Origin: Longimicrobiales bacterium
GTDB lineage: Bacteria > Gemmatimonadota > Gemmatimonadetes > Longimicrobiales > Gaopeijiaceae
DNA length: 64,000 bases
Direction of reading: 5' to 3'
NCBI GenBank assembly: GCA_965116905.1
Contig: OZ220732.1
Span: forward strand, 672,001 to 736,000
This document shows positions 1 through 64,000 of the stretch, one piece after another. Position numbers and translations under genes: made by a program. The notes beneath the pieces are model-generated. The model was not told where the DNA came from, ran no database searches, and saw only the letters and a list, made by a program, of their open reading frames with translations. Numbering within the stretch: position 1 is the first letter of the stretch; the number at the start of each line of letters is the position of its first letter.

Positions 1-267
1 AGCGATCTTCAGCGTCAGGCTGGGATCCGGAAGACGATGCACTTCGTCGAGGACGAGCACCGCACGACGTCCTTGGCCGCCGAGGAAGAGCTCGGGGTCG
101 GCCAGCGCGCGGGCGGTAGAGGGCAGATCGCAGTTGCAGTAGGTGATGTCGGGCACCATGCCCGCAAGGGTGGTCTTCCCCACCCGCCGCACACCCGAAA
201 GCCAGACGATGGGCCTTTCGGACCATCCGCGCCGGATTCTCTCCAGCCACTGTGGACGCCGTATCAT
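1..267 (-). CDS. AAA+ ATPase (AAA_14/DUF4143-type), N-terminal part, runs off the window edge
   Basis: Manual translation from ATG 267: MIRRPQWLERIRRGWSERPIVWLSGVRRVGKTTLA...VLVLDEVHRL, with Walker A (GxRRVGKT) and Walker B (LDEVH). Not in the ORF track. Confidence 0.8.
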   Translation of the reverse strand, partial: MIRRPQWLERIRRGWSERPIVWLSGVRRVGKTTLAGMVPDITYCNCDLPSTARALADPELFLGGQGRRAVLVLDEVHRLPDPSLTLKIA

Positions 268-392
268 AAGTGTATTTTACATTTAGTCAGTCAAAATGAC
301 AAATACGATTCGCAGTCGGTGGCGACGTCCGACCCCCGGCAGCCCGCACGCCGGTTGCGCCGCCCGCCCATATCGCCCGAGGTTGCCACTCC

Positions 393-599
393 ATGAAGTC
401 CTTCTTCCCGATGGTGCGCCGCGAGGGCATGACGCTCGTGTTCCTGATCGCCTTCGCCACGTTCGCTTTCATCCCCGTGTGGCGCGAACTCGAGGTCGGC
501 GGCATGGCCGTGTTCGGCTGGCTGATCGCGGCCCTGATGCTGATTTCGCCGGCCGTCACGCTCGTGGCCTTCCTCCGGCGCCGGGGTAATTCGGACTGA
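393..599 (+). CDS. Small two-helix membrane protein, probable partner of the downstream SSS symporter
   Basis: 68 aa with two hydrophobic segments; stop overlaps the symporter start (TGATG). Confidence 0.65.
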   Translation: MKSFFPMVRREGMTLVFLIAFATFAFIPVWRELEVGGMAVFGWLIAALMLISPAVTLVAFLRRRGNSD

Positions 600-2026
600 T
601 GCTCCTCGAGCGCGTCCTCGTCGGCATCTACCTGGCCGCCTGCATCGGGATCGGGATCTGGGCCTCGAAAAAGGTCCTGACCTCGCGCAGCGAGTACTGG
701 GTGGCGGGCAGGCGCATCGGCACGGTCGTCAATTCGATGGCGATCATGGCGGCGCTGGCGAGTGGCGGCTCGATCATCGGCGTGATGGGCCTGGCGTACG
801 CGCAGGGCATCCCGGCCACTCTGGCGCTCTTCGGCGGGTCGGTGGTCGGCTTTTCGCTCGCTTCGATCCTCGTCGCCAGGCCGCTCCGCAACTTCGGCAA
901 GTTCACGATCACCGACTTCCTGAGCTTCCGGTATCCGCACGCGCTGGTGCGCTACCTGGTCCCCATCCTCATCGTTATCGCCTTCACCATCTACATCGTG
1001 GCGCAGCTCAAGGCGGCCGGCATCGCCGCGGAAGCGCTGCTCGGAATCCCGTACAACACGGCGCTGGCAATCGCGACAGTGGTGTTCGTCGTGTACGTCT
1101 CGTTCGGGGGCATGGTCGCGATCACCTGGACGGACGTGATCCAGGGCTTCCTCATGGTGCTGGTCGTGGTGGGCACCGCCGCCGTGCTTGTGTGGCGGGT
1201 GGGATCGCCCGTCGAGATCATGAGCCAGGCCACGGCCGTGGCGCCCGAACTGGGGCAGGTCGCGCACCGGCCCGTGTCCAGCTACCTCGGCTACTTCGTG
1301 ATCTGGGCCACGGCCATCCCCGTGATCCCCCACATCGTCATGCGCGTCTTCACCGCGCGCGACGCCGACAGCGCGCGCATGTCGCTGAACCTGTCGATGC
1401 TCGTGTACAGCGTGATGATCCTCGCGGCGGTGCTCGTCGTCGTGCCGGTCGGCCGCATGGACTTTCCCGGGTTGCAGGACGCGGACGAGCTCTTCCTGCG
1501 CGTGATGGAGACGCAGTTCTCGCCGCTGATCCGCGGCATTGCGGTTGCCGCCGTACTCGCCGCCGTCATGTCCACCACCGATGCGCTTCTCCTCGCCTGC
1601 AGCTCCGCGGTCGCGCACGACATCCTGGGCGGGCTGGGGCGCGGCCGCGCGAGCGAACGCACCCTCAGCCTGGTGCGCATCGTCACGACCTGGGTGATCG
1701 GGACCGCGGCCCTCCTGTGGGCGTTCTCGCCGCCCGAACTGATCACCCAGTTCTACACGGCCGGCGTCGGCGTGCTCAGCTCCAGCCTGTTCGTGCCCAC
1801 CGTGGCCGGGCTCTGGTGGAAGCGGGCCAACCTGGCGGGTGGCGTCGGGGCGGTCGTGTCGGGCGCGGGCGTCTACATGGTGGTGCAGCTCGGGATCGTC
1901 GATATCGGCGTGGCGCCGGTGGTTGTCGCGCTCGCCGCCAGCGCCGCGGCCATGATCCTGGGCGGGCTGTTCGGTCCGCGGGAATCCAGCGAGATGGTCG
2001 GGCACATCGAGGCGCTTCACGGGTAG
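599..2026 (+). CDS. Sodium:solute symporter (SSS) family protein
   Basis: About 13 TM segments; motifs YWVAGRRIG, GGMVAITWTDVIQG, LAAVMSTTD. Confidence 0.9.
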   Translation: MLLERVLVGIYLAACIGIGIWASKKVLTSRSEYWVAGRRIGTVVNSMAIMAALASGGSIIGVMGLAYAQGIPATLALFGGSVVGFSLASILVARPLRNFGKFTITDFLSFRYPHALVRYLVPILIVIAFTIYIVAQLKAAGIAAEALLGIPYNTALAIATVVFVVYVSFGGMVAITWTDVIQGFLMVLVVVGTAAVLVWRVGSPVEIMSQATAVAPELGQVAHRPVSSYLGYFVIWATAIPVIPHIVMRVFTARDADSARMSLNLSMLVYSVMILAAVLVVVPVGRMDFPGLQDADELFLRVMETQFSPLIRGIAVAAVLAAVMSTTDALLLACSSAVAHDILGGLGRGRASERTLSLVRIVTTWVIGTAALLWAFSPPELITQFYTAGVGVLSSSLFVPTVAGLWWKRANLAGGVGAVVSGAGVYMVVQLGIVDIGVAPVVVALAASAAAMILGGLFGPRESSEMVGHIEALHG

Positions 2027-2034
2027 GAGAGCGA

Positions 2035-2403
2035 ATGCGAGCAATCACAATCGCCCTGGCTGCCCTGACCATGCAGGGATGCGGGATCTTCGACACGGGC
2101 CTGGTCTGCACCGCCCAATACGTATACGCGGTCACGGTCGAGGTGCAGGACGCCTTGACGGGCGGACCGCCGGATGCCGTGCCGAGAGGGACCCTTGTGG
2201 ACGGACAATACCGCGAGACCATGGAGCTGCACGGCGAGCAGTTCCTGTACGGCGGTGGAGAGCGTCCCGGTACCTACGTTGTCGAGGTTCGGGCTGACGG
2301 TTACCGGCCATGGCGAGTCGAAGGGGTGGAGGCGGGGCACGATGGTTGTCATGTCGAGAACATTCATCTCCTCGCCGAACTGGTCGCGCCGACTGCACCC
2401 TGA
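2035..2403 (+). CDS. Putative lipoprotein with carboxypeptidase-regulatory-like (beta-sandwich) domain
   Basis: ATG 2035 after GGAGA; lipobox-like MQGC; ERPGTYVVEVRADGYRPW motif. Confidence 0.6.
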   Translation: MRAITIALAALTMQGCGIFDTGLVCTAQYVYAVTVEVQDALTGGPPDAVPRGTLVDGQYRETMELHGEQFLYGGGERPGTYVVEVRADGYRPWRVEGVEAGHDGCHVENIHLLAELVAPTAP

Positions 2404-2424
2404 CGGCCACCGCGACGTCGTAAC

Positions 2425-3711
2425 GTGAAGCGGAAGAGATTCGGAGGCGGCCGGGTCAGCTTCGGTCAACAATCCATCGGCCGGCGCGACTTCGTTTGCC
2501 GTGTGGGGGGCGGGCTGGCGGGGGGCGGGCTGGCCGGCGGGCTGGCCAGCGGGCTGGCGGGCAGCGGGCTCGCGGGGCTCGGTCTGGTCTCCTGCTCCAG
2601 TCCGCTCGAACCCGAAGACACCCCCGGGGCGCTGACCTCGCCGTCGCGGCCACTCCAGATCATTGTGGTCGGTGCCGGCATGTCCGGGCTGGTCGCGGCC
2701 TGGGAACTCTCGCGGGCCGGGCACGACGTGACGGTGCTGGAGGCGCGGGAGCGCGTCGGCGGACGCGTCCTGACGCTGCGGTCCCCGTTTGCTTCCGGGC
2801 ACTCCGCCGAGGCGGGCGCCGCGCGCATACCTCCGGAGCACGAGCTGACTCTGGGATACGCGCGCCATTTCGGACTGGAACTGGACCGCTTCTACCCCGA
2901 GGACGGGCTGTTTCTGCGTGTCCAGAACGGGCAGCGGGCGACGGTTCCCGCGGGGTCCTTTCTCTCCGAATGGCCCGACTTCGCGAAAATCCGGGGCGGC
3001 ACCGACCGCTTGCCCGCCGCCTTTGCGGACGCCCTGGGAAACCGCGTAGTCACGACCGCGCCCGTCACCGAAATCGCAGTCGGGGCCGGGAACGCCGTGG
3101 GCATCACCACCGCCGACGGCGGCCACTACCTGGCGGACAGGGTCCTGGTGACCGTGCCGGTGCCCCTTCTCTCCACCATCCGCTTCTCACCGCCGCTCTC
3201 CGCCGCCAAAACCGAGGCGATGAACGGAGGCTTCCACTACCAGAGCGCCACGCGCGTTTTCGTCCGGTTCCGCACGCGGTTCTGGGAAAGCGACGGCCTG
3301 AACGGCTGGGGAACGACCGACTGGCCCGAAGAACTCTGGCATCCCACCTGGGACACGCCGGGTCCCGGAGGCGTCCTGCTCACCTACGTGCGCGGCGCCC
3401 GCGCGGACGAACTCGATCCGCTCGACGGCGACGCCCGCGTGGCCCGCGTCCTGGCCCACTGGGAGGACTTCCTGCCGGGTGCCGCCAGCCACGCCGCAAC
3501 CGGCACCTCGCACTCGTGGCAGCGGGACCCCTGGAGCCGCGCCGCCTGGGCCGAACCCACGCCGACGCAGGACAGAGAACTCGGCAGCGCGCTCGCCCGG
3601 CCCGAGGGACCGGTCCATTTCGCCGGCGAGCACATTTCGGGCGCCCGCGGGTGGATGAACGGGGCGCTCGAGTCGGGTATCCGGGCCGCGCGCGAGATCA
3701 ACGCGGGCTGA
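2425..3711 (+). CDS. Flavin monoamine oxidase family protein, probable Tat-exported lipoprotein
   Basis: RRDFV twin-arginine motif; VVGAGMSGL...LEARERVGGR FAD-binding motif; C-terminal HFAGEH...WMNGALESG. Confidence 0.85.
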   Translation: MKRKRFGGGRVSFGQQSIGRRDFVCRVGGGLAGGGLAGGLASGLAGSGLAGLGLVSCSSPLEPEDTPGALTSPSRPLQIIVVGAGMSGLVAAWELSRAGHDVTVLEARERVGGRVLTLRSPFASGHSAEAGAARIPPEHELTLGYARHFGLELDRFYPEDGLFLRVQNGQRATVPAGSFLSEWPDFAKIRGGTDRLPAAFADALGNRVVTTAPVTEIAVGAGNAVGITTADGGHYLADRVLVTVPVPLLSTIRFSPPLSAAKTEAMNGGFHYQSATRVFVRFRTRFWESDGLNGWGTTDWPEELWHPTWDTPGPGGVLLTYVRGARADELDPLDGDARVARVLAHWEDFLPGAASHAATGTSHSWQRDPWSRAAWAEPTPTQDRELGSALARPEGPVHFAGEHISGARGWMNGALESGIRAAREINAG

Positions 3712-3823
3712 GGGCGCCAACGATTGCGCCCGGCGGCCGGGCAGACAGATCCCTCGCCGCCGCTGTGCCGATACCGTACCATGCGTTGAGCGTTCGCCCA
3801 TCGACCATCCCGGAGGAAAGACC

Positions 3824-5665
3824 GTGAAGACCGCCCCACGCACCGCAACCCTGTTCATCGGAGGCCTCCTCTTCACCGGGACCGGTGTCACCGCTCAGCA
3901 GCGCCCGGAGCGCGACCCGAACAGCATGGGCGGCGGAGACTGCGCGGCCAACGTCTACAACTGCCGCGACACGCCGAACCCGCTTCCGGCCCCGAACACG
4001 GTCTGGATCGAGGAGATGACGTGGATGGACGTCCGCGATGCCCTGGCCGACGGCATGACCACGGCCATCATCCCCACCGGCGGCGTCGAGCCCAACGGTC
4101 CCTGGCTCGCCACCGGCAAGCACAACTTCGTGCTGCGCGCCAACTGCGACGCGATCGCGCGCGAGCTGGGCGACGCGCTGTGCGCCCCGATCATCAAGCT
4201 GGTGCCCGAGGGGAATATCGACCCGCCCAGCGGCCACATGACCAGCCCCGGCACCCTCAGCCTGCGTCAGGAGACCTTCGAGGGGCTGCTGACCGATGTC
4301 GCGCACAGCCTGAAGATGCACGGCTTCCGCAACATCATCTTCATCGGGGACAGCGGGGGGAACCAGGGCGGCCAGCGCGCCGTGGCCGAGCGGCTCAACG
4401 AGAAGTTCGCGGGCGCGGCGATCGTGGCCCACGTGCAGGAGTACTACGACTACAACTCGGTCACGCGGTACATGGCCTTCCGGGGGCTGGAGACCGGTGA
4501 GAACGAGGGCCTGCACGACGACCCGATCATCGCCCTGAACATGTTCTACGACGACCCGTTCTCGGTGCGCTTCAACGAGCGGGTCGCGGCGGGCAAGGCG
4601 ACGATCAACGGTGTCTCGCTCGCGGACCGGGTCAAGTCGCTGGAGCTGGCCCGCGAGATCGTGGCGTTCCGCGCCGGACACACCGCCGACGCCATCCGCA
4701 CCGCTATCGCCAACCGGGGCACGCTGCCGGCACCCGACCGGTCGGCCCGGTTCGCGGCCATGCGGCGCGCGGCCGGGGGGCAGGCACAGCGTCCGGGCGG
4801 GGGACAGCGTCCGGGCGGGGGACCGGGTGGTCAGCGCCCCGCCCCCGATCCCCGCTCGATGGGCGGCGGCCAGTGCAGCGCCAACATCTACAACTGCGCC
4901 GACACGCCCAACCCCCTGCCCCCGGTCGGTACGCCGTGGATCGAGGAGATGACGTGGATGGACGTCCGCGACGCCCTAGCAGACGGCAAGACCACGGCCA
5001 TCATCGCCACCGGCGGCGTCGAGCCCAACGGTCCCTGGCTGGTGACGGGCAAGCACAACTACGTGCTGCGCGCCAACTGTCCCGCGATCGCGCGCAAGCT
5101 CGGCACTGCGCTCTGCGCACCCGTGATCGAGACCGTGCCCGAGGGCAATATCGACCCGCCCAGCGGCCACATGACCAGCCCGGGCACGATCAGCCTGCGC
5201 CAGGAGACCTTCGAGGCCGTCCTCACCGATGTCGCGCACAGCCTCAAGATGCACGGCTTCGAGAACATCGTGCTCATCGGCGACAGCGGCGGGAACCAGC
5301 GCGGCATGGAGAACGTGGCCAACGCGCTCACCGAGGCCTGGGGCGGCGAGGCCGCCGTCCACTTCATCCCCGAGTACTACCGGGCGCCTCCGGGCAGCCC
5401 GAACGTGCTCCGCGACCTGGGCGTCGTCACCGACGACATGACCAGCGATGCGCTCCACGACAATCCGACGATCACGTTGAACATGATGCTCGACGACCCG
5501 GCGTCGGTGCGCTGGGGCGCTCGCGTGAAGGCCGGCCAGGCGGTGATCGACGGGTTCTCCATCGCCGATCTGGGCAGGTCGCTCGAACTCGGGCGCCAGA
5601 TCTCCGATGCGCGCGCCGAGCGCACCGCGCGAGTGATCGAGGAGAGGATACGTGAGGAATCATGA
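3824..5665 (+). CDS. Secreted tandem (two-domain) creatininase-family protein
   Basis: Signal peptide; two internal copies of WIEEMTWMDVRDA...TGGVEPNGPW...GDSGGNQ joined by a Gly/Gln/Pro-rich linker. Confidence 0.75.
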   Translation: MKTAPRTATLFIGGLLFTGTGVTAQQRPERDPNSMGGGDCAANVYNCRDTPNPLPAPNTVWIEEMTWMDVRDALADGMTTAIIPTGGVEPNGPWLATGKHNFVLRANCDAIARELGDALCAPIIKLVPEGNIDPPSGHMTSPGTLSLRQETFEGLLTDVAHSLKMHGFRNIIFIGDSGGNQGGQRAVAERLNEKFAGAAIVAHVQEYYDYNSVTRYMAFRGLETGENEGLHDDPIIALNMFYDDPFSVRFNERVAAGKATINGVSLADRVKSLELAREIVAFRAGHTADAIRTAIANRGTLPAPDRSARFAAMRRAAGGQAQRPGGGQRPGGGPGGQRPAPDPRSMGGGQCSANIYNCADTPNPLPPVGTPWIEEMTWMDVRDALADGKTTAIIATGGVEPNGPWLVTGKHNYVLRANCPAIARKLGTALCAPVIETVPEGNIDPPSGHMTSPGTISLRQETFEAVLTDVAHSLKMHGFENIVLIGDSGGNQRGMENVANALTEAWGGEAAVHFIPEYYRAPPGSPNVLRDLGVVTDDMTSDALHDNPTITLNMMLDDPASVRWGARVKAGQAVIDGFSIADLGRSLELGRQISDARAERTARVIEERIREES

Positions 5666-5789
5666 AGGCAAGCCGGTAGCACGGGTGTTACCCTTTCATC
5701 AGGATTCCGCCAGCCTGATCGGCAGTCTGCGGGACAAGATCAAGATCAGCGGCGACATCATCCAAGCCCCATTGGACAAGGAGGACATC

Positions 5790-6110
5790 ATGGCCAAGTA
5801 CATGTTTCGAACCAGCTACACGCAATCCGGTCTCAAGGGACTGCTCGCGGAGGGCGGCAGCGGCCGGGAGGCGGCGCTGCGTGCCACGGTCGAGAGCGCG
5901 GGCGGCACGCTGGAGGGGTTCTACTACGCCTTCGGCGACTGCGACCTCTTTCTGATCGCCGATCTTCCGGACGAGGCCGCGGCCACGGCGCTTTCCCTGA
6001 ACATCGCCGCCGCGGGTGCCCTCACCGTATCCGTGACCGTGCTGCTCACCGCCGAAGACATCGACAACGCGGTCGCCAAGTCCGTCTCGTACCGCTTGCC
6101 GGGCGCCTGA
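5790..6110 (+). CDS. GYD domain protein
   Basis: AAGGAGG RBS before ATG 5790; MAKYMFRTSYT...GGTLEGFYYAFGDCDL pattern. Confidence 0.8.
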   Translation: MAKYMFRTSYTQSGLKGLLAEGGSGREAALRATVESAGGTLEGFYYAFGDCDLFLIADLPDEAAATALSLNIAAAGALTVSVTVLLTAEDIDNAVAKSVSYRLPGA

Positions 6111-6131
6111 CCTCCAGGGGGCTGCCTGCGC

Positions 6132-6977
6132 CTATCGGGCCAGGCTCTCCCGGATCGCGCGCACCGTGATCGCGGTGCGGTACTCGATCAGCGCCCGGCC
6201 GATCTCGATGGTTCGCTCCACGGGCCCGAGGTCGACCTCGTTGATCGAGTAGAGCCCCGCCTCGATCCGCTGACGCGCGCGAATGCGCTCCGGACCGGTG
6301 GTGGCCACGATCGCGGAGTAGTGGACATCGTCGTGATAGAGGTCGCGCGTCGCTGAGCACACATCGGGCTGCTGGAAGATCTGCAGCTCTTCCTTCAGGA
6401 ACTCGCAGCTCCAGATGTCCTCGCGGTAGTACTCCTCGATGTAGTGGGCCCGCGCCGCACCGCTCCAGTATTCGTTGAGCCTGTCCGCGGTCACGGACAT
6501 CCCGTTCTGGTTGCCCCCGCTGTCCCCGATGAAGACGACATCGGTGAAGCCCTGGCTCTTGAGGCTGTTGGCCACGTCCTCGAGCACCATGCGGAAGGTC
6601 TCCTGGCGGACGCTCAGGGTGCCGGGGTAGCGGATGTTCTCGGGGTCCCCCTCGGGCACGTACTTCATGACCGGCGCGCACAGCGCGTTGCCCAGTTCGC
6701 GTGCAATCGCGTCGCACATCGCCTCGAGGACGTAGTTGTGCTTCCCGCCCGCCATGTAGGGACCGTTCTGCTCGACTCCGCCGGTCGCGATGATCCCCGT
6801 CGTCCTGCCCGCGGCGATCTCGTCCCGCACCTCCATCCACGTCAACTCGTCGATCCAGATCGAATTGATGCCCTCGATGGGGCGGGGAGCGGTCATCATG
6901 GCATCCTGTCCCGCTGCCGGGACAACGGGGAGGAGCATCAGCGCGAAGGCTCCCGGTATCGATTTCGTCGCTCTCAC
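6132..6977 (-). CDS. Secreted creatininase-family protein (single domain)
   Basis: WIDELTWMEVRD, TGGVEQNGPY, GDSGGNQ; paralog of the 3824-5665 domains; GTG start at 6977 inferred from an RBS. Confidence 0.75.
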   Translation of the reverse strand: MRATKSIPGAFALMLLPVVPAAGQDAMMTAPRPIEGINSIWIDELTWMEVRDEIAAGRTTGIIATGGVEQNGPYMAGGKHNYVLEAMCDAIARELGNALCAPVMKYVPEGDPENIRYPGTLSVRQETFRMVLEDVANSLKSQGFTDVVFIGDSGGNQNGMSVTADRLNEYWSGAARAHYIEEYYREDIWSCEFLKEELQIFQQPDVCSATRDLYHDDVHYSAIVATTGPERIRARQRIEAGLYSINEVDLGPVERTIEIGRALIEYRTAITVRAIRESLAR

Positions 6978-6990
6978 TTCCTCACTCCTT

Positions 6991-7034
6991 GATGGCAATG
7001 ACATCACAGCATAGTATACGATGGCATTGCCATC
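6991..7034. promoter_or_regulatory. Two palindromic operator-like sites upstream of the RHH antitoxin
   Basis: GATGGCA-A-TGACATC (6991-7005, imperfect) and GATGGCA-T-TGCCATC (7020-7034, perfect). Confidence 0.55.
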
Positions 7035-7058
7035 ACAATACAGGGACAATGGACAACC

Positions 7059-7295
7059 ATGGGTCAACTCGCCGTCCGCAAGCTATCACGTCAGGTCATC
7101 GACCGCCTCAAGCAGCGGGCCGCGGCCAACGGCCGGTCCGCCGAAGCGGAACACCGCGAGATTCTGCGAAAGGCCCTGCTTCCGGCAGAGGGTGAGTTTG
7201 CCGAGCGGGCACGGGCCATGCGGCAGCGGCTGGCGTCGTCCATCGACAGCACCGCGACCATTCGGGCCGACCGCGAGCGGGGCCTCTATTCATGA
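7059..7295 (+). CDS. FitA-like ribbon-helix-helix antitoxin
   Basis: MGQLAVRKL...RLKQRAAANGRSAEAEHREIL; overlaps the PIN gene (ATGA). Confidence 0.85.
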   Translation: MGQLAVRKLSRQVIDRLKQRAAANGRSAEAEHREILRKALLPAEGEFAERARAMRQRLASSIDSTATIRADRERGLYS

Positions 7296-7717
7296 GGGGC
7301 TACGTGGTCGATGCCAGCGTGGCCGTGAAATGGCTGATCGCCGAACCGCTCTCGGACGAGTCGGCAAAGCTCCTCGACGCGGACGTTACGCTCCTGGCGC
7401 CCGACCTGCTCTTTGCAGAGGCCACAAGCGCGCTGGCCGCCAAGCACCGGCACGGCGAGCTGGACCCGGAGCAGTTCGCGGACGCGGTGGACCTGCTGCG
7501 GACCGCCCCGGTGGCCACGCCCCTTTCCATGCGCCGGCTGGCGGCGTCCAGCGCTCGCCTGGCGCGAGACCTGGGGCACCCCGTCTACGATTGCGTCTAT
7601 CTTGCGCTGGCGATCCACGAGAACCACCCGGTGGTGACCGCGGACACGCGCTTCCATGACAAGGTGCGCAGGCATCCCTATCTGGCCGACCGGGTGGTTC
7701 ACGTCGCCGACCTCTGA
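7292..7717 (+). CDS. vapC: VapC-family PIN toxin
   Basis: YVVDASVAVKW, HPVYDCVYLALA, VVTAD motifs. Confidence 0.85.
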   Translation: MRGYVVDASVAVKWLIAEPLSDESAKLLDADVTLLAPDLLFAEATSALAAKHRHGELDPEQFADAVDLLRTAPVATPLSMRRLAASSARLARDLGHPVYDCVYLALAIHENHPVVTADTRFHDKVRRHPYLADRVVHVADL

Positions 7718-7767
7718 CCGCGTGGCGTGGCGCCGGACCGCGTGGCGTCGCGCTGGACCGCCCTGCG

Positions 7768-8784
7768 TCAGCGCTGAGGGTCGTACAGGCGGATGACCTC
7801 GGCAACGGTCATGTCGCCCACCTGGCGTGCCAGTCCGGCCTCCCGCACCGAGGCGATCGCTTCCTCGAAGCGGCGCTTTTCGCTATCCGGCAGATCGATG
7901 AACTCCACGCCGGCCTCCCTCGCCATCTGCAGCCCCTCGGCACCGGCGCGCGCATAGGAAACGGCCCCGGCCAGCGACAGGGACACGTCGGCGGCTTCGT
8001 CGATCCAGCCCCGTTCCTCGACGGAGAGGGCGTCGTACACACCCTGATTCATCAGCAGAACGAAGGGCAGCCCGGACAGGGGGAGCCAGGTTGTCAGGTA
8101 GCCGGTGGGCTCGTGAAGCTGGAACGCGACGATCCCCGAGGGGGACACGGCCACACCGTCGATGACCCCCGTGGACAGACTCTGGTGGACCACCGTACCC
8201 GGCTGCATGACCGCGCTGGCTCCGAGTGCCTCGATGAACGGAATGGCGCTCCGCGTGGAGACCCGGATCTTGAGCCCGCGCATGTCTTCGAGCGTCCGCA
8301 CCGGTTTGTCACGGGTAAGCAGCACGGGGGCCTCGTTGGCCCACAGCCCCAGCACCTTCGCCTCGTACTCGGGCTCCAGAACCGACAACGCGCGCCGCAG
8401 GGCCTCGGTGCACCCCGCCGCGGTCTTGCAGATCCCCGGATAGGCGATCAGGTCGGTCTTCGGAAAGACGTCGGCGGTGTACGCGGGGATTACAAGGGCG
8501 ATATCGGCCACGCCACCGAGCAGGATCGAGTACTGCGCCGACGCCGACGAGTTCAGGGCTCCGGCGGGAAACTGCCGCACGGTCAGTCTGCCGCCCGAGA
8601 GCTCTTCAAGCTTCTGCGACAAGGGTGTGAACATGCCTTCGGTCAGGACATGGTCTGCCGGCAGGAAGTGCGCCAGGGACAGCTCGCGGGTGTCGGACGG
8701 CGGCCCGCACCCGGCCGCAAGCGGCAAGCCGGCCGCCAGCGCGAGGAGTCCGTGGATGGAGCGGCGCGCCACCTCAGGACCCAC
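7768..8784 (-). CDS. dctP: TRAP transporter substrate-binding protein (DctP-like)
   Basis: Lipoprotein signal; EELSGGRLTVRQFPAGAL, VRTLEDMRGLKIR, LSTGVIDG. Confidence 0.85.
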   Translation of the reverse strand: MGPEVARRSIHGLLALAAGLPLAAGCGPPSDTRELSLAHFLPADHVLTEGMFTPLSQKLEELSGGRLTVRQFPAGALNSSASAQYSILLGGVADIALVIPAYTADVFPKTDLIAYPGICKTAAGCTEALRRALSVLEPEYEAKVLGLWANEAPVLLTRDKPVRTLEDMRGLKIRVSTRSAIPFIEALGASAVMQPGTVVHQSLSTGVIDGVAVSPSGIVAFQLHEPTGYLTTWLPLSGLPFVLLMNQGVYDALSVEERGWIDEAADVSLSLAGAVSYARAGAEGLQMAREAGVEFIDLPDSEKRRFEEAIASVREAGLARQVGDMTVAEVIRLYDPQR

Positions 8785-10534
8785 CCGGGTCAGCCGCGGA
8801 AACGCGCAGAGTCAGGATGTCCATGTCGTGAAACTGTTGGTGGCGGACCGATGACGCGAGGTGTCGGAGCAGCCGGAGCGAGATCTCGTGCTCCACGCGG
8901 GCGGCCCTGGTCTGCTCCCTGAGCCACTCCAGGCGGTCCTGAAGATTGAGTTCGTCGCTCCCCGCGGCCCCTACCCTGAATTCCAGCACGGCCTCGCCGT
9001 CCTCCACATGTGCGGTCAGCAGCAATTCCGATCGCCTGTCCCCGGGCGTCCCCTCCGCTCCCTCCACCTCCTCCGTTTCCTCGCGCGACTGCAGAAGCGT
9101 GAGCAGCGTCTCCTCGCTCGCCGCCTCCAGCCGCCCCAGGACCCCTTCCAGACCGTTGCGGACGGCAAACGCCTGGATGAACTCCCGGATACGGGGCAGC
9201 TCCGCCACGTCGAGCTTACCCCTGAGCTGGCCTTTCCTCCGTACCGTCAGCGCCGTGAGCAGCAGCGCCAACAGGCCCCCCGTGGTCACCCCGTTGCTGA
9301 ACACACCGCCCGCGAATTCCGCGAAAAAAGCCGGGAAGATCATGTCGAGCTCCAACGCGACACCAGCCCAGAACGAGACGCCCGCGATGAGGCCGTTGCG
9401 AGGGTTCGTACCCATGCTTCTCACGACCTCGCGCATCCCGACCGTGAACAGCATGGCCATGACCACGGCAATGGACGCGGCCACGACGGCGTCCGGAATG
9501 GCGAGAACGGCTGCGAGCCCCTTCGGAAGAAGGGCCAGGAGCACGAAGGCCAGCCCGGCTGCGGCCCCGACGGTCCGCGACGCAACACCGGTAACCTCGA
9601 CGGCGGCCACACAGTTGGCGTTAGGCGTGTTGGGCATCGTCCCCGCCACACCCGCCAGCAGGTTCCCCGCGCCCTCCGCGGCTACCGAGCGCTGCACCGC
9701 TCGAAAATCGACCGCCCGGGACCGGCGCCACGCCACGCGCTGGGCCGCTACCACGACGGCGACCGACTTGGTCGATCCGACCAGCGCCACGAACAGGAAC
9801 GCCGGGAGCAGTGCCCAGAAGGCAGGCCCGAAGTCGAGATCCAGTCCTGGCAGGCGGCCGGCCGGGATGCCGATCCACGCGGCATCGGCGACGCGCCCGG
9901 TGTCGTAGATCCCGAAGTACCCACCGACAAGCGAACCGGCCACGAGGCCGGCAGCCGGTGCCCACAGACGCAACGGTCCTCTGGCCTTGAGGGCGACCCC
10001 CACGATGACGGAGATCGTGACGCCGGCGCTCACCGGCCCGGCAAACGGGGGAGCTCCCGGCGGCAGGTCGTGCAGCATGCCGAAGAGGTGCGGCATCACC
10101 GTCACGGGAAGCAGCATCACCACCGTCCCCGTGACGATGGGCGTGAGAAGCCGGTGCAGCAGGGACAGCCGCACGGACAAGGCCGCCTGAGCCAGCGCCG
10201 AGATGACGACCAGGGTGGCGAGCAGCCCCGGTCCTCCCTGGATCAAGGCCTCCACGCAGACCGAGATGAAGATTGCCGAACTGACGTGCGTCACGGCGTA
10301 GCCCGAACCGATCCGTCCCAACCGCACGGCCTGCAGAAGCGTGGCCACTCCGCATGCCAGGACGGAGGCGAACACTGCCCAGAGCACGATCTCCCCGGCG
10401 CCGGCCGCACGAAACACGATCGTCGGCATCAACACCGCCCCGTTGATGCCCAGGGCCGCGAGCTGCAGACCGAGACCTACGGTGACCGGCCCCGAAAGCC
10501 GGTCGTCGACTTCATGGCTCAGTACTTCCTTCAT
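8774..10534 (-). CDS. Xanthine/uracil (NCS2) permease with a C-terminal cytoplasmic extension
   Basis: Start MKEVLSHEVDD at 10534 (ATGA overlap with dctM); LLQAVRLGRIGSG, PIVTGTVVML, AEGAGNLLAG motifs; soluble C-terminal domain. Confidence 0.8.
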   Translation of the reverse strand: MKEVLSHEVDDRLSGPVTVGLGLQLAALGINGAVLMPTIVFRAAGAGEIVLWAVFASVLACGVATLLQAVRLGRIGSGYAVTHVSSAIFISVCVEALIQGGPGLLATLVVISALAQAALSVRLSLLHRLLTPIVTGTVVMLLPVTVMPHLFGMLHDLPPGAPPFAGPVSAGVTISVIVGVALKARGPLRLWAPAAGLVAGSLVGGYFGIYDTGRVADAAWIGIPAGRLPGLDLDFGPAFWALLPAFLFVALVGSTKSVAVVVAAQRVAWRRSRAVDFRAVQRSVAAEGAGNLLAGVAGTMPNTPNANCVAAVEVTGVASRTVGAAAGLAFVLLALLPKGLAAVLAIPDAVVAASIAVVMAMLFTVGMREVVRSMGTNPRNGLIAGVSFWAGVALELDMIFPAFFAEFAGGVFSNGVTTGGLLALLLTALTVRRKGQLRGKLDVAELPRIREFIQAFAVRNGLEGVLGRLEAASEETLLTLLQSREETEEVEGAEGTPGDRRSELLLTAHVEDGEAVLEFRVGAAGSDELNLQDRLEWLREQTRAARVEHEISLRLLRHLASSVRHQQFHDMDILTLRVSAADPGGS

Positions 10535-11838
10535 CCGTACATGGCGTTCGGCAGTAACGTGGCAACGCGCGGAAACAGCGCGAGCAGAATCAGCGCCGCG
10601 AGCATCGCGATCCAGAAGGGTATGATGCCGCGGAACATCCTGTACACCGGCACGTCGGGAGCCACCCCCTTCACGACGAAGATGTTCAACCCGACCGGAG
10701 GCGAGATCAGGCCCATCTCGAGGGTGATGACGATCATCACGCCGAACCAGATCATGTCGACACCCAGCGACTCGAGGATCGGCTGGACCAGGGGAACGGT
10801 CAGCACCAGCATCGCGAATCCGTCGAGAAATGTGCCGAGCACGATGAACATGACCAGCACCAGCATGACCACCTGAGCACCCGAAAACCCCTGTTCGGCC
10901 ACCCACTCGGAAGCAGCGAACGCGACCCCGGTCAGTCCGAGGAACACCTTGAACACGAAGGCGCCGAACAGCACCAGAAAGGCGGTGCCGCTCGCCTTCA
11001 GCGTAGCCCTGACCACCTCGGGCACGGTCTTCCGGTTCAGAGCCCGCCGCACGCACGCCGCGACCAGCGTCAGCAGCGCCCCCACCCCCGCCGCCTCGAT
11101 CGCCGAGAAGACGCCGGCGTAGATGCCGCCGATGGTCACCACCACGATGCCCATTATCCACGCCGCCCTCGCGGTGGCGCCGAGCCGGTCGCCCCACGGC
11201 ACGGGCTGACTGGCGTGCGGCGCCTTGGCCGGGTCGCGTCTGACGACGATCCAGACGGCCAGGACGAACAGCAGCGTGAGCAGGATCCCCGGGATCACCC
11301 CGGCCATGAACAGGCGTCCGATGCTCTCTTCGGTGATGATCCCGTAGATGACCAGTCCCGCGGACGGCGGGATCAGAAAGCCGAGCGTGCCGCCGGCGGC
11401 GATGACGCCCGTCGCCAGGGAATCGTCGTACCCGAATCGCCGCATCTCGGGAAGGGACACGCGGCCCATCGTCAGCGCGGCGGCCAGCGACGAGCCCGAC
11501 AGCGCCGAGAATCCGGCACAGGCGACGATCGACGCGGACGCAAGGCTGCCGCGGACCCGGCCGAGCCAGGCGTGGGCCGCGCGGTACAGGTCGTGGCTCA
11601 TCCCGGACACCACGGCGAGGTTGCCCATCAGCATGAACAGCGGCAGGATGGTGAGCGAGTACCGGGAGGCCACCGCGAAGACCTCCCCGGCCACCACGGG
11701 CACGATCGCCCCGGGACGAATCAGCGCAATTCCGGCCACGCCCGCGACCAGCATCGCCAGCCCCGCGGGCATGCGGATCAGAAGCAGCGCGAGGAGGGCC
11801 AGGAAGCCCAGCAGCGCGACTCCGGTGCCGTCCATCAT
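10531..11838 (-). CDS. dctM: TRAP transporter large permease
   Basis: LPLFMLMGNL, GGTLGFLIPPS, EMGLISPPVGLN motifs. Confidence 0.9.
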   Translation of the reverse strand: MMDGTGVALLGFLALLALLLIRMPAGLAMLVAGVAGIALIRPGAIVPVVAGEVFAVASRYSLTILPLFMLMGNLAVVSGMSHDLYRAAHAWLGRVRGSLASASIVACAGFSALSGSSLAAALTMGRVSLPEMRRFGYDDSLATGVIAAGGTLGFLIPPSAGLVIYGIITEESIGRLFMAGVIPGILLTLLFVLAVWIVVRRDPAKAPHASQPVPWGDRLGATARAAWIMGIVVVTIGGIYAGVFSAIEAAGVGALLTLVAACVRRALNRKTVPEVVRATLKASGTAFLVLFGAFVFKVFLGLTGVAFAASEWVAEQGFSGAQVVMLVLVMFIVLGTFLDGFAMLVLTVPLVQPILESLGVDMIWFGVMIVITLEMGLISPPVGLNIFVVKGVAPDVPVYRMFRGIIPFWIAMLAALILLALFPRVATLLPNAMYG

Positions 11839-12389
11839 TCGACCGGCTCGTTGGGGTCTTCGGCGTTCCACACCGCCAGCCCCAGCAGCAGCTGCGATCC
11901 GAGCAGCAGTCCGTACGCGGCCATCGACATGCCGAGCGCGTAGTAGAACGGCGTGTGCGGGATCGAAACGCTGCCGGTCACGGCGCCGCAGGGCAGACCG
12001 CAGCCGCCGTGGACGAACAGCGCGTACGCGGCCACCCCGGCCACCGCCACGCCAAGGAGCCTGGCGACCGCGTCGGTCAGCCGGGTGACGCGCCGGCCCG
12101 CAAACCGCCCGATCAGATTGACGCAGACATGAGACCCCTCACGGGCGCCGTACGCGACCGCCGCCGCGACCACCACCGCGAGCGACATCGTCGAGACGTC
12201 CTCGGCCCAGAGCAGCGAATCGTTCAGGACGTAGCGCCAGAAGACCTCGGCCACGGTGACTCCGAGCAGCACCACGAGCGCCGCACCACCCACGACCGTG
12301 AACGCCTCCGCCGGGCGGCGGCAGAACGCTTCGGCCCGCGCGAAGCGGTCCCGGTGCCTCTCGAAAAAGGTCATCGGGCCCGGGCTCAT
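11835..12389 (-). CDS. dctQ: TRAP transporter small permease
   Basis: 4 TM segments; EVFWRYVLNDSLLWAED, GSHVCV motifs; directly upstream of dctM. Confidence 0.85.
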   Translation of the reverse strand: MSPGPMTFFERHRDRFARAEAFCRRPAEAFTVVGGAALVVLLGVTVAEVFWRYVLNDSLLWAEDVSTMSLAVVVAAAVAYGAREGSHVCVNLIGRFAGRRVTRLTDAVARLLGVAVAGVAAYALFVHGGCGLPCGAVTGSVSIPHTPFYYALGMSMAAYGLLLGSQLLLGLAVWNAEDPNEPVE

Positions 12390-12403
12390 CCTGTCCGGGC
12401 GCC

Positions 12404-13387
12404 CTACTCCGGGCGCGAACGAATTCCCGTCAACTCCTCGCTCAGCCGCCGCAGCCTGGCCCGCGCGTCCGGGTCGTAGGCCTGGGCGTTCGCCCGCCTC
12501 GGGTTCAGGCCGCTGAAGTACTGCCCGCTCTCGAAGTCGTCCGAGTCGACCACCTGCATGACCGCGTCGGCGCCCTCGGCGATCGTCGAACGCGGCGTCG
12601 CCCCTGCCCGCCGCACCATTTCGGTCGGCATGTACGTCGCCGGATGCAGCGAGCCGACCACGATGCCGGTTCCCGCCAGATCCTCGGCCAGGTCGTGCGT
12701 GAACATGATCTGCGCCAGTTTGCTCTGCGCGTAAGCCCGCCGCCCGCTGAAGTTGTTCTCGATCATCACGTCGTCGAAGTCGATCGGCGTCTGCGCCCCA
12801 GACGACACGTTCACGATGCGCGCCGGCACACTCGCCCGCAGCCGCGGCATCAGCATGTGCGTGAGCAGAAAGGTCGACAGGTAGTTCACCTGGAAGCGGT
12901 ACTCATGCCCGTCCTCGGTGACCCACCGCTCGTCCGGAGCCGAGCCGAACCCCGCGTTGTTGATCAGGATGTCCAGCCGCTCGTAGTCCGCCAGCAGCGT
13001 CTCCGCGAACTCGCGCACCTGGGCCAGCGACGCGAAGTCGGCGCGTTGGAAGCGCGCGCTCCCGGGTCCCGCCGCGTTAATGGCGTCCACCACCTCGGCA
13101 CCGCGCTCGACGTTCCGCCCGTGCACGATCACGTGGTCGCCCCGCGCCCCCAGCCGCATTGCGAGTTCCCTGCCGAGCCCGGAGGTGGCGCCGGTGACCA
13201 GGACCACCTGTTGTCCGGGAGCGGGTTCGGCGGTCGTCTGGGCGTGTGCCGCGCCGGGGATGATGGGTTGGGAGATAAGCAGGGCGGCGGTGGCGATTGC
13301 GGTGGCGAGCCCCGCGCGGGCCGGCAGGCGGGCCGCCGACCGGGCAGCCTGCGTGAAGTTCCGGTTTTCGGATGCTGTGCTGTTCAT
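12404..13387 (-). CDS. Short-chain dehydrogenase/reductase with an N-terminal signal-like segment
   Basis: VLVTGATSGLG, LINNAG, YAQSK catalytic YxxxK; start at MNSTASEN inferred. Confidence 0.85.
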   Translation of the reverse strand: MNSTASENRNFTQAARSAARLPARAGLATAIATAALLISQPIIPGAAHAQTTAEPAPGQQVVLVTGATSGLGRELAMRLGARGDHVIVHGRNVERGAEVVDAINAAGPGSARFQRADFASLAQVREFAETLLADYERLDILINNAGFGSAPDERWVTEDGHEYRFQVNYLSTFLLTHMLMPRLRASVPARIVNVSSGAQTPIDFDDVMIENNFSGRRAYAQSKLAQIMFTHDLAEDLAGTGIVVGSLHPATYMPTEMVRRAGATPRSTIAEGADAVMQVVDSDDFESGQYFSGLNPRRANAQAYDPDARARLRRLSEELTGIRSRPE

Positions 13388-13562
13388 TGCGCGAATTCCC
13401 CCGGCTGATCGATCCCTGATCGGTTGGCAGTACTTTCGACTCGGAAGCTCTGCCGGGCAACCGTGTTCAGAGTATATTTCCGAGTAGTCGGCTGCGAGCC
13501 GTGACCGGGGCTGCGAGGCGCGACCGAGGCTGCGAGGCGCGACCGAAGCGAAAAGGGTGGCC

Positions 13563-14924
13563 ATGAATCTCACCGAGGTACTCCGCAGGCCGGAGGGGAA
13601 GACGCTGGAGTTCAAGCGGGACCTGTCGTCGCCGCAGGGATTCGTCCGCACCGTGGCCGCATTCGCGAACACGGCGGGCGGCACCATTCTCGTCGGGGTT
13701 ACCGATCGGAAGAGGGACATCCGCGGCATCGGCGACGCCCTGGACCTCGAGGAGCGGGCCGCAAGCCTGATCAGCGACTCGATTCAGCCCCGGATTCTCC
13801 CCGATCTGGAGATCATCAGCTACCGGAACCGGCAGTTGCTTGCCGTGCGGGTCCATCCCAGCGCCTCGCGGCCCCACTTCGTCAAGCGGGCCGGACTGAG
13901 AAGCGGCACGTATGTCCGCATCGGATCCACCAATCGGCAGGCCGACGCCCAGCTCATCGCCGAGATGCAGAGGTTCGCCATCGGAGAGACCTTCGACGAA
14001 TGGCCGATCCCGGAAGCGAACTCGGAAGCGCTGGACTTCCGAGCGGCTTCCGAGTCCTTCGCACGCGTGCGCAAGCTGACGCGCGGGAACCTGGAAACGC
14101 TCCGCCTGCTGACCCGGCACCAGGGGCGGCTCGTACCCACCGTGGGGGGCATGCTGCTCTTCGGACGCGATCGACTCAACCGTTTTCCCGATGCCTGGAT
14201 CCAGGCCGGGCGCTTCGCCGGAACGGACAAGGCAACCGTGCTCGACCACGTCCGGCTGGACATGCACCCGATCCAGGCTATCGAAGAGGCGGTGGCATTC
14301 GTCGAGAAACACTCCACGCGCGGAGCCGTCATCGGGCGGGTGCGGCGCCGGGACCGCTGGAGCCTGCCCCCCGTGGCGGTGCGCGAGGCGATCGTGAACG
14401 CGGTTGTCCACGCGGACTATTCGCAGCGAGGCGCGCCGATCCGGGTGGCCATCTTCGACGATCGCCTCGAGGTCGAGAACCCCGGTCTCCTTCCCTTCGG
14501 CATCACACTGGACGACCTGCCGCTCGGCATCTCCAAGCTGCGCAACCGGGTCGTCGGGCGCGTGTTCCACGAGCTGGGCCTGGTCGAGCAGTGGGGCAGC
14601 GGGGTCCAGAGGATGATCTCCGCGTGCCACGACGATGGCCTGGCCACGCCGGTGTGGGAGGAAATCGGGTTCCGCCTGCGGGTGACCTTACGCACCGGTC
14701 CGTCGCGGCCGCTCCGGATCGACCCCAGGGACCGGACGATCCTCGATCTGCTGGGGACCGGCGAGGGGCGTGGGACCCGCGAGATCGCCGAGGCGATCGG
14801 TCTCTCGACGCGCTCCACCAGAACCCGACTCGCCAGGCTGGTCGAACGGGGGCTGGTGCGTGAGGCGGGGACCGGGCCGCACGACCCGCGACGCAAGTAC
14901 CTGCTTGCGGTGGATGAGCCCTGA
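13563..14924 (+). CDS. Schlafen/AlbA_2 + HATPase_c_4 (RecG-C-like) + HTH protein
   Basis: EGKTLEFK...AFANTAGG; REAIVNAVVHADY; LEVENPG; EQWGSGV; C-terminal wHTH. Confidence 0.85.
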   Translation: MNLTEVLRRPEGKTLEFKRDLSSPQGFVRTVAAFANTAGGTILVGVTDRKRDIRGIGDALDLEERAASLISDSIQPRILPDLEIISYRNRQLLAVRVHPSASRPHFVKRAGLRSGTYVRIGSTNRQADAQLIAEMQRFAIGETFDEWPIPEANSEALDFRAASESFARVRKLTRGNLETLRLLTRHQGRLVPTVGGMLLFGRDRLNRFPDAWIQAGRFAGTDKATVLDHVRLDMHPIQAIEEAVAFVEKHSTRGAVIGRVRRRDRWSLPPVAVREAIVNAVVHADYSQRGAPIRVAIFDDRLEVENPGLLPFGITLDDLPLGISKLRNRVVGRVFHELGLVEQWGSGVQRMISACHDDGLATPVWEEIGFRLRVTLRTGPSRPLRIDPRDRTILDLLGTGEGRGTREIAEAIGLSTRSTRTRLARLVERGLVREAGTGPHDPRRKYLLAVDEP

Positions 14925-14946
14925 ACGAGAGCGGCACTTCCGTACG

Positions 14947-16242
14947 TCAGGGCTCAGGCGCCCGCGACCCTCGCGGCAGGGTTGCGGGGTCGGGGCCCGG
15001 GTCCCGCGCCGCGCGGGGCAGCGTGTCGGGCGTTAAATCGGACGCCGCCGCCGCGCGCGGAAGAGCGGCCCGGGCCTCGAGCTTCCTGATCGCGCGGGAG
15101 ACCGCGTCATGCCGGGGGTCGCCCGCGCCGATGCCCCTCAGGGTCCGGCGAAGCTCCGGGAGCGCCTCCACCGCGTTGATCTCGGCGAGCGCGTTGGCCG
15201 CGTGCACACCGACGGGAGCGATCAGGGCGGCCGACAGCGCGGCGACGATCTCCGCCCGGTACTCGTCGCCCCTTGCCTTGAGACTGCCGAAATCACCGGC
15301 AAACACCTTGCGCAGGGTGTCGACCAGTTCGTTCTCGCCCAACTGCCGCAACGCATCGGTCGCGCGCTCGCGAACGGGGCGGCCATCGGCCCACCCGGGG
15401 CTGCCGAGCAACGGAATAAGGGGGCCGACCGAGCCCCGATGCCCGATTTCGGCGAGCGCTTCGATGGCCCGGACCGTGAGCTTCTCGTCCTCGTCCCGGA
15501 GCACGGTCGCAAGCGCCGGAATCGCCGCCGGGTCCCCCAGCCGTCCGAGGGCGGCGGCCGCGTCGCGTCGCATTCCGTAGCTCTCCCAGAGGATGTGCTT
15601 GTCCTCGATCCGGCCTCCCGGCGCGCGCAGGCGCCGGATGTGGATGCGCGCGTCGTCCTCGTACGCCTTCCCCTCGTGACACACCTCCCGCAACACCTCG
15701 GCGAAGAGGTCGAACAGGATCTTCAGCTTCGCCAGGTCCTTGATGACGCCGGCTGCCTGGAAGTGGAGTTCGTCCACCCCTTCGGGGAACTTGCTAAACC
15801 AGCCTTCGTGCGCCTTGACGGACAGGTTGATCCTGGGCTGAGCGTCGATGAGCTTGCGGATCCTCGGGTTGTCGAAGAGGCGCCGCACGCGGCCCGGCGC
15901 GTTGCTCTTGATCACGAAGTCCCGGTCGAAGCGAGCGTGGCCGACCGCGATGTCCTGCATGCCCATCGCCTTTCCCAGTCCACTGAAGATGCTCGCCCGG
16001 TAGATCTCGAACCTGAAGCGCTCGGGATTGAAGTAGGGCGCGCGGAGCCTCGTGAAGGTCTGGTTCGTCTTGCCGTCACCCGTGGTGACCGTGTCCAGCG
16101 TGATGATCCAGTCGCCCGCGCGGGCCTGGACGGCGGTCGTGGCGAGGAGTCCTCCTTCGTGGAACTGCCCCCGCACCTCGCTCGACAGCTGTCGCCAGAT
16201 CACCTTCTGGCTCGGTCCGAAAAGGGATTTCAGGAAGCTCAT
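14947..16242 (-). CDS. HEAT-repeat-containing protein
   Basis: RRDAAAALGRLGDPAAIPALATVL, VRERATDALRQLG repeats; uncharacterised N-terminal domain. Confidence 0.7.
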   Translation of the reverse strand: MSFLKSLFGPSQKVIWRQLSSEVRGQFHEGGLLATTAVQARAGDWIITLDTVTTGDGKTNQTFTRLRAPYFNPERFRFEIYRASIFSGLGKAMGMQDIAVGHARFDRDFVIKSNAPGRVRRLFDNPRIRKLIDAQPRINLSVKAHEGWFSKFPEGVDELHFQAAGVIKDLAKLKILFDLFAEVLREVCHEGKAYEDDARIHIRRLRAPGGRIEDKHILWESYGMRRDAAAALGRLGDPAAIPALATVLRDEDEKLTVRAIEALAEIGHRGSVGPLIPLLGSPGWADGRPVRERATDALRQLGENELVDTLRKVFAGDFGSLKARGDEYRAEIVAALSAALIAPVGVHAANALAEINAVEALPELRRTLRGIGAGDPRHDAVSRAIRKLEARAALPRAAAASDLTPDTLPRAARDPGPDPATLPRGSRAPEP

Positions 16243-16261
16243 TCAGCAGATTCTCCGGCGT

Positions 16262-17854
16262 TCATCGCAGTCGCACCACGGGGTGCTTCACCTTCAGGTC
16301 GGTCTTGCGCTGCAGGTCGTGCACGGTCACGCACAGCCAGCGGTTCTCGTCCACTGAATACGTAACACGCAGCCTCGGTCCTTCTCCCCTGCCGGCCGGA
16401 TTGAGCGGCAGCGCCGGGTCCGCCTCGTTAAGGCACAGGCAGAAAGCCCGCTCGCCCGCGGTCTTCGGGACGAAGTAGCGGGAGCCGTTGGCCCGCTCGG
16501 TCCAGTCGAACGGACGGCCCGCGACGCGCCCGACCTCGCAGATGAAGAGGTTGATGTGCTGCTGGCCGTCGAACCCCGGCGCGTAGTAGCGCGTCACGAA
16601 GTTGTCGGCCGTCGGGAAGGTCGTTCCGCCGGGGATGAGCAGCTCGTACTCGGCCTCGCCGCCGTCGTCGGGCAGGAGGCGAAGCGCGTAGTCGTGGTAG
16701 ATGAAGTCCTCCACGTGCGCGCCCCCCGCAAAGATGCACGCGCCTCGGGCGACGGCCTCGAAGGGGAGCCATTCGCGCACCTTGTCGCGGCCCAGCACGT
16801 CGCCCACGACGTTGCGCACTTCGGGGAGCAGGGTGGACCCGCCCTCGAGGATCACGTCGTCGATGTCGTCGGGCATGACGCCGTGGCGGGTTCGCAACTC
16901 GGTGAGCAGGGCGCCCAGGAGCTCGCGGATGCGCGCGTACAGGCCGTTCTCGGCAAGGATGTCGCGCAGCACGCCGTGGTCGAGCCTGCCGAACGACTCG
17001 CTGCGGAAGGTGAAGTCGCCCTCGCTGCCCGCGCTGGCGAGCAGTTTCACGCGCTCGGCCTCCCACCTGAGCGCGACCTCCCATTCGGGCCAGTCGTGCA
17101 GCGCGGCCGGCACGAGCCGGGCCAGGATCCAGCCGTCGATGTCGTCACCGCCCAGTTCCACCGCCTGTTTTGCCAGCACTTCCGCGCGGCCTGTCTCCAC
17201 CGTCCGGGCACCGGCGGTCCTCACGACGGCCGCTTCCATCGATCCGCCGCCGAAGTCGAAGGCCACGAGCGTGGTGGGACGTCCGACATCGACCCCGTAG
17301 CCGAGCGCGGCCGCGACGGGCTCGTCGAGCGTTCGAAAGGTGATCCCGGCCGGCTTCCCCCGAAGACGCGCCCAGATGCGATTCCACCAGCTGCGGTGCC
17401 TGACGCCGCGGATGATCGCCTGCAGCTCGGCCCGGTACGTCTCGTAGAAGCCGCTGGGCGTGGCAATGGTCACGTCGGCCACCTCTTCACCGAACTGCGT
17501 CTCCAGCGTGCCGACGACCTCGCGAAGGAAGAGCGACGCGACATCCTGGGCGGTGAAGGTCCGGCCGCCCACGCGCGCCACGGCGCGGCCGCTCTCCGTG
17601 TCGAGGTGGCGCTTGAAGCCGCGTGCGAATCCGGTCGCGCGGCCGTCCCAGTTGTAGGTGACCGCCTGCTGGCCGATCAGCACTTCCGAGCCCTCCCGGT
17701 CCATGACGCACACGCATGTCGGAATGACCGGGGTCTGCGTCAGGGGCTCGATCTTCGCGAGTTCGGGCAGGTTCACGACGTGCGGCCGCCCGGAGCGGTC
17801 CTCGCAAATGGTCGTGTTGGAAGTGCCGAGGTCGATTGCCCAGTGGGTTGGCAT
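16262..17854 (-). CDS. Divergent Hsp70-family protein
   Basis: AIDLGTSNT, LDEPVAAALGY, FDFGGGS, LGGDDID, ILEGGSTLLP motifs; lacks the typical DnaK lid. Confidence 0.85.
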   Translation of the reverse strand: MPTHWAIDLGTSNTTICEDRSGRPHVVNLPELAKIEPLTQTPVIPTCVCVMDREGSEVLIGQQAVTYNWDGRATGFARGFKRHLDTESGRAVARVGGRTFTAQDVASLFLREVVGTLETQFGEEVADVTIATPSGFYETYRAELQAIIRGVRHRSWWNRIWARLRGKPAGITFRTLDEPVAAALGYGVDVGRPTTLVAFDFGGGSMEAAVVRTAGARTVETGRAEVLAKQAVELGGDDIDGWILARLVPAALHDWPEWEVALRWEAERVKLLASAGSEGDFTFRSESFGRLDHGVLRDILAENGLYARIRELLGALLTELRTRHGVMPDDIDDVILEGGSTLLPEVRNVVGDVLGRDKVREWLPFEAVARGACIFAGGAHVEDFIYHDYALRLLPDDGGEAEYELLIPGGTTFPTADNFVTRYYAPGFDGQQHINLFICEVGRVAGRPFDWTERANGSRYFVPKTAGERAFCLCLNEADPALPLNPAGRGEGPRLRVTYSVDENRWLCVTVHDLQRKTDLKVKHPVVRLR

Positions 17855-17890
17855 GCGGGAAGCTACCGCGTCATCATGTATGGTGTCACC

Positions 17891-18595
17891 ATGAGCGCGC
17901 CCAACTCCGATCGAAGAGCCGGCATTCCCGCCGGACTGCTCGCAGCGCTTGTCGTCGTCCTCCTGGCGCTTGCCGGCATCGTCGCCCGCTACCGGATCCA
18001 TGGGGATCTCAACGCGGTCCACGGTCTGTTCAGCGTGTTCTTCTCGCTCAATCTGCTGATCTGCTACTGGGAGGCGTGTCTCTTCCTTCGGCGGGACTAC
18101 ATCGAGAAGCGCGTCCTGCACTGGCACAGACGGCAGCGGGACACCGGCCGGTCACCGGCCCGCGAGTTTCTCTTCACCAGGGTGCCGCCGGGACGGATCC
18201 TGTCCCCCACCGTCTGGGCCGACGTCTGGGCCACGTACGCGATGATCGATCCGGCCTATGCGGACCGCCGGTCCTTCGGCTTCACCGCCGATATCGGCAA
18301 CGGCTTCGTCACACCCGTCCCGACGCTGATCCTGTACGCCGCCTTTACCCTCGGATTCGTGCCCGCCATCCTTGCCGGCATCGTTGGCGTCATGCTCTTC
18401 TGGCAATGGGTCTATGTGACGTCGCTGTACTGGGTCAGCTTCATCGTGGCCCACCGGCAGGCCCATATCACCAGGGGCGAACTCTTCACCTACATTGCCG
18501 TCCCGAACGCGGTCTGGGTGTTGATTCCGGCGTTCGGACTGTACGTGTCCATTCGCCTGATCGTGGAGGGGAACTACGGTGTCCTGGGGTTTTAG
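17891..18595 (+). CDS. Membrane protein with an EXPERA/EBP-like domain
   Basis: Several TM segments; VWATYAMIDPAY and YIAVPNAVWVLIP resemble the EBP/EXPERA W-x-x-Y-x-x-x-D-x-x-Y and N-x-x-W-x-x-x-P motifs. Confidence 0.5.
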   Translation: MSAPNSDRRAGIPAGLLAALVVVLLALAGIVARYRIHGDLNAVHGLFSVFFSLNLLICYWEACLFLRRDYIEKRVLHWHRRQRDTGRSPAREFLFTRVPPGRILSPTVWADVWATYAMIDPAYADRRSFGFTADIGNGFVTPVPTLILYAAFTLGFVPAILAGIVGVMLFWQWVYVTSLYWVSFIVAHRQAHITRGELFTYIAVPNAVWVLIPAFGLYVSIRLIVEGNYGVLGF

Positions 18596-18610
18596 GAAAC
18601 GAAGGCTTCC

Positions 18611-19255
18611 ATGACCGGCAGGACTCCCTCGCGGCACGGATGGATCGAGGTCGTCTCCGGGGTCATGTTCAGCGGCAAGTCCGAGGAGCTGATCCGGCGC
18701 GTCCGGCGGGCTCTTATCGCCGGCCGGCGGGTCCAGCTTTTCAAGTCCCACCTCGACGACCGCTACGGTGGCGAGTTCCGCATCTCTTCGCACGACGGCC
18801 GGCAGATCGACGCCGACCCCGTGTCCAACTCGGTGCAGATCGCGGAGAAGGTCGACACGGCGACGCAGGTCGTTGCCATCGACGAGGCCCAGTTCCTGGA
18901 CGACGGCATCTGCGAGGTGGCCGATGCGCTGGCGGACGCCGGAATGCGCATCATCGTGGCCGGCACCGACATGGACTTTCGCGGCGAGCCGTTCGGTCCC
19001 ATGGGCCTGCTGCTTGCACGCGCCGAGCGGATCGACAAGCTGACCGCGATCTGCGTCGTGTGCGGCGAGCCGGCGACGAAGAACCAGCGCCTCATCGACG
19101 GGGAGCCGGCGCCCGCGGAGGGACCGACCATTCAGGTGGGAGGCGCCGAGTCCTACGAGGCACGCTGCCGCAGCTGCCATGTGGTGCCGAAGCGGGACCG
19201 GGCACAGGCCGAGTTGTTGTTCAGCCGGGCGAAGGAAGAACGAGAGAGGGCGTAA
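18611..19255 (+). CDS. tdk: Thymidine kinase
   Basis: GVMFSGKSEELIRR, AIDEAQF, DFRGEPFG, AICVVCG, YEARCRSC. Confidence 0.95.
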   Translation: MTGRTPSRHGWIEVVSGVMFSGKSEELIRRVRRALIAGRRVQLFKSHLDDRYGGEFRISSHDGRQIDADPVSNSVQIAEKVDTATQVVAIDEAQFLDDGICEVADALADAGMRIIVAGTDMDFRGEPFGPMGLLLARAERIDKLTAICVVCGEPATKNQRLIDGEPAPAEGPTIQVGGAESYEARCRSCHVVPKRDRAQAELLFSRAKEERERA

Positions 19256-19299
19256 GGTCAGCCCCCGGTGAGCCCCGGTCAGGCCTGTTCAGCTCCCGG

Positions 19300-21054
19300 T
19301 CAGCCTCCCGGCAGCCTCACAATCGGGTACACGCCTCCGGCGGCAAGCCTCTCCGCCAGGAAGCCCCAGTTCGCGAAGCCGTCGTCGGACTGGGGCTCGA
19401 GCAGGCTGAAGAGCAGGCGACCCAGCGGCTGGTCGGCGCGGGCCCACATGTCTCCGGGGGCCGGGGTGACCTGGGTCGGTTCGTAGCGGCCGAAGAGGGT
19501 TTGCTCGTTGCGGCCCTGGAACGGGCGCTCGGCGGTCCGGACCGAATCGATGCGGAAGACCTCGACGTCGACGGGCATCGCCCGGGCACCTTCGGCCCCG
19601 GCGCCCCCGGCGGCCCCGTCGGCCCCGTCAGCGCCGTCCGCGCCCGCCACCGGCTCCAGCGCCACGCCGTGGGCCGCGAGGCGGATCAGGATGTCTTGCA
19701 GTTCGGCGGGGATGAGGTAGGCCTCGGGCACGCGCCCGGTGAGCGTCGGCGCGAACGTCCCGTACTCGTACATGGGCTCGACGTACTGCGTGTCAGCGCG
19801 CAGAAGCAGGGGGCGTCCGGTGAGCGGGTGGACCTCCTCGATGACCGCGCCCATGAGGATGTCGACCTGGGCGAGCGAGCGCTCGGGCGCGGCGCGCAGT
19901 GCAAGCGACTCGCCGACGACCGAGGCGGCGTCGGCGTCCGCGACGATCTGGCGGACCTCTTCAGCGTGCGCGTGCACGTAGTCCAGAATCTCCTCGACGA
20001 AGTACAGGGTCGCGAGGACGCGTTCCTCGAAGGTCGCGTACGAGTAGGCCTCGCTGAGGATCGCGATGCGGTTGCGCAGGCCGATGTAGTTGTTGTTGAA
20101 GCGGGGGCGATGGTCGAAGGTGTACCAGCCGCGCTCGCCGCCGCCGGGCGCAAAGGCGTTGCCGTAGTAATAGAAATGCCAGCCGTACTTTTGCAGGATG
20201 GATTCGGTCACCTGCGGGAGAAGTCCGCCGCGCAGGAAATGGTCGATTCCCGCAGGCGTGTTTGGGTGGAGCGGTGGGGAGTACGTGAGGTGATAGGCGT
20301 GCCGCGTCCCGTTCGTCGTATGTAGATCCACGGATACATGCGGATTGTATTCGTTCATGAGACGCGCCACGGAACGGGCTTCGGGCGACTCGAGCTTCAT
20401 GTGATCGCGGTTCAGATCGTATCCCTGGGCGTTCGGCCGCTGGCCCATGCCGCCGATGGGTCCGTGCTGACGGCCCCGGTTGGTGAGGGTCACGCGCTCG
20501 TTGCCGTCCGCGTTGTAAATGGGCGCGACCAGCAGGACCATTGACTCTTGCCAATCGCCGTGACGGCCGGCCAGCAGGTCGCGGAGCAGCATCTGGAGCG
20601 CTTCCTTCCCGCAGACCTCGCCCGCGTGAATGTTGCCCTGCAGGTAGACGACGGTCTTGCCGGAAGCGCGGACGGCGGCGGCGCTCGGGTCGGCGACATC
20701 GCCCACCACGGCCAGCGGAAGCGCGCGTCCCTCATTGGTGAAGCCGTAGGTGGTGTAGTGGACCGACGGCGAGGCTGCTGCTGCGCGCTGGAGGAAGTCG
20801 ACCACGTCGGCGTAGGAACTGGTCTCGCGGTAGTCGGTTCGCTCGGCACGGGTGAGGAAGGTGTCAATGGCGGGAGGGGACGGGCTGCAGGCGCTGACGG
20901 CGGCGGTGGCCATGGCCATGCCCGCCAGGTATGCCGCCAGCCGGCGGTTGGCTGGACGCCGGGTTGCCGAAGTTGTCATGCGTGTGGCCCAGGTCGTCAT
21001 GCGCGTAGCGAACCTTTCGATGGTCGGATTGTGTCTGGGAATTGGGGATCCCAA
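19300..21054 (-). CDS. M14 family zinc carboxypeptidase (lipoprotein); true start probably nearer 20979
   Basis: NIHAGEVCG (HxxE), PIYNADG, DLNRDH, DLHTTNG motifs. Confidence 0.85.
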   Translation of the reverse strand: MGSPIPRHNPTIERFATRMTTWATRMTTSATRRPANRRLAAYLAGMAMATAAVSACSPSPPAIDTFLTRAERTDYRETSSYADVVDFLQRAAAASPSVHYTTYGFTNEGRALPLAVVGDVADPSAAAVRASGKTVVYLQGNIHAGEVCGKEALQMLLRDLLAGRHGDWQESMVLLVAPIYNADGNERVTLTNRGRQHGPIGGMGQRPNAQGYDLNRDHMKLESPEARSVARLMNEYNPHVSVDLHTTNGTRHAYHLTYSPPLHPNTPAGIDHFLRGGLLPQVTESILQKYGWHFYYYGNAFAPGGGERGWYTFDHRPRFNNNYIGLRNRIAILSEAYSYATFEERVLATLYFVEEILDYVHAHAEEVRQIVADADAASVVGESLALRAAPERSLAQVDILMGAVIEEVHPLTGRPLLLRADTQYVEPMYEYGTFAPTLTGRVPEAYLIPAELQDILIRLAAHGVALEPVAGADGADGADGAAGGAGAEGARAMPVDVEVFRIDSVRTAERPFQGRNEQTLFGRYEPTQVTPAPGDMWARADQPLGRLLFSLLEPQSDDGFANWGFLAERLAAGGVYPIVRLPGG

Positions 21055-21168
21055 GTTAGCGGTCGCGTTCGGTATTTGTCGCTTGTTGGACAGATTTCCA
21101 GGGGAATATGACCTGTAGAGCGCGTTTCAGCTGAAACGTTTCCAAGAAAAGGACGCGGGGGAGGTAAC

Positions 21169-22383
21169 GTGAGGCGTGTTGGAGGGAGGGCGATCGTCGG
21201 GGTTGCTGTCGCGGTGGGCGGGGCCGCCGGCGGGGCGTGTTCGGGCGATACTCCGACGCCGGGCGAAGTTCCGGTGCAGATCGCGGACAGTGCCGGCGTG
21301 CGGGTCGTCACGTACGAGGGCGTGCCGGACGCTGTCGCACCTTTCCGGCTGGCCGGGGAACCCCGCTACCGCCACGGCGGCGGCCCGGGCGACTACCTCT
21401 TCCAGTTCGCGAACGCCGGCCGGCTCTTCCCGGATGGAGGCGCGGTCGTTGCCGATCTCGATGGCGAAGTGGTCGTCCTGAGTGCGGACGGGGCGACGTA
21501 CGAGGTGCTCGCCACCCGTGGAGAGGGACCGGGCGAAATCACCTTCCCCTACGCGGTGTTGGTTCTCGGGCAGGACAGCGTCCTTTTGCCTGACAGTCGT
21601 CAGTCTCGCCTCACGCTCTTCGTCGGCGATTCCGTCGCGAGCATGGTGAGCCTGCCTCGGGCAGCCCACTTCGGCGTGGCGGGGATCGGTTCATCCGGTG
21701 AACTGCTGCTCTGGAACCGATTCCCCTCCAGCTTGTGGATCGACATAGAGGAAGAGTGGCTCGCAGGGCACATGACCCTGTTCGATACCGAGACCGGCGC
21801 GCTCGACACGGTCGCGTCGTACGACCACGTCCATCGAGAGGAATCGGGGCAGCCTGGGCCGATCATCAGGCCCGTTGGCGAGGCCACGGTCGCTGCGGGG
21901 CGGTTCGTCCAAACGAGGTCGGACAGGCCCGAGATCACCTGGCGGCGGACGGACGGCACCGTAGAGCAGATCATGCGGTGGCGGCCCGGGCCCAACCTGC
22001 TGACCGAGGAACTCCTGGAGCACGGCGAGGCCTATAACCGAATGCTGGGCAAGATGATGTACGGAATGTCCGAAGCCCGGCTCGAGGAGGTCATCCAGGA
22101 AGACATGGCCCGGTATCGCGACATGATCGGTCAACCGGTACCGCTCTTCGGTACCCCCTTCGCCGACGCCGACGGGAACGTGTGGCTACCCTCCTACCGG
22201 CCGGCTTACCCGGAAGAGGGGTCGCCGTACACGGTCATTTCCCCGGACGGGGAGTGGCTGGGACAGGTTGAGACGCCGCCCAGATTCCGAATCCTCGATG
22301 TGACCGGAGGGCTGGTGTTGGGGGTGCTCAGGGGTGAAATGGACGTGCAGAATGTGGTGGTTTATGAGGTGGTTGGGCGGTAG
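21169..22383 (+). CDS. 6-bladed beta-propeller lipoprotein (subfamily A)
   Basis: Lipobox GAC; GEGPGE motif; C-terminal SPDGEWLGQVETP...DVQNVVVY. Confidence 0.7.
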   Translation: MRRVGGRAIVGVAVAVGGAAGGACSGDTPTPGEVPVQIADSAGVRVVTYEGVPDAVAPFRLAGEPRYRHGGGPGDYLFQFANAGRLFPDGGAVVADLDGEVVVLSADGATYEVLATRGEGPGEITFPYAVLVLGQDSVLLPDSRQSRLTLFVGDSVASMVSLPRAAHFGVAGIGSSGELLLWNRFPSSLWIDIEEEWLAGHMTLFDTETGALDTVASYDHVHREESGQPGPIIRPVGEATVAAGRFVQTRSDRPEITWRRTDGTVEQIMRWRPGPNLLTEELLEHGEAYNRMLGKMMYGMSEARLEEVIQEDMARYRDMIGQPVPLFGTPFADADGNVWLPSYRPAYPEEGSPYTVISPDGEWLGQVETPPRFRILDVTGGLVLGVLRGEMDVQNVVVYEVVGR

Positions 22384-22410
22384 GCGGGCGAGGTCGCTTA
22401 CGTGTCCGCT

Positions 22411-22818
22411 TCAGAACAACGCTTCCAGCGCCTCTGCCGGCGTGACCGCAGGGATTGGCGAGCGTCTGAAGTCCCTCTTGTTCCTGGTGACGACGAATCC
22501 GGCACCACAAGCGTGAGCCGCCGCGACCTGCATTGCGTCCTCGAAATCGGCCATGCCCAGCTGGGCAGCATAGGCGATCGCGTCTGTACCGCACTCCGCC
22601 ACAGCCACAAAGCGGATTAGCTCGGCGATGAAGTCCCAGGCACCGGAACCGCCATGCGCAGGCGCGACGAGGTAGTGGAAGTTCGACAGCGTGTGCCACG
22701 CGACGGATGCGCGCTTCGGTCCCGTCTGCAGTCGGTCGAGCAATTCGGAAGCTGCGTTGGAAAACGGTTGTCGATCGAGCGCCACGTCGATGAGCACGTC
22801 CGTATCGATCAGGATCAC
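22411..22818 (-). CDS. PIN-domain toxin
   Basis: ILIDTDVLID, DFEDAMQ, VTRNKRDF. Confidence 0.85.
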   Translation of the reverse strand: MILIDTDVLIDVALDRQPFSNAASELLDRLQTGPKRASVAWHTLSNFHYLVAPAHGGSGAWDFIAELIRFVAVAECGTDAIAYAAQLGMADFEDAMQVAAAHACGAGFVVTRNKRDFRRSPIPAVTPAEALEALF

Positions 22819-23036
22819 AGGTATTTCCGGGCCAACGCGTCGTAGAGGGGATCGTCAAGGTCGGCGGCCTGGAACCGGCCTCTCCAGCGTGAAGCGAAGG
22901 ACGGTTCGCCGACGGCAGCCTCGTCTCGCAACGCACGTTCGATCAGCGCGGACAGCGACACTCCGCGCGACCGCGCATACCGCTTTGCGGCGACGACGAC
23001 CTCGGGATCCACGGTGATCGTGAGCTTTTGTTTCAT
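22815..23036 (-). CDS. RHH-type antitoxin (DUF6364-like)
   Basis: MKQKLTITVDPEVVVAAKRYARSRGVSLSALIE; overlaps the PIN gene. Confidence 0.8.
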   Translation of the reverse strand: MKQKLTITVDPEVVVAAKRYARSRGVSLSALIERALRDEAAVGEPSFASRWRGRFQAADLDDPLYDALARKYL

Positions 23037-23176
23037 GTTGTTTCCTGTGAATACGACTACGTGGTCGAATATACTGTATACGTATTCTTGTTTCACGTCA
23101 AGACGGAACGTCGCGGCGCGCGTCCTGGTAAAACGCTCTGGAGGCGTGAATGTTCTTTCGAACCAAGGAGTCCGGA

Positions 23177-24511
23177 ATGACCCGATGCCTTCGACCGGTC
23201 GCCACTGCAATCGCCGGCGCAAGCTTGCTGACCGTTGTCGGCTCAACCCTCTTCCTCCTGTCCGCGATTCCCGCAACCGCCCAGGAAGTCGTCGACCTCC
23301 CCGCCGAGGACAGCCCGCTCGCGGCCGACTTCGAGGAGGTGCTCCGGGTTGGTTCGCTCGACGGACCCGAGTGGCAGCAGTTCGGGGCAATCTTTGAGGC
23401 GGCCTTCGACGGTGCGGGCAACCTCTACCTTCTCGACCTTCACGCGTACAGGGTTGTCGTCGTCGACCCGGTCGGCGACCTCGTGAGATTCATCGGGCGG
23501 GAGGGGCAGGGTCCGGGCGAGTTCAGCTTCCCCGACCTCCTGACGGCCATGCCGGACGGACGCGCGGTCGTGGGCGACATCGCAGGGCATCGTTCGTTCC
23601 AGGTGTTTGGCAGCGACGGCACGCTCGACCGCAACGTCCGGGTAGGGGAAGACCTGCTCAACGTCCGGGGGCGGATCTACCCCGACGGCGGCGGGCGAGA
23701 TGCAGTGGTCGTGTCGGGCGGGCTGACGATCATCGAGGGGATGCGGCCGGCGGGCGCGGAGGATCCGCCCGGCAAACGTCCCATCGTTCGTCTCGCGCTC
23801 GACGGCGGGACCGTGGTCAGGGAGACGATCACTTACGCATGGGCCCCTCCGTCCGCCGGGATTATCACGTTCCGGGTGAACGGGCACGAGATCACGACCG
23901 GCGACCAGACGGCGCCTCCGCGCACCTTCGATCCGGGGCTGTTCGTGGGTCCGCTTTCGGGCGGCGGCATCGCCTTCTCCGACTCCACGACCTACGCGAT
24001 CAAGCTCACCGGGCCGGAAGGCGCGGTCTCTCGGATCCTCCGTCGTCCGTTTTTCCCGCAACCGGTGACGGACCGGCTACTGGAGGCCGAAATCGAGCGC
24101 CAGCTGGATGAATACGTGGCCGTAGAGGCATCGATGAGCGCTCAGCCACAGCGGGTGGTGGATGGGAGCACGGGCGAAGCGGTCGATATGCTTCCGCGCG
24201 ACATGATGCTGGAGGGTTTGAAGCGAACGAGGCGCGCCTATCTCGAGGCCCTGCCGTCTGCGGACGAGATCCCGGTCGTCGTCGACATGCGCACGACCCG
24301 GGAGGGCGAGATCTGGGTGCGCCGGCGGGGCGACGACCTGCTCAGCGATGGCCCGATCGACGTGCTCACGGCCGACGGCCGCTACCTGGGGAGCTATCCG
24401 AGCGACACGGCCATGCCCAACGCATTCGGTCCGGGGGGACTGCTGGCGTTCGTCGAGAGGGACGAGTTCGGGCTGAACAGGGTGGTGGTGAAGCGGGTAG
24501 TGGGGAGGTAG
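23177..24511 (+). CDS. 6-bladed beta-propeller secreted protein (subfamily B)
   Basis: AAGGAG RBS; signal peptide; [44 protein letters not shown]. Confidence 0.7.
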
Positions 24512-24523
24512 GTTGGAACGACC

Positions 24524-25738
24524 TTGCCCACTCGACCTCGCCTCGTCCCCGCGCTCCTTGCGCCGATCGCACTCCTGGCCCCGCTCGCTGCCTGCGCACC
24601 CGACACTTCGCCTTCCGCCCTCACCCAGCCGCACATGTCGGACAGCGCCGGTGTGCGCATCGTCACCTACGACCACACCCCAACTTCCCTGGCCTCCTTC
24701 CAGCTCGCCGCCGAACCCCGCTACCGCCACGGCGCCAACCCCGGCGACTATTCCTTCCAGGAGGCGAGCGCCGGTCGTCTCCTGCCGGACGGCACCGCAG
24801 TCGTCTACGATCAATGGAACGTCGAACTCGTCGCGTTCAGCCCCGATGGCACAACGCACTCGGTCCTGGCCGCCGCGGGGGAAGGACCGGGGGAAGTCGC
24901 CTACGTCAACGCCATATTCGCCCTTGGCCAGGACAGTGTCCTGATCGCAGACCCCAATCTCGCCCGCGTGACCCTCTTCGTCGGCGATTCGGTAGCCCGC
25001 ATCACTGCCCTGCCGCGCTCGCCCAATCTCGAAGTCGAGGGAATCGCGTCATCCGGCGAGCTGCTGCTGGCCACTTACTACGCCTCATTCAGCGACTCCG
25101 AGGCGTGGCGCCCCGGCCACATGGCCCGGTTCCACCTGGAGACCGGGACCCTCGACACCATCGCGTCCTACGACTTCATGCCGCGCATCCCGCCGGGGCT
25201 CGAGTGGGAACCGATCCCGGCCTTGGGCGCGATAGCGGTCGCCGCCGGGCATTTCGTCCAGACCAGATCCGACAGGCCGGAGGTCATCTGGCGCCGCTCG
25301 GACGGCACCGCAACACAGATCGTGCGCTGGCAGGCCGACCCGGCTCTTCTGACCGAGGAGTGGATGCAGCCCATCGAGGTTGAGGCCCTTATGGAGGTCC
25401 GCAAGCACAGCCCCAACATTCCCGAAGCTACGATCACGGCAATCACCCGCCAGAATGTGGGCATCTATCGTGCCAGCGTGGGCCGCGCAATGCCGCTCTT
25501 CGCTGACCCGTTCGCCGACGCCGAAGGGAGGGTGTGGCTGCCATCCTACAAGCCCGGCGGCGAGCGCCACAGTGTGCCGCCCTATGCGGTGATCGCGCCG
25601 GATGGGGAGTGGCTGGGCACGGTCGAGACTCCGCCCGGGTTCCGCATTCTCGACGTGGCCGACGGGCTCGTCCTCGGCATGGTGGTGGACGAGATGGACG
25701 TCGAGAGCGTGGCGGTTTACGAGCTGGTGGGGCGGTAG
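24524..25738 (+). CDS. 6-bladed beta-propeller lipoprotein (subfamily A)
   Basis: LAAC lipobox; DSAGVRIV, EPRYRHG, GEGPGEV, PDGEWLGTVETP shared with 21169-22383. Confidence 0.7.
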   Translation: MPTRPRLVPALLAPIALLAPLAACAPDTSPSALTQPHMSDSAGVRIVTYDHTPTSLASFQLAAEPRYRHGANPGDYSFQEASAGRLLPDGTAVVYDQWNVELVAFSPDGTTHSVLAAAGEGPGEVAYVNAIFALGQDSVLIADPNLARVTLFVGDSVARITALPRSPNLEVEGIASSGELLLATYYASFSDSEAWRPGHMARFHLETGTLDTIASYDFMPRIPPGLEWEPIPALGAIAVAAGHFVQTRSDRPEVIWRRSDGTATQIVRWQADPALLTEEWMQPIEVEALMEVRKHSPNIPEATITAITRQNVGIYRASVGRAMPLFADPFADAEGRVWLPSYKPGGERHSVPPYAVIAPDGEWLGTVETPPGFRILDVADGLVLGMVVDEMDVESVAVYELVGR

Positions 25739-25748
25739 GGGGGCGCAC

Positions 25749-26021
25749 TCAGTAGTGATACCGCGCCGCAAGGAAATAGACCCGATCGTCGCTCACCTGG
25801 TAGACCAGACGGTGCTCGCTGTCGATTCGTCGTGACCATCGACCGGTGAGTTCACGACGGAGGGGCTCAGGCTTCCCGATGCCGTCGAAAGGGTCGCGAA
25901 GGATCGCTTCGACCAGCTTGAGCGTGCGGATGGCCCGCTTGCGGTCGGTCCGCGTCCAGTAGGCCAGGTCTTCAAGGAATCGGGGATGCAATACGGCTTC
26001 TCGGCGCTGCCGTCCGGTCAT
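25749..26021 (-). CDS. yoeB: Txe/YoeB family toxin
   Basis: EDLAYW, RDPFDGIGKPEPL, WSRRIDSEHRLVY, ARYHY. Confidence 0.95.
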   Translation of the reverse strand: MTGRQRREAVLHPRFLEDLAYWTRTDRKRAIRTLKLVEAILRDPFDGIGKPEPLRRELTGRWSRRIDSEHRLVYQVSDDRVYFLAARYHY

Positions 26022-26302
26022 TCCTCCGCCAAGCCGAGTTGCCTGCGGAGTTGGTCAACGTCCGTGGGCTCCCCCTCACCAGAGTCGGCCCATGCCATGG
26101 CTTCCCTAAGGCGCTCGGCGTTGGCCGGAGAGCGAAGCAAGTAGTCCGTCTCCATCCATGAATTGAGATCTTCGGCTGCAATCAGCGCAACGGGTTCTTT
26201 TCCCCGCCGCCGGATCACGACCGGCTCGTGGGTGTCGGTGACCTGATCCATGAGGGAAGCGAGGTTCTTCCGTGCTCCCGTGTAGGTGGTTTCTCGTATC
26301 AT
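26018..26302 (-). CDS. yefM: YefM/Phd antitoxin
   Basis: TYTGARKNLASLMD, ETDYLLRSPANAERL. Confidence 0.92.
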   Translation of the reverse strand: MIRETTYTGARKNLASLMDQVTDTHEPVVIRRRGKEPVALIAAEDLNSWMETDYLLRSPANAERLREAMAWADSGEGEPTDVDQLRRQLGLAEE

Positions 26303-26344
26303 CTGGGGCGTCCTGGCTCAAATCATCATGGTCGATTTGTAATC

Positions 26345-26361
26345 GTACAGACAATCTGTAC
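26345..26361. promoter_or_regulatory. Palindromic operator upstream of yefM-yoeB
   Basis: Perfect inverted repeat GTACAGA-CAA-TCTGTAC about 45 bp upstream of the antitoxin start. Confidence 0.6.
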
Positions 26362-26427
26362 CACTAGCAACCCTGCCGGTGAGCTTTGGCAGAGGTGTGC
26401 CGGCATCGGCCGCCCCCGTGATCCCCA

Positions 26428-27876
26428 TCACTTCAGCCCCCCATCCTCCGCAATCTCCGCCAGCAACTCGGCGATGGCCCCGGCGCTCAGCCACCGCCCC
26501 GCTGCCATCACACCAACCGGTCTTCGGACCGTGGCGAGTGATTCCCGGGGGTCGGCATCGAGCAGGAGAAGATCGGCGCGTTTTCCCGCCTCGACGGTGC
26601 CCGCTTCCTCGAAGGTACCCAGGAACCGCGCGGCTTCCCGTGTGGCCAGTTCGAGAATACGGATCCTGTCGATCCCTGCCGCCTCATAGTTGGCGAGTTC
26701 TTCGTGCAGCGAGAAGCCCGGCACCACGAAGGGATTCGGGGTGTCGGTCCCGATCAGCACCCCGGCACCGGCGTCGTGCAACGCCCGCACGAGACGAAGT
26801 CGATTGTCGCGCCCAGCATCGACCAGCGCCCAATCGGCGGCGTCCATCCGGTCGAGGGAGCGAGTCGCCAGCGACTCCCAGAAGTCGAGGACATCGCTGC
26901 CCAGGTAGTTCATCTCAGGCCTGCGCAGCCAGGCGTCGATCGTGTCGCGGGGAACGAGCGCGCGGTCGGCCTGCACTGTCGTGGCGACGACACCCACCCC
27001 GGCATCGGCCACTTGCGCGGCCGCGTCAGCGTAGCTGGCCGGATCGACCGGCATCGCGAGGTAGAGCTTGGACCAGTGCCATCCGTTGCGGAATGGAGAG
27101 TCCTTCGCCTCGACCAGGTCACCCAGTTCCGTCACGTGTTCGATCGACCACATTTCGGACGCGAGCGCATGTTCGACGGCAACGTCGCGAGGGATATGAC
27201 CAGCCACGGGCAGCCCCTGCGAGGCGGCCTCTTCGACGATGGCCGCATAGGCGGTCGGCGAGAGATTCGTATAGACCTTGACGAAGTCGTAGCCTGCAGC
27301 GGCCTGGGCCCGGACCGCTTCGCGCGCCTCCTCCGCGGACCCGATCGCCAGGTTGTCCCCACGTACGGGGGGATCGCCGTCGAGGATAGGCCCTGCCGTG
27401 TAGATCCTGGGCCCGAGCATCTCCCCGCGCTCGATGAGGTCGCGCCATTCCAGGATGTACGGGCGGCCATCCATGTTCCGCACCGTTGTCACGCCGTTCG
27501 CGAGGAAGAGGGCCAGGATGCTCGGGTCCTCCGAGTACTCGAGATGGACGTGCATGTCGGTGAGCCCCGGCATCAGGAATCGGCCGGCGCCGTCGATGAT
27601 GGTCGCCTCCGTCGACACCTGCACATGGGCTGCCGCCCCGATCGTCACGATAGAGTCGCCTGATACGATGACAGTCTGCCGCGCAAGCGTCTCGCCGCCT
27701 TGCGTCATCGGCAGGACCGTCACGTCGACGAAGGCAATGTCGCCAGTGGTGCCGCTGTCTCGTAGCGGCCGCGACGAGGGTTCGCAAGCCAGGAGGGTCG
27801 CGCACATGGCGACTATTGGCCTCAGGCCACCTCCGCGTAGTTTCGTGCCCGGACGGCCCGCCGTGCGGCAGGTCAT
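26428..27876 (-). CDS. Amidohydrolase family protein
   Basis: MPGLTDMHVH, GVTTVRNM, DFVKVY, GTDTPN, GTVEAGKRADL; ATGA overlap with the upstream gene. Confidence 0.85.
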   Translation of the reverse strand: MTCRTAGRPGTKLRGGGLRPIVAMCATLLACEPSSRPLRDSGTTGDIAFVDVTVLPMTQGGETLARQTVIVSGDSIVTIGAAAHVQVSTEATIIDGAGRFLMPGLTDMHVHLEYSEDPSILALFLANGVTTVRNMDGRPYILEWRDLIERGEMLGPRIYTAGPILDGDPPVRGDNLAIGSAEEAREAVRAQAAAGYDFVKVYTNLSPTAYAAIVEEAASQGLPVAGHIPRDVAVEHALASEMWSIEHVTELGDLVEAKDSPFRNGWHWSKLYLAMPVDPASYADAAAQVADAGVGVVATTVQADRALVPRDTIDAWLRRPEMNYLGSDVLDFWESLATRSLDRMDAADWALVDAGRDNRLRLVRALHDAGAGVLIGTDTPNPFVVPGFSLHEELANYEAAGIDRIRILELATREAARFLGTFEEAGTVEAGKRADLLLLDADPRESLATVRRPVGVMAAGRWLSAGAIAELLAEIAEDGGLK

Positions 27877-28715
27877 CGGTTTCCTCGCCTCGGACACAAC
27901 GTTCGCATGACCGCCAGCGACGGCGGCCGTCGGCCGGCCTGAGTCGACTGGTTGAGGTAGTCCTGCGTATAGGCCTGAAGTATCCACGGGCCCCTGGTCC
28001 TCCACACTTCTACAAGAGCGAAATTGCGAGGCTGAAACAGCGTGAAGTCCGCAAAACGGACTGGCTGATCGTCGATCAGGAGTTCGACGACTCGCCTGCT
28101 TCCTTCGATGTTGGCAATGGCGCATCCGTAGTCGGAATACCCCTCGAAGCTGAAGCCAAAGAGTGAGCCCGCCATGTCCCAGACGTTGTCCGCCCAATGC
28201 GAGTGCAGGGCTTCACGTCCGATGGCCAGTGGTCTTCTCCTCAGCAAGACACCGTTGCGCCGGACTCTGAGGCGCTGTTGATAGCTGCCCACTTCGGCCT
28301 CGATTCCTTCGAGCCAAATGGGTCTCGGCTGCAAGGTCACGACGAATCCATCGGTATGGGTGGCGTCGAGGCTCAGGACCAGCGGGATGTATCCGAGCGC
28401 GGACACGCGCAGATCACGGTTTGGGGGAAGCTCTTCGTTCAGATCGAGGACAAAAACACCGTCCTCGTCCGTCAGATCGTATGCCTGAGTCCCGTCCACA
28501 GTGACGAAGGCACTGATCACGGCGCTTCCGTTCGAGCCGTCTACTACACGGCCGCGCACTTGCAGCACTTGTCCCGTGGCGGAGGGCGGCGCGATCGCGC
28601 CCGCCGCAAGCAGACCGGCCATTGCGGGCCAAAGGCGCGGCGAAAGCCTCACCAGGCCCGCCGAGCCTGTCGACGCATCGGGCCAGCGGAAAGATCCCCC
28701 GGCGGATTCGCTCAT
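27873..28715 (-). CDS. Secreted carboxypeptidase-regulatory-like domain protein
   Basis: Signal peptide; VRGRVVDG...TDEDGVF...VSALGY...LEGIEAEV. Confidence 0.65.
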   Translation of the reverse strand: MSESAGGSFRWPDASTGSAGLVRLSPRLWPAMAGLLAAGAIAPPSATGQVLQVRGRVVDGSNGSAVISAFVTVDGTQAYDLTDEDGVFVLDLNEELPPNRDLRVSALGYIPLVLSLDATHTDGFVVTLQPRPIWLEGIEAEVGSYQQRLRVRRNGVLLRRRPLAIGREALHSHWADNVWDMAGSLFGFSFEGYSDYGCAIANIEGSRRVVELLIDDQPVRFADFTLFQPRNFALVEVWRTRGPWILQAYTQDYLNQSTQAGRRPPSLAVMRTLCPRRGNR

Positions 28716-29860
28716 CGCACTGCCCCGTCACAGGTCGACGGATTCACTTCGAACCTCCTGAGGACTGTCGACACCTCGCCGCCGGCTGCGGGTATCTGGT
28801 CCAACACGAGCAGCGTAGACCCCTGCAGCGCCACCCTTGGCAGACCAGTAGAGGCGGTCGGAATCGGCGTGTCGGCGCACTGAACCGTACCGTCGGGGCT
28901 CAAGCTCGACACATGGATCGTTGTCTCCGAGACCTGCGGCCGCGCCGGTGTCCTCTCGACCCGGAGATCGGTGTGGACAACGATGATATTCCCGTCCTCG
29001 TCCCGGGAAAGTGGCCCCAGCACGGAGATCTCGTTGGCGAACAGCAGCGGATCCATGGCTCGGGTCGGGCTCCGTACGTCCTCCTCGGCCGGTGCGCCCC
29101 GGCGCAAACGGGGTTGGAGGTGGAGGGTGTCAAACGGTTCGCCGGAACGGGAAAACAGCAGGTAGGGCGTGCCCGCAAAGCCCACAACCATGTCGGATTC
29201 GCCCACGTCGAGAAACACGGTCGCCAGTGCGCCGAACATGATGGGGTTGGTCTGGTAGGGCGAAGGAGCGGCAATGCGGTCGAGTTGCATGGAGTCTTCG
29301 GATCCGGCCTGTGCCAGAGACGGCAGCTCGGTGGCAAGGACCGTCCCCACAGACATCCAGTTGTCCGGATCCATGCCGGCGATCCACAGGGAATCGCCTA
29401 CCTCGGTCATGGAGGTGATCCTCACGCCTGGCCGCAAGCCGATCGACCCGACGGTCTCACCGGTCCCGTAGTCGAAGACTTCAAGCTCCATGCCGGTCAT
29501 GTCGACAGCGACGACCAACCCCCCCGCCCTCATGGCAGGGGCAATCCCCATGAACTCGCCGGGCCCCTGCCCCGGCCCACCGAACGCGCGCACGAAGCGC
29601 CCGTTGCTGTCGAACTGCAGGATGGCGTTCGCGAAAGCATCCGAAATAAGAAGGGACCCGTCAGGCTCCTGAAGGACGCCGACGGGCGCGCTCACGTAGT
29701 GCTCGGCGTCTTCCTGCAGGATCAGGGTGTCAAGAAGGATCAGCGACGGGCCGGGAAGCTGGCCGAGAGCGGCGGGAGCGGTGAGCAGCGGAAGGATGGC
29801 AAGGTGGACCGCAGTCATGGCAACGCGCAGCACCGTCCGACTCCAATTCGTATTCTCCAC
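28712..29860 (-). CDS. 6-bladed beta-propeller-like secreted protein; start inferred
   Basis: FDSNGRFVRAFGGPGQGPGEF motif; signal peptide. Confidence 0.6.
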   Translation of the reverse strand: MENTNWSRTVLRVAMTAVHLAILPLLTAPAALGQLPGPSLILLDTLILQEDAEHYVSAPVGVLQEPDGSLLISDAFANAILQFDSNGRFVRAFGGPGQGPGEFMGIAPAMRAGGLVVAVDMTGMELEVFDYGTGETVGSIGLRPGVRITSMTEVGDSLWIAGMDPDNWMSVGTVLATELPSLAQAGSEDSMQLDRIAAPSPYQTNPIMFGALATVFLDVGESDMVVGFAGTPYLLFSRSGEPFDTLHLQPRLRRGAPAEEDVRSPTRAMDPLLFANEISVLGPLSRDEDGNIIVVHTDLRVERTPARPQVSETTIHVSSLSPDGTVQCADTPIPTASTGLPRVALQGSTLLVLDQIPAAGGEVSTVLRRFEVNPSTCDGAVR

Positions 29861-29864
29861 AACC

Positions 29865-31025
29865 TCAGATCCCCTCGATTTCGAGTGCCACAATCGACGA
29901 TTCGCCGAGACTGCCGGTGTGGAGCGTCCATACCCTGCGTCCTCTCGCTTCCAGCAATTGCTGGCCGTCCGGAAGACGGATCGAGCCGAGGAAGTGCCCG
30001 GACTGGAGGAACACGTCGTACATGGCTCCGGGTGCGCCGTGCCCGTCGAAGGTACCGGGCGACGGGCGGTCCCGCTGAGCCCAGATCCGTCCGTCCAGGT
30101 CGACGACGATTCGGGAGATGACCGCCGGGTTCCGCGGCTCCCCGAGTGCGCGGAGAGCCTCGCGCCACGCGTCCGGCATCTCTTCCTCCGTACCTTGGCC
30201 GCGTTCGGCAGGCGAGAGCGGGTGGGCCTCGGCGACATGGCAGAACCGAACGAGGCTCGTGCCATCGCGGTCGAAGACCTCCAGTTCGTAAAGTCCGTCC
30301 GGGTTCGAGACGACCCACGTCTCCGTACCGACACCCAGCAGCGGACGCGGCCATGCGGCCAGTGTCGCACCCGCAAACCCTCTGGCGCGGGACGACATGA
30401 CCGTGTCGACAACGGGCTTCTCGGGAGACCAGCGGGCGTACGATCGCTCCTCCCAGCCATCCTCGATGGGGCCGGGGTATTCCAGCCACACGGTGCGGTC
30501 CGGTTGCAGGGCCACGAACCTTACCTGACCGGATATGTAGACCGGTGACAGGAACGCCTGGTCGACCGGAGTGACGCTGGCCGATTGCGACGCAAGGTCC
30601 AGCGTGACCATCCGGAGGGCGCCCAGGTCCAGGACGAGGAGGGTGTTGGCATCTACCCAAGCCAGCGCCGCGGGAGCCCGGACCTCGCGCGGGCCCTCGG
30701 CGCGAGTCATAACCGGTCCCTGCCACTCTCCATCGGGGCCGACCACGATGACTTCGGCCAGGCCCCAGTCCGCAATAGCAACCGATCCGTCGGGACTCAC
30801 GGCCACACCTGCCGGTCGGCGCAGTGCTTCGGCTTCGTTGAGGCCTCCGACACGCCATATCTCACGCCAGGACAGTTCCGCAGGCCAGACTACGACGCTT
30901 GTGTTTGTTACGGCTTGGCCAATGGGATCGGTGATTTCGCAGGGAGCGGGTTCGGGCGAGTCGCAACCGACGATCAAGGCGGTAAGGAGCGACGATAGTG
31001 CCAGTCTTGATTTGAGGGGTGTCAT
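29865..31025 (-). CDS. 6-bladed beta-propeller lipoprotein
   Basis: IVGC lipobox; AVSPDGSVAIAD, EGPREV, VDLDGRIW, YDVFLQSGHFLG. Confidence 0.7.
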   Translation of the reverse strand: MTPLKSRLALSSLLTALIVGCDSPEPAPCEITDPIGQAVTNTSVVVWPAELSWREIWRVGGLNEAEALRRPAGVAVSPDGSVAIADWGLAEVIVVGPDGEWQGPVMTRAEGPREVRAPAALAWVDANTLLVLDLGALRMVTLDLASQSASVTPVDQAFLSPVYISGQVRFVALQPDRTVWLEYPGPIEDGWEERSYARWSPEKPVVDTVMSSRARGFAGATLAAWPRPLLGVGTETWVVSNPDGLYELEVFDRDGTSLVRFCHVAEAHPLSPAERGQGTEEEMPDAWREALRALGEPRNPAVISRIVVDLDGRIWAQRDRPSPGTFDGHGAPGAMYDVFLQSGHFLGSIRLPDGQQLLEARGRRVWTLHTGSLGESSIVALEIEGI

Positions 31026-31114
31026 GATGCTGTCCGGGCGGTCACGTACGGCAAAGGCGACATAGCATCAGATCTGCACTTCCCTGCATTCGCCGGGCCG
31101 GATCCAGGAGGGCG

Positions 31115-31351
31115 CTATTCCGTAGCCGGGACCATCCTCGCTGCCAATGCGTGGAGTTCGTGGTCAAGAACCGTCTCAACTTTCCATCGGTCAACGCTCG
31201 GAAACCACTCGAGGAATTGGTCGATCGACGCACCGGCCTTGAGGTTTTCAAAAAGAGCTGAGACAGGCACCCGCGTTTCCCTGAATACCCACGCACCGCT
31301 CACCCGAAGCGGATGGCGTTCGACCGCCGGGCAGGTTTCCCAGTTCGCCAT
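31115..31351 (-). CDS. DUF433 family protein (orphan antitoxin-like)
   Basis: VSGAWVFRETRVPVSALFENL...FLEWFP; no cognate toxin ORF seen downstream. Confidence 0.85.
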   Translation of the reverse strand: MANWETCPAVERHPLRVSGAWVFRETRVPVSALFENLKAGASIDQFLEWFPSVDRWKVETVLDHELHALAARMVPATE

Positions 31352-31488
31352 GTCGGTCACCTCGTCCTTCCTTCTCGCACCTCAGTGCCGCTCGATCCTT
31401 CCATCCAAACGTAATCAGTGGGTCCCCCGAAGCGATCACAACGACTCTGCCATACCCAAGGCCACCAGACTAGGTCCCCTCGCCCCCC

Positions 31489-33723
31489 CTACCGCCTCAC
31501 CCGCACCACGTCACGAATCCGGTCGCGCACCTCGTCGGCCCGACCCGCCTCCTCCAGCAGGCTCCACAGCCGGTCGATCGTCCGGGAGTCGACATAGCCG
31601 GGCACGGTCGTCTGCCAGTGCTGGTCCGCGCGGAACCGGTCCACGGCGTCCACCGACTCCTGGTCGTAGACGAGCACGCCGGGCGTATCGATGGCCGGAG
31701 ACGCCGACTCGGGGTGGTAGTAGCCGAGCGCGTGGAGCATCACTTTCAGCTGAAACACGTCGCGGCCCACAAACTGCTCGAGCCTGCGGAAGCCGAGGGT
31801 TTCCGACGCCACGCCGTAGATCCGGCGCATTTCGCGGACCGGCTCGGGATGTTCGCAGACGTTGATGTCGGTCGTGACTCCGTCGGGGCGTCTGGACATG
31901 CCGGGCCGCGGATCCGCCACCAGCACCGCCGCGGACTGCGTCTCTCCATGACGGCCGTCGCCGCCCAGACGCTGGCCCGCCTGGAGCGCCTCGATCAGTC
32001 TGTCGGCGAGGTGGCGCCCCGATCCCTCGCTTCTCTCGAAGGCGACTGCCACCGAGTCGACCACCGCCGTGCCGACCAGCGAGTTGCCCTGAACCGCGTA
32101 GTGCAGGCCCGTGCGCTCGGCCACCCAGTCCCCCTGCTCCTCGGCTCCGTACTGCACCGAGCCCGTCCACTGCGCCGATCGCCCGTCCGCGGCGATCACG
32201 CCCACCTGCCTGCGGTCGCGCCCGTCGTCCGCGGCCACGACCTGGTCCATGGCTGCCTGCGGCGCCACCCCCCGTTCCAGGAGATCGAGCAGGTCGTTGC
32301 CGTATTCCACCCGGGTGCCTCCCTGGGTGGCGACGGCGCCGACACCGGCACGGACCCACGGCACCGCGTTGCCCACGCAGGGATTTCGCGTCGTGACCGC
32401 CACGCCGGACTCGCCGGTGGCCGGATCGATCGCCACGATCGAAAACGTGTTGAACAGCGGCTCGATGTCGTTGGGAACGGGCTCCAGCCGCACCACGGCA
32501 GTGAGCTCCTCGATGTGCTCCAGAGCCAGGTAGATGAGCCCGTCCGGCCCCTCGCGGACGTCGCGGATCCGGCCCAGCTCGCCTTCGAGGAGCGTCTCCA
32601 GGCTGACGGCGTCGCGACCCTCGTCCTGACCCTCGCCCTGAGCCTCGCCCTGACCCGCCAGCGTCACGCGCGCGAGCTGCTGGCCAACCAGGCCGCCGAC
32701 GAACGCGTTGCCGCGCCACCAGGGGAAGCGGTCACCGCGGTAGATCATCATGCCCGACACGCCGATCGAAGGCGTCCAGACGAATCGGGGGGACTCCAGG
32801 CCGGAGCGCTGCGTCTCGTTGGTGAACACGGTGCCGTCGTAGTTGATCCCGTGCGAGACCACCGGCCATCCGTAGTTGGCTCCGCCCACGATCAGGTTGA
32901 GCTCGTCTCCGCCGCGGGGGCCATGTTCGTTCGCCCAGACGTCGCCGGTGAGCGGGTCGACCGCCAACCCCTGCATGTTCCGGTGGCCGTAGCTCCAGAT
33001 CTCGGGGAGGGCATCGCCGCGTCCGACGAACGGATTGTCGGAGGGCACGCTCCCGTCGTCGTGAAGCCGCACGATGGTCCCCATGTGATTGCTCAGGTCG
33101 AGCGCCGGGTGATCGGCGAGGGCGTTCGGCGTCACCATCCTGTCCCCCACCGCGACATACAGATAGCCGTCGCGACCAAAGGCCATGCGGCCGGCGAAAT
33201 GGTTGTTGTTGTCACCCCAGGCGTCGGCCACGAAGATCTCTTCCACCTCCGTCACCCGGTCCCCCTCCCAGCGTCCCCGAACCACCGCGGTGGCCCCCTC
33301 CGACCCGTCGTGGTTGGGCTTGCCGTAGCTCAGGTACAGCCAGCGATTCTGCGCGAAGTCGGGGTGCGGGAGCACGTCCATGAAGCCCCCCTGGCCCTCG
33401 TCGCGATAGACCGCAGGCAGGCCCGCCACCGGGTCGGCCTGAAGGACGCCGTCGCGCAGCACCCGAAGTCTCCCCGGACGTTCGACGATCAGCATATCGC
33501 CGCTGAGCAGCCACGCCATCGACCAGGGATGGTCCAGCCCGTCCGCGATGGTCGTCACGCGGAAGTCGTGGCGCGCCGACGAGTACACCGGGGTGGTGGA
33601 GTCGGGGGCGGTGGAGTCGTCGCCGGCAGCCTGCTCCGACGCTGGTGCGGGCGCGCAGGCGCAGGCCAGGGCGGTGAGCAGGAGCGCCGTGACGGGGCAG
33701 GTGGCCGTTCTCATCGTGGGCAA
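31489..33723 (-). CDS. PQQ-dependent sugar dehydrogenase (GSDH) fused to a DUF1028 (Ntn-hydrolase-like) domain
   Basis: GLDHPWSMAWL, EIWSYGHRNMQG, EHGPRGGDELN, GRIRDV; then TFSIVAIDPATGESGVAV, GVGAVATQ, VQGNSL, QSAAVLV. Confidence 0.85.
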   Translation of the reverse strand: MPTMRTATCPVTALLLTALACACAPAPASEQAAGDDSTAPDSTTPVYSSARHDFRVTTIADGLDHPWSMAWLLSGDMLIVERPGRLRVLRDGVLQADPVAGLPAVYRDEGQGGFMDVLPHPDFAQNRWLYLSYGKPNHDGSEGATAVVRGRWEGDRVTEVEEIFVADAWGDNNNHFAGRMAFGRDGYLYVAVGDRMVTPNALADHPALDLSNHMGTIVRLHDDGSVPSDNPFVGRGDALPEIWSYGHRNMQGLAVDPLTGDVWANEHGPRGGDELNLIVGGANYGWPVVSHGINYDGTVFTNETQRSGLESPRFVWTPSIGVSGMMIYRGDRFPWWRGNAFVGGLVGQQLARVTLAGQGEAQGEGQDEGRDAVSLETLLEGELGRIRDVREGPDGLIYLALEHIEELTAVVRLEPVPNDIEPLFNTFSIVAIDPATGESGVAVTTRNPCVGNAVPWVRAGVGAVATQGGTRVEYGNDLLDLLERGVAPQAAMDQVVAADDGRDRRQVGVIAADGRSAQWTGSVQYGAEEQGDWVAERTGLHYAVQGNSLVGTAVVDSVAVAFERSEGSGRHLADRLIEALQAGQRLGGDGRHGETQSAAVLVADPRPGMSRRPDGVTTDINVCEHPEPVREMRRIYGVASETLGFRRLEQFVGRDVFQLKVMLHALGYYHPESASPAIDTPGVLVYDQESVDAVDRFRADQHWQTTVPGYVDSRTIDRLWSLLEEAGRADEVRDRIRDVVRVRR

Positions 33724-33734
33724 ATCATAGGACT

Positions 33735-34079
33735 ACTTGAACACGCGCGCCAAGCGGATCCGACTCGATCACCACGTTGTCGACGTCGCTGAGTTCCAGC
33801 CGCCTGATCAGTTCGTTGGCCACGTCGTCGTATGTGGTGATGATGACGTGTCCGTTCAGATCCGCGCCCACCTGTGTGCTGGCTTTGCGTCCAGTAGACG
33901 CCGGCCCACCAGTCGTGTTGCTGTCCCTCGCGAGCCATCTGCACCTGAAAAGCCAACTAGAACAGGACGACGAAGGCGGTGAGCACGACCCCGAACTTCA
34001 ATAGCGTCAGGGTCTTCAGTTCGGAATTGTGCCGATGGTTACCGACGAAGTTGGCGATTGCCCCGAAGGGTCCTCTCAT
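33735..34079 (-). pseudogene. Remnant of a TrkA-domain potassium channel gene
   Basis: MRGPF...LLKFGVVLTAFVVLF*LAFQVQMAREGQQHDWWAGVYWT (in-frame TAG near 33957), then out-of-frame GHVIITTYDDVANELIRRL...VVIESDP; pore segment missing. Confidence 0.55.
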
Positions 34080-34196
34080 TCCGGCACACCCGTCATCGTG
34101 ACGTGGTTTCGGTCGCGGCGACGTTGCACTGGAAGATAATTGCGTGGCAGCAAGGTGCCCGGTGCACTCTCACGGCCCCGTTTGCCGTCGACAGCT

Positions 34197-34400
34197 TCAG
34201 CCGACCCGCCGGACGGTCAGGAGCTCCGCCGACGCGAGGATCGTCCCGCTATCGAGTGCCTCCAAGAAAGCCAGTCCCGGCTTGGAGGCGTTGAACAGCA
34301 GTGCGCTGACGATAACGTTGGTGTCGAAGACATACCGCGTCACCGCTCGTCAAGAAGCGATTCCAGAATGTCCGGAGTCACGCCTCGCTGTCGGCGGGCA
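34197..34400 (-). pseudogene. Remnant TA pair: antitoxin C-terminus plus truncated PIN toxin
   Basis: ...RQRGVTPDILESLLDER* overlapping GTG 34343 VTRYVFDTNVIVSALLF..., which stops after 48 aa. Confidence 0.6.
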
Positions 34401-35891
34401 GCCAGCACACTCGGTAGAATCCGGATGAGTTGGTCTTCTCCTCCCAACGGACCCGCTGGTCTTCGAAGGCGAAGGTGCCCGGATCCCGGACCTGAGCGAA
34501 GAGCGCGGCCTCGTGTGCTTTTGCCAGCAGGTGCAGCGTCGCGTCCTCGACCGGATTGCCGTCTTCGTCAGTCACCCTCCCGGTCAGGATGCCCGTCCGC
34601 CATACTGCCCTGCCGTCAGCTGCAATCAGCGGGACGCCGGGTGGGCCGTCCGATCCACAGACATCGTCCAGGATCTCACTCATCGAGGGCGCTTCGAACG
34701 TGACCTCGACCGGACTCGTGACCTCCGGCTGCAGTGCCACTTCAATGGGCTCCGGCGCATACCGCAGCTGCTCAAGATCCGGGTGCGTGAAACGCAACTC
34801 GTAGGTCGCAACGCCCAGGTGGTCGAGTTCAAATCGACCATCCGCGTCCGTCACCGTCCGGGTACCCGATCCCTCCACGTACACAAGCGCACCGGGAAGT
34901 CCGACCCCCAGCGAATCGACGACCGTGCCCGCGACTCGGCGTCCCCTCTCGCCCTCGAATACCACACCCTCATCACCATGGACACGAAGAACCTCCCCGT
35001 GCGTCGTGGTGACGCCTTCCAGCGTGGCCGCCAGGCGGCCCGTGAGCGGGTTCTCCCTGGCGCCGGCGCTGAACATCCGGATATGCCAGGAAGTCACGAT
35101 CCAGGTCCCGTTCGGAAGGCCGTGGAAGACCACCGCGCCGCCGGGCGAGGCGTCCATCAGCCACTGCGGCACAGGGAGATTGACGTAGCGGAAGTCGACC
35201 CGCTGAAGCTCCGCCGTCGCCGCATCGAGCCACAGCGTGCCTGCGATGTCCGGCACATCGCGGTCCGGAACCGGTTCGAAGTCCAGCCCGACAAGCGTGC
35301 GACGTAAGGAGCGGGAACCAGGCTCTGTCTGTACACGCGGTCCTCGACCTCGACCCTTCGTCCCCGTTCGTCGAGCAGCCGGTTGATTCCCAGCATCTCG
35401 TACCGGTAGAGGCCCCGCTCCTGCGTCCAGGCCGCGGCCGCAAGCGCCTTGCGTGCCTCGTTCCAGACCCTGGCGACCGCCATCCCCTCTTCGGGACGCA
35501 CCTCGCAACGCGGGCCGACCGCGGCCGTGATCCCCTCGAGCGTCACCGCCTCGACGGGCGCGGATACTTCAACCGTGAACGTTTCTCCAGCAGAGATTCC
35601 GAAGAAGGCCGAGAACGTGGTCGCGTACCCGATCCGCTCCGCACGTACGCGGTACTCTCCGGGGCCGGGCGCGCGCAGCTCGAACAGGCCGGTGGACGTG
35701 TTGGTCAGGGTCCGCTCGACCGGGTTGCCGTCACGATCCATCAGGGTCATCATCGCACCGCCAATGGCAGCATCGCCCGCAGCGTCGGCGAGCCTGCCAC
35801 GGACGACCTGCGCGTGGATGACGGATGCCGCAGCGGCCTGTAGAGCGACAAAGGCGGTCAGGACGCCGGCCCGTTTTCTGGCTGCTCGCAT
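34378..35891 (-). pseudogene. Multi-domain carboxypeptidase-regulatory-like protein, frameshifted near 35300 and truncated
   Basis: N-terminal half (VVRGRLADA..PGEYRVRAERIGY) and C-terminal half (GTLWLDAATAEL, VAGTVVDS) are in different frames. Confidence 0.6.
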
Positions 35892-35897
35892 CGTCCG

Positions 35898-37331
35898 TCA
35901 ATACCTCCCCAGCCGCTCCCGGTAAGACAGCACCTCGCGTCTCAACACCGGTGCGAGCAGGTACAGTCCCAGGAGGTTCGGGATCGCGACCACGTAGATC
36001 ATGGCGTCGGAGAGATCGATCAGCGCCCCGAGATTGATGCTTGCGCCCAACACCACGAAGCCGCAGAAGAAGAGCTTGAACCCGGTCTCGACCGAGCGCC
36101 GCTGGCCGGTCAGGTAGGTGAGGGCCTTGAGGCCGTAGTAGCTCCACGAGATCATGGTCGAGAAGGCAAACATCACGGCGGCGACCGACAGCGGCACCGG
36201 TGACCAGGACAGCGTGCTCTCGAACGCCGTCTTGGTCATTTCAATGCCGGTGATGCCGGCGTCGGCGAGCGCGGGATCGTAGATCGTCGTGATGATGACC
36301 AGGGCCGTCATGGTGCAGATGACCACCGTGTCGATGAACGGCTCGAGAAGGCTGACGAAGCCCTCCGTGCAGGGCTCGTCGGTCCGCACCGCCGAGTGGG
36401 CAATGGCCGCGGAGCCGAGGCCGGCTTCGTTGGAGAAGACCGCGCGCCGGAATCCGACGATCATGACGCCGATCATTCCTCCGCCCACGCTCTCCGCCGA
36501 GAACGCGCCCTGCCAGATCTGGACGATCGCGGCCGGCAGCCGGTCGGCGTTGATGCCGATGATCGCCAGGGCCGACAGCACGTAGAGCACCGCCATGAAC
36601 GGAACCAGCCTGGAGGTGACACGGGCGATGCTCCTGATCCCGCCGACGACGACCATCGCGACGGCCACGGCCATGAAGACGCCGAGCAGCCACGCCTTGT
36701 CGCTGAAGAAGCTGTCCGCGGCTCCCGTCACCTCGATGAGGATGGCGGCGGCCTGGTTGGACTGGAACATGTTGCCGATTCCGAGACAGCCGAACACCAT
36801 CGCGGCGGCGTAGAACATCCCCAGGCCGCGGCCGACACGGGGCAGGTTCCGCAGCTCCAGGCCGCGCTGCAGGTAGTACATGGGACCGCCGCTGACCGAG
36901 TCGTCCTTGTGGGTGCGGCGGTACTTCACGGCCAGCGTGCACTCGGCGAACTTGGTGCTCATCCCGAGCAGCCCGGCGATGATCAGCCAGAGGGTGGCTC
37001 CGGGTCCGCCCAGGGAGATCGCCACGGCCACGCCCGCGATGTTTCCGATGCCGACCGTGCCCGACACGGCGGTCGCGAGCGCCTGGAAGGGCGTGACTTC
37101 GCCCGGCTGCGAAGGATCGGTGTAGCGTCCCCTGACCAGGTCCAGCGCGTGCTTGAAGCCGCGCACGTTGATGAAGCGCAGGTAGAGCGTGAAGAAGACG
37201 CCGCCGGCGATCAGCCACGCCACGATGAGCGGCACCTGGGCACCCGCGACCGGCACGGCGTAGAAGATGAAGCCGGCGACGGCGTCGGTGACCGGCTGCA
37301 TCAGCTGGTTGATCCGTTCGTCGAATCCCAT
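35898..37331 (-). CDS. Alanine/glycine:cation symporter (AGCS)
   Basis: GTVGIGNIAGVA, GGPGA, SGGPMYY, FSNEAGLGSA, EPFIDT. Confidence 0.92.
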   Translation of the reverse strand: MGFDERINQLMQPVTDAVAGFIFYAVPVAGAQVPLIVAWLIAGGVFFTLYLRFINVRGFKHALDLVRGRYTDPSQPGEVTPFQALATAVSGTVGIGNIAGVAVAISLGGPGATLWLIIAGLLGMSTKFAECTLAVKYRRTHKDDSVSGGPMYYLQRGLELRNLPRVGRGLGMFYAAAMVFGCLGIGNMFQSNQAAAILIEVTGAADSFFSDKAWLLGVFMAVAVAMVVVGGIRSIARVTSRLVPFMAVLYVLSALAIIGINADRLPAAIVQIWQGAFSAESVGGGMIGVMIVGFRRAVFSNEAGLGSAAIAHSAVRTDEPCTEGFVSLLEPFIDTVVICTMTALVIITTIYDPALADAGITGIEMTKTAFESTLSWSPVPLSVAAVMFAFSTMISWSYYGLKALTYLTGQRRSVETGFKLFFCGFVVLGASINLGALIDLSDAMIYVVAIPNLLGLYLLAPVLRREVLSYRERLGRY

Positions 37332-37346
37332 CCCCGTTCCCCGTGC

Positions 37347-38741
37347 TCAGAGACCCCGGCAGCCGTGCTCGATGCCGGCCTTCACCGCGTCCACCAGCTC
37401 GTCGATGTCCGTCTTCGTGACGATCAGCGGCGGGGCCAGGTTGATCGTGTTGTTCAGTCCCGGGACGCTTCGCGTGGTCCTGCCCACCAGAACGCCCTCG
37501 TCGGCGGCCCTGTTTACGACCGCGGCCATCACGTCCTCGCTCACCGGAGTCTTCGAGGCCCTGTCCTGCACCAGCTCGACGCCGGCCAGCAGGCCCTTCC
37601 CCCTCACGTCGCCGACGTTCCGGTGGTCGGACAGCTCGCGCAGGCGGTCCAGCAGGTACGCCCCCATCACACGGCTGTTCTCGATCAGGTCCTCCTCTTC
37701 GATAATGCGCAGGTTCTCGAGCGCCGCCGCAAAGCCCGCCGTGCATCCGCCGTAGGTGCTGATGTCCCGGAAGTAGCCGTACCTGTCGCTCGGGTCCTCC
37801 AGAAAGGCGTCGAAGATGTCGCCGCGCGCGGCAACCGCCGAGATCGGCGCGTAGGAGCTGGCTAACCCCTTAGCCATCGTGACAATATCCGGCACGAAGT
37901 CGTAGTGCTGATACCCGAACATGGTCCCGGTCCGCCCGAAGCCGCATACGACTTCGTCGATGATCAGAACGACGCCGTACCTGTCGCAGATGTCGCGGAT
38001 GATTCCGTAGTATTCCGCGACCGGAGGGATGATGCCGCCACCCGCGGTGATTGGTTCGAGAATGACGCCGCCCACCGTGTCCGGTCCCTCGGCCTCGATG
38101 GCGTCCCCCAGCGCGTGCGCACACTCCACGTCGCAGTCCGGATAGGTCTTGCCGAACGGGCAGCGATAACACATCGCGTGGGGGATCGCCGCGAACCCGT
38201 CGGGGAACGGCCCGTACGCCTCCTTGCGCTCCTCCTGTCCGCTGGCGGCCAGGCAGCCGATGGTGGTCCCGTGATAGTCGCGGTCGCGGTAGAGAACCTT
38301 GTACTTCCCGGTTCCGCTCTGGTGGGCAATCTGGCGCACCATCTTGATCGCCTTCTCGTTGGCCTCGGAGCCGCTGTTGGCGAAGTAGAGGCGGTCGAGC
38401 TCGGGCAGCCACTGCGCCAGCGCGCTCGCGTATTGGGCCGCCGGCACGGTGCCGACGACGCCCGCGTAGTAGGGCAGGCGCCGGAGCTGCTCGTACACCG
38501 CCTTCGCGATGCTCTCGCGCCCGTAGCCGACGTTGACGCACCAGACGCCGCCCGACGTGCCGTCGAGGTACTCGTTTCCGTGGACGTCCCTTACGCGAAC
38601 GCCCTCTCCTTCCACAAAGACCTGCGGGTCCCGGGTCTCGAGGACGCTGTGCTGAAACAGATGATGCCAGAGGTGCTTCCTGTCCTTCGCGATGATGTCG
38701 CGGGCATCCTGGTCGGACAGCAGCGTGCGGGTGTCGGACAT
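37347..38741 (-). CDS. Class III PLP aminotransferase, taurine-pyruvate aminotransferase-like
   Basis: YLDGTSGGVWCVNVGYGR, SGSEANE, DEVVCGFGRTG, MAKG, YFRDISTYGGC. Confidence 0.8.
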   Translation of the reverse strand: MSDTRTLLSDQDARDIIAKDRKHLWHHLFQHSVLETRDPQVFVEGEGVRVRDVHGNEYLDGTSGGVWCVNVGYGRESIAKAVYEQLRRLPYYAGVVGTVPAAQYASALAQWLPELDRLYFANSGSEANEKAIKMVRQIAHQSGTGKYKVLYRDRDYHGTTIGCLAASGQEERKEAYGPFPDGFAAIPHAMCYRCPFGKTYPDCDVECAHALGDAIEAEGPDTVGGVILEPITAGGGIIPPVAEYYGIIRDICDRYGVVLIIDEVVCGFGRTGTMFGYQHYDFVPDIVTMAKGLASSYAPISAVAARGDIFDAFLEDPSDRYGYFRDISTYGGCTAGFAAALENLRIIEEEDLIENSRVMGAYLLDRLRELSDHRNVGDVRGKGLLAGVELVQDRASKTPVSEDVMAAVVNRAADEGVLVGRTTRSVPGLNNTINLAPPLIVTKTDIDELVDAVKAGIEHGCRGL

Positions 38742-38880
38742 GGGGTTCTGCGGGCTGGAAGAGGCTGGGAGAGGGAAGGGGCCTTGAATATAGGCAGGCC
38801 GGCGCCGGGTCCCGGAGCGCGGGGTTCGGGGGCGGCTTCTGGTGCGAGAGGTCAGGGGCCGAACCTGCCGCTGGTTACTC

Positions 38881-38941
38881 GCCGTTTCTGCCGTTGTAAT
38901 GATGCCGTTTCTGCCGTTGGCGTCACGCCATTTCTGCCGTT
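38881..38941 (+). repeat. Three 15-bp direct repeats with a 23-bp period
   Basis: GCCGTTTCTGCCGTT at 38881 and 38904; GCCATTTCTGCCGTT at 38927. Confidence 0.8.
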
Positions 38942-39019
38942 AGCCCCTTCCGGATGTCGTCTTTGACTGCTAGTATCGTTCCACATCGACCATCCGAACA
39001 AGCCTGTGCAGGTGCCCGC

Positions 39020-40270
39020 ATGACCTATCATCCACGAATCGTCGACCGCGAGTTGGCCGAGCGCCTGCAGGCCACCGGTGCGGTGGTGATCGAGGGCCCC
39101 CGAGCTTGCGGAAAGACCACTACGGCCAGGCAGATCGCGGCCAGCGAAGCGCGGCTCGACGTCGACGAGATTGCACGCCGCCTGGCCAGTCTCGAGCCCG
39201 CCCGCGTTCTGACTGGTGACGCACCGAGGCTGATCGACGAATGGCAACTGGAACCGGCGATCTGGAATCACGTGCGGAGGGCGGTCGACGACCGGCGCCT
39301 ACCGGGCCAGTTCATCCTTACCGGATCCGCGGTGCCCGCCGACGACGCGACCCGGCACACGGGAGCCGGCCGGCTGACCCGGCTTCGCATGCGCCCGCTC
39401 TCGACGTTCGAGCTGGGGCGCTCATCAGGCGACGTCTCGCTCTCGAGTCTCATGGACGGCGCGCGTGCCGCAGCCGGCAGGTCGGCGATCCCGCTCGACG
39501 ATCTTGCCGAACTGATCTGCGTCGGCGGCTGGCCGGTCAACCTGGGCCGCACCACCGAAACGGCGCTCCGCGCCAACAGAGACCACCTGGACGAGATCCG
39601 CCGCCTGGACATCGTGAACGGGGACGGCAAGCGGCGAGATCCGGTGAGGGTCGGTATGCTCCTTAGGTCGTTGGCGCGAAACGTCGCCACGCCCGCGGCA
39701 ATCGCGACCGTCGCCTCCGACACCGGCGAGGGCGTGTCCGCGATCAAGGAACACACGGCCGCCGACTACCTCAGGGCGCTGGAACGGATCATGATCGTGG
39801 AAAACCAGCCAGCCTGGCCGACGCACCTGAGATCGAGATCGGTGCTGAGAAACAAGCCAGTCCGGCACCTGGCGGATCCGTCACTCGCAACGGCCGCCGT
39901 TCGTGCTACGCCGGCCCGTCTGCTCCGCGACCTGGACTTCCTGGGGCTTCTCTTCGAGTCGATGGTCGTGCGGGATCTGCGGGTCTATGCCCAGGCGGCG
40001 GATGCCGAGGTGTTCCACTACCGCGAGAAGGGCGGACTCGAGGTCGACGCGATCGTACAGGGCAATGATGGCCGTTGGGCGGCCTTCGAAGTGAAGCTGG
40101 GTGAGCGACGGGTGGACGAAGGCGCTCGCAACCTGCTCCGGCTGGCAGAGAGGGTGGACGAGCGGCGGATGGGGAAACCGGCGGCACTTGGGGTAATCGT
40201 GAGTCGGGGTTACGGGTATACGCGAGAAGATGGGGTACAGGTGGTTCCGGTGGGGGCCTTGGGGCCGTGA
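39020..40270 (+). CDS. AAA+ ATPase (AAA_14) with DUF4143 domain
   Basis: EGPRACGKTT, LIDEWQ, FILTGSA, FESMVVRDL, EVDAI...FEVKLG. Confidence 0.9.
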   Translation: MTYHPRIVDRELAERLQATGAVVIEGPRACGKTTTARQIAASEARLDVDEIARRLASLEPARVLTGDAPRLIDEWQLEPAIWNHVRRAVDDRRLPGQFILTGSAVPADDATRHTGAGRLTRLRMRPLSTFELGRSSGDVSLSSLMDGARAAAGRSAIPLDDLAELICVGGWPVNLGRTTETALRANRDHLDEIRRLDIVNGDGKRRDPVRVGMLLRSLARNVATPAAIATVASDTGEGVSAIKEHTAADYLRALERIMIVENQPAWPTHLRSRSVLRNKPVRHLADPSLATAAVRATPARLLRDLDFLGLLFESMVVRDLRVYAQAADAEVFHYREKGGLEVDAIVQGNDGRWAAFEVKLGERRVDEGARNLLRLAERVDERRMGKPAALGVIVSRGYGYTREDGVQVVPVGALGP

Positions 40271-40344
40271 GCCGGATGGCATGTTTCGTGCGTCAATGCA
40301 CGGACAGCGCGGATCGATTCAATCCTCCCCAAGGAGCTTCCCGA

Positions 40345-40917
40345 ATGACACGTTTCCTTCGACCGGTGCTCATCGGAATCGCCGGGGCGAGCGTGCTGGC
40401 CACGGCCGGGTGCGCCAGCCGCGGGCGAATCCCGGAGGTCGCAACCCTGGCACCGTACAACGGCGAGTGGGTGCTCGCAGCGGTCCAAACCACCGGCCAG
40501 CGCCTCCAATTCGTGTCCCCGGAGGGCTCCGGCTTTGTCCGCGGCACAGGACAGAAGGTCTTGGCGATCATGGCGATGCGCGCGGAACGATTCGTGCTGG
40601 AGGTGAGCGATTCGCACTTCCGGGTTTCGAGCGATGAACCCGGCTTCGCCTTTGCGTTGCCTATCGACGGCACCCCGGTGGAAGTCCTTGCTGACGACGG
40701 CGAATTGGAACAATCCATAGCGCTGAGATGGGATAACGGAATGCCGGTCGTCAGGCGGACGCTGCCGGGTTCCGGATGGGTTTCCGAACGCTTTGGGTTG
40801 ACCGCAGACGGGGCGCTGATCATCACCCGTACGGCGGCACAAACAAACAACAGGGGAACGGATGTGCGAGCCTCAGGCGATATAGTAGTCGCCTACACTC
40901 GGAGCACAGGTCCGTAG
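40345..40917 (+). CDS. Hypothetical lipoprotein
   Basis: AAGGAG RBS; TAGC lipobox; beta-rich mature part. Confidence 0.55.
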   Translation: MTRFLRPVLIGIAGASVLATAGCASRGRIPEVATLAPYNGEWVLAAVQTTGQRLQFVSPEGSGFVRGTGQKVLAIMAMRAERFVLEVSDSHFRVSSDEPGFAFALPIDGTPVEVLADDGELEQSIALRWDNGMPVVRRTLPGSGWVSERFGLTADGALIITRTAAQTNNRGTDVRASGDIVVAYTRSTGP

Positions 40918-40925
40918 AGGTGAGA

Positions 40926-42104
40926 ATGAAACCCTATCCTATCATCACTACCCTGCTCACCCTGATGGCCCTTGCGGGTCTGTTCTCACTGCGCATCGTC
41001 GGGCTCTACAGCCACCAGGCGCTGGCAGTCGTGCTGCTCCTCGGCCTCGTGTGGGCGATCGCGAGCCGCGGCTGGCTGGCCGGAAAACGGCGCCTGCACC
41101 TCGAACTGCTCCGCGAACCTGGCGGGCGCGACCATCGGCCCCAGCTTCTGCAGGCGATCGGGCGTGCGAGCTTCTGGGCGATGACCGGTACCGCGTGCGC
41201 GGCGGTTTTCCCACGCTCGGCCGAGATGACGCCCCTGATCGCGGGCGTGATCGGGATTGCCGTGCTGCTCGTCGCGGCCTCGTTCCTCGTCCCGCGCCGG
41301 ACCAATGCCGGGCCCACCCTCGTCATGGCGGCAAGCGCCCTGGTCCTGGCGTTCGATCTGGGTCGCGCGTTTGCGGGCGGGGGCTTCCGGGATGGCGAGG
41401 CCGACATCGTGCAGCTTGCTCCACCCTTCGAGGGCGAGTGGCTCGTCCTGCAAGGCGGTCCCAGTCCCCTGCAGAACCACCATCTGTCGGCCTACAACCA
41501 GCGGTTCGCCCTCGATCTCGTGCAGCTGGACAACGGCCGGATCTTCACCGACGAGGCGGGCAACGCGTCGATCTACAGCTGGGAGCAGCCCCTGATATCG
41601 CCCGTGGACGGTACGGTGGTCATGGCAGAGGACAGGATGGAGGATGCGGAGGGCGCGAACTTCGTGACCGATCCCGCGGACGCGGCCGGCAACGTGGTCG
41701 TCATCGAACTCGACACCGGCCACTTCGTCGTCCTTGCGCATCTCCGCCACGGTACGCTCCAGGTCGACGAAGGCGACCGGGTTCGGAAGGGCGATCCACT
41801 GGCTCTGGTCGGCAACTCCGGCAACACGACCATGGCACACCTCCATCTCCAGGTGCAGACCCACCGCGACCTCTGGGACCCCGACAACCGGTCGGTGCCG
41901 TTCGTGTTCGAGGGTGACGGCCGGGTGCTGGCGCGGAATGATCGGGTCGTGGGGGCGAGCAGTTTGCAGCGCGCATTGGCCGCCTTCGAAGACGGGGACT
42001 TCAGACGTGGCGGCAGTACCAGGGCTCGTTCATTTCGCAATCGTAGCAAACGCCGTCCGGATGCGTCCGGTGCCAGGCGATCGTCGCGCTCGCAATCAGC
42101 TTGA
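40926..42104 (+). CDS. Membrane-anchored M23 family metallopeptidase
   Basis: N-terminal TM helices; FALDL, AGNVVVI, LAHL, VGNSGNTTMAHLHLQ (HxH). Confidence 0.8.
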   Translation: MKPYPIITTLLTLMALAGLFSLRIVGLYSHQALAVVLLLGLVWAIASRGWLAGKRRLHLELLREPGGRDHRPQLLQAIGRASFWAMTGTACAAVFPRSAEMTPLIAGVIGIAVLLVAASFLVPRRTNAGPTLVMAASALVLAFDLGRAFAGGGFRDGEADIVQLAPPFEGEWLVLQGGPSPLQNHHLSAYNQRFALDLVQLDNGRIFTDEAGNASIYSWEQPLISPVDGTVVMAEDRMEDAEGANFVTDPADAAGNVVVIELDTGHFVVLAHLRHGTLQVDEGDRVRKGDPLALVGNSGNTTMAHLHLQVQTHRDLWDPDNRSVPFVFEGDGRVLARNDRVVGASSLQRALAAFEDGDFRRGGSTRARSFRNRSKRRPDASGARRSSRSQSA

Positions 42105-42249
42105 TGTCCTCGAGCGCCCTGTGGAGCGTGTGATGCGCCGAGCCACCCACCAGGTGTGATACCCGTACTTCCACCTTCACCAGCTCGTCGACGGTTCGGA
42201 GCAGTTCCAGGGCCTCTTTCTCGGCTTGGCGGTGGGTGAGGTCAGGCAT
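42001..42249 (-). CDS. Small hypothetical protein with a C-terminal CxxC...CxH cluster
   Basis: MPDLTHRQAE...VCYDCEMNEPWYCRHV; same strand as and directly after the Cys-rich peptide gene. Confidence 0.4.
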   Translation of the reverse strand: MPDLTHRQAEKEALELLRTVDELVKVEVRVSHLVGGSAHHTLHRALEDIKLIASATIAWHRTHPDGVCYDCEMNEPWYCRHV

Positions 42250-42310
42250 GGTGGGGTCCTGTCGGTTCGGTGAGTCCTTCTGTACGCGGCCCGCATCCCA
42301 TGCAGTCGCC

Positions 42311-42532
42311 TCAGAACTTCTTCCCGCACATGTCATCGTCCAGGCAATTGAATCGGAACATGCAACAGTTGCCGCAGCAGTACGGGTCTCCCGCCACGGT
42401 TTGCTTGCAACAGTGGAAAAGGAAGCCCGAACTGGACGCAGCGGCCGCGGCCTTCGGGGTGGCGAGTGTCAGTGGCAGCAGAGCCGCGTTCGCCGCGACC
42501 GCGAGCAGGATCCATAGGAGTCTCTTTTTCAT
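42311..42532 (-). CDS. Secreted Cys-rich mini-protein (8 Cys)
   Basis: GGAG RBS; Sec signal MKKRLLWILLAVAANAALL...; mature part CC-x9-CC-x2-CC-x5-C-x5-C. Confidence 0.7.
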   Translation of the reverse strand: MKKRLLWILLAVAANAALLPLTLATPKAAAAASSSGFLFHCCKQTVAGDPYCCGNCCMFRFNCLDDDMCGKKF

Positions 42533-42579
42533 TTGTCGTTCTCCAGTCTGTGCTTAAGGGGTGGATAGCGGTACATCCG

Positions 42580-43128
42580 TCAGAGTGCGTCAATCGCTTC
42601 TATCATCTGTTCCAACCGGCGGCCGTGCCCATCGAAACGAAGCACACCAGCCGAATCAAACACAAAGACCCAAGGCGTCCTGGAAAACAGAGGGTACATC
42701 GGGTCGGCAGGCGTCAGCGCTTCCGAGCTGAGGACATCTACATCCCAACCAAAGCGTTCGGCATAGGCCACCGCCGGCCCCACGGAATCGTTGGTCACCG
42801 CGATTCTCTGCGCGAAAGGTCTGTCGGTCTGGTCGGCAGCGAAGTGCTCCGCCCATTCCGGCGCCACAGCGTGACAGTGCACGCAATCCGGATGGAAGAC
42901 GTACAGGATCGTAGGAATGCCGGCATCGGTAGCGAGTCGAATGGTCGTGGGGACATCGCCTCCGAAGCTCCCCGTCAAGGCGAGCAAGGTGTCCCCGACG
43001 ACCATTTCGGCTGCGGTCGCCGACGGAGAGCCCACTTGCTGAGCCCGACTGACCGCCAGGACAGCCTGGCTGCCGACCCCCGCCACGAGCAAGAACAGCA
43101 ATGCGTTCAGCCAGTGCGTCGTCTTCAC
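42580..43128 (-). CDS. Membrane-anchored thioredoxin-fold (CxxC) protein
   Basis: N-terminal TM; LYVFHPDCVHCHAVAPEW; TPWVFVFDSAGVLRF (cis-Pro loop). Confidence 0.75.
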   Translation of the reverse strand: MKTTHWLNALLFLLVAGVGSQAVLAVSRAQQVGSPSATAAEMVVGDTLLALTGSFGGDVPTTIRLATDAGIPTILYVFHPDCVHCHAVAPEWAEHFAADQTDRPFAQRIAVTNDSVGPAVAYAERFGWDVDVLSSEALTPADPMYPLFSRTPWVFVFDSAGVLRFDGHGRRLEQMIEAIDAL

Positions 43129-43267
43129 GATGAGGCGCCTCTCTGGATGGAGTGCGGTTTGGGCTGCTATACCTCTCCAAACGCAAGAGGGCTGGTCCGA
43201 ATACTGTCATTTTCCGACACAGGGCCCGGCCATCCCGTCTTTTCGGATTCCCGGCCCGGACCGCCCT

Positions 43268-43771
43268 TCAGTCCTCCTCCATCCAGTCCATCAGCAGTAC
43301 CCTCATCTCCGGCATCTTTCGCAGCTTTGACATCGTCCGGTTGAGGATCGATCGTGCTGCAGATTGGCTCACTCCAATCGTTTCCGCGGTCTGCTTCAGG
43401 TTACGGCCCATGACCCCCCACACCGTCAGAGTGTCGCGCTCGCGGTCGGTAAGCCGGCTCAAGGCGGCTTGCACGATCGGTTGGGCTTCCTCCCGGCGCA
43501 CCTCGTCCAGGGGATCGCACCAATCCGCCGCCACCTCCATGGGGCTCGCCATTGGCACCTCCACTGCTCGAACCCGCTTCTCCGCCCGTAAGGCGTCGAC
43601 ACAGCGGTTCTTGCTGAGGGTGATTGCCCAACGAGCGAACGAACCGTTCCACTTGAACTGATCCAGCCGCTCCAGGATCGCCAGCCAACAGTCCTGGAGG
43701 AGGTCCTGAGCGTCGTCGTCGTCCCTGGCATACGGGCGAATCGCAACCCAGATGCGAGGGCTGAGTTCCAC
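43268..43771 (-). CDS. ECF-type RNA polymerase sigma factor; 5' end probably frameshifted
   Basis: DAQDLLQDCW, FKWNGSFARW, NRCVDALR (region 2); LSRLTDRERD...AETIGVSQSAARS (region 4). Confidence 0.8.
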   Translation of the reverse strand: MELSPRIWVAIRPYARDDDDAQDLLQDCWLAILERLDQFKWNGSFARWAITLSKNRCVDALRAEKRVRAVEVPMASPMEVAADWCDPLDEVRREEAQPIVQAALSRLTDRERDTLTVWGVMGRNLKQTAETIGVSQSAARSILNRTMSKLRKMPEMRVLLMDWMEED

Positions 43772-44007
43772 GACCAGCTCACGCAGAAGGTCCTCGTCGC
43801 GGTTGTGAAGCCGCTCGATATCGACTGGATCAGTGATCGATCAGTGCCTTCGCTGGCTGGACAATTGTGGGCATCGACGCCGCCGCGTTCTCGTCTCGTC
43901 TTCTCAGTGCGGTTGGAGCGCACCGGACCTAAAGATAGGCCAAAAGAGCCGCCGGGTACCGGACCGAACTGGAAGTCACGTGGACCGCTGGTTACCATTG
44001 AAGAACG

Positions 44008-45201
44008 ATGGGACTTCTAGCAACGCTCACGGGATCCAAAGCGGTCTCCCGAAAGCCAGTACCCGTGGGGTTCGCTGGCTCAGCCGTCCGTTGGTTTCTG
44101 GGACTGAGCGCGTTGTACGTCCTTTATGCTTCGGCCAACTTCGTCGGTTTCGCCGATGATCTCCGGATCGTCAACCGGCTCGGAATGGTGTTGGGACCCA
44201 CGATGGCGGCCTTGTCACTTCTGGTCGCGCCAGCCACCTTCGCGGCGGCAGCTGGCGACTCCGCCACCAAGGGGCGCGAGCGCGGAACTCTCCCCAAGCA
44301 AGTCGTGCGGTTGGTACTCCTCGCTCTAGGTGCCTATGCGTTGTACGGGGTTGGACCGCGGCTCAGTTCGGCCTTGCTGGTTGTGGAGGGCCGAGCCCCC
44401 ACCGTGGGCGCCACCTCGCAGATCGTGGACAGCGCTCGTTTCTGGGTGCCGAGCACAATCGCCATCTTCACTGTCCTCGCGGGTGTCGCGGGCGGGATTA
44501 CAAGCCGACTTGCGGAGTGGTGGAATCCCGGGCGGCGAGTCACGATGATGTGGTTGTCCTTTCTCGGCTTGTTCCTTTCCTTCTGGCTGCCGCTCCTGCT
44601 GACGACCAATATGATCCTGCACAGTGGCGTCGCACCCGCATGGATACTGCCAGGCTCTCTCCTGCTTCCCACTATTCTGATCGCAGGGATCGCCTGGTGG
44701 CAGGCCGAAGGTCTGCACCTACCGAATGTTCTTCGCCGTCGTCGAGGCCAGGACGGTCCGCACCACCGGCCCCGCCTCGACCGCGTAGACCGCGCCGTCA
44801 ATCCACCTGCTGACAGACCCGACGAGCCCGCCATTGCAGCGGCTACCGCCACCCGGGCCGAGCTGGAGATGATTCATCTGGCCAAGGGGATCCGCAGCGT
44901 GATCGGTCCCAGCGCCAATCTCTCACCGCAACGCGTGGACGAGATCGTCAACCGCTTGGTCGATGCTCCGCGGACTGAGGCAACCAGGCAGGAAGGGGCC
45001 CGGCGAGCACCTGACCGGATCCACCGACCGGCGACCGTGGGTCAATTCTGTACGAACTGGGCCTGCCTCGCGGCAGTCTTGCTGATGGTCGGGATGCTGG
45101 GTGGGGTGCCGCCCAATCTCGCATTGGCAGGGCTCGCGGGCTTGCTGGGGTCTGTCCTTATTCGGACGACAGCGGCCGGGACACTCAGCATGGCTCGGTA
45201 G
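44008..45201 (+). CDS. Hypothetical multi-pass membrane protein
   Basis: About 8 hydrophobic segments; divergent from the sigma gene. Confidence 0.55.
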   Translation: MGLLATLTGSKAVSRKPVPVGFAGSAVRWFLGLSALYVLYASANFVGFADDLRIVNRLGMVLGPTMAALSLLVAPATFAAAAGDSATKGRERGTLPKQVVRLVLLALGAYALYGVGPRLSSALLVVEGRAPTVGATSQIVDSARFWVPSTIAIFTVLAGVAGGITSRLAEWWNPGRRVTMMWLSFLGLFLSFWLPLLLTTNMILHSGVAPAWILPGSLLLPTILIAGIAWWQAEGLHLPNVLRRRRGQDGPHHRPRLDRVDRAVNPPADRPDEPAIAAATATRAELEMIHLAKGIRSVIGPSANLSPQRVDEIVNRLVDAPRTEATRQEGARRAPDRIHRPATVGQFCTNWACLAAVLLMVGMLGGVPPNLALAGLAGLLGSVLIRTTAAGTLSMAR

Positions 45202-46045
45202 GGCTGGTCCCATTCGTGGTCCAGCCCCTCCTCTGCTCGCGCTGCAAGTCCGTCCTCACTTCCGGCAGCGCATCCGACTCATACTCAAGACCGGCGACAT
45301 CTCCGCAACGATCGGACCCGTAGTATTTGCGTCTGGTTGGGAGGAACTCAGGACTCTCGCAGCGGCGAACCCGGGCTCACCAGCGATCGTAGACCCCGAC
45401 CTCAACGGGATCGGCGCCCCGTGCGCCCTGGGCCAAGACGAGGGGCCTGGCCACCCTCAATACGCCCCCCCGGTGATCGAGTATCCGTGTTCGGACGCCC
45501 AGATGCGGTCGGTTTCGGACGAAACCGCGATTCCCGTGACGCGCGTGAAACAATGTGACGTCGGTGACATCCGTGCCCTGGAGCTCGCCATCCTCAAGAA
45601 CATCGACGCCGAACGGCTCCATCGACTGCTCACCCGCGCCGACGCACGGACTCCCGCGGGTGCCTCGCCCATTCTCCGTCTGTTTTTTTGGCGCGCGGTC
45701 GAACCATGCCGAGTCGGGGCCCTGGCCGCCGCTCTTGACGTGACGGAACGCACCCTGCTGCGCCGATGTCGTGGTCTGGGGATCGCCCGTCCCAAGGATC
45801 TGTGGGCGCTGGCTCGCGTCTTCGCGGTCGCACGGCTGCTCCATTGGAGCAAGCGGCCCTTGAGTTCCGTGGCCCTCGCCCTGGGGTTCTCGAATGACGC
45901 CAACTGCTACCGACTGCTACGTCGCATTCTGGGGAGGACCCTGTCGCGTGACATGACGAGGGACGACATGGATCGCGTCGAGGAGGTCATTCTGAGTGAG
46001 ATCGTCGGAACAAGCCGGACCGCGGGTGATCGCTCGGAGCAGTAA
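45101..46045 (+). CDS. AraC-family HTH transcriptional regulator (start uncertain)
   Basis: LAAALDVTERTLLRRC and LSSVALALGFSNDANCYRLLRRILG double-HTH pattern. Confidence 0.7.
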   Translation: MGCRPISHWQGSRACWGLSLFGRQRPGHSAWLGRAGPIRGPAPPLLALQVRPHFRQRIRLILKTGDISATIGPVVFASGWEELRTLAAANPGSPAIVDPDLNGIGAPCALGQDEGPGHPQYAPPVIEYPCSDAQMRSVSDETAIPVTRVKQCDVGDIRALELAILKNIDAERLHRLLTRADARTPAGASPILRLFFWRAVEPCRVGALAAALDVTERTLLRRCRGLGIARPKDLWALARVFAVARLLHWSKRPLSSVALALGFSNDANCYRLLRRILGRTLSRDMTRDDMDRVEEVILSEIVGTSRTAGDRSEQ

Positions 46046-47059
46046 TCAGGTAGCCTCCACTGACGGCGATGGTTGATCCGGTTGCCCCGCACCATTGCCG
46101 ACACCCACCTCGCGGTTTTCGTGCTGCCGGAGGATTTCGGCTATTTCCGCTTTGATTCCTGGTTCTAACGAAATGAAGCCTGACTCCGATTCCTTTGGCT
46201 CGACGGCGACGAACCGGTTGAATTTCTCCCAGTACGACGGCAGGAATTCGTTCGCCTCATATGGCGACTGGATCCCAGCGTCGGCCAGTTCTTGCGGCAA
46301 GGCCTGGCGCAGGATTCGGAAAGAGCGCTTGTAGATGCTTCGGGCCCCAGGTCGGCATGAGGGTAGCACGTTGACGCCCAGTTTCCGCATCGCTTCAGAG
46401 AACCGGCCTGTTTCCCGACGGTCATCGTGATTCCGCAGCGCTCGACCTACGTGAATTGCGTGAAACAGCCCGTTGGATACGATGGTCTCATGGATGGTGC
46501 GAAACCGACACCAGATCGTCTCGCTTTCGACGAATAGTCCGGAGTGAACGCGATCACTCGCGTCATCGACCAGTGCCACCAACTCCCAGGTCCGCTTCGG
46601 CAACCACTGATAAGTGCAACCAGCCTGGTGAAGCAGTCGCCCCTCGGCGAGCTGCCGACCATCGCATTTTGGCGTCGACCGAGTGGAACGGCGTGGGGTC
46701 ACGAGGCCCGACTCGTGCAGATGATTCTTGGCCCAAGTGTATGACCGTGTACCCCCATGGGAGTCCCTGTACGCTCGGTAGAACTTGCGTACAGGCCATC
46801 CCCGGTACCGTTCCGCGTAGAGTGCTACCAACGCGGCAACTTCCTCGTCAGGTGCCCTTCGGGGATTCGTAGCCCGCCGATCTTCAAGCCCCTTCAGGCC
46901 CATTTCCCGGTACCTCGCGACGTATCGTCGGAAGGTCCGTTCAGAGATTCCCAAGAGGTATGCCGCGCGCGACTGACTGATATCACGGCTCGTCCACTGC
47001 TCATAGACCTCAGCAAATCTGGCCGTTCGCAGGTCGCGCATGGTAGATGTCTTGCTCAC
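46046..47059 (-). mobile_element. Degenerate ISNCY-like transposase (HTH + integrase core)
   Basis: AAYLLGISERTFRRY...GLEDRR, SYTWAK, LVDDASD; the expected HQDGS catalytic Asp reads HQAGC. Confidence 0.7.
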
Positions 47060-47224
47060 TTAGCACTCTCACAGTTGGGTCGCTTGTTCTGGCCGCTCCA
47101 ACCATTTGAAACGTCAGGAAGTCAGGGAGAATACTGTCATTCCCCGACATTGCGCCCAAAGCGAAGGCGATTTTCGCATGGGTCGCCGCGCTCCGAGTAC
47201 ATCCAGAGTCGCCTTGGCTGGACT

Positions 47225-48590
47225 TGGTTCCCATTCCGGCCAAGCCGACCACCGATTCCGCCAAGCCGATCGCAGATTCCAGGCGCGATGCCGATCACCG
47301 TCAAAGGAGCGGAGGTCCCTAGGCGCGCTGGGTGGCGGGTGAGGATTGGAGTTTAGGGTGTTGAGTCGGACTTCGTCGAGTCGTAGAGCCGTCTCATCGA
47401 AGTGCCTTTGACAGTGATGCGGTGAGTGTTGTTGAGGAGCCGTCCGAGGGCGCACGTAACGGCATTGTTCCCGATCGGTCTTCTCGCATTCGAGAAGCAG
47501 AGAGAGGCGGTCGTCGAAGGAGAACTCGCTGATGTCGGGCATGGCGGTCTGCTCCTTGAAGGCCTGGGCCATGCCCGAGAGCCGGAGTTCGTGGGGCAGG
47601 TCGAAGGTGGGTTGGCGAAGCATGATCGTCAGGACTTTTTTCCGTTGTGGGAGGTGGTGTAGTACTCGGGCCCGCGGATGTGGGCGCGCTCTGCAGGCAG
47701 GGAGAGTTCATGCTGCTCGGCGGCGGCTTGGTCGCGGCCGGTTGCGAGGATGAAGTTGACGGATCGGTAGCTCAGCGTTCCGAATTCCAGCGCATGGTGG
47801 CAGGCGACCTCCAGACGTTCGGCCGAGTAGGCGCGCAGCGGGCTCATGAGCCCGAAGACAGCTGCGGTAGCCCTGTTCGAGGTGGGGTCGGCTCTCGAGG
47901 AGTTGTGCGATGAACCCGGCCGTGTGCGGTCCGGCCTTGCGGCCCCAGGCGATGAGGCGCGACGGAGTCCACTCGACGTGGGCGCGGTGGGCAGCCGGCA
48001 TGTGCGCCGGTTCGGCCGCGTATCCTCCTCTCCTGTGGATCCGCAGGTGCGCGGCCACCCGTCGGTGCTTGTGGAAGATCTCCACGGTATGGGCAGTGAT
48101 CCGAACGTCGACCTCGCGGCGGGCCAGCACGTGGGGACGCTGTACAGCGCGTGCCCGGTTTGGATGTGGTAGTCGATGTTCACGCGGGCCTTGCGCCACT
48201 CCGCGTACTCGTAGTGCTCGGCCGGGAGTGGCCTGAGCGCCGGCCGGTCCAGATCCTTGAACCAGCTGCGACGGCTGCCGTCGGTCTTTGTCGAACGGCC
48301 GCTCGTTCAGTGCCGCCAGCAGCGGCCGGGTGGCCTCGCGGAGCTCGCCGAGGGAGAAGAACGTCTGGTTGCGCAGCGGCGCCATGATCCAGCGCTCGAC
48401 GTTCTGGACCGCGGCCTCCACCTTCGTTGTCCCGTGGAGAGCCGGGCCGCGCCGACAGCACGGTGGTTCCGTAGCGGGTGGCCAGTTCCTAGTACCGGAA
48501 CACCTTGTACTCGCTATACCGGCAGCCTGTTGATCTAAGTATGTTATTCCCAATGGCATCACTGATCGGCATGCACCGGAATCAGCAGCT
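47225..48590 (-). mobile_element. Deleted and frameshifted IS21-family element (istA/istB relics with terminal repeats)
   Basis: istA pieces KVEAAVQNVERWIMAPLR and VNIDYH...YSVP; istB N-terminus LRLSGMAQAF joined to C-terminus RLLNNTHRITVKGTSMRR; repeats ATTCCGGCCAAGCCGACCACC at about 47233-47300 and an inverted copy at about 48560-48584. Confidence 0.8.
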
Positions 48591-48805
48591 ACTTGAGCTG
48601 CCCGAGGGCAGGTGGCGGAACGGAAAGTGAGACACATCGGCGACATCGGCGACTTGCCGTGCCATCGCTCCGTTCATGGAAGAGTCGCGCATCCGCTTCA
48701 GAACGCCCGCTGACCAATGGAGAAGCGGTAGGGCGCTTCTCCTAAGGTACGCCCCCAACAATGATCGCACCGTCCAGGCTACCGCAATCCGGGACATCTC
48801 GCTCG

Positions 48806-50008
48806 TCAGGATCGCGCCGCTACCACCTCATAAACCACCACATTCTGCACGTCCATTTCGTCCCTGAGCACCCCCAACACCAGCCCTCCGGTCACATCGA
48901 GGATTCGGAACCTGGGCGGAGTCTCAACCTGTCCCAGCCACTCCCCATCCGCGGAAATGACCGTGTACGGCGACCCCTCTTCCGGGTAGGCCGGCCGGTA
49001 GGAGGGCAACCATACGTTTCCGTCGGCGTCGGCGAAGGGGGTACCGAAGAGCGGTATCGGCTGTCCGATCATGGCACGATACCGGGCCATATCTCCCTGA
49101 ATGATCTCCTCGAGTCGGGCCTCGGATACTTCGAAGTTCATCCGGCTGATCATTCGGGTGTAGGCCTCGCCGTGCTCCAGGAGTTCCCCGGTCAGCAGGT
49201 TGGGCCCGGGCTGCCAGCGCACGATCTGCTCTACCGTCCCGTCCGTCCGCCGCCAGGTGATCTCGGGCCTGTCGGTCCTGGTGTAGACGAACCGCCCCGC
49301 GGCGGTCGTGACCTCGCCACTCGGCCGGATGATCGGCCTCGGCTGTCCCGACCGCTGTCGCGGGACGTGGTCGTACGACGCGACCGTGTCGAGCGCGCCG
49401 GTCTCGGTATCGAACAGGGTGATGTGCCCGGCGAGCCACTCCTCCTCTATATCGACCCAGGAACGGTAGGCGTATCGGTTCCAGAGCAGCAGCTCACCGG
49501 ATGAACCGATCCCCGCCACACCGAACTGGTGTCCCCGAGGGAGGCTCACGATGCGCGCGACCGAACCGCCCACAAAGAGAGTGAGGCGAGACAGGCGATC
49601 ATCGGGCACAAGGACGCTGTCCTGGCCCAGGACGAACAACGAGTAAGCGGAAATGACTTCGCCCGGTCCTTCCCCACGGCTGGCGAGGACCTCGTACGTC
49701 GTCCCGTCCGGACTCAAGACGACCACCTCGCCAGACCAATCGGCAACGACCGCGCGTCCATCGGGGAAGAGCCGGCCGGCGTCGGCGAACTGGAAGATGT
49801 AGTCGCCTGGGCCGCCGCCGTGGCGGTAGATCGGCCCTCCCGCGATGGCGAAGGGCGGCTCGACCTCGGGCACGCCCGTATACTGCACGATCCGGGCGCC
49901 GGCGCTGTCCGAGATCTGGACCGGGATGTCACGTGTGCCGGCGCTGTCTCCTTCGCAGGCGCCGAGGGCTGCCGACAGCATCAGAGCGCACTCGTGTCTG
50001 CGTCGCAT
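48806..50008 (-). CDS. 6-bladed beta-propeller lipoprotein (subfamily A; close paralog of 21169-22383)
   Basis: LGAC lipobox; long identical stretches such as TLFDTETGALDTVASYDHV and GTPFADADGNVWLPSYRPAYPEEGSPYTVIS. Confidence 0.75.
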   Translation of the reverse strand: MRRRHECALMLSAALGACEGDSAGTRDIPVQISDSAGARIVQYTGVPEVEPPFAIAGGPIYRHGGGPGDYIFQFADAGRLFPDGRAVVADWSGEVVVLSPDGTTYEVLASRGEGPGEVISAYSLFVLGQDSVLVPDDRLSRLTLFVGGSVARIVSLPRGHQFGVAGIGSSGELLLWNRYAYRSWVDIEEEWLAGHITLFDTETGALDTVASYDHVPRQRSGQPRPIIRPSGEVTTAAGRFVYTRTDRPEITWRRTDGTVEQIVRWQPGPNLLTGELLEHGEAYTRMISRMNFEVSEARLEEIIQGDMARYRAMIGQPIPLFGTPFADADGNVWLPSYRPAYPEEGSPYTVISADGEWLGQVETPPRFRILDVTGGLVLGVLRDEMDVQNVVVYEVVAARS

Positions 50009-50071
50009 TTCAATTCACCCGCTACCTAGTGCCTGTTTGGACAAGCGACAGCAAGTCCCCCGGTACTCTAC

Positions 50072-51562
50072 TCAAGTGATCACCGTCACCTGTGTCAAGG
50101 CCGCGCGGGCCGAAGAGATATCACCCCCCGCCATCGCCTCAATGAGGTCGGCCACCCATTCCGGCACCCCGAGGTCCAGCAAGAAACCGATGAAGGTCGC
50201 GTGGCAGTTAGGGTTGAGATGGGACAGAGCGGCCGTGGGCACCAAGGTGTTCAACAGCACGCGCGAGGCGGCGTAGTAGTCGTCGTCAAAATCCCAGACG
50301 CCGCTCGTGATACGCTGCTTCCGGAAGAAACCGGGAGTAGTCCAGGTACTGAGCACCGGCATCAAGTGTTCGTCTTTTCCCACACGGATCGCTGCCTCGA
50401 AATCGATGAGCCGAATGTCCCAACTATCGGCATCAACCATCACGTTGTTGCTGGACAGATCCGATATGATCACCCCACGGGCGTGGATTGCCTCGATGGC
50501 ATCGAGAAGCGACTCGGAGAGTCGATGGAACTTCGGTTGGATGTCGTTGAATGACATGCCGTTCCGCGCGTGGGGAAGCCACAAATTTTCAGGCTGACCG
50601 GCGGCAGTCCTCAGCATTACGCCTTGGATCTTCTCTGCCGCCATGAATAAGTGCTCCCACTCCCTGAAAAGCTTGATCGGGCGCACGGTGCAGTCCAATC
50701 CCTCTAGGTGTCGCAATACGTCGAACTCGTGCTCAAGGAGCAAATGGGAATCTATGGTGGCCGTTCCCCGCGTCGTCCGGTGCACGTGCGGTCGAGCCTC
50801 CTTGATAACGACCGTGCTCCCGGATTCCAGATCGATGGCTTCGTACACGCCCCCCCTGTTGTTGGCGGAGATCATCGCCGTGACCTCGAACGAGCCGCCG
50901 ATCACCGCTCCGTCGTCTTCTTCGCCGGACTCCTCGAAGGGATCTTCAACCCACGGCGGAAGCGAAAAAAATGCTTGGCGCTGGTCCCGCATCTCGCTCC
51001 CGTCCGGCCCCGTCAACACGGTGACCTCGAATCCGTCGGGCGTGAGTCGGCTTCGGGGCCTCATCCCTCCGTAGCGATAATACAGGACTTTGCTGTCTTT
51101 GTACCGTCGATCAGAGAGGATATACTGGCCTACAAAGTCCTTCCCTGCAGTCTCTTTGTACAGAGTCTCGAGCAGATTCAGGAATGCCTCATGGTTCGGT
51201 GGATAGATTGTTATGAACTTGCCTCCGCCACCCCGATCACGGTTTTTGCCGTTTTGGAATTCGAGAAGCTCAGGGCCGGCGGTGCATTTGAACGAAATGT
51301 CGCGTGCGACACATACTCTCGTCACGAGCCCTAAGAGCTCCTTTGCGCAATCAGGAATGCTAGAGACGTGGATCTTGAATCCCTGCTCAGGCACTTGGTG
51401 GACGAAGCGGTCGACCTGCAACCAGATATCGTGACGGCGGACATGCCACCCCGATTCCGGCAGGTATGATAGCACCTCATCCCGGAAATCACTCCGGACC
51501 GGCGCGAGAGCCGGCGCCTCGTACCATTGCTTGCTCGCTAACTGGTGCGCGTTTCTACTCAC
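50072..51562 (-). CDS. Stand-alone class III lanthipeptide lyase-kinase (LanKC N-terminal two domains, no cyclase)
   Basis: Lyase motifs QGFKIHVS, GKFITIYP, YILSDRRY...YYRYG; kinase motifs GGVY, VVIKEARPH, HARGVIISDLSSNN, IDFE; ends soon after the kinase domain. GTG start at 51562 inferred (track ORF starts at 51700). Confidence 0.88.
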   Translation of the reverse strand: MSRNAHQLASKQWYEAPALAPVRSDFRDEVLSYLPESGWHVRRHDIWLQVDRFVHQVPEQGFKIHVSSIPDCAKELLGLVTRVCVARDISFKCTAGPELLEFQNGKNRDRGGGGKFITIYPPNHEAFLNLLETLYKETAGKDFVGQYILSDRRYKDSKVLYYRYGGMRPRSRLTPDGFEVTVLTGPDGSEMRDQRQAFFSLPPWVEDPFEESGEEDDGAVIGGSFEVTAMISANNRGGVYEAIDLESGSTVVIKEARPHVHRTTRGTATIDSHLLLEHEFDVLRHLEGLDCTVRPIKLFREWEHLFMAAEKIQGVMLRTAAGQPENLWLPHARNGMSFNDIQPKFHRLSESLLDAIEAIHARGVIISDLSSNNVMVDADSWDIRLIDFEAAIRVGKDEHLMPVLSTWTTPGFFRKQRITSGVWDFDDDYYAASRVLLNTLVPTAALSHLNPNCHATFIGFLLDLGVPEWVADLIEAMAGGDISSARAALTQVTVIT

Positions 51563-51581
51563 GACGCTGGGATGTGAAGGG

Positions 51582-52748
51582 TCACGAGGTGACGATCGCC
51601 GATGGTGGACACTCGACGTCGCCCACAAGATCGACGAATGGATTAGCGGTCGGCTGGAGCAGCCGTTGAAAGAAAAGCCCCACTCCAGCAGTACCAGCAA
51701 CGATATCGTTGCTGATCCGAGACAACCAGCGATCCGGATACGCGAACCCTTCGGGCCGGGGAATCCGATACAGCAGCAACGTTCGAGCGATGTCGGCGCA
51801 CCGATCGAGATACTCCTCTTTCCCCGTAGCGATGAAACAGTCGAGCATGTATTCGCCTATGCCGGTGAGTCCGCTTTCGAGGCCCGGCTGAATGGTCCAA
51901 ATCGATGCAGTTGCCTCAGCGATCGTCTCTGCAATCTCGAGATAGCGACGGTCGCCCAGTCCTAAAGACATTCGTAGCGCAACCCCCCCAATTCCCACAG
52001 CACCGCTTCCCCAATACGGAAGCACGACATTGCCCCCGGCGTACGCCGGCCATGTCCATCCGTGAGAGCCATCCCGCCGATGCGCAAAATCGAACTCGAA
52101 GGCCTTGATCGCCGACTCGACGAAGCGATCCTCCCCTGCCGTGTGACCGGCGAGCATGAGAAACAGTCCAACCCCGCTGGCGCCGAATCCATAGCCAAGA
52201 GGAGCCTCCTCGCCAGACATCGGAGCCCAGGTCAGGCCAAGTTCCTCACGGATGGCCGTCTTCACCAGCCACTGGGCAGCGGAAACGGCCCCTTCCAGAT
52301 ACTCTTGCCGCTGGGTCTTTTCGAAGAAGTACAGGCTCGTCATTCCCCAGCCAGCGTCACCGTGGAACATGGACGCTTCCGAGTGACGTAGCGGAGAGGA
52401 GTAGCTCAACGATATTGCCTCCTCCGCCTTTCTCGTCATGCCCAGTTCGGACAAGCAGTATCCGATTCCCGCCAAACCTAGCCAATAACCAGGAGCATAT
52501 CTGTCCGTACTCAAGTGTTGTCGCTCAATCCACTTGACCGTAGGGGCCGCTAATCCTCTCCCCACACGATATAGGAACAGCGCAGGTCCAACGGCTCCGT
52601 GGGCCAAGCTCATGGGGTTTGTACCGAACACTTCAACACCCGCTGGCCATAGGCGATCCGTTCGCTCCGGCGTTGCCGTGGCTTCAACGTAGTCCGCCAT
52701 GCCGTCCAGTGTCTGGCGGATGTCCTCTTTCAACTCGCTTGGGATCAT
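51582..52748 (-). CDS. Stand-alone class III LanC-like cyclase domain (no Zn ligands)
   Basis: Repeated G-x-x-G helix motifs (SLAHGAVG, WLGLAG, FHGDAG, GFGASG, WGSGAVG, LESGLTG); C-terminal FAYPDRWLSRISNDIVAGTAG as in LanKC; no WCHG/CHG Cys/His; ATG at 52748. Confidence 0.85.
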   Translation of the reverse strand: MIPSELKEDIRQTLDGMADYVEATATPERTDRLWPAGVEVFGTNPMSLAHGAVGPALFLYRVGRGLAAPTVKWIERQHLSTDRYAPGYWLGLAGIGYCLSELGMTRKAEEAISLSYSSPLRHSEASMFHGDAGWGMTSLYFFEKTQRQEYLEGAVSAAQWLVKTAIREELGLTWAPMSGEEAPLGYGFGASGVGLFLMLAGHTAGEDRFVESAIKAFEFDFAHRRDGSHGWTWPAYAGGNVVLPYWGSGAVGIGGVALRMSLGLGDRRYLEIAETIAEATASIWTIQPGLESGLTGIGEYMLDCFIATGKEEYLDRCADIARTLLLYRIPRPEGFAYPDRWLSRISNDIVAGTAGVGLFFQRLLQPTANPFVDLVGDVECPPSAIVTS

Positions 52749-52830
52749 TGCATTCCGTAAAAAAGGCGTTCGTACCCAACAAGGCAGCCGCAGCCTGCCG
52801 CCAGGTGACGTTAGACGGGCTTGGATACCG

Positions 52831-52898
52831 GCGTGAGCCACCTGCACCGCGGGGTGAAACCGAAGAACCGACCGCCGCGGTGCAGGGTGAACTCACGC
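52831..52898. terminator. Long stem-loop between the precursor and cyclase genes
   Basis: CCTGCACCGCGG (52841-52852) pairs perfectly with CCGCGGTGCAGG (52875-52886); outer arm GCGTGAG/CTCACGC. Confidence 0.6.
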
Positions 52899-52909
52899 AA
52901 CCGGGGCAA

Positions 52910-53053
52910 CTAGTTGTCGCCGGTATCGTTGCAGTGGATGCTGATCTCGGACGGCTCCATTTCGCCGCAGTAATAGCTGTACTTACTGTCGACCAAGGCC
53001 GTCGGGTCGTCCTGCGCGACGCTCAGACGCTGCAAGCCGAGGATCCTGCTCAT
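52910..53053 (-). CDS. Class III lanthipeptide precursor (LanA), 47 aa
   Basis: AAGGAG RBS 7 nt upstream of ATG; MSRILGLQRLSVAQDDPTALVDSKYSYYCGEMEPSEISIHCNDTGDN; ILxLQxL leader; two S-x2-S-x2-C motifs. Confidence 0.9.
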   Translation of the reverse strand: MSRILGLQRLSVAQDDPTALVDSKYSYYCGEMEPSEISIHCNDTGDN

Positions 53054-53460
53054 GGTGTACTCCTTACCGCAGGGGTTCACTTAGTCAAGCTCCACAGCGG
53101 AACTCAACTCCAGGCGATCCGGCTCCAACTGGAAACCTAGTCTGAATCACCTGACGCAATGCTAACCTCCAGGGACCTGCTCCGCAAGTTGTTGGCAGGT
53201 TGTGTGTTAGGAGCATATCCATTGTCCGGTCACGCGAGCAAATAGCGTGGCCGGTCCTGGGGGATCCAAGGCTACGCACTTGGAATCCACAGGCGGATAC
53301 TGGCGCTCGATCTGGGCTATGCTGAAGCACGACTTCCGACCTCTACCTGGTGAGCGCCCGACACGTTAAGCAGGTCCTCGGCCGCAAGACGGGCGTAGGG
53401 ACTGCGAGTGGCTCGCGCAGCTTCTGGAGTGCGAGCTGCTCGAGAGCAAGTTGGAGCTCG

Positions 53461-55338
53461 CTAGCGATACCCAGCCGCTTGAAGGGCGAACAGTTCGGCG
53501 TACTGACCTTCGGCATCCATGAGCACTTCGTGGCTGCCTTGTTCGAATACCGATCCATCTCTGAGGACGATGATGCGGTCGGCCATTCTCACGGTCGAGA
53601 ACCGGTGACTGATCAGAACGCCGATTCTGCTCGAAACGAGATCCGAGAACCGTTGGAAGACCTCGTACTCCGCTCGGGCGTCCAGGGCAGCGGTTGGCTC
53701 GTCGAGAATCACTATCTGCGCGTCGCGCATGTATGCGCGGGCGAGAGCGATCTTCTGCCACTCGCCACCCGAGAGTTCAGCACCCGACTGGAAACGACGG
53801 CCTAGCAGTTGCTCATACCCATTCTCCAGTCCACTGATGACGCGGGCGGCCAAGCTCTTCTCGGCTGCGGCCACTACCCGGGCCATGTCGTTGTCGGCCG
53901 CAACGCACCCCACTGCAATGTTCTCGCGTGCTTTCAAGTCGTAGCAGAAGAAGTCCTGGAGGATGACTCCGAATGCTCCCCTCAAGGACTCCAGATCGTA
54001 CAGCTTGAGATCCCTTCCGTCTAACAGGATCCGGCCCTCCGTCGGATCATAAAGACGAGTCATGAGCTTCACCAATGTCGTCTTTCCTGCCCCATTCTCT
54101 CCGACTAGTGCAACGCATTCCCCCGGAGAGATTTCGAGCGATACATCACGGAGGGCCCATCGCTCGGACCCAGCGTATCGGAACCCGACGTTCTCGAACA
54201 CCAGACCACGTCGAATGGGATTGGATACGATTATTGCGTTCACCGGAGAGACAATCGTTGAACGAACCTCGAAAAACTCAAAGAGATCTTTGACAAACAG
54301 CCCCTGCTCGTAACCTTGCGCGACCCCCATCAAGATCCCGGTGATCAAAGTGCGACTACGCTGGAAAGCCCCGGTCAGGAATGCGAGCGTCCCAATGGTA
54401 ATGATGCCCATCGCGGCTTCGTAGACGATCGTGGCCACGGCGCCGTAGTAAGCCAACGTGGATACCGACGCCAACAGAATGCCGGTAACAGTACGACTCG
54501 TGGCAACTCGACGGTGTTCGGCAATGTAGTCGTTTGCCAATGTCGAATACCTGTCGGCCAAATGTTCGGATAGACCGAAGAGCTTAATCTCCTTTGCTGG
54601 CAGGATATCGGTTGCGAGCCATCTGTAGTATGCCAACTCTCGGCGCTCTCGCGTCCACTGAAACATGAATGAGTAGGTGATTCCAGCGTACTTGGCCTCA
54701 CCGAGCACCGCTGGTAGCGTCGCCAACAAGAGAATAAGGAGCAGCCAAGGCTGGAAGGCGATGATTGCGGCAAGGAGAGACATCACCGTTACCGACTGCT
54801 GGCCGATCGTTAGAACCTGGGACAGTAGAGTGACGCGTCGGGACGTATGCACCCTCGCTCGCAAGAGCTTGTCGAAGAAGCTCGGATCTTCCAGCCTCTC
54901 TAGGTCAAGCACTCCGGCGTGACGCATCAAACGCACGGACAACTCGTTCGTGAAAAGTTCGCCTAGAAGATTCTCAAGCAGGCTTCCGATGCGTTGCAAC
55001 ACGTCCGACAGAAGGGCGATCGCCAACTCGAGTAGCACGAGCTTGATCAACAGTCCCCAGTTCAGAGGTGGCGACTGGACGCTGACGACGACGGCGTCGA
55101 TGATGAGCTTGCCTACCCACAGCATCGCGATTGGCATGAGCCCGACTAGTACGCGAACGGTCACGATTCCCAATGCGTAAGTGGGCTTAGTCGACCAGAC
55201 CAGCTTTACGAAGCGGGCGATGCTGCGAAGGGCCGCGAGCCGCTCCTTGATCGGCGGTATCGGCCGACCGTCACGGGTCCTAGGCCGATAAAAGGCGCCC
55301 GGCGTCACGGCAAGTGCTCGGGTGCCGTGGTGGCGCAC
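53461..55338 (-). CDS. ABC exporter (fused TMD + NBD, no C39 peptidase domain)
   Basis: TM helices; GENGAGKT, LSGGEWQK, ILDEPTAALD, ISHRFST. Confidence 0.9.
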   Translation of the reverse strand: MRHHGTRALAVTPGAFYRPRTRDGRPIPPIKERLAALRSIARFVKLVWSTKPTYALGIVTVRVLVGLMPIAMLWVGKLIIDAVVVSVQSPPLNWGLLIKLVLLELAIALLSDVLQRIGSLLENLLGELFTNELSVRLMRHAGVLDLERLEDPSFFDKLLRARVHTSRRVTLLSQVLTIGQQSVTVMSLLAAIIAFQPWLLLILLLATLPAVLGEAKYAGITYSFMFQWTRERRELAYYRWLATDILPAKEIKLFGLSEHLADRYSTLANDYIAEHRRVATSRTVTGILLASVSTLAYYGAVATIVYEAAMGIITIGTLAFLTGAFQRSRTLITGILMGVAQGYEQGLFVKDLFEFFEVRSTIVSPVNAIIVSNPIRRGLVFENVGFRYAGSERWALRDVSLEISPGECVALVGENGAGKTTLVKLMTRLYDPTEGRILLDGRDLKLYDLESLRGAFGVILQDFFCYDLKARENIAVGCVAADNDMARVVAAAEKSLAARVISGLENGYEQLLGRRFQSGAELSGGEWQKIALARAYMRDAQIVILDEPTAALDARAEYEVFQRFSDLVSSRIGVLISHRFSTVRMADRIIVLRDGSVFEQGSHEVLMDAEGQYAELFALQAAGYR

Positions 55339-55510
55339 GTGAACGCGCCGCGTTCCAGCATCGCCCAGCTCTTCAACGGCCTCTCCGTCTCAACCCTTGG
55401 GGTGCACTTCCTGGCCAACTTGCCTACTCAAACGTTAGGGGAGCTGGCTGGAATACTGGCATTCCCCGACATTCGGCCTGAACGGATATGCTCGGGGGAA
55501 TCGGCCAGGT

Positions 55511-55744
55511 CTACGACGAGACAACGAAGGAACGATCCGTGCAGAACCCAAAAGCGACCGCAACACCGGAACACGCGCAACCCCTTGGCTTGCTACACTG
55601 CTTGTCTCGAGAAATGCAACTATCGCCGCACGGCTTCCCCGTTCGGCAGACCCGGCAACATGACGTTGTTGGCTCCGTCGTCGTACAGGACGCGGAACCG
55701 AAGACCAACAGCATTGCGAGGGCCACAATGACGGGTGCCTTCAT
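55511..55744 (-). CDS. Small Cys-rich putative lipoprotein
   Basis: AGGAGG RBS; MKAPVIVALAMLLVFGSASC...CCRVCRTGKPCGDSCISRDKQCSKPRGCAC. Confidence 0.7.
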   Translation of the reverse strand: MKAPVIVALAMLLVFGSASCTTTEPTTSCCRVCRTGKPCGDSCISRDKQCSKPRGCACSGVAVAFGFCTDRSFVVSS

Positions 55745-55880
55745 CAGTCTGGAGCCTCCTGCCGTACGTGAGCGCAATCCGGACATCCGAAGTGTCGGCC
55801 GCCGGCCAGTCGCGCCTGCCTGATATAGACCAGAACCCCCGATTCGCCGGGGCCGCTTCCCCCTATGGACATCACGTACT

Positions 55881-57050
55881 TCAACTAGAGGGCACGGTGT
55901 GCCGCTTTGGATTCGAGACGGCATGGACATCCTCGTCCCGCACGCTCAACCTCGCGATGCGCCAAGGGGGGAAGTCCTTGTTGATCAGCAAGTAGAGAAA
56001 CCGTCCTCCCCCCAGAACCACAGAGTTTTCGGGCAGCGGCACGTCCTGATACAGCCCGGTACCAGTGTGGCGGTCATAAAGGTCAATCAGCACATGAGAC
56101 CACCGGAATGCCGTTCCTTGTGTCGCGTCATAGGTGGCCCTCGTAAACATGAGGTGGCGTTCAACCACATCGATTCGGTGAATGAATTCGAAACTGGCCA
56201 GGAAGTCACCAAACGAGGCGCCGTAGGCCTCGGAGCCCGCGAGAGCGCCTCCCTCCAACACCGGGATCGGCCGAAACGACTCTGAAGGCTCACCAATCAC
56301 GCCCACGGTATCTCCGTCAACGTTGAGGATCGTCGCAGGAAAACGGGCACCCGACATCGCGTAGATGGAGTCACCGCCGACCGCAATCGGCGTTCCCACC
56401 ATCGAACTCCAGTATGGCCTCTCATGTGTGAGGAACGGGTAGTTGAAGCCGCTCCAAGCCAGCTCCGCGCCGATGAGCCGATGAAGGATGGGCGGGCGGC
56501 CGCGCGAATCAAACCATGTTTCGTGATCAGCAGCCCGCGTCATACGTACTATCAGGTCCGGGCCCATCGCGATCACGCTCGTGGCCGGTCCAGGTATTGG
56601 CAACAGTGTGTCCGACTGCAGGTCACTGGTCAGGTAAGTCAGGTTCGACTGCAGAGAGTTCGGTACCACGATTGCGCCGGAAGCCGTTTCGGCAACACTG
56701 TTGATCCAGCGGAATTCGAAAGGACCGTCGCCGAATCTGCCAAACGATGCGACCAATCGACCGTTCTCGGCGTAGCGCCGAATCCTTGGCAGGAGATTGT
56801 CGCCAACAACGAAGCCTCCGTCCCGAAGCTCCGCAAAGGCGCCGATTTCGGCGATGGAATCGCCTGGGTCTTCTTGTAGTTCGATAACGTCCTCGACTTC
56901 GAACACCTGCTCGAAGGTCGCCGAGACCGGCTCCAAGTCGTCCGTGGACTCCGCTGCCTGCCCGCAAGCCACGAGCAGCGACGCAATTGGGATCGCAGAT
57001 AGGCAGCACTGGCGTGCCGGCCCACGACGGTCGTTCAAGACCGACATCAA
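55881..57050 (-). CDS. 6-bladed beta-propeller lipoprotein
   Basis: LVAC lipobox; YAENGRLVASFGRFGDGPFEF. Confidence 0.65.
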   Translation of the reverse strand: MMSVLNDRRGPARQCCLSAIPIASLLVACGQAAESTDDLEPVSATFEQVFEVEDVIELQEDPGDSIAEIGAFAELRDGGFVVGDNLLPRIRRYAENGRLVASFGRFGDGPFEFRWINSVAETASGAIVVPNSLQSNLTYLTSDLQSDTLLPIPGPATSVIAMGPDLIVRMTRAADHETWFDSRGRPPILHRLIGAELAWSGFNYPFLTHERPYWSSMVGTPIAVGGDSIYAMSGARFPATILNVDGDTVGVIGEPSESFRPIPVLEGGALAGSEAYGASFGDFLASFEFIHRIDVVERHLMFTRATYDATQGTAFRWSHVLIDLYDRHTGTGLYQDVPLPENSVVLGGGRFLYLLINKDFPPWRIARLSVRDEDVHAVSNPKRHTVPSS

Positions 57051-57069
57051 GCTCGAGTGTTATCGAAGG

Positions 57070-57312
57070 TCAGTTAACGATGATCTCATCTAGGCAGCAG
57101 ATGTAGTTGTAGGTATCGCAACTATCTCCAACACAACGATAGCGCTGGTTGGGATCACCATAAGCCCCATCCACACAATACTCATCTTCAGCAGGGCAAT
57201 ACCCGTCGCTAGCTCTCACTGGCACAGGCTCTACCGTCGCGTAGGCGATCATCAGCGCTACTGCCAGCGCTGTTGCGCACGCCGCACGCATCCACTTACT
57301 GATGGCGTTCAT
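57070..57312 (-). CDS. Secreted Cys-rich mini-protein (6 Cys)
   Basis: AAGGAG RBS; signal peptide ending near VRA; mature SDGYCPAEDEYCVDGAYGDPNQRYRCVGDSCDTYNYICCLDEIIVN. Confidence 0.75.
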   Translation of the reverse strand: MNAISKWMRAACATALAVALMIAYATVEPVPVRASDGYCPAEDEYCVDGAYGDPNQRYRCVGDSCDTYNYICCLDEIIVN

Positions 57313-57329
57313 TCTGGTCTTCTCCTTGG

Positions 57330-57935
57330 TTATGATTGACTGCGGATTGCTTCGCTAGGGAATATGCCCAAGAGGCTCCCAACCTGAGCCTCGAAGCTCC
57401 AAGCGCAACTCAGGGCATTCTGCCTGGAGTCGGCCATGACGACCGTGCCTGTGTGATCGACAAGGATCTTTGTGTTTCCGAGTAGCGGCCCAAAGTCAGC
57501 CAGCGCTTGTTCCCGAGACAGCGACTTTATTCTCGTCCCTCGAAGCCCTTGCCGTGCAGTCCTCGGTATCTCGTGTTCTGCCAGGCCGACTACCAGCAGA
57601 TGACGCGTCAGAGAGTCACCTCTTGACAGCCCATTCCATAGGCCGAACCTGCCGGTCAAACAGGTCGCGCAGCGCTCAATGTCCACGATCCAGAGTAGAC
57701 TATAACCCGAGTCCGAAGAACTGCCGGTGGCAGGGTGCAATAAGGACGGGAGTCGCAGTTCCGCACCGACCAGCCGGTCCTGGACGACCAGCCTTTCTGC
57801 GGCACCCCCGGTAACCTGTATGACCGCCTGAAGATCCCGGTTCACTGACGCCGTTTTCCACACCCAAAGTAGGGCGCCGACAACCAAACCGACGGTGACA
57901 AGCTCCCAGACTTGCCGACCCTGAAGATTCCACAT
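57330..57935 (-). CDS. Membrane-anchored thioredoxin-like (CxxC) protein
   Basis: N-terminal TM; LLWIVDIERCATCL; TKILVDHTGTVV beta-hairpin; ATG at 57935 inferred. Confidence 0.6.
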   Translation of the reverse strand: MWNLQGRQVWELVTVGLVVGALLWVWKTASVNRDLQAVIQVTGGAAERLVVQDRLVGAELRLPSLLHPATGSSSDSGYSLLWIVDIERCATCLTGRFGLWNGLSRGDSLTRHLLVVGLAEHEIPRTARQGLRGTRIKSLSREQALADFGPLLGNTKILVDHTGTVVMADSRQNALSCAWSFEAQVGSLLGIFPSEAIRSQS

Positions 57936-58143
57936 TGTTGGCACGCTCCCCGAAGCCAAAGCCTCCCTCGTCTCCAAGATTCCTCCCAGAAACACGTTCC
58001 TCCCAAGAGGCGTTCAAGGGCTGATCCTCCGAACGGTAGGATACAGAATACTGCTGTCAAGTAGGGTCACCATACGCACGTGAAATGGCTGGTGCACTAG
58101 CACGTATATGGCCGCCTATGTCGGCGTGCCAGTCACCCCAATG

Positions 58144-59490
58144 TCACCCCCCCACCACCACCCGGCTCACCACCAGCGTCGCCACATCGAACTCATCGCT
58201 CTCCAGATGCGCCACGAGCCCATCGGGTCCGAACGCGATCGGCATCGCCGGCTCCCCGGCCGACAGCGTCCCCACGTATTCCCGGTCCGCGTTGTACACG
58301 TCGATCGGCCCCTCGTCGTCCCACGGATTCTCACTGCGGCGCTGGATCCACAGCCCGCCGTCCCAGGTCGCCCTGATCCCCTGAACCACGGGGACTTCGT
58401 GGTAGAATTCGCGATCCCGAATTCTTCGGCGGCTCTGCTCGGGGTCCCTACCGATCGGCAGGCTCGTAGAGGGAGGAGTCGCCAACCACTCCTCAAGACG
58501 CTGAAGGTGGAAGGCGATCGTTCCCCGCCGGATCCGTTCCGACACCGCCTCCGGCAAGAGCGGCCGGCTCAGCACCTCGGTCACCGATCCATCGGGCGAG
58601 GTGAGCTTGATGACGTACGCCGAGGAGTCGGAATAGGCGATGGTGCCGTCGGGCAACACGTCCCAGTGAAACCCCGGCTCAAAGTACCGGTCCTCTACGG
58701 CCGCGACGATCGCCGGCCAGTCCTCCAGGCTCGTGGATGTTGGCGGCTCGGGACGCGGAGCCCGCCAACCCTGCAAAACCGGCTCCCTTGCGGTCACATC
58801 GCCGGAGAGGTCCAGCGCCTCGAGCGCGCGGTCATCGACGCCATCCGTTTCCTCGTCCGGGTACTCCATGAGCCGGTTCATGAAGTTCATCATCTCGACC
58901 AACACGCCCTCGACGCCGCGAGCGATAATCCTGTCGCCCAGCGGATCGGCCCGAATCTCCTCGTGACGAAGCGCGGTGGACAGCGTTCTTGGCTCGCTGG
59001 CCGACCTGACGAACCGCTCGAGTTCGCCGTCCGGGCTGAACACCTGGACCGCCGAATGCTCCGTGTCGGGCACCGCAAAGCGGCCGTCGCGCCACACCGC
59101 GAGCGCCCGTATTTCCTGAAACTCGCCCGGGCCCTCGCCCTCGCGGCCCACGACACGCACAAGCCGGCCATCGGGTCCGACGACGACGACCCGCTTGTTG
59201 AAGGCGTCCAGCACGAGCAGGTTGCCGGCTCCGTCGAAGCTCGCCTGCAAGGCAGGGACCGGCCCGAAGAGGGCCCACTCCGGCGCGTTCACGCCGCCCG
59301 CTCGATACACCTCGGTCACGTCCACGGTCAGCGGACGGTCCTGCGCGGCGGACGCGGTGGGGAGGATGGGGGCAAGGGAGAGGGTCAGGGCAATGGCCAG
59401 GGTCTGGGCCAGAGCCAGGGTCTGGGTCGAGCAAACGGCCGGGGCCTGCGCCAAGCCAATATGCACGGGAGGCGACAGGCGGTGTTTCAC
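58144..59490 (-). CDS. 6-bladed beta-propeller secreted protein (subfamily B)
   Basis: FDGAGNLLVLD, GREGEGPGEF, GPIDVY, AFGPDGLVA shared with 23177-24511. Confidence 0.7.
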   Translation of the reverse strand: MKHRLSPPVHIGLAQAPAVCSTQTLALAQTLAIALTLSLAPILPTASAAQDRPLTVDVTEVYRAGGVNAPEWALFGPVPALQASFDGAGNLLVLDAFNKRVVVVGPDGRLVRVVGREGEGPGEFQEIRALAVWRDGRFAVPDTEHSAVQVFSPDGELERFVRSASEPRTLSTALRHEEIRADPLGDRIIARGVEGVLVEMMNFMNRLMEYPDEETDGVDDRALEALDLSGDVTAREPVLQGWRAPRPEPPTSTSLEDWPAIVAAVEDRYFEPGFHWDVLPDGTIAYSDSSAYVIKLTSPDGSVTEVLSRPLLPEAVSERIRRGTIAFHLQRLEEWLATPPSTSLPIGRDPEQSRRRIRDREFYHEVPVVQGIRATWDGGLWIQRRSENPWDDEGPIDVYNADREYVGTLSAGEPAMPIAFGPDGLVAHLESDEFDVATLVVSRVVVGG

Positions 59491-59619
59491 CAGGTTGGCT
59501 GTCCTTTATGTGCGTGGCTGGAGCAGCTGGAGTTGGGGACTCGGGAATCTATCGTATCGGCTTGACTGGTTCGTGCCGAAATAATATGATGAATCGCATT
59601 TGAGATACAGGAGGTTCGC

Positions 59620-59901
59620 GTGAAGACGCAGAGTTCGATGGTGCATGTCCGGATGGACACCGAGATGAAACGGAAGGCGACGGCAGCGCTCGCGGCGATG
59701 GGCCTGACGGCTTCACAGGCCGTGCGGCTCCTGTTCCATCGCATTGCCGTCGATCAGGCTTTCCCGCTCGAACTGAAGGTTCCAAACGCGGAAACACGGG
59801 CGGCCATGGCCGAAGTTGACGAGATGATCAACACGCGCGCGGCGCGATTCGCAAGCGCGGACGAGATGTTTGCGGAGCTTGAAGACGCCTCCGACCGGTA
59901 A
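59620..59901 (+). CDS. dinJ: RelB/DinJ antitoxin
   Basis: VHVRMDTEMK, GLTASQAVRL, FPLELKVPNAETRAAM. Confidence 0.9.
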   Translation: MKTQSSMVHVRMDTEMKRKATAALAAMGLTASQAVRLLFHRIAVDQAFPLELKVPNAETRAAMAEVDEMINTRAARFASADEMFAELEDASDR

Positions 59902-60205
59902 GCGGGCCAAACCGCCACGCCGGGTTGACTACTCCCGACGGTTCCTAAAGGACTGGAAGCGCCTCTCGCGTTCGGGTCGATACGACATGCACCGGCTGAA
60001 GGCGGTCATGCTCCTCCTCATCGCCAACGACACCCCGCTCGGTCCTGAATGGAGGGATCACGCGCTCAAAGGCTCATGGGCTCCCTACCGCGAATGCCAC
60101 GTCGGCGGTGACTTTCTGCTCATCTATCGCATCGACGACACAGACGGGCCGAGCGGTTCCGTCTACTTTGCCCGGGCCGGTACGCATGCCCAGTTGTTCG
60201 AATGA
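59870..60205 (+). CDS. yafQ: YafQ family toxin
   Basis: FLKDWKRL, DHALKGSW, RECHVGGDFLLIY, RAGTHAQLF. Confidence 0.9.
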   Translation: MRSLKTPPTGKRAKPPRRVDYSRRFLKDWKRLSRSGRYDMHRLKAVMLLLIANDTPLGPEWRDHALKGSWAPYRECHVGGDFLLIYRIDDTDGPSGSVYFARAGTHAQLFE

Positions 60206-60339
60206 CGACCGCTGACACTTCGGTCAGAACCGACAGCCTCGGCGGCATCGCGAGTCGCTGCCAGGAATCTGTACTCGCCGGGACCGCCGCGCGCACCATG
60301 GCCCGATTTGGAGCACATGGTCTGGCGTCCGCGACCAGG

Positions 60340-61047
60340 TCATTCGTCCCTTGCCACGTTCAGCTCGTGGACCGTCTCGCCAGCTCGCGTAAGCCTTAGC
60401 CCCTGAAACGGATCCGGCAGGCTTGACACACCGTGTCCGGCGGCCGCGTTCCCCAGAAAGATCTGGCCGTTCCCATCGCGCACATAGACGCCGACCCGGC
60501 CATCCTGGTCGTCCAGGGTCAACACGAGACCCTCGGTGCCGCGATCCGAATCGAGGCCAAAGTTGACACGATAGTGGCCGTCGAGCTCAAGCAGGCCGTA
60601 CCCCGTGCGCTCGAACCCCTCGGGATCATTGATCACTACGCCCGTGCTCGGCCCGAGGCGCCTGCCGATGTTCGGATCGGGCTTCGGGTCGCCGATGGCA
60701 ATCCGGTCAAAGCCGTCCTCGCTGAGAATCAGGATCCCGTTGGTCGAGTGCTGATAGTCCCGGTACCAACCCATATACCGTTCCAGGTCCGGAAACCGAG
60801 GTCCCCAGAGATTCCGCACGCGGGCTGTGTCGGTGCGAACGCGGTTGTCGGCTTCGGGAATGGGCGCACCGATGAGGATCCGTTCGCGTCCCGCATCGTC
60901 CTCGACAATCAGCCCGCGCACTCGCAGGACACCATCGGTCCCCGTCCCGCTCCTGACGAACAGGACGGCCAGTGCAACGGTCATCAGGATGGCGTATGCC
61001 TGGAGCCAACGGACTGCTCGTGTCAGTCGTTCGGTCTTCGTACTCAC
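60340..61047 (-). CDS. Hypothetical membrane-anchored protein
   Basis: N-terminal TM; VLRVRGLIVEDDAGRERILIGAP; start inferred. Confidence 0.55.
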   Translation of the reverse strand: MSTKTERLTRAVRWLQAYAILMTVALAVLFVRSGTGTDGVLRVRGLIVEDDAGRERILIGAPIPEADNRVRTDTARVRNLWGPRFPDLERYMGWYRDYQHSTNGILILSEDGFDRIAIGDPKPDPNIGRRLGPSTGVVINDPEGFERTGYGLLELDGHYRVNFGLDSDRGTEGLVLTLDDQDGRVGVYVRDGNGQIFLGNAAAGHGVSSLPDPFQGLRLTRAGETVHELNVARDE

Positions 61048-61350
61048 TGGTTTTCTCCGCGGAAGCTGGGTAGTTGTGCAATCGGCGATCATCCTGCTAT
61101 TGGACACCCCGATCGTTGGACCAGGTTGTCCGGTAGACGGACCGCGGGCTGATTGTGGGAACGCGGTCGAGCTTTCGAACGATCTCTACCCCCGCCCCTA
61201 CCCCGCCGGCCCCACAGGATAGTCCTCGCGTCTGCCCGTATCGCCCGGCTGGATGACGAAGTCCCGCCGGTCCCGGTAGAGACGTGCGCGGTTCAGCACG
61301 TGGTCTTCGGCGTCGACAGTCGCAGATCGCTTCAAGTCATCAACTGCACA

Positions 61351-61386
61351 TTGACAACTGTATACCATCATGCCCATTATTGTCAA
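61351..61386 (+). promoter_or_regulatory. Sigma70-like promoter overlapped by an inverted repeat
   Basis: TTGACA (61351) N18 CATTAT; TTGACAA...TTGTCAA inverted repeat. Confidence 0.55.
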
Positions 61387-61416
61387 CCATCAGTCCCTCA
61401 AGACGCGGACAACGGC

Positions 61417-62493
61417 ATGTTTGGACAGCGACTTCGGCTCGCCCGCAGGCGCGCGGGCCTTTCTCTGCGGTCGCTTGCAGAGCGGATGGATCCGGGGGTT
61501 TCCGCGCAGGCGATCAGCAAGTACGAGGCGGGCAAGATGATGCCGTCTTCGGCTGTCCTGGTCGCCCTCGGCGAGGCGCTCGACGTCTCGCTGGACTTCC
61601 TCATGAGCGACCGGATCGACGTCCTCGACGGTCTCGAATTCCGCAAGGACCCGGGCACCTCCAGCCGCGACCGGGCGCGCGCCGAAGCCGTGTTGATCGA
61701 CAAGCTCGAGCGGTATCTGACCATTGAGGACATTCTCGGGATTCCGGCGGCCGGCGACCGGTTCGAACACTGCCGCTGCGACTGCATCGCCACTGAAGCC
61801 GAGATCGACGAGCGCGCCGACCGGCTTCGCGAGGACTGGGACCTCGGCATGGATCCCGTGCCCAGCCTGTGCGCCCTCCTGGAGGACAAGGGGATCAAGG
61901 TCGTCGAAGCCGACCTGCCGGAGCGGATCAGCGGTCTGGCGTGCCGCGGCATGCGACGGGGCAGGGTCGTCGCCGATGCAGTCGTGGTATCGACGCGGAC
62001 GAATGTGGAACGCAAGCGCTTCACGCTGGCGCATGAACTCGCGCACAAGATCATCCGGTCCACCGGGAACCCCGCGATCAGGCTGGAAGCGGCCATGAAC
62101 CGGTTCGCGGGCGCGTTCCTTGTCCCCGGCCGGGATCTGCTGGAGAAGATCGGCGGAAGGCGCCGGCGGGTTACGTACTACGAGATCGCGCGGCTCAAGC
62201 ATGCGTACGGAGTGTCGGCGGCGGCCATGCTGGTGCGGCTGGGCCAAGTCGGTGTGCTGCGTCCGTCTGCGGTTCGGCGGGCGTTTGCGACGTTTGCGCG
62301 GTCGTGGCTGACGTCCGAGCCGGAGCCGATCCGCGACGACCAGGGGTTCGGGGCGTTCGAGAAGCCGCAGCGGTTCAGGAGGCTGGTGTGGCAGGCGGTG
62401 GGGGAAGAGCTGATATCACCGGTTCGCGGGGCCGCGCTGCTCGGGGAGTCGCTTGAGGTGGTGGAGTGGCAGGTTAGCGGACCCGTGGGGTGA
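61417..62493 (+). CDS. XRE-family HTH + ImmA/IrrE-type metallopeptidase
   Basis: MFGQRLRLARRRAGLS...AISKYEAG; RFTLAHELAH (HExxH); NRFAGAFLVP. Confidence 0.9.
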   Translation: MFGQRLRLARRRAGLSLRSLAERMDPGVSAQAISKYEAGKMMPSSAVLVALGEALDVSLDFLMSDRIDVLDGLEFRKDPGTSSRDRARAEAVLIDKLERYLTIEDILGIPAAGDRFEHCRCDCIATEAEIDERADRLREDWDLGMDPVPSLCALLEDKGIKVVEADLPERISGLACRGMRRGRVVADAVVVSTRTNVERKRFTLAHELAHKIIRSTGNPAIRLEAAMNRFAGAFLVPGRDLLEKIGGRRRRVTYYEIARLKHAYGVSAAAMLVRLGQVGVLRPSAVRRAFATFARSWLTSEPEPIRDDQGFGAFEKPQRFRRLVWQAVGEELISPVRGAALLGESLEVVEWQVSGPVG

Positions 62494-62589
62494 GGGGAGA
62501 AGGGCGCTACCGGCGTGGGGTGTCCTTGTCCTGGACAGCAGGGATCCCCATATCAACGGGGAGAGGATCGCACGGGAGTTTCGGGACCT

Positions 62590-63048
62590 ATGGACAAGAT
62601 CACTGAGGCACATGGTGGCGGAGCTGTGACAGGCCGCTGGACGGACATCGACCCCACCAAGTACGACGACGCCCACGAGGTTCAGGGGCTCGAACTGGAC
62701 ACGGGCTATTTCATCTCGCCGTACGACGTGCCTGATGGCGTACGCCTGCACTTCACGGCCCAAAGGGGCTACCTGATCGAACTCCGCTATCTTACCGACC
62801 AAGAGAAGATCGACTTCACCGAAACTGAGCTTCCCGAGATTCACTTCGGCCTGGGCCGCCACTCAAACCGGCTGGTGTCGCTGGAGGTCGCCGCCACAAA
62901 GGGGTTTCCTGAGTGGGAAAAGGTCGAGTCATTGCTCTCAACGCTGACCAGTCAGCGGAACCACACCAACCATTTCGTGGCGCGATCCGTGTTGCGCGAC
63001 TTTTGGTCCCGCCTGGCCGAACAGGTTCGGGAGATGCAGACGGGGTGA
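62590..63048 (+). CDS. Hypothetical protein
   Basis: Open frame with plausible composition; no recognised motif; start uncertain. Confidence 0.4.
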   Translation: MDKITEAHGGGAVTGRWTDIDPTKYDDAHEVQGLELDTGYFISPYDVPDGVRLHFTAQRGYLIELRYLTDQEKIDFTETELPEIHFGLGRHSNRLVSLEVAATKGFPEWEKVESLLSTLTSQRNHTNHFVARSVLRDFWSRLAEQVREMQTG

Positions 63049-63080
63049 GCCTGCCCCACTGAATTACAGGAGTTCGCGGT

Positions 63081-64000
63081 TCAGTCTGGCACCGGCATCC
63101 GGTAGCCAACGTGACGCTCGTTCAGGATGTAGGCTGCGCTCGCCGCGTCCTCGCCCAGCTTGCGGCGGAGCCTCTTGACGACGGCGTGGACGAGCTTCGG
63201 GCTGGCGCGGTTCGGATAGCGCCCCCAGGCCTGGCGGAGCAGTGAGCGGTACGTGAGCACCCGTCCGGCGTTGGCCGACAGTAGGCGCAGCACCTCGTAT
63301 TCCGTGACCGTGAGTTCTACCGGACGCTCGGCCAGCGTCACCTGGCGTCGCTCGTAGTCGATGGCGAGCTCTCCCAGCACAAACGGTTCCGGCTCCGAGT
63401 GCTTTCTCAGTGCCGCCCGGACCCTCGCTGTCAGTTCCGTCAACGAGAACGGCTTGACGACGTAGTCGGCTGCGCCGGCCCCGAGTGCCCTCGCGATCGT
63501 CTCGGCCCTTCCGTACGCCGAGATGAAGATGACCGGACGGTCGGCCAGCTCGGGAACCTCTTCCATCAGCTTGATGCCGTCGGTCCCCGGCAACATCAGG
63601 TCGAGCAGGACCAGGTGCGGTTGCTCTGCGCGGATGACGCGGGACAGCTCCCGGTGGTCGCCCGTGACCAGCACGTGGTAGCCCGCCGTCCTTAGCGCAT
63701 CGCGGACGAAAAGCAGCGTTTGTGGATCGTCGTCCACCACCAGGATGCGCTCGCGCTCCCGTGCCCGCGCCGGAAGTCGCCGGTCCTGCCGGTCCTGTCC
63801 TGCTTGACCCTGTTTGGAGCGCGCCGTTTCAGCGTCGACACGGGCTTCTTCGGCCACCGGGACCGTGAACGTGAACTGCGCGCCCCGACCCTCGCCAGCG
63901 CTCGTGGCCCGGATGCGCCCGCCGTGCGCCTCGACCAGTCCCTTGCAGATGAGCAGGCCCAGTCCGTGCCCAAGGCCGCCCTCCGCGTCATCCATGATTG
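63081..64000 (-). CDS. Hybrid histidine kinase / OmpR-type response regulator (KdpD/KdpE-like), C-terminal part
   Basis: GHGLGLLICKGLVEAHGG (HATPase_c), ILVVDDD, LLDLMLPG, YVVKPF, wHTH LRRKLG...GYRM. Confidence 0.85.
   Translation of the reverse strand, partial: IMDDAEGGLGHGLGLLICKGLVEAHGGRIRATSAGEGRGAQFTFTVPVAEEARVDAETARSKQGQAGQDRQDRRLPARARERERILVVDDDPQTLLFVRDALRTAGYHVLVTGDHRELSRVIRAEQPHLVLLDLMLPGTDGIKLMEEVPELADRPVIFISAYGRAETIARALGAGAADYVVKPFSLTELTARVRAALRKHSEPEPFVLGELAIDYERRQVTLAERPVELTVTEYEVLRLLSANAGRVLTYRSLLRQAWGRYPNRASPKLVHAVVKRLRRKLGEDAASAAYILNERHVGYRMPVPD

Follow-up and report, generated by a model that had tools for sequence, protein, structure and literature searches.

The described systems closest to the locus studied here are ThurKC (andalusicin; PDB 8SAM/8SAO/8SAP) and a class III-c enzyme (PDB 9WJ0/9WOP), which is taken to be TherKC from motifs in PMC13504147. 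They share with our locus the lyase and kinase residues, including the DFE motif, a zinc-free cyclase fold, a hydrophobic LxLQxL-type leader and an N-terminal helix that touches the cyclase. Both are single polypeptides, whereas the window (the whole stretch of 64,000 nucleotides of Longimicrobiales DNA that was analysed) has two genes, with the cyclase first. The cores also differ, being Thr-rich with STxSNxC in ThurKC/TherKC and carrying two SxxSxxC motifs in the window. The precursors of LabKC (labyrinthopeptin), CurKC (curvopeptin) and EryKC (PMC8341899) resemble ours in carrying Sx2Sx2C twice, side by side, behind a leader similar to ILxLQ, but those enzymes are fused. In class I (LanB and LanC) and class V (separate kinase, lyase and cyclase), dehydration and cyclization reside on separate proteins, as in our locus. 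However, the window has no LanB (a scan of 13 ORFs in and around the cluster gave no match to the family), its kinase and lyase are still fused in the LanKC manner, and its cyclase lacks the Cys-Cys-His zinc triad, which is absent from all 43 split cyclases.

A main difficulty in working out how zinc-free class III cyclases close thioether or labionin rings has been that excised cyclase domains often fail to fold by themselves and that mutations in the cyclase also disturb dehydration (PMC9828337, PMC10604976). Expression of the CurKC cyclase by itself was not achieved (PMC9828337), whereas the cyclase in the window is naturally encoded alone. ThurKC has been cut artificially at the same place as here, into a lyase-kinase and a cyclase; it was active only when both were mixed, the cyclase was required even for dehydration, and size exclusion revealed no stable complex between the two pieces (PMC10604976). 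While an engineered split is thus known to work in trans, the split seen here is natural and conserved, and has clade-specific residues at the predicted interface. A naturally separate cyclase would allow dehydration and ring closure to be run or mutated apart, and would permit mix-and-match engineering. Searches of open-access full text gave no description of a natural LanKC split. A large survey put LanC-like proteins under 'unclassified' when they had neither a fused kinase nor a LanB or LanM (PMC7268733), so a split family could easily be missed.

Table 1. Features of the cassette, in window positions.
Feature	Position	Strand	Basis
ABC transporter (membrane + ATPase, 625 aa)	53461..55338	-	Pfam ABC_tran/ABC_membrane
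Precursor LanA, 47 aa	52910..53053	-	AGGAG ribosome site
Long stem-loop, directly 3' of precursor gene	52826..52901	-	Folding energy; arms complementary in L001/L002
Cyclase, stand-alone, class III-type, 388 aa	51582..52748	-	Pfam LANC_like, NF038151
Lyase-kinase didomain, stand-alone, 496 aa	50072..51562	-	RamC_N + Pkinase, NF038151

The first-pass annotation had described a precursor, a cyclase and a lyase-kinase gene on the minus strand, about 20 bp apart. All three reading frames were found where it had placed them (Table 1) and the cyclase-to-lyase-kinase gap measures 19 nt, but the ABC transporter gene had been left out of the cluster. The transporter gene occupies the same place in a related contig, L001 (87% identity), and it is the likely exporter of the peptide. 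Departing from the one-polypeptide organization of a LanKC, the cyclase and lyase-kinase are two genes in different frames, with the cyclase first. All four frames of the cassette are open, and dN/dS is 0.13 for the ABC transporter, 0.19 for the cyclase and 0.16 for the lyase-kinase. L001 and L002, both MAG contigs, have the same gene order, with 83% identity and dN/dS below 0.2. The GTG start of the lyase-kinase aligns with the ATG start of its homologues, which rules out an upstream TTG start (51700). Elsewhere in the genome, our search found neither a fused LanKC copy nor a second precursor. A second LANC_like match, at C1:2346156-2347277, lies within a 922-aa frame without a lyase-kinase match.

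The lyase-kinase matches Pfam RamC_N (7e-56) and Pkinase (3e-11), and spans positions 4-445 of the 833-position class III LanKC model NF038151 with 395 bits. All lyase and kinase motifs that had been claimed are present (KIHVS, GKFITIYP, YRYG, KEARPH, DLSSNN and DFE). Its lyase is of the LanKC type, with all eight ThurKC lyase residues kept: K63, H65, K92, K106, K115, D151, R163 and R195, corresponding in order to ThurKC K65, H67, K94, K108, K117, D152, R163 and R191. The kinase has the expected DF(G/E) motif; K254, D368, N373 and D387 are invariant across 41 homologues and E389 is nearly so.

The cyclase matches Pfam LANC_like (6e-23) and spans positions 483-831 of NF038151 with 215 bits, against 177 bits for the class IV model. 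Roughly summed, the two LanKC scores reach ~610 bits against a cut-off of 575, and the class IV model gives 498 against 650. The zinc-ligand positions, already claimed to lack Cys/His, are occupied by G247, E291 and S292; the missing zinc triad is a class IV (LanL) trait. The stretch RISNDIVAGTAG, thought earlier to be the C-terminal end of the protein, is residues 344-355 and is followed by 33 further residues. The cyclase model is an alpha/alpha barrel (pLDDT 87) with TM of 0.75 to ThurKC and 0.71-0.73 to CuvL, and in Foldseek the class IV CuvL and class III ThurKC rank about equally. The residues that mark class III-a/III-c cyclases (R610, D667, S726, F770 and D771) are replaced by F128, F188, G247, E291 and S292, so that ThurKC/TherKC R610, D667, F770 and D771 are not kept. 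The class III-b motifs of PneKC and SalKC (FPVHYYG, QxxQxxRxLPY and GxxxAGDxG; PMC11330476) do not occur in the sequence; by eye, WPAGVEVF and GFAYPDRW are the likely III-b-equivalent stretches. The cyclase has Ser where many split relatives carry His (248) or Asp/Glu (292). W341, at the predicted interface with the lyase-kinase, is found in 33 of the 43 split cyclases but in 0 of the 47 fused sequences, though these are kin and not independent.

The precursor has ILGLQRL in its leader and, in its core, S23-x-x-S26-x-x-C29 and S35-x-x-S38-x-x-C41. This agrees with the hydrophobic LxLQ-type leader and Sx2Sx2-5C core of class III precursors, a motif defined in PMC8341899. The match to NF038159 (class III lanthipeptide) is weak (E 0.0076, under the cut-off). 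The precursor in L001/L002 keeps 6 of 6 motif residues and 5 of 20 other core positions. The twin motifs and the ILxLQ-like leader predict two labionin or lanthionine rings. The 168-nt stretch between the precursor and cyclase genes folds at -75.1 kcal/mol (z -2.6), with 2 of 200 shuffles equally good. Both arms of the stem-loop have diverged in L001/L002 yet are still complementary in an alignment judged by eye; it is likely an RNA stabiliser or partial terminator. In a promoter and terminator scan, sites were no commoner than in shuffles (1 vs 2.0; 2 vs 4.7).

We consider it quite probable that the four-gene cassette encodes a two-protein class III synthetase that re-assembles in trans and makes a two-ring peptide for export. 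The leader ILGLQRL would bind in a groove of the lyase-kinase. Since the catalytic residues of the lyase-kinase are intact, Ser23, 26, 35 and 38 (perhaps also Thr44) would be phosphorylated and then eliminated to dehydro residues. The cyclase is predicted to dock on the N-terminal helix and the kinase C-lobe, restoring the interface of a fused LanKC, and may also be required to switch on the kinase, as in ThurKC. Cys29 and Cys41 would then add to dehydroalanines to give labionin or lanthionine rings, the ABC transporter would export the peptide, and a protease encoded elsewhere would cut off the leader. No leader protease is present in the cassette; a crude motif scan of the whole genome gave 0 M1-type and 9 S9-like frames, unlinked to the peptide.

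Modelling of the complex, proposed along with the original claim, predicts that the two halves bind each other. The model scored 0.90 and the best of three controls 0.00, on a scale where the mark is attained by 116 of 157 solved pairs and 2 of 215 mismatched pairs. Contacts agreed to at least 95% between runs and the pLDDT of the partners was at least 91. The predicted interface includes W13 and Y14 of the lyase-kinase and W341 and R344 of the cyclase. The cyclase was folded without an alignment, and the score may reflect resemblance to solved fused LanKCs.

It is unlikely that the cyclase is a mere scaffold or activator for a dehydrating lyase-kinase, with rings closing uncatalysed or a product that is partly linear. 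The loss of the ThurKC/TherKC catalytic residues would fit such a role, as would the requirement of ThurKC for its cyclase in dehydration. The predicted interface takes in the invariant R344 and the P35-N44 stretch of the cyclase, and some of the conservation of this protein may therefore serve binding. However, fused relatives in the same clade also lack the ThurKC residues (F at 128 in 39 of 47) and class III-b employs yet another residue set (PMC11330476), so their absence is not diagnostic. In addition, the loop that according to the ThurKC paper holds an Arg or His in all models contains His129 and Asp131 in this cyclase, which together with E291 are candidate pocket residues, and the Ser/Ser/Cys motif is kept though the remaining core diverges.

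A once-functional island that is now silent or decaying is very unlikely. Its spread is patchy, since 2 of the 53 genomes in the genus carry the cyclase intact, and decaying relatives exist: G017 retains a 3' remnant, and P0009 is a deletion fusion. The GC content of the cassette is 0.58 against 0.68 for the genome, IS fragments lie 1.4-4 kb downstream, and no Shine-Dalgarno sequence is visible before the lyase-kinase GTG. Decay is opposed by the four open frames, by dN/dS values of 0.13-0.19 for the three large genes, and by a sequence that is identical in the runs of two studies. Each of these studies yielded one contig that contains the whole cassette (5,778 and 8,410 nt), with 0 differences and 0 gaps, which rules out misassembly; the assembly itself may derive from one of these two runs. 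A third run, from a Hi-C library sampled at about 1 read in 100, gave 0 reads on the cassette and has no bearing on this point. No RNA library turned up among the runs that contain the sequence. An artefact of an ordinary fused lanKC, or recoding that joins the frames into a permuted cyclase-lyase-kinase protein, is extremely improbable: P0009, which joins cyclase residues 127-219 to a lyase-kinase, indicates that such fusions can arise, but about three quarters of the cyclase is missing from it, as if by deletion, the contigs of two studies match exactly, and both the frame offset and the gap vary among close homologues (19 nt here and in L002, an ATGA overlap in L001), which is at odds with a conserved recoding signal.

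The claim of a real two-gene split, without frameshift or misassembly, is borne out by these contigs, by the conserved order, by purifying selection and by a clade of stand-alone enzymes. Homologues that are always fused, with inactivating changes in this copy, had been named as evidence against it. Of the 44 best protein matches to the lyase-kinase, in a search restricted to lengths of 272-868 aa, 42 have 473-532 aa and no cyclase domain. In a FastTree tree, a 58-row clade of stand-alone enzymes lies among fused ones with support 84 (100 for an inner 48 rows), and in a concatenated tree the window falls into a clade of 18 rows, all of them split (SH-aLRT 99). The trees thus assign the locus to a group of naturally split LanKCs that sits inside a wider set of fused enzymes. 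The identities of the two halves covary over 23 pairs (rho 0.81; 0 of 2000 permutations), 10 of them matched by record features (length of the contig, succession of accessions, species) and not by DNA. The split may have a single origin, which is not rejected at p-AU 0.23.

The cyclase-first order, for which a genome search had been proposed, was found in close relatives only: L001 and L002 have it, and none of 79 metagenome loci does. At 14 of these loci the two halves are separate genes in the ancestral order, and at several the stop codon of one overlaps the start codon of the next. Other split orders found are LK-C, LK-transporter-C and LK-precursor-transporter-C (LK, lyase-kinase; C, cyclase); the comparison covers groups other than the nearest sister group (P0011-P0016) and Streptomyces. 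The reversed order thus looks like a local rearrangement within a wider split family. The trees suggest that a fused LanKC first broke up into neighbouring LK and C genes; transporter or precursor genes would later have come to lie between them, and in the sub-lineage of the window their order would have been reversed.

The lineage had been described as not obviously known for such RiPPs, but it does contain systems of this kind: within the same order, a strong match to the lyase-kinase occurs in 16 of 401 genomes, and of the 17 matches 13 fall in fused-length frames. A phylum-wide search around the Acidobacteriota genome of L002 gave matches in 3 of 401, two in fused-length frames. L002 may thus have been acquired by transfer, or its 3.2-kb contig may have been binned with the wrong genome. 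A plasmid search returned 47 records, the best 37% identical; among the 30 listed, 26 are annotated as lanKC and 1 as lanL, and 3 have no annotation.

Cultured Streptomyces also have stand-alone halves in the databases, namely S. virginiae (WP_033225500 / WP_266481822), S. venezuelae (QES53458) and S. exfoliatus, so testing need not depend on an uncultured organism. It is possible, though rather doubtful, that the split enzymes of Streptomyces, Myxococcota, Chloroflexota and Gemmatimonadota form an unrecognised subclass with a catalytic set different from those of class III-a, -b and -c, a reinforced interface and a swappable cyclase that sets the ring type. Many of the precursors concerned have adjacent Cys-Cys pairs, which may give extra cross-links.

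The window cassette carries a class III lanthipeptide synthetase's enzymatic domains in two genes. The class III LanKC profile NF038151 (833 positions) is matched at positions 4-445 by the lyase-kinase (LK) and at 483-831 by the cyclase; each alone scores below the 575-bit cut-off and the rough sum is ~610, whereas the corresponding sum for the class IV model is 498 against a cut-off of 650. The zinc triad is absent from the cyclase. Pairs of Ser-x-x-Ser-x-x-Cys motifs, as found in the precursor, are described as a class III precursor pattern in one account (PMC8341899). The cassette shares domain content, a zinc-free cyclase and precursor type with class III systems but departs from their single-polypeptide organization, and is therefore filed as a split variant. 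Its chemistry is probably that of an ordinary class III system; for the peptide's role, signalling or antagonism are guesses by analogy with other class III peptides. The host genome, one contig of 4.21 Mb, contains no further lyase-kinase. It does contain a second LANC_like domain (L095, G000:C1:2346156-2347277) that closes a 922-aa frame lacking a LanKC lyase-kinase match, possibly a LanM-type enzyme.

Genes of the split class III cassette, in order of transcription
Feature	Coordinates	Strand	Remarks
ABC transporter	55338-53461	minus	first in cassette
Precursor peptide, 47 aa	53053-52910	minus	leader ILGLQRL and two Ser-x-x-Ser-x-x-Cys motifs
Cyclase, 388 aa	52748-51582	minus	LANC_like (Pfam)
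Lyase-kinase, 496 aa	51562-50072	minus	RamC_N and Pkinase (Pfam)

The first-pass annotation had proposed a genuine split, with the cyclase gene first, rather than a frameshift or sequencing error, and both points hold. Contigs from two studies (5,778 nt in run X1, 8,410 nt in run X2) each span the cassette with 0 differences and 0 gaps, although X1 or X2 may itself be the source of the assembly. A third run (a Hi-C library, ~1 in 100 reads sampled) gave 0 reads on the cassette and carries no weight either way. In two related loci, L001 and L002, the genes for precursor, cyclase and LK follow the window order at 83% identity; the transporter is also present in L001, and a genome of the same genus (G015) carries a locus with the same LK and cyclase as L001. 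Relative to L001, dN/dS is 0.19 for the cyclase, 0.16 for the lyase-kinase, 0.13 for the transporter and 0.87 for the precursor, whose core keeps 6/6 motif residues and 5/20 other positions in L001 and L002. At the junction, the cyclase and LK genes overlap (ATGA) in L001 and lie 19 nt apart in the window and in L002; this variation argues against recoding across the junction. The split in the window is real and conserved.

It is also not isolated. It had been asked whether homologues are always fused, and stand-alone halves proved common. In a search with the LK protein, which took in lengths of 272-868 aa and so left longer fused enzymes outside the candidate set, 42 of the 44 best matches were 473-532 aa long without a cyclase domain. 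Of 34 matches to the cyclase, 27 were stand-alone proteins (379-416 aa), and a profile search brought in others labelled as Streptomyces virginiae, Jiangella, Caldilineaceae and Longimicrobiaceae. Many Streptomyces have database entries for lyase-kinases of 513-546 aa that stand alone, and in two MAGs the halves are paired by consecutive accessions. The 79 metagenome loci comprise 52 fused ones, 14 with the two halves in separate genes, 1 that is broken, 10 that stop inside LK and 2 that stop at most 353 nt past it. Eight of the 14 have adjacent LK-C genes (L007, L014, L015, L019, L027, L032, L043 and L077), three of these with an ATGA stop/start overlap, and six have a transporter gene between the halves (L004, L005 and the near-copies L009/L010/L011/L013). 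None of the 14 is cyclase-first; the order precursor-cyclase-LK was seen in L001 and L002. Genomes add the orders LK-precursor-transporter-C (G131), precursor-LK-C (G520) and LK-C (G553). The window locus is thus a member of a widespread two-gene class III synthetase family. The family is apparently undescribed so far: no natural split LanKC was found in searches of the main texts of open-access papers. Divided lanthipeptide machinery has known precedents in split LanB and class V systems.

Beyond the window, nine distinct precursors of the split clade were found, and six of them have adjacent Cys-Cys after Ser-x-x-Ser (L001/L002, L004, L006, L009, L093 and L114). In L005 a thioredoxin-like domain shares an open frame with the ABC transporter between the LK and cyclase genes, which may point to disulfide formation.

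In the LK-domain tree (FastTree, 174 rows), the window falls in a 58-row clade (support 84; 48 inner rows, support 100) nested among fused enzymes and made up of 57 stand-alone proteins and one fusion, P0009; for protein-only rows, length decided whether they were called stand-alone, and 10 such rows lie outside the clade. P0009 (581 aa), in which cyclase residues 127-219 are joined in frame with the lyase-kinase, probably arose by internal deletion in a relative whose genes are reversed in the same way. For the cyclase, the tree contains an all-split clade of 34 rows (support 90), and six split rows are intermixed with near fused relatives. In a concatenated tree (IQ-TREE) of 23 split pairs together with 19 fused enzymes, the window belongs to an all-split clade of 18 rows (99) and, within it, to one of 10 rows (96) that includes transporter-interrupted types. 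A single origin of all 23 pairs is neither rejected nor proven (p-AU 0.23). Divergence of the two halves is correlated over the 23 pairs, 10 of them paired without DNA of the locus (rho 0.81, 0/2000 permutations), a value obtainable from shared descent alone. The path likely ran from fused to adjacent, then separated, then reversed genes. What stands out is the split itself; gene reversal is clean proof of it, yet a local rearrangement. L019 (1-7618) has two LK-C pairs in tandem with a permease gene between them; the second pair falls outside the main split clade and may have undergone fission independently.

Dehydration by the window LK is well supported by homology, since 8/8 of the lyase residues listed for ThurKC are conserved, as are the core motifs of the kinase. 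The cyclase is modelled as an alpha/alpha barrel (pLDDT 87), nearest to class IV CuvL and ThurKC (TM 0.71-0.75). Modelled together, LK and cyclase score 0.90 versus 0.00 for the best control, by a mark reached by 116/157 solved pairs and 2/215 mismatched pairs, with at least 95% contact agreement between runs and partner pLDDT of at least 91. The predicted interface joins LK 12-14, 173-179 and 441-460 to cyclase 35-44, 82-87 and 341-346; cyclase residues 33-43, of low confidence when modelled alone, are mostly interface in the complex. Because fused LanKCs are already solved, the high score may reflect mere likeness to them. In the ThurKC work, as far as one report describes it, the N-helix touches all three domains, and after a cut at the LK/cyclase boundary LK alone was inactive and the mixed parts were active without a stable complex (PMC10604976).

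Two points speak against a working split synthetase: cyclase residues of ThurKC and the fused TherKC map to F128, F188, G247, E291 and S292 of the window protein, and position 292, which is Asp or Glu in 25/43 split cyclases, is Ser in the window sub-lineage. The ThurKC set is also missing from fused relatives of the window cyclase, and class III-b cyclases are described as using yet another set (PMC11330476); from this we infer that catalysis would proceed via other residues, perhaps H129/D131. With a zinc-free cyclase that occurs naturally as a free-standing protein, an open question on the mechanism of such cyclases can be tested directly.

The cassette is patchily distributed, occurring in 2/53 genomes of the genus, and its GC content is 0.58 versus 0.68 for the genome. 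In another genome (G017), positions 6560-6784 of L094 retain the LK 3' end alone, adjoining the gene that also lies downstream of the window cassette; this is a deleted copy of the cassette. Window positions 46046-48646 contain transposase fragments, among them an IS481-like HTH gene, and broken frames that we take to be IS21-like. A 48-nt stretch (47233-47280) recurs just beyond the cassette in L001. Either side of the cassette lie three secreted-looking proteins of 389-448 aa (48806-50008, 55881-57050 and 58144-59490) with weak beta-propeller/NHL matches and seemingly many similar copies in reads; they are absent from the L001 flanks. At 42270-45201, small ORFs adjoin a membrane protein judged redoxin-like by eye (no Pfam match), an ECF sigma factor and a further membrane protein; this may be another module for peptide export or regulation. 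Two short adjacent genes at 59620-60205 may be an antitoxin-toxin pair resembling the RelB/DinJ-YafQ type. Elsewhere in the genome, 17 tRNA genes are arrayed within 2 kb (G000:C1:1296478-1298432).
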